Assembly: GCF_000406145.1 (NCBI RefSeq) | Contig: NZ_CM001976.1 | Span: 990,605-997,162 of the forward strand | Source: Dickeya dadantii NCPPB 898 | GTDB lineage: Bacteria; Pseudomonadota; Gammaproteobacteria; Enterobacterales; Enterobacteriaceae | DNA length: 6,558 nt | Reading direction: 5' to 3' | Shown: positions 1 through 6,558 of the stretch, one piece after another | Position numbering within the stretch: position 1 is the stretch's first letter | How the letters are laid out: every line of letters starts with the position of its first letter | The notes under the pieces: model-generated | Seen by the model: only the letters and a program-made list of their open reading frames with translations | Databases searched by the model: none | Told to the model about the DNA's origin: nothing | Position numbers and translations under genes: made by a program

Positions 1-72
1 GAATGTCTCAGGGCGTGAAGCGGACGTAGCGTTTACGGCATGCTCGGTCAATTAACCCTCTAGATAGATGTA

Positions 73-105
73 TATCTTCGGGCTTTTCTTATAAGCCTGA
101 AGATA
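73..105 (-). terminator. Imperfect hairpin downstream of the MFS transporter stop codon; possible terminator
   Basis: TATCTTCGGGCTT (73-85) pairs with AAGCCTGAAGATA (93-105): a 13-bp stem with one mismatch and a 7-nt loop. It lies about 30 nt past the stop at 136-138. There is no clean U-tract on either strand, so this is only a weak terminator call. Confidence 0.3.
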
Positions 106-135
106 CAACCAGTAGCAACCACTTTGAGATGGTGT

Positions 136-1368
136 TTACTGGCTTTGCTTTGTATTTGGCATAAACAGAGTGGCGAATCCCAGCAAAGGCAGGAAAGCAC
201 ACAGTCTGTAAACCCACTCGATGCCATACATATCCGCCAGTTTTCCAAGTCCTGCGGCGGCGAGCCCACCCACACCAAACATCGTACCAAACATGATCCC
301 GGCCACCATCCCTGCACGACCGGGGACGATTTCCTGAGCGTAAACAACAAGCGCAGAGAAAGCCGAAGACAGAATCAGGCCGATAAAAATGGTGAACACG
401 ATCGTCCACACCAGGCCGACGTGTGGCAGTAACAGCGAAAAGGGAATGACGCCTAAAAATGAGATCCAGACCACGGCCTTACGGCCAATGCGATCGCCAA
501 CCGGTCCGCCGGCAAAGGTCCCCACCGCCACGGCCGCAAGAAACGCAAACAGGCAGAACTGCGCGTGCTCCAGTGGCATGCTGAAGCGGTGGACGAGATA
601 AAAGGTGAAATAGTTGCTCAGCGAGGCAATGTAGGTAAATTTGGCGAGCATCAGAACGCTGACCACAACCAGGGCCTGGGATACTTTCACCCTGGAAAGT
701 TTCTGCATCGGGGCGCTGCCGTGGCGCTTCATGTGCGCCTGGCCGTGCCGGGCGGACCACTGGCTGAGCCTGGTCAAAATGACAATGGCGACAAGCGCAC
801 AAAGCATCAGCCAGGCCACAGAAAGCTGGCCATGAGGAATAATCAGCAGCGCGGCCAGCAGAGGACCAAACGCCGAACCCGCGTTCCCGCCGACCTGAAA
901 AGCAGATTGAGCGGTACCAAACTGCCCCCCCGAAGCCATGCGGGCGATGCGGGATGCCTCCGGATGGAATACGGACGATCCAACGCCAACTAGCGCAGCG
1001 GCAAGCAAAATCATCATGAAATTTCCGGCAACCGCGAGCAGTCCGATCCCCAGGAAGGTGACCCCCATTCCCGCGGGCAAAAGAAAGGGTTTGGGGTGTT
1101 TATCGGTGTAAAGCCCGACCCAGGGCTGAAGCAAGGACGCCGTTATCTGGTACACGAGGGATATCAGGCCAATCTGCGCGTACGTGAGCGTAAAGTTCGC
1201 CTTAAGCATGGGATAAATCGAGGGCAGCACGGCCTGAATCATGTCATTACAGCCGTGCGCGAGCGCTGTAGCACCCACGATGCTGACAAGGAACCCCTGA
1301 GTGGAGCCGGTCGTTTCTGAGGCGGGGATCGTCGGTGAATGTTCGGGTTCTGTGGAATGCGAAGCCAT
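136..1368 (-). CDS. fsr: MFS transporter, Fsr (fosmidomycin resistance) family, 410 aa
   Basis: This is the inner ATG (cat at 1366-1368) of the 136..1722 ORF, giving MASHSTEPEH.... The translation is collinear with E. coli Fsr as I recall it. Shared blocks include GCNDMIQ, LLQPWVGLYTDKHP, SSVFHPEASRIARMASGG, AQSAFQVGGNAGSAFGPLLAA, YAQEIVPGRAGMVAGIMFG and YRLCAFLPLLG. The length is similar (about 406 aa in E. coli) and about 12 hydrophobic segments are present. The 118 codons upstream of this ATG overlap the divergent AraC gene and look non-coding. Confidence 0.85.
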   Translation of the reverse strand: MASHSTEPEHSPTIPASETTGSTQGFLVSIVGATALAHGCNDMIQAVLPSIYPMLKANFTLTYAQIGLISLVYQITASLLQPWVGLYTDKHPKPFLLPAGMGVTFLGIGLLAVAGNFMMILLAAALVGVGSSVFHPEASRIARMASGGQFGTAQSAFQVGGNAGSAFGPLLAALLIIPHGQLSVAWLMLCALVAIVILTRLSQWSARHGQAHMKRHGSAPMQKLSRVKVSQALVVVSVLMLAKFTYIASLSNYFTFYLVHRFSMPLEHAQFCLFAFLAAVAVGTFAGGPVGDRIGRKAVVWISFLGVIPFSLLLPHVGLVWTIVFTIFIGLILSSAFSALVVYAQEIVPGRAGMVAGIMFGTMFGVGGLAAAGLGKLADMYGIEWVYRLCAFLPLLGFATLFMPNTKQSQ

Positions 1369-1503
1369 GTTCTTGTCTCTTTGCAGATGAAGGTAAGTCG
1401 GTTTTAATGGTGCGTTTTTTGCTACAGTTGTCCGTAATACCAGTCTTTCACCAGCCAGGACGCCGTCAGCCGGATAATCATAAATGCAGGGCTTTAATCT
1501 GAA
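1369..1503. promoter_or_regulatory. Divergent intergenic region between the fsr-like and AraC-family genes; presumed to hold both promoters
   Basis: A 135-bp gap separates two divergently oriented start codons. No convincing -35/-10 pair or operator could be fixed by eye, and the AraC start at 1504 lacks an obvious Shine-Dalgarno. Confidence 0.35.
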
Positions 1504-2271
1504 ATGCCAAACAATATAGATAAAGCGCCAAGACACGACGAGACGATCGGGTGGTCTGTGCTTGCCAGAAGCTACCGGCGGGGTGATATCGATCCCCCCC
1601 ATTATCACGCTGAGGGGCAATTGCTGTATGCAACTCAGGGGGTGATGCTGGTTGAAACGGGTGAAAAGCGCTGGGTGATCCCCCCTCAGCGCGCGCTCTG
1701 GCTCCCGGTACTTCAGGAGCACAGCTACAGCCTACTTTCACATACCGAACTCCGCACGATGTACTTCAGCCGCAGCCTCATTGACGCGTGCAGTCGCTTT
1801 ACCAAAAGCGACGCCGTCCACGTCATCACAGCGACGGCCCTGGTGAAGGAGCTGATTGCCGGACTGTTTAGCGCCGACTACAAGGCAGCAAGCCAGCGGA
1901 CAATGGCGCTGTTGTTAATGGAGATCCTCAGTGAAGCAGAGCACCGGGTGACCGAACTGCCGATGCCGCAGGACGAGCGCCTGTCCCGGGTGGCCGCCGA
2001 TCTGCTGGTTAACCAGCGCTGGGCAACGCCAGTGAGCGACTTGGCGGATCTGGCGACCATGTCAGAACGTACGTTCTCCCGGCTTTTTATCCAGGACACG
2101 GGGTTCAGCTTCAGAAACTGGAAGCAGCGGGCGCGGATCTGCGTCTCGCTGGATCTACTGTCTGCCGGCGTTCCTATCAAGCAGGTCGCCTATCAGCTCG
2201 GATTTTCCTGCCCGGCCGCGTTTACGGCGGCATTCCGCTCTATATTGGGCGCAACACCCGTGATTTTTTGA
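1504..2271 (+). CDS. AraC-family transcriptional regulator with N-terminal cupin domain, 255 aa
   Basis: The N-terminus has a cupin-like HYHAEGQLLYATQGVMLVETGEKRWVIPPQRALWLP. The C-terminus has the double HTH typical of AraC/XylS (MSERTFSRLFIQDTGFSFRNWKQRARI...IKQVAYQLGFSCPAAFTAAFRSILGATP). The ORF is intact, with an ATG start and TGA at 2269-2271. Confidence 0.85.
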   Translation: MPNNIDKAPRHDETIGWSVLARSYRRGDIDPPHYHAEGQLLYATQGVMLVETGEKRWVIPPQRALWLPVLQEHSYSLLSHTELRTMYFSRSLIDACSRFTKSDAVHVITATALVKELIAGLFSADYKAASQRTMALLLMEILSEAEHRVTELPMPQDERLSRVAADLLVNQRWATPVSDLADLATMSERTFSRLFIQDTGFSFRNWKQRARICVSLDLLSAGVPIKQVAYQLGFSCPAAFTAAFRSILGATPVIF

Positions 2272-2436
2272 TCTAAATTTTGCCGTTATAGGCCCTCTCA
2301 ATGAAAGCACGGATAATCAACTAAATAATTCCGCTAGTAACTCATCGTCCTCTTAAGGTCTGTTGAGGTGGACTTCCGCTTCACGCTCTTGAGGGACAAC
2401 CATACTCAAATCTCCCACATTGCAGGAGATTCGAGT

Positions 2437-2655
2437 ATGAACACGTTACTGTGGAACAAAGACCGTATCATCGGACAAAAAAGACCGCTTCAGATATCTC
2501 ATATCTGAGGGATCCGAATCAGGCTTGAACTGGAAGGTAAAACGCGCGATCTGGACCTGTTCAATATTGCTTTGGACAGTAAGCTGCGGGGCTGTGATCT
2601 AGTTAAACTCAAAGTGTCAGACGTTGCATATGGCAATTCTGTTTCAAGTAGAGCT
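2437..2655 (+). pseudogene. N-terminal fragment of a small tyrosine recombinase/integrase, with an in-frame stop and 3' truncation
   Basis: ATG at 2437 is preceded by AGGAG (2423-2427). The translation is MNTLLWNKDRIIGQKRPLQISHI*GIRIRLELEGKTRDLDLFNIALDSKLRGCDLVKLKVSDVAYGNSVSSRA. From memory this matches the N-terminus of about 200-aa enterobacterial site-specific integrases (...HIWGIRIRLELE...LFNLAIDSKLRGCDLVKLKV.D...). TGA at 2506-2508 occupies the position of the conserved Trp codon (TGG). Recognisable similarity stops near 2655, and no catalytic R..HxxR..Y region follows. Confidence 0.6.
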
Positions 2656-2661
2656 GGCTTG

Positions 2662-2690
2662 CTCCCCATTGTATGCCATACAACAGGGAG
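2662..2690 (-). terminator. Hairpin just downstream of the hns-like stop codon; possible terminator
   Basis: CTCCCCATTGTATG / CATACAACAGGGAG are the two arms. The two internal non-Watson-Crick positions are C-A mismatches in a plus-strand RNA. They become G-U wobbles in the minus-strand transcript, so the structure is better in the hns mRNA. No U-tract follows on the minus strand. Confidence 0.3.
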
Positions 2691-2698
2691 TAATTTGG

Positions 2699-3100
2699 TT
2701 AGATAGCAAAGGTTTCTAGCGTTTTACCACTTTCCAGCGCAGCAGCGATAGCTTTAGGCGTTCGGCCCTGACCTGTCCACGTCTGTTCGTTGCCGTTTTC
2801 ATCGGTATATTTGTATTTGGCAGGACGGGGAGTGCGTTTGGTTTTTGCTGTTTTACTGGTAACAACAGCGCCGAACAGTTCAGACGGATCAATACCATCT
2901 TCCAGCAGTTTTGCACGTAAGGCTTCAATTTTAGCCTGACGCTCTGCGTTTTGTTGCTGTGCGCTGGCTTCTTCTTCACGCCGGTCTTCAACAATGGCGG
3001 TCAGTTTTTCCAGCATTTCTTCCAGTGTTGGCAGATCGGTCTCACGAGCCTGAGCACGAAGGGTGCGAATGTTATTTAATATTTTTAGGGCTTCACTCAT
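2699..3100 (-). CDS. hns: H-NS family nucleoid-associated / xenogeneic-silencing protein (accessory paralogue), 133 aa
   Basis: [20 protein letters not shown]...LEEMLEKL is nearly identical to the H-NS/StpA N-terminal dimerisation helix. The C-terminal [27 protein letters not shown] carries the [12 protein letters not shown]-binding loop. I chose ATG at 3098-3100 (MSEALK) over 3106 because AGGA then lies about 9 nt upstream. Confidence 0.9.
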
Positions 3101-3139
3101 TATCATTTATCCTGAATGTTGAACGTCATAAACATCATA

Positions 3140-3355
3140 CTATAAACGATAAAATAAAGCAGATACTATAAATTTGCTTGATGCCTGATTATCCGTTTTT
3201 GTAAGTTTATATTTCTCGTTCTTGAACTGTTTTTTATTTTTGTTACTTGAATGGTATGTGAAAATAGAAAGCGCGATAAAAAAGATAATTAATCTGGAAA
3301 ATACGGCGACAATATTGACAGTAATATCGGGAAAATCCTGTTTTTCCCATTCCAT
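3140..3355 (-). CDS. Hypothetical 71-aa single-pass membrane protein (speculative)
   Basis: This is the internal ATG (cat at 3353-3355) of the 3140..3448 ORF. The product is MEWEKQDFPD-ITVNIVAVFSRLIIFFIALSIFTY-HSSNKNKKQFKNEKYKLTK.... It has an acidic N-terminus, one hydrophobic span of about 23 residues and a Lys-rich tail (positive-inside pattern). A 102-codon open frame in about 30% GC DNA is unusual. There is no visible Shine-Dalgarno, and the 3' end overlaps the expected hns promoter region. Confidence 0.3.
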   Translation of the reverse strand: MEWEKQDFPDITVNIVAVFSRLIIFFIALSIFTYHSSNKNKKQFKNEKYKLTKTDNQASSKFIVSALFYRL

Positions 3356-3401
3356 GCTTATGAACGGGTTCTGTTTGTTTACAATATCAGCAGGCAACTT
3401 A

Positions 3402-3620
3402 TTAAAAATCAAATAAACTTTGCAGTTGAATCTCCAACCCGGCAGCAATCACCCCAATCACTTCCAGAGTCGGATTCCTAACACCCCTCTCAATGCCGCT
3501 GATATAGGTGCGATCCAAACCGCACTTGTCGGCGAAGGCTTCCTGGGAGAGCCCTGCCTGTAAGCGAAGCGTTTTTACACGTTGCCCAAAACGGGCGGTG
3601 ATGTCTTTTGTATTTTTCAT
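3402..3620 (-). CDS. XRE-family helix-turn-helix transcriptional regulator, 72 aa
   Basis: MKNTKDITARFGQRVKTLRLQAGLSQEAFADKCGLDRTYISGIERGVRNPTLEVIGVIAAGLEIQLQSLFDF is a canonical HTH_3/Cro-CI pattern (G.R.+.LR...GLSQE.LA...G......IS.IERG...P.L..L..IA..L). I chose the start at 3620 because MK.. is the start shared with the paralogue at 3944. Confidence 0.8.
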   Translation of the reverse strand: MKNTKDITARFGQRVKTLRLQAGLSQEAFADKCGLDRTYISGIERGVRNPTLEVIGVIAAGLEIQLQSLFDF

Positions 3621-3672
3621 GCCGATAAGCATCATCCCATGTTGCTTATCAGACCACGGACGATGAGTCACA
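3621..3672 (-). promoter_or_regulatory. Conserved leader/operator segment of XRE copy 1
   Basis: A perfect inverted repeat, GATAAGCA (3624-3631)-N11-TGCTTATC (3643-3650), abuts the start codon. CCACGGAC (3654-3661) and AGTCACA (3666-3672) follow. All these elements recur in the same order upstream of copy 2. Confidence 0.4.
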
Positions 3673-3712
3673 TATGAGCTACTTCGTCGATTTAATCGAT
3701 AAGGTCCAAAAA

Positions 3713-3944
3713 TCAGGCTGGATCGCGGAATACGAAGAGTGTGGTGAGATCGGTATGCAATCCAGTCGCAAGAATATAGAGCACTTCAAGCGTTGGGTTT
3801 CTCACCCCTCGCTCAATGCCGCTGATGTAAGTTCGATCCAGCCCGCACTTTTCAGCGAAGGCTATCCTGAGATAGCCCCGCCTGCAATCTGAGCGCTTTA
3901 ACACGTTGTCCCAGCAGGGTTTTGACCGAATCGGATGTTTTCAT
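3713..3944 (-). pseudogene. XRE-family HTH regulator paralogue disrupted by a +1 nt frameshift
   Basis: ATG (cat at 3942-3944) gives MKTSDSVKTLLGQRVKALRLQAGLSQ, then DSLR*. Removing one base near 3864 (ggctAtcctg here versus ggcttcctg in copy 1) restores EAFAEKCGLDRTYISGIERGVRNPTLEVLYILATGLHTDLTTLFVFRDPA*. The span is 232 nt, which is 3n+1. It could also be a sequencing error. Confidence 0.65.
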
Positions 3945-4050
3945 GGCATAAGCATTCTGTTTTGGTGTTTATAAGTCCACGGACTATTAGTCACAATTCG
4001 GGGCTCGTGTTACGATGTGACTTATCGTCAATAATGAGGAAGGAGGGCGT
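3945..4050. promoter_or_regulatory. Divergent control region between the broken XRE gene and the Ner-like gene
   Basis: This 106-bp gap holds the copy-2 leader: ATAAGCA (3948-3954)-N11-TGTTTAT (3966-3972), CCACGGAC (3977-3984) and AGTCACA (3989-3995). It also holds the inverted partner TGTGACT (4016-4022), CTTATC (4021-4026) and a strong SD, AAGGAGG (4040-4046), for the plus-strand gene. No promoter hexamers were fixed with confidence. Confidence 0.4.
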
Positions 4051-4296
4051 ATGGAGCAACATGACTGGCATCCTGCGGATATCATTGCGGGTTTAAGGAA
4101 GAGGGGAACAACGCTGGCGGCGGTTTCGAGAGAAGCTGGGCTGGCTTCGTCTACGTTGGTAAATACGCTGGTGCGGCATTGGCCTAAAGGTGAGCGCTTG
4201 ATCGCCAACGCGTTGAATAAACGGCCTGAAGAAATCTGGCCTTCGCGGTATCACGACCTCAAGCGCACGCCGAGTGGGGAAGGGAATTCGGAGTGA
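4051..4296 (+). CDS. Ner/Nlp (SfsB)-family small DNA-binding protein, 81 aa
   Basis: DWHPADIIAGLRKRGTTLAAVSREAGLASSTLVNTLVRHWPKGERLIANALNKRPEEIWPSRYHD is collinear with E. coli Nlp/phage Mu Ner as I recall them (DWHPADIIAGLRKKGTSMAA.SR..GLSSSTLANAL.RPWPKGE.IIA.AL...P..IWPSRYHD). A strong SD lies 4 nt upstream. Confidence 0.85.
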   Translation: MEQHDWHPADIIAGLRKRGTTLAAVSREAGLASSTLVNTLVRHWPKGERLIANALNKRPEEIWPSRYHDLKRTPSGEGNSE

Positions 4297-4359
4297 GGGC
4301 GACTTCCCTGATAAGAATGACGTTATTCGTCGTGGTAAGAGTTTTTAAAGTCCGGATGA

Positions 4360-4569
4360 GGTGTTAAGGCCGATTTTCAGGGGCCTGGCTGCATTGTGAT
4401 TACCGTGCTGGATATCCACGCACTGTGGCAAGACCTGCACGCACTGAGTATCGCGCCGTTTGAAGAGTACGCCGTCACGTACTGGCTGAACCGCTTTCCG
4501 GGCGGGCCGGATGTGGCAGGGATGGAGAGCGGGCAGGGCAGTAAGTCACCGGTACTGAGCGGCAGGTAA
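4360..4569 (+). other. GC-rich coding-like remnant, or a short GTG-initiated ORF (4396-4569, 57 aa), of unknown function
   Basis: The frame is open from the TGA at 4357-4359 to the TAA at 4567-4569: GVKADFQGPGCIVITVLDIHALWQDLHALSIAPFEEYAVTYWLNRFPGGPDVAGMESGQGSKSPVLSGR. There is no ATG. The only start candidate is GTG at 4396, with a poor SD. The composition is unlike the flanking AT-rich DNA, and a hairpin follows directly. I recognise no family. Confidence 0.25.
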
Positions 4570-4570
4570 T

Positions 4571-4610
4571 AATAAGCCGTAAGGATCGTTGGGATCGCTT
4601 CCGGCTTATT
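4571..4610. terminator. Strong hairpin between convergent reading frames; candidate bidirectional intrinsic terminator
   Basis: AATAAGCCG...CGGCTTATT forms the outer 9 bp, with AAG/CTT and GATC/GATC inner pairs. That gives about 16 bp with one mismatch and one bulge, and a loop of about 5 nt. It starts 2 nt after the TAA at 4567-4569 and ends 2 nt before the immunity-gene stop (4613-4615). GTTTAAAT follows on the plus strand and AUUAUUA on the minus strand. Confidence 0.5.
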
Positions 4611-4612
4611 GT

Positions 4613-5092
4613 TTAAATAACTACATATCTTTCTTTTGCAAAACCGACAGGCCAATGACCTGAGTAATAAATCTCAGTAATCCTTTCCCATCTGTTACCA
4701 AGGGAAAAATATCTCTCTGTAATAAGTTGCCTAAACGCAAAACAAATTGCATTTCTCGCTGCAACACTAAAATCATGAGGAGAAGAGATAAAATCAGCTT
4801 TATTAAGCTCTCTTGTTGCAGAAATCACATATTTATTTATCTCTTTACGTAATTCAATGAGATCTTTTGGATTGGCTTGTTTCTTATAAAATGGATCATC
4901 TTGAGTGGGTGAAGTCGGAAGCCATTCGGTTTTTTTATAGAACCCTTTAAAATCAGTATCTGATGGCTCAATGAATACTTTTCTTACATTTTCAATGAGT
5001 ATCACATCTCCTTCATGGAGGTTGTTAACCCCCATGAGAGAGAAAAAGCTAGCAGCTTCTATTTTTTTTATCTCTTCAGTTATATCAACCAT
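4613..5092 (-). CDS. Hypothetical protein, candidate cognate immunity protein for the Rhs C-terminal toxin, 159 aa
   Basis: ATG (5090-5092) overlaps the Rhs TGA (5085-5087) in the string ATGGTTGA. AAGG lies about 9 nt upstream. The region is very AT-rich (about 27% GC in 4801-4860). No signal peptide or TM segment is present. Its position immediately 3' of a polymorphic-toxin domain is the canonical immunity position. I recognise no family. Confidence 0.75.
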
Positions 5093-6558
5093 ATGGCAGC
5101 CTTAAATCGGTTATCGTTCCAGGGGGTAAAGCTTTGCGTCCTTGTTGAATCGTTGTGCGAAGCGTTCCTCCGGCAGCATGAGGGCCGGGTATTCCGGGAA
5201 GTGAATGGTTCGGCAATGTTCCATTTGTTGGCATTAAATTCCACCATTTATTTGCACCACCACTCTCCAGCGGAATTATATGATGTGGTGTAGCTCCTTT
5301 CGGCCACGTCATCCCCATATTGGCCTCCCATTGTTTCATTAGGTAATCTTGAGTTTTCACAAACTCTTTTCTAGCTATTTGGTTTTGGAAAGCGCTACGC
5401 CTCTGGATTACTGGAAGATTGTTTCGCAGTATTTGTGCTTGTTTTGATGTAATACTTCCACCCGGTGAAGCAACTTTATTTGCATCTTTTATTATATCGT
5501 CAAGTACAGAGCACCCCGCCAACCCCAGCGGATCGATCCAAGTTGAAGGATTCGGCGCGTAAGCGTAGTTATTTTCCCCGCCCAGCACCCCTATCGGGTC
5601 TGGCGAGACATAACACCCACCGGCCGGGTCGTAGTACCGGAAGCGGTTATAGCACAGCCCGCTTTCGCTGTCACGGAGCTGCCCGGCGAAGGCCAGACCG
5701 GGGTCCGGACTTTCCGATTTTTCTGCCTGCCGCTGGCCCCACAGCGTGGCCTTCGGCGCCTGCCAGCGCAGGGTGCCGTCCTGCGCGAACAGCGCCTGCG
5801 GCGTACCGTTCTGGCTGCTGGTCACAAAATCCGTTTCCCAGTCGCCGCCGGTATGCTGGCGCTGCTGCACTACCAGCTCCCAGCCGTTGTAGACCCAGTG
5901 GCGACGCTGTATCAGTTGGCCGTGGCGGTAGTGGCGGATTTCCGCTATCTGGTCGCCGTCCCACTGATAGCGGGTCTCTTCGGCTTTCTGGTCACAGCGT
6001 TTGCCCACCCGGCGGCCGAACGGGTCGTAACGGTACAGCCAGCGCTCGCCGGTCGGGGTATCCACCACCCGTAGCTGGTTGCGGCTGTCCCAGCGGTACT
6101 GCCACACCTGCGGACGGTAGCCCGGCTGCACCACCTGTTTACGGATAAGCCGTCCGGCCCTGTCGTACTGGTAATGGGTGTCATCGTGCTGAACCAGTCG
6201 GCCAGACTGCCACTCGGTGAGGCGGCCTGCCTCCTGCGGCAGGCCGCTGCGGGTGTAGTGAAAGCGGGCGGTGGTGTCCACCGGTTTGCCCGCACCACCG
6301 CTTAACACCTCCTGCACCCGGCCGGTGGCATCCAGACGATAACCTTCGGCATCGCGGTTGTGACGCACCCCGGTCAGGTTACCGGCACCGTCGTAGCGGT
6401 ATTCCCGCGTCTGCGCTGCCAGCAGGTGGCCGTCCTGCTGTGCGCCGCTCATCTCCCGCGTCAGCCAGCCCATCACGTCGTATTCCCGCTGCTGGACAAA
6501 GCCGCTGCCGCCGCGGCGATGTGACTCGCGGCCCGCCGCGTCCTGGGTCAGGGTCAGG
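5085..6558 (-). CDS. Rhs-family YD-repeat protein, C-terminal part (5' end lies beyond the window) with a variable C-terminal toxin domain
   Basis: Repeated YD motifs are present ([34 protein letters not shown]), plus the core terminus [19 protein letters not shown]...[11 protein letters not shown]. The M at 6476 in the ORF track is really an internal GTG. Read by hand, the frame stays open to 6557 (..[32 protein letters not shown]..). Confidence 0.92.
5088..5519 (-). other. Rhs-CT: 144-aa variable toxin domain with an HNH / beta-beta-alpha-Me (colicin-DNase-like) signature
   Basis: The domain begins right after DPLGL (codons 5520-5534). The motif is [38 protein letters not shown] (5178-5291). 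It compares with colicin E9 [30 protein letters not shown]. GC drops from about 65% (5641-5700) to about 40-47% (5301-5420). Confidence 0.6.

Follow-up and report, generated by a model that had tools for sequence, protein, structure and literature searches.

Toxin-immunity end of a predicted T6SS Rhs effector of Dickeya dadantii with a putative metal-dependent, atypical HNH DNase of the Rhs2 type

The closest described counterpart of the locus analyzed here is the C-terminal toxin domain Rhs2CT of Serratia marcescens Db10, which has been studied by Alcoforado Diniz & Coulthurst 2015 (PMC4524185) and in a preprint by Mol Avelar et al. 2025 (10.1101/2025.10.28.685041). Rhs2CT is a DNase that works with divalent cations such as Zn2+ and is abolished by EDTA; it lacks RNase activity on total RNA, and its H1369A variant is inactive (10.1101/2025.10.28.685041; PMC4524185). 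It degrades plasmid DNA in vivo and causes TUNEL-positive breaks in target cells, its killing activity is T6SS-dependent, its DNase activity is inhibited by RhsI2, and it forms a complex with EF-Tu (10.1101/2025.10.28.685041; PMC4524185). The Serratia authors regard it as an atypical HNH enzyme with an active site like that of colicin E9 (10.1101/2025.10.28.685041). The introduction of the same preprint repeats what is established for Rhs proteins, namely their autoproteolytic cleavage at a PxxxxDPxGL motif. A further Rhs tip is known from the species studied here: RhsB-CT of D. dadantii 3937 also carries an HNH motif, is a DNase and is delivered with VgrG (Koskiniemi et al. 2013 in PMC4524185), but the description given in PMC4524185 sets it apart as a different toxin-immunity subfamily.

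Our window, a stretch of 6,558 nucleotides from D. dadantii NCPPB 898, is 100% identical to the corresponding region of D. dadantii DSM 18020, the type strain (CP023467.1). On its minus strand, an open reading frame of 463 amino acids (5085-6476) belongs to a frame that stays open up to the window edge at 6557, so that 490 amino acids are read without a stop. The larger part of it (5535-6557) is the C-terminal portion of an Rhs YD-repeat core that continues past the window edge, as detected with Pfam RHS_repeat (9.8e-12) and with the NCBIfam models Rhs_assc_core (1e-22) and RHS_core. This core ends in a PxxxxDPxGL motif (5520-5549, minus strand), by its sequence the predicted autoproteolytic toxin-release site, whose DPLGL codons occupy 5520-5534. 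A C-terminal domain of 144 amino acids (residues 320-463 of the frame) follows (5088-5519, minus strand) and is terminated by a stop codon at 5085-5087. An earlier note, made from the DNA letters alone, had placed the end of the core and the start of the tail at these positions, and the coordinates were verified. Equally exact was its location of a motif reading HH-x2-P-x3-GG-x5-N-x2-P-x7-H-x8-H (5178-5285, minus strand), the first two residues of which, H398 and H399 of the 463-amino-acid frame, are encoded by the codons at 5280-5285.

The 144-residue tail is an orthologue of Rhs2CT. It is 83.6% identical to the Db10 protein (8cm0_A) over 140 of its 144 residues (phmmer E 5.5e-80), and a profile search gave an E value of 3e-86 for Rhs2CT (8CM0/9T38). 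When residues are mapped onto Serratia, H399 corresponds to H1369, while H398, H424 and H433 (H79, H105 and H114 in toxin numbering) correspond to H1368, H1394 and H1403; residue N94 of the toxin is equivalent to N1383. The four histidines that the earlier note had singled out are thus the catalytic and metal-binding residues of the Serratia enzyme, their roles being those given in the Serratia structure paper, and the motif represents the catalytic core. Since H79, H80, N94, H105 and H114 of the toxin show no variation among 22 toxin-immunity pairs drawn from different genomes, and none in a family alignment, the motif is, judged by its conservation, no chance match. Domain length, the four active-site histidines and N1383 are shared by the Dickeya and Serratia toxins, which differ by 23 substitutions and in that the former stems from another genus, a plant pathogen, has a three-residue C-terminal extension (PYG), and carries N418 in place of the Serratia loop residue H1388, a position that is variable across the family (N/H/F/R/S).

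Directly downstream of the toxin lies a gene of 159 codons (4613-5092, minus strand) whose ATG overlaps the toxin stop codon by 8 nt (ATGGTTGA, 5085-5092). Its product matches the chain deposited as 'Immunity protein RhsI2' (8cm0_B) with 54% identity across 155 amino acids (phmmer E 3.2e-56), a degree of similarity that bears out the earlier suggestion that it is the immunity protein and marks it as an RhsI2 orthologue. Because it is only 54% identical to RhsI2, its binding mode may differ from that of RhsI2, and cross-protection between the two is uncertain. Neither Pfam nor NCBIfam models matched this frame, and PADLOC matched neither the toxin nor the immunity frame.

The complete rhs gene, contained in a locus (L001) that is 100% identical to the window, encodes 1446 amino acids with PAAR, DUF6531 and RHS repeats, and the gene order is hcp, vgrG, a gene for a DcrB-fold (Eag-type) chaperone, rhs, and then the 159-codon frame. 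With its PAAR domain, RHS repeats, PxxxxDPxGL motif and vgrG, hcp and Eag neighbors, the encoded protein has the sequence hallmarks of a T6SS PAAR-Rhs effector. Serratia Rhs2 likewise has a PAAR-Rhs scaffold encoded after vgrG and an Eag chaperone gene, with an RhsI2-type gene directly downstream. Two further assemblies carry the locus at 97-99% identity. The surrounding island contains truncated regulator genes. Elsewhere in the window, a candidate integrase fragment at 2368-2706 was without Pfam support and was dropped, and Rfam returned no matches anywhere in the window. The interval from the immunity gene to a ner-like gene, inspected for an orphan Rhs module, yielded only frames without domains (4377-4655 and 4396-4569). 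Downstream of the immunity gene, a terminator scan found sites no more common than in shuffled sequence; the sole hairpin is located at 4588-4605 on the plus strand.

One may ask whether the module is decaying or has fallen silent, leaving an orphaned or inactivated toxin that is out of use. The truncated regulator genes of the island would fit such a view, and so would the related Pectobacterium copy (see below), which stands orphaned after a different rhs gene, and the fact that most relatives in the databases are short orphan fragments of 144-236 amino acids. The toxin of D. dadantii is, however, fused in frame to an intact 1446-amino-acid PAAR-Rhs gene that directly follows hcp, vgrG and the chaperone gene; its catalytic residues and cleavage motif are intact, as is the immunity gene overlapping its stop codon, and the locus is maintained in the two other assemblies. 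We therefore consider a remnant very unlikely, and a full-length effector the far better reading of the locus.

An AlphaFold2 model of the toxin (pLDDT 85.3, pTM 0.79) superposes on the Serratia crystal structures. The best Foldseek matches were 9t38 (9t38_D, 9t38_A) and 8cm0, with E values from 3.6e-18 to 3.2e-17 and TM scores of 0.75 (query-normalized) and 0.90-0.93 (target-normalized); the predicted fold is hence that of the Rhs2CT crystal structures. Beyond Rhs2CT, Foldseek found only weak similarity (E > 0.2 throughout) to the Gme HNH nickase and to HNH domains from variants of the type I-F Cascade. In the model, the HH pair lies on the strand formed by residues 77-80, the GG turn comes next and N94 adjoins the strand 95-98, with H105 and H114 downstream, an arrangement that would provide the histidine base on β1, the asparagine on β2 and the distal metal ligand of an HNH enzyme. 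Residues 99-118, however, are looped, and only residues 119-122 make up the helix that comes after them. The distal metal ligands H105 and H114 are accordingly modeled in a Gly/Pro-rich loop and not on a helix after the β-hairpin. According to its structure paper, the Serratia enzyme deviates from the ββα-Me helix in the same way, and it is for this reason that the authors call it atypical (10.1101/2025.10.28.685041).

In profile searches with the tail, Pfam and NCBIfam yielded only sub-threshold matches to HNH and HNH_5; Pfam HNH (PF01844) scored 16.5 bits against a gathering threshold of 21.4 (E 0.0096). This weak signal is consistent across the family, in that a sub-threshold Pfam HNH match occurs in 24 of 28 members, the best having an E value of 0.00096. 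Neither Colicin-DNase (PF12639) nor the Tox-HNH clades AHH, GHH, SHH, WHH, LHH and HNH-EHHH were found at E ≤ 1 in the tail or in the 28 family members.

The earlier note had also likened the spacing of the motif to that of colicin E9 and pyocins. This holds for the first half, the HH-x2-P-x3-GG segment that colicin E9 and pyocin AP41 share with the Dickeya toxin, along with metal-dependent activity, which for Dickeya is presumed by analogy with Serratia. It does not hold for the last two histidines: the distal metal-binding residues are arranged as H-x8-H in a loop of the Dickeya toxin, whereas they form H-x3-H on a helix in colicin E9 and pyocin AP41. A profile of the family matched pyocin AP41 at 'HHVVPLESGGA' with an E value of 0.28, and its hhalign comparison with an approximate sequence of the colicin E9 DNase, which carries no weight as evidence, was not significant (probability 0.4%, E 0.14) and aligned N-terminal helices only, with 36% identity over 47 columns. 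There is no significant profile or fold match to these bacteriocins and no Pfam Colicin-DNase match. The immunity protein is unrelated to Im proteins, and delivery would proceed by T6SS, as opposed to the Tol/Ton import of colicin E9 and pyocin AP41.

The sub-threshold Pfam HNH score and the non-canonical second half of the motif could be taken to mean that the HNH-like motif is a poor guide to the substrate, and that the domain is a nickase or a nuclease of another specificity, for instance one that cuts RNA or tRNA, as certain colicin and CdiA tips do; EF-Tu, to which the Serratia domain binds, is a partner of some CdiA tRNase toxins as well. Yet the Serratia domain, at 84% identity, degrades plasmid DNA, produces TUNEL-positive breaks and is inactive on total RNA, and every active-site residue is identical in Dickeya. 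We rate a different specificity as improbable in the extreme, somewhat more so than a remnant. The earlier proposal that the tail is a metal-dependent DNase of the HNH type is supported by its 83.6% identity to the assayed Serratia protein; by virtue of this homologue, the Dickeya tail is best viewed as a probable metal-dependent DNase of the atypical HNH kind.

The base composition of the DNA changes where the core gives way to the toxin. The core (5535-6557) has a GC content of 0.659, against 0.451 for the tail and 0.341 for the downstream frame; at third codon positions the corresponding values are 0.79, 0.33 and 0.25. The drop at DPLGL that had been noted is real, GC falling from 66% to 45%, but it does not take place within about 10 nt as had been thought: the maximum-likelihood single change point falls at 5511 with a 2-lnL interval of 5497-5576 (+73 lnL over a model without change), and the final ~60 nt of the core already have an intermediate GC content of 0.50-0.57. 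A model with two change points sets the breaks at 5576 and 5095, the latter being the toxin/immunity junction.

A blastn comparison with Pectobacterium peruviense delimits what appears to be the exchangeable cassette. An orphan rhs-CT/immunity module of this species is 89.7% identical at the nucleotide level to positions 4562-5662, and nothing else: read in the coding direction, this homology sets in ~130 nt before the core ends, runs through toxin and immunity gene, and stops ~50 nt further on. The core upstream of the cassette, in contrast, reaches only a 76% match, and this to another, upstream rhs gene in the P. peruviense genome. A megablast search of 4560-5620 against all complete Escherichia coli genomes gave no match. 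Horizontal exchange of the CT/immunity cassette, to which the earlier note had attributed the break in GC content, is thereby upheld, since the Pectobacterium homology covers the cassette alone. That break and motif coincide by chance or through an assembly artefact, and do not mark a module boundary, has in its favor that the break can be placed no closer than about ±40 nt, but this idea is refuted, and its likelihood is negligible, given the strength of the change-point model over its null, a junction that is identical in three independent assemblies, the many genera in which the toxin-immunity pair follows DPxGL, and nucleotide homology to another genus that is confined to the cassette.

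Taken together, the DNA very probably encodes the toxin and immunity portion of a full-length Rhs effector of the T6SS in D. dadantii DSM 18020, which would act as follows. The N-terminal PAAR domain of the 1446-amino-acid protein would cap the VgrG spike, the adjoining gene encoding an Eag-type (DcrB-fold) chaperone, and the YD-repeat shell would enclose the last 144 residues. Autoproteolysis after PxxxxDPLGL would release this C-terminal domain, which in the target cell would act as a metal-dependent DNase. By analogy with Serratia, H399 (H1369) would be the HNH catalytic histidine, and the metal would be bound by H398, H424 and H433 (H1368, H1394 and H1403), the latter two probably residing in a flexible Gly/Pro-rich loop and not, as in a canonical ββα-Me finger, on the helix. 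The 159-codon gene, overlapping and presumably coupled translationally, would provide the RhsI2-type immunity protein. This scheme is based directly on the anatomy and predicted fold of the sequence, on its orthology with the Serratia pair of known structure, on the T6SS genes nearby, and on the extent of the cassette together with its breaks in composition; the DNase activity, its dependence on metal and the way in which immunity works are extrapolated from the Serratia experiments.

In Serratia, binding of EF-Tu is needed for Rhs2CT to reach the bacterial cytoplasm, and the toxin also kills fungi (10.1101/2025.10.28.685041). The EF-Tu contact residues mutated there (E1341, R1344, A1378 and K1380; 10.1101/2025.10.28.685041) correspond to E371, K374, A408 and K410 in Dickeya; three of the four are identical, and R is replaced by K. 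Across 22 members, these positions hold E in 21, K or R in 18, A in 19 and K in 20. Tentatively, the Dickeya toxin may likewise need the EF-Tu of its target for entry into the cytoplasm, an extrapolation from these four residues, and may also kill fungi. If so, it would be a dual-kingdom weapon with which a plant pathogen could act against fungal competitors on its host.

At least 26 species carry the toxin-immunity cassette; they belong to numerous genera of gamma-proteobacteria and to a few distant phyla, and the cassette is found on both Rhs and two-partner-secretion (CdiA-like) scaffolds. In all related loci whose downstream DNA is available, an RhsI2-like frame comes after the toxin. The toxin is by far the better conserved of the two: in 230 of 231 comparisons it has diverged more slowly than the immunity protein, which may mean that immunity specificity is diversifying while the toxin surface is held by binding to EF-Tu and DNA. 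The notion that the tail might constitute a new subfamily has to be abandoned: this nuclease/immunity subfamily was named in 2015 (PMC4524185) and its structure was solved in 2024-25 (8CM0, 9T38). By sequence, the Dickeya pair is an ordinary further member of the known Rhs2CT-RhsI2 family, a family captured by no Pfam or NCBIfam model.

On its own, this assignment has little significance and yields functional annotation only. One of the Rhs effectors in the type strain of D. dadantii can, by analogy with Serratia, be annotated as a putative atypical HNH DNase of the Rhs2 type, accompanied by an immunity protein of the RhsI2 type, an annotation not obtained from the standard models of Pfam, NCBIfam and PADLOC. 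The family survey could guide work on cross-immunity and on EF-Tu dependence, and it justifies a dedicated family model.

On the minus strand of the window, a reading frame ending with a stop codon at 5085 stays open over 490 codons up to the window edge (listed ORF: 5085-6476). Its upstream part is an Rhs core (RHS_repeat in Pfam, 9.8e-12; Rhs_assc_core in NCBIfam, 1e-22) that ends, as read from the sequence, at the DPLGL codons (5520-5534). Directly behind these lies a tail of 144 amino acids (5088-5519, minus strand) with the motif H398-H399-x2-P-x3-GG-x5-N-x2-P-x7-H-x8-H (5178-5285), and both the tail and the histidine motif claimed in the earlier note are thus real. The core has a GC content of 0.659, against 0.451 for the tail and 0.341 for the ORF after it; the corresponding third-position values are 0.79, 0.33 and 0.25. 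A likelihood change-point analysis placed a single composition break at 5511 (+73 lnL over a no-change model); with two breaks allowed, the additional one fell at the toxin/immunity junction (5095). Since the 2-lnL interval of the main break is 5497-5576, it brackets DPLGL, as had been proposed, yet it is not sharp to within 10 nt. It is unlikely that this break or the motif is an artefact.

The window is 100% identical to the D. dadantii DSM 18020 chromosome (CP023467.1). The complete rhs gene, present in a 20-kb locus of that strain (L001), encodes a protein of 1446 amino acids with PAAR, DUF6531 and RHS repeats; it is immediately preceded by hcp, vgrG and a gene for a DcrB-fold (Eag-type) chaperone, with a phage-type integrase gene further upstream. 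An ORF of 159 codons follows (4613-5092, minus strand), with an 8-nt overlap between its ATG start and the rhs stop codon (ATGGTTGA). Past this ORF lie genes for a Ner-like regulator, for XRE regulators and for an H-NS paralogue, which gives the region the look of a genomic island.

Against Pfam, the tail yielded only HNH (16.5 bits, cut-off 21.4) and HNH_5, so that the expected HNH signal was present but remained below the cut-off; NCBIfam and PADLOC gave no match. Among 5.8 billion proteins, 27 relatives without precomputed Pfam domains were recovered, most of them short orphan Rhs tips from Pectobacterium, Aeromonas, Photorhabdus, Yersinia, Erwinia and Acinetobacter. Comparison with PDB sequences led to the Rhs2 C-terminal toxin (Rhs2CT) and the immunity protein RhsI2 of Serratia marcescens Db10: the tail hits chain A of 8CM0/9T38 ("Rhs-family protein") with an E-value of 5.5e-80 and 83.6% identity over 140 residues (profile search: 3e-86), and the 159-aa ORF hits chain B ("Immunity protein RhsI2") with 3.2e-56 and 54% identity. 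When the tail was modelled with AlphaFold2 (pLDDT 85.3, pTM 0.79), Foldseek retrieved 9t38 and 8cm0 at E about 1e-18 and target-normalised TM values of 0.90-0.93; every remaining hit was a weak one to an HNH domain (E > 0.2).

Work published in 2015 established Rhs2 as an effector that depends on the T6SS, with a tip that breaks down plasmid DNA and that RhsI2 neutralises; for this tip the authors noted a partial HNH domain, 31% identity to RhsB-CT of D. dadantii 3937, and an immunity protein that is unrelated, and they named the Rhs2/RhsI2 pair a different nuclease/immunity subfamily (PMC4524185). According to a 2025 preprint reporting crystal structures, Rhs2CT is a DNase working with divalent cations such as Zn2+, lacks RNase activity and is abolished in its activity by EDTA, by RhsI2, which docks at a distance from the active site, or by the H1369A substitution. 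Its active site is atypical: H1368 and H1369 are located on β2, while H1394 and H1403 lie in a disordered Gly/Pro-rich loop, not on the helix of a ββα-Me finger. For T6SS intoxication of bacteria, Rhs2CT must form a specific EF-Tu complex, which is abolished by combining E1341R, R1344A, A1378W and K1380E; Rhs2CT is also antifungal via nuclear import (10.1101/2025.10.28.685041).

The four histidines singled out in the earlier note, H398, H399, H424 and H433, correspond exactly to H1368, H1369, H1394 and H1403 of Rhs2CT, and N413 corresponds to N1383. The sole loop difference is N418 in place of H1388, a position that varies across the family (N/H/F/R/S), and the EF-Tu contact positions read E, K (R in Serratia), A and K. 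The hairpin of the tail model comprises residues 77-80 and 95-98, followed by a loop (99-118) and a helix of just 119-122, an arrangement that fits the atypical description of the Serratia enzyme. Three helices make up the 75 modelled residues that precede the motif, the long one (43-68) bearing two of the four EF-Tu contact residues mutated in Serratia, and within the 30-residue end a short strand at TDL (136-138) closes the fold.

The spacing likened earlier to that of colicin E9 and pyocin holds for the first motif half, HH-x2-P-x3-GG, and the family profile matches pyocin AP41 at HHVVPLESGGA (E 0.28). However, the second half differs, with H-x8-H in a loop as opposed to H-x3-H on a helix in colicin. 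When tail residues 2-67 were aligned by hhalign with residues 15-61 of an approximate colicin E9 DNase sequence, 36% identity over 47 columns was not significant; the N-terminal helices of the toxin share DAxK…G..I…LR…EF…WE with the N-terminal region of E9, only a lead toward a possible deeper kinship with colicin DNases.

A profile built from the toxin domain alone and run against 1.84 billion representative proteins found 24 representatives spanning the whole domain at E < 1e-30; at E < 1e-3 there were 498, of which the distant ones cover only profile positions ~17-100. The domain is carried by ordinary Rhs proteins, a giant Rhs protein of 3542 aa (P0037), a 2285-aa two-partner-secretion (CdiA-like) protein with a PT-HINT pre-toxin domain (P0043) and the 5957-aa protein P0038. 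A sister clade (P0047-P0057, P0052, P0075, P0094; …HHVIPLKSGGANEWWNLxPVKHPHTGTIHG…) with the loop motif HPHTGTIHG resides on Rhs proteins or on scaffolds bearing hemagglutinin repeats, PT-VENN, PT-TG or PAAR-like domains; the tips of both groups lack a Pfam model. A metagenomic branch of small proteins (212-259 aa; P0022, P0023, P0039, P0041, P0042; L030 4001-5099) combines a signal-peptide-like N-terminal segment with a Lys/Arg-rich linker, without an Rhs or CdiA scaffold. Downstream of P0023, a 124-aa multi-pass membrane ORF replaces the RhsI2-like gene, which suggests another delivery route and another immunity protein.

Scanning one genome per species, we found the cassette at 26 loci, in Aeromonas, Pectobacterium, Zymobacter, Lonsdalea, Xenorhabdus, Photorhabdus, Erwinia, many Pseudomonas, Vibrio, Photobacterium and Grimontia, and in planctomycete, verrucomicrobial and myxobacterial metagenome-assembled genomes. 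An RhsI2-like ORF abuts or overlaps the toxin stop codon at every locus having downstream DNA. Among 22 complete pairs (L004-L026, the window and PDB 8CM0), H79, H80, N94, H105 and H114 of the tail are invariant, and in 230 of 231 comparisons conservation is lower for the immunity protein than for the toxin (mean identity 46% vs 74%, r = 0.88). That the Dickeya toxin module is a dead remnant is unlikely.

The closest relative, with toxin and immunity protein each 92% identical, is a cassette of Pectobacterium peruviense (L005 4-4907), an orphan located after a complete rhs gene, which carries another tip and is followed by a 138-aa ORF of its own. Nucleotide homology (89.7%) covers window positions 4562-5662, namely the last ~130 nt of the core, toxin, immunity gene and a further ~50 nt; upstream of this span, the core matches another, upstream rhs gene of P. 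peruviense (76%). This cassette-limited homology supports horizontal exchange, the cause proposed earlier for the composition break, and because it includes ~130 nt of core, the recombination junction likely lies inside the core end, not at DPLGL itself.

The GC-rich spacer (4300-4612; 0.51-0.60) that separates the AT-rich immunity gene from the ner-like gene contains a called 57-aa ORF (4396-4569, plus strand) in which no domain was found, and the Pectobacterium homology stops within this spacer, at 4562; a hairpin (4588-4605) is terminator-like on the plus strand only. The two XRE-type HTH genes form a minus-strand tandem: an intact one of 89 aa (3402-3671; HTH_3 2.4e-15) and an N-terminally truncated one of 63 aa (3713-3904; HTH_3 4.1e-11), 80% identical over 82 nt (3459-3540/3782-3863). 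At the truncated copy, where two other assemblies have an intact 76-aa gene, the public call of a domain-less 72-aa ORF on the opposite strand (3674-3892) is probably a miscall. The H-NS paralogue (2699-3106, minus strand; Histone_HNS_N 9e-28) adjoins a very AT-rich stretch (3076-3375; GC 0.27-0.33); a silencer of their own beside AT-rich DNA is typical of horizontally acquired islands. Genes for an AraC-family regulator and an MFS transporter (1-2383), followed in L001 by IS3-type transposase genes, are all missing at this position from two other assemblies of the island (L002, L003), where the H-NS gene runs almost straight into a ParE toxin-antitoxin pair; the assemblies thus differ by an insertion or deletion of ~3.7 kb.

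Resting on orthology to the structurally and experimentally characterised Rhs2CT-RhsI2 pair, the earlier reading as a metal-dependent DNase is very probably right, and action on another substrate is unlikely. The suggestion of a new subfamily fails, because the definition of this subfamily dates from 2015 and its structure from 2024-25; it is still invisible to standard domain libraries. By its sequence, the Dickeya tail would rightly be called an Rhs2-type DNase toxin and the neighbouring ORF its immunity protein, and, by extrapolation from Serratia, this toxin may likewise depend on EF-Tu and act against fungi.

Follow-up and report, generated by a model that had tools for sequence, protein, structure and literature searches.

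The analyzed DNA of Dickeya dadantii NCPPB 898 (6,558 nt in all, hereafter the window) contains on its minus strand the 3' part of an rhs gene, an ORF that overlaps its end, and a hairpin. The distal Rhs/YD-repeat core, recognized by RHS_repeat and RHS core matches, occupies positions 5535-6558, where the gene runs off the end of the window; its frame has no in-frame stop up to position 6557. The TIGR03696 (Rhs_assc_core) match ends at residue 319 of the Rhs ORF, and a motif search identifies DPLGL (5520-5534, minus strand), the end of the hyperconserved PxxxxDPxGL motif of Rhs cores, as the boundary between core and toxin. The remaining 144 aa of the ORF (5088-5519, minus strand), with a pI of 10.1, form a C-terminal toxin domain (CT) assigned, by its match to the PDB chain 8cm0_A, to the Rhs2-CT type of atypical HNH DNases. 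The overlapping ORF (4613-5092, minus strand) has an ATG start, 159 codons, and a TAA stop. On the strength of the ORF call, homology, and an AlphaFold2 model, we assign it as an rhsI gene encoding an RhsI2-family immunity protein of 18.6 kDa, with a pI of 6.3 and a predicted cytoplasmic location. The GC content steps down from 66 to 45% at DPLGL and again to 34% in the immunity gene (34.2%, against 65.9% for the Rhs core and 52.1% for the window).

The two genes share an 8-nt overlap (ATGGTTGA, 5085-5092, minus strand) between the start codon of the immunity gene and the stop codon of rhs. On the minus strand, the junction reads ...GCC ATA TGG TTG ATA...; the Rhs frame ends with TAT GGT TGA (stop at 5085-5087), and the ORF begins with ATG GTT GAT at 5092. 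Among 12 full-length pairs of CT and immunity genes from other genera, 10 keep an 8-nt overlap of the form ATGnTTnA (in Pectobacterium, Aeromonas, Erwinia, Xenorhabdus, Photorhabdus, Zymobacter, Lonsdalea, and Pseudomonas), and in the other two pairs the genes are spaced by 0 and 1 nt. The overlap is a translational coupling arrangement. An AAGG motif (5100-5103, minus strand) lies 7 nt 5' of the immunity ATG, within the Rhs coding sequence, and equivalent TAAGG, TGAGA, or TGAGG motifs are found in other loci. Judging from its sequence, this motif may serve as a Shine-Dalgarno element.

RNA folding predicts an interrupted hairpin (4571-4610, minus strand), lying between convergent genes, that starts 2 nt 3' of the immunity TAA. 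It has 15 pairs, arranged in a 9-bp outer stem and inner stems of 2 and 4 bp, with a 5-nt loop, and its folding energy of -18.9 kcal/mol (z -5.3) was not equaled by any of 200 shuffled sequences. A weak U-tract (UUAUUAUU) follows on its 3' side. The loop/stem pattern falls outside the rule of a simple consensus terminator scan, which for this reason made no call here on the minus strand. An Rfam scan of the whole window at gathering thresholds returned no RNA family, so that the hairpin is not a known RNA. The same structure is conserved at a Pectobacterium peruviense locus, where a base pair takes the place of the central mismatch seen in the window (arms GCCGGAAG...CUUACGGC in the window and GCCGGAAG...CUUCCGGC in P. 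peruviense), and the similarity between the two loci stops right after it. The hairpin is thus probably both a terminator, a function suggested by its structure and position, and the 3' end of an exchangeable CT-immunity module. The drop in GC content at DPLGL, together with the end of similarity at the hairpin, delimits an exchangeable cassette at ~4571-5519, which is a classic Rhs CT/immunity module.

Several of these features had been pointed out in the initial annotation, and all hold on measurement. The ATG does overlap the Rhs stop, and a strong hairpin directly follows the ORF. The ORF, described there as the most AT-rich coding stretch with about 27% GC in 4801-4860, has the lowest GC content among the coding regions measured in the window (34.2%, and 26.7% in 4801-4860); non-coding DNA at 3107-3401 is even more AT-rich (31% GC, with 60-nt minima of 23%). 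The maximum Kyte-Doolittle mean over 19 residues is 0.88, so that the protein lacks a transmembrane or signal-like segment, as had been stated.

The ORF encodes an RhsI2 homologue

A phmmer search of the PDB returned one strong match, "Immunity protein RhsI2" of Serratia marcescens Db10 (SMDB11_1611; chain 8cm0_B, also in entry 9T38), with an E value of 3.2e-56. The alignment pairs residues 5-159 of the query with residues 7-162 of the chain, with 84 of 156 positions identical (54%). An AlphaFold2 model built from 37 homologues has a mean pLDDT of 95.1 and a pTM of 0.91. Foldseek superimposes this predicted structure on 9t38_E, 9t38_B, and 8cm0_B with TM scores of 0.95-0.97 and an rmsd of 0.9-1.0 Å. 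Beyond RhsI2, the Foldseek search of the PDB found no structural match, the next entry having an E value of 3.3 and a TM score of 0.2. The fold, in which helices predominate beside a small antiparallel sheet, is thus unique in the PDB. The protein is a bona fide full-length RhsI2 homologue, with a fold that has no other solved relatives. [quoted passage not shown]

The initial annotation, which had taken the ORF for a candidate immunity protein coupled to an Rhs toxin with an HNH nuclease domain, is supported as to this role, with the ORF product homologous to RhsI2 and the toxin to Rhs2-CT. The novelty that it implied does not stand, the family being recognizable by the full-length match to RhsI2. 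The protein looked unrecognizable because Pfam and NCBIfam have no model for this family. Scans of the 159-aa protein against both collections returned no family at E ≤ 1, and the Pfam Imm families and SUKH/SMI1-KNR4, which had been suggested as places to look, therefore gave nothing. These families were rejected for want of a profile match; the same tool does recognize them in the neighbors of orphan homologues. Nor did any PADLOC model of anti-phage defense systems match the protein (0 families at E ≤ 1).

The lack of resemblance to the colicin immunity proteins Im7 and Im9, noted from the start, was borne out. Im7 and Im9 are four-helix proteins of ~85 aa, and in the colicin E9-Im9 pair the immunity protein neutralizes an HNH DNase of the beta-beta-alpha-Me type by binding it tightly and 1:1 at an exosite, away from the catalytic center. 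Membership in their family (Pfam Colicin_Pyocin) was rejected because the window protein is longer, at 159 aa, and its fold mixes helices and strands, with no Pfam match at E ≤ 1 and no PDB fold match to Im proteins. What the two systems have in common is an immunity gene placed directly 3' of the gene for an HNH DNase toxin. By analogy, the window protein may work somewhat like Im9, in that binding to an exosite would inhibit an HNH DNase.

Two other T6SS systems in which an immunity gene follows an Rhs protein with an HNH-type DNase were considered, namely RhsB/RhsIB of D. dadantii 3937 and TseI/TsiI of Aeromonas dhakensis; both were set apart on the basis of their descriptions. The former was rejected because Rhs2-CT and RhsB-CT are reported to share only 31% identity and RhsI2 to be unrelated to RhsIB (PMC4524185). 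What brought TseI/TsiI into question was the 80-86% identity of Aeromonas homologues to the window protein. This system shares with our locus an immunity gene whose start codon overlaps the end of the toxin gene (the tsiI start codon covers the final codon of tseI and its stop). The reason for rejecting it is that TseI is a Tox-HNH-EHHH protein with an H...HFH motif, whereas the motif here is PHH...NH...PH.

The window protein therefore adds an uncharacterized member to a family that is already known and has solved structures, as RhsI2 has been characterized experimentally since 2015 and structurally since 2024-25. It resembles the Serratia protein in its length (159 versus 162 aa), in its cytoplasmic nature, and in its place directly 3' of an Rhs2-CT-type HNH DNase, with T6SS genes upstream on a contig that carries an identical copy. 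It differs in coming from another bacterial family, and 46% of the immunity residues differ between the two pairs versus 17% of those of the toxin.

Toxin domain and T6SS context

The last 143 residues of the Rhs ORF match 8cm0_A ("Rhs-family protein," the C-terminal domain of Rhs2) with an E value of 1.3e-78 and 118 identities (83%). A weak Pfam HNH match covers residues 396-416 of the ORF. The catalytic HH is encoded at 5280-5285 on the minus strand, the second His of the PHH motif being the codon at 5280-5282. In Db10, Rhs2-CT is an atypical HNH DNase that has H1369 as its catalytic residue and H1368, H1394, and H1403 as predicted metal ligands (10.1101/2025.10.28.685041). All four are conserved in the window toxin. 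The Serratia domain also binds the elongation factor EF-Tu, which is needed to intoxicate bacterial targets, and combined mutation of E1341, R1344, A1378, and K1380 abolishes this binding (10.1101/2025.10.28.685041). The window toxin has the same residues at three of these EF-Tu contacts (E1341, A1378, and K1380). It departs from that of Serratia in having Lys instead of R1344, and in having Asn instead of H1388, the first residue of the metal-binding loop.

The genes upstream of rhs lie beyond the window, and the T6SS context was read from a related contig (L049) that encodes an identical 159-aa protein. There, the gene order is Hcp, VgrG (Phage_GPD), a DcrB/DUF1795-type protein, a PAAR-Rhs protein of 1446 aa, and the immunity gene, in keeping with a T6SS effector set of Hcp, VgrG, Eag-type chaperone, and PAAR-Rhs. 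L049 is identical to the window across 4540-4640, which covers the 3' end of the immunity gene and the hairpin. Its genes after the immunity gene correspond to the window ORFs by product length and Pfam family (an 81-aa HTH_35 protein, an 89-aa HTH_3 protein, H-NS, a 255-aa AraC protein, and a 410-aa MFS protein). The immunity gene in the window thus apparently follows a full-length, intact rhs gene and is not an orphan. A megablast search of window positions 4300-6558 against complete Escherichia coli genomes gave no match, so that this collection does not contain the module. A protein search with the 144-aa CT found only 27 short proteins, which are orphan CT fragments or carry the name "HNH endonuclease," and found no full-length CT carriers.

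Conservation and distribution of RhsI2 homologues

Searches with the 159-aa protein yielded 97 homologous clusters, 79 of which have a length of 158-159 aa. They come from Pectobacterium, Aeromonas, Erwinia, Photorhabdus, Xenorhabdus, Proteus, Providencia, Pseudomonas, Serratia, and other genera. An alignment of 37 diverse homologues contains 20 invariant columns. Against three orthologues, the dN/dS of the immunity gene is 0.10-0.12, with dS reaching ~2. The gene is under purifying selection. The 90% identity cluster of the window protein has only Dickeya and Pectobacterium members, all named "hypothetical protein," and the source names returned for the homologues are all this one or "Uncharacterized protein," save for one labeled "DUF4942." The exception is the "DUF4942 domain-containing protein" of Kosakonia sp. 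BK9b, which is 62% identical to the window protein. This label looks like an annotation error, since the window protein has no Pfam match at E ≤ 1.

We then surveyed 48 loci from species-representative genomes. In 21 of these, an Rhs2-CT-type domain ends at the start of the immunity gene; 12 are full-length pairs, and the rest have truncated or fragmentary CTs, which are either shortened orphan copies, frameshifted into two parts, or located where a contig ends. In the remaining 27, no cognate toxin domain is detectable next to the immunity gene; a dedicated CT HMM, searched unfiltered against the six-frame ORFs of all 48 loci, turned up no divergent toxin there. In 12 of the 27, which include loci from Streptococcus, Capnocytophaga, Proteus, Kosakonia, Serratia aquatilis, and Pseudomonas, the neighboring genes were scanned. 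Known immunity families were found in 11 of the 12, and two also have Rhs fragments. The families are SUKH/SMI1-KNR4, Imm5, Imm22 (DUF4284), Imm26, Imm-NTF2, Imm43 (weak), and Tli4.

On the question, raised in the initial annotation, of whether homologues always follow the same type of CT, 21 of the 48 loci have this arrangement and 27 do not. The same 27 loci bear on the objection anticipated there, that homologues found mainly away from toxin genes would speak against an immunity function. Most loci indeed lack a recognizable toxin of this type alongside, yet the sampled neighbors are immunity genes and Rhs fragments. Such company is usual for orphan immunity genes and speaks for an immunity role, not against it. 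Similar arrangements are known as polyimmunity loci and orphan immunity genes (Zhang et al. 2012, PMC3482391), which the sampled RhsI2 homologues without an adjacent toxin domain resemble in lying beside other immunity genes or Rhs fragments; unlike these, the window copy sits after an rhs gene.

RhsI2 homologues with 40-46% identity and no Rhs2-type toxin domain are present in Capnocytophaga gingivalis (L030), Streptococcus (L036, L038-L040), and Proteus (L029-L037, L041). In L029, L030, and L036, the three of these whose neighbors were scanned, and in L032, small neighbors on the same strand match SUKH, Imm26, or Imm22. Loci of the L029/L030/L036 type are orphan immunity arrays, including arrays in Gram-positive and Bacteroidota genomes without a proteobacterial T6SS. 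Overall, orphan RhsI2 copies occur in immunity arrays of Streptococcus, Capnocytophaga, Proteus, Acinetobacter, and Pseudomonas.

Three further loci have unusual toxin genes. In Yersinia nurmii (L008) and Pseudomonas sp. NPDC086251 (L023), the CT is split over two frames by a frameshift and the immunity gene is intact, which is consistent with decay of the toxin and retention of the immunity gene. In Pseudomonas sp. NBRC 111124 (L026), a Rhs-repeat ORF (3892-5031 of that locus) with no recognizable Rhs2-type C-terminal domain reads 31 nt into the RhsI2-like gene (5001-5477). This arrangement may be a recombination scar or may reflect the pairing of a different toxin with the RhsI2 family.

A predicted mode of immunity

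The Serratia pair provides the functional background. A Db10 mutant without rhsI2 is killed ~50,000-fold by the wildtype in a process that depends on Rhs2 and the T6SS, and rhsI2 supplied in trans rescues it; in E. coli, Rhs2-CT degrades plasmid DNA, and co-expression of RhsI2 blocks this degradation (PMC4524185). In vitro, purified RhsI2 abolishes the DNase activity (10.1101/2025.10.28.685041). In the crystal structures of the complex, the interface between RhsI2 and Rhs2CT covers 785 Å2 and lies away from the active site, and the metal-binding loop is disordered. The depositors suggest, without having demonstrated it, that RhsI2 may act by rearranging the loop from His1388 to Gly1407 (10.1101/2025.10.28.685041).

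Taken as a whole, the locus is best explained, with high confidence, as encoding the cognate RhsI2-family immunity protein of a T6SS PAAR-Rhs effector with an Rhs2-CT-type DNase, presumably acting by off-site inhibition. The observations behind this explanation are the homology of both partners, the predicted fold, the gene arrangement, the T6SS context, the catalytic and EF-Tu-contact residues, which are mostly kept, and purifying selection. The ORF would protect against the Rhs effector whose 3' end is window 5085-6558, presumably a PAAR-Rhs protein that is delivered by the T6SS and whose last 144 residues would act as a DNase. Translation of the immunity gene from the rhs mRNA through the ATG/stop overlap would ensure that the protein is made alongside the toxin. 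If it behaves as in the Serratia pair, the 18.6-kDa cytoplasmic protein would bind the basic toxin domain 1:1 and very tightly, on a surface away from the catalytic HNH center. The DNase would then lose its activity indirectly, probably because the immunity protein leaves the His-rich metal-binding loop (Db10 1388-1407) disordered or rearranged. The producer and its siblings would thereby be protected from toxin that is self-made or injected by siblings. Binding, neutralization, and the off-site (allosteric) mode are extended here to the window protein from its Serratia homologue. Counting against the explanation are an identity to RhsI2 of only 54%, the Asn in place of H1388 at the start of the loop, and the 27 of 48 homologues with no recognizable cognate toxin domain alongside. 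By the same analogy, the suggestion in the initial annotation of a different way of neutralizing an HNH nuclease appears sound, although the off-site binding of RhsI2 was already published.

The alternatives are all weak. The least improbable, to which we give a small chance, is that the protein keeps an RhsI2-like fold but docks in another way and confers immunity by directly occluding the DNA-binding/active-site cleft. Occlusion of the active site is the mode seen in most T6SS effector-immunity complexes (10.1101/2025.10.28.685041). The interface could also have shifted, because in these pairs the immunity protein diverges much faster than the toxin; when pairs are compared, the CT is the better conserved of the two in 98.7% of cases. 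Nevertheless, another way of docking is unlikely for a protein with 54% identity and TM scores of 0.95-0.97 to RhsI2, facing a toxin that is 83% identical to Rhs2-CT, and the homologous Serratia complex shows the off-site mode in two independent crystal forms (10.1101/2025.10.28.685041).

Even less probable is a main role, as an accessory protein or chaperone, in passing the toxin on to EF-Tu or the secretion apparatus, with protection as a side effect. The Serratia heterotrimer does have an interface of 580 Å2 with five salt bridges between RhsI2 and EF-Tu, and RhsI2 is predicted to stabilize the complex of Rhs2CT and EF-Tu. However, RhsI2 alone does not bind EF-Tu, and it is in the target cell, which has no immunity protein, that the toxin must bind EF-Tu. 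The related contig already has a dedicated chaperone gene of the DUF1795 type upstream of rhs, and the toxin-less orphan homologues in immunity arrays fit a purely defensive role.

That the ORF is a chance frame or a decayed remnant, the region being only a 3' UTR and terminator, has a negligible probability: long chance ORFs are likelier at 34% GC, family scans (Pfam, NCBIfam, and PADLOC) are empty, and the homologues have uninformative names apart from one "DUF4942," but this reading is already refuted by the conservation data (97 clusters, mostly of 158-159 aa, a dN/dS of ~0.1 with dS up to ~2, and 20 invariant columns), with a confident predicted fold that agrees with the crystal structure and an overlap kept in 10 of the 12 full pairs from other genera also standing against it. 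The reading that we retain is that of a cognate RhsI2-family immunity protein.

Divergence of toxin and immunity protein

Across the toxin-immunity pairs, the divergence of the CT and that of the immunity protein are correlated (Spearman 0.74), with a mean identity of 79% for the toxin versus 60% for the immunity protein. The toxin varies mostly in its N-terminal half, which does not include the HNH part, and the HNH half is almost invariant. The immunity protein diverges about twice as fast as the toxin, which may be constrained by the need to bind EF-Tu.

A tentative reading, which we consider possible but rather doubtful, is that the RhsI2 family constitutes a widely shared defense against one very conserved DNase toxin. 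The Dickeya/Pectobacterium variant might then cross-protect or, alternatively, be specific for its own toxin by way of the variable N-terminal half of the CT. If off-site binding lets the immunity protein drift and yet keep cross-protection, this variant might protect against the Rhs2-type toxins of other genera. Either outcome, if true, would show how an allosteric immunity interface evolves. A conserved toxin and many orphans make a natural series in which to test how specificity evolves at an interface outside the active site.

In terms of discovery, the value of the locus itself is small, as it is an orthologue of Serratia Rhs2/RhsI2, for which the function, DNase activity, structures, and off-site binding have already been described. 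It has practical value for annotation, where a family model, at present missing from Pfam and NCBIfam, would fix the naming of many genes. The module is also relevant to strain competition in planta, as it is carried by the soft-rot plant pathogens Dickeya and Pectobacterium.

Neighboring genes in the window

On the far side of the hairpin, a 57-aa ORF on the plus strand (4396-4569), with 61% GC, runs toward the immunity gene. Gene calls include it in three contigs, and it has no Pfam match. Lying just beyond the boundary of the cassette, it may be a remnant of something larger.

Further along, the module shares an island with a Ner-like HTH_35 gene (4051-4296) and an H-NS paralogue of 135 aa with both H-NS domains. 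The latter is located within 2699-3401, a span that includes the AT-rich intergenic region (3107-3401) preceding it. In the matching genome contig, this island is flanked by an integrase on one side and by IS and ParE genes on the other.

Between the H-NS and HTH_35 genes, an 82-nt direct repeat (3459-3540 and 3782-3863, within 3402-3904), with copies 80% identical and 323 nt apart, marks two minus-strand copies of an XRE-type HTH_3 gene. One copy (3402-3671) is an intact gene of 89 aa. The other (3713-3904) is only a 63-aa ORF that matches positions 8-54 of the HTH_3 model. It overlaps a 72-aa ORF on the plus strand (3674-3892) with no Pfam match, which gene callers prefer. In two related contigs (L050 and L051), the equivalent place holds two HTH_3 genes of differing lengths, and this regulator pair seems to be rearranging or decaying.
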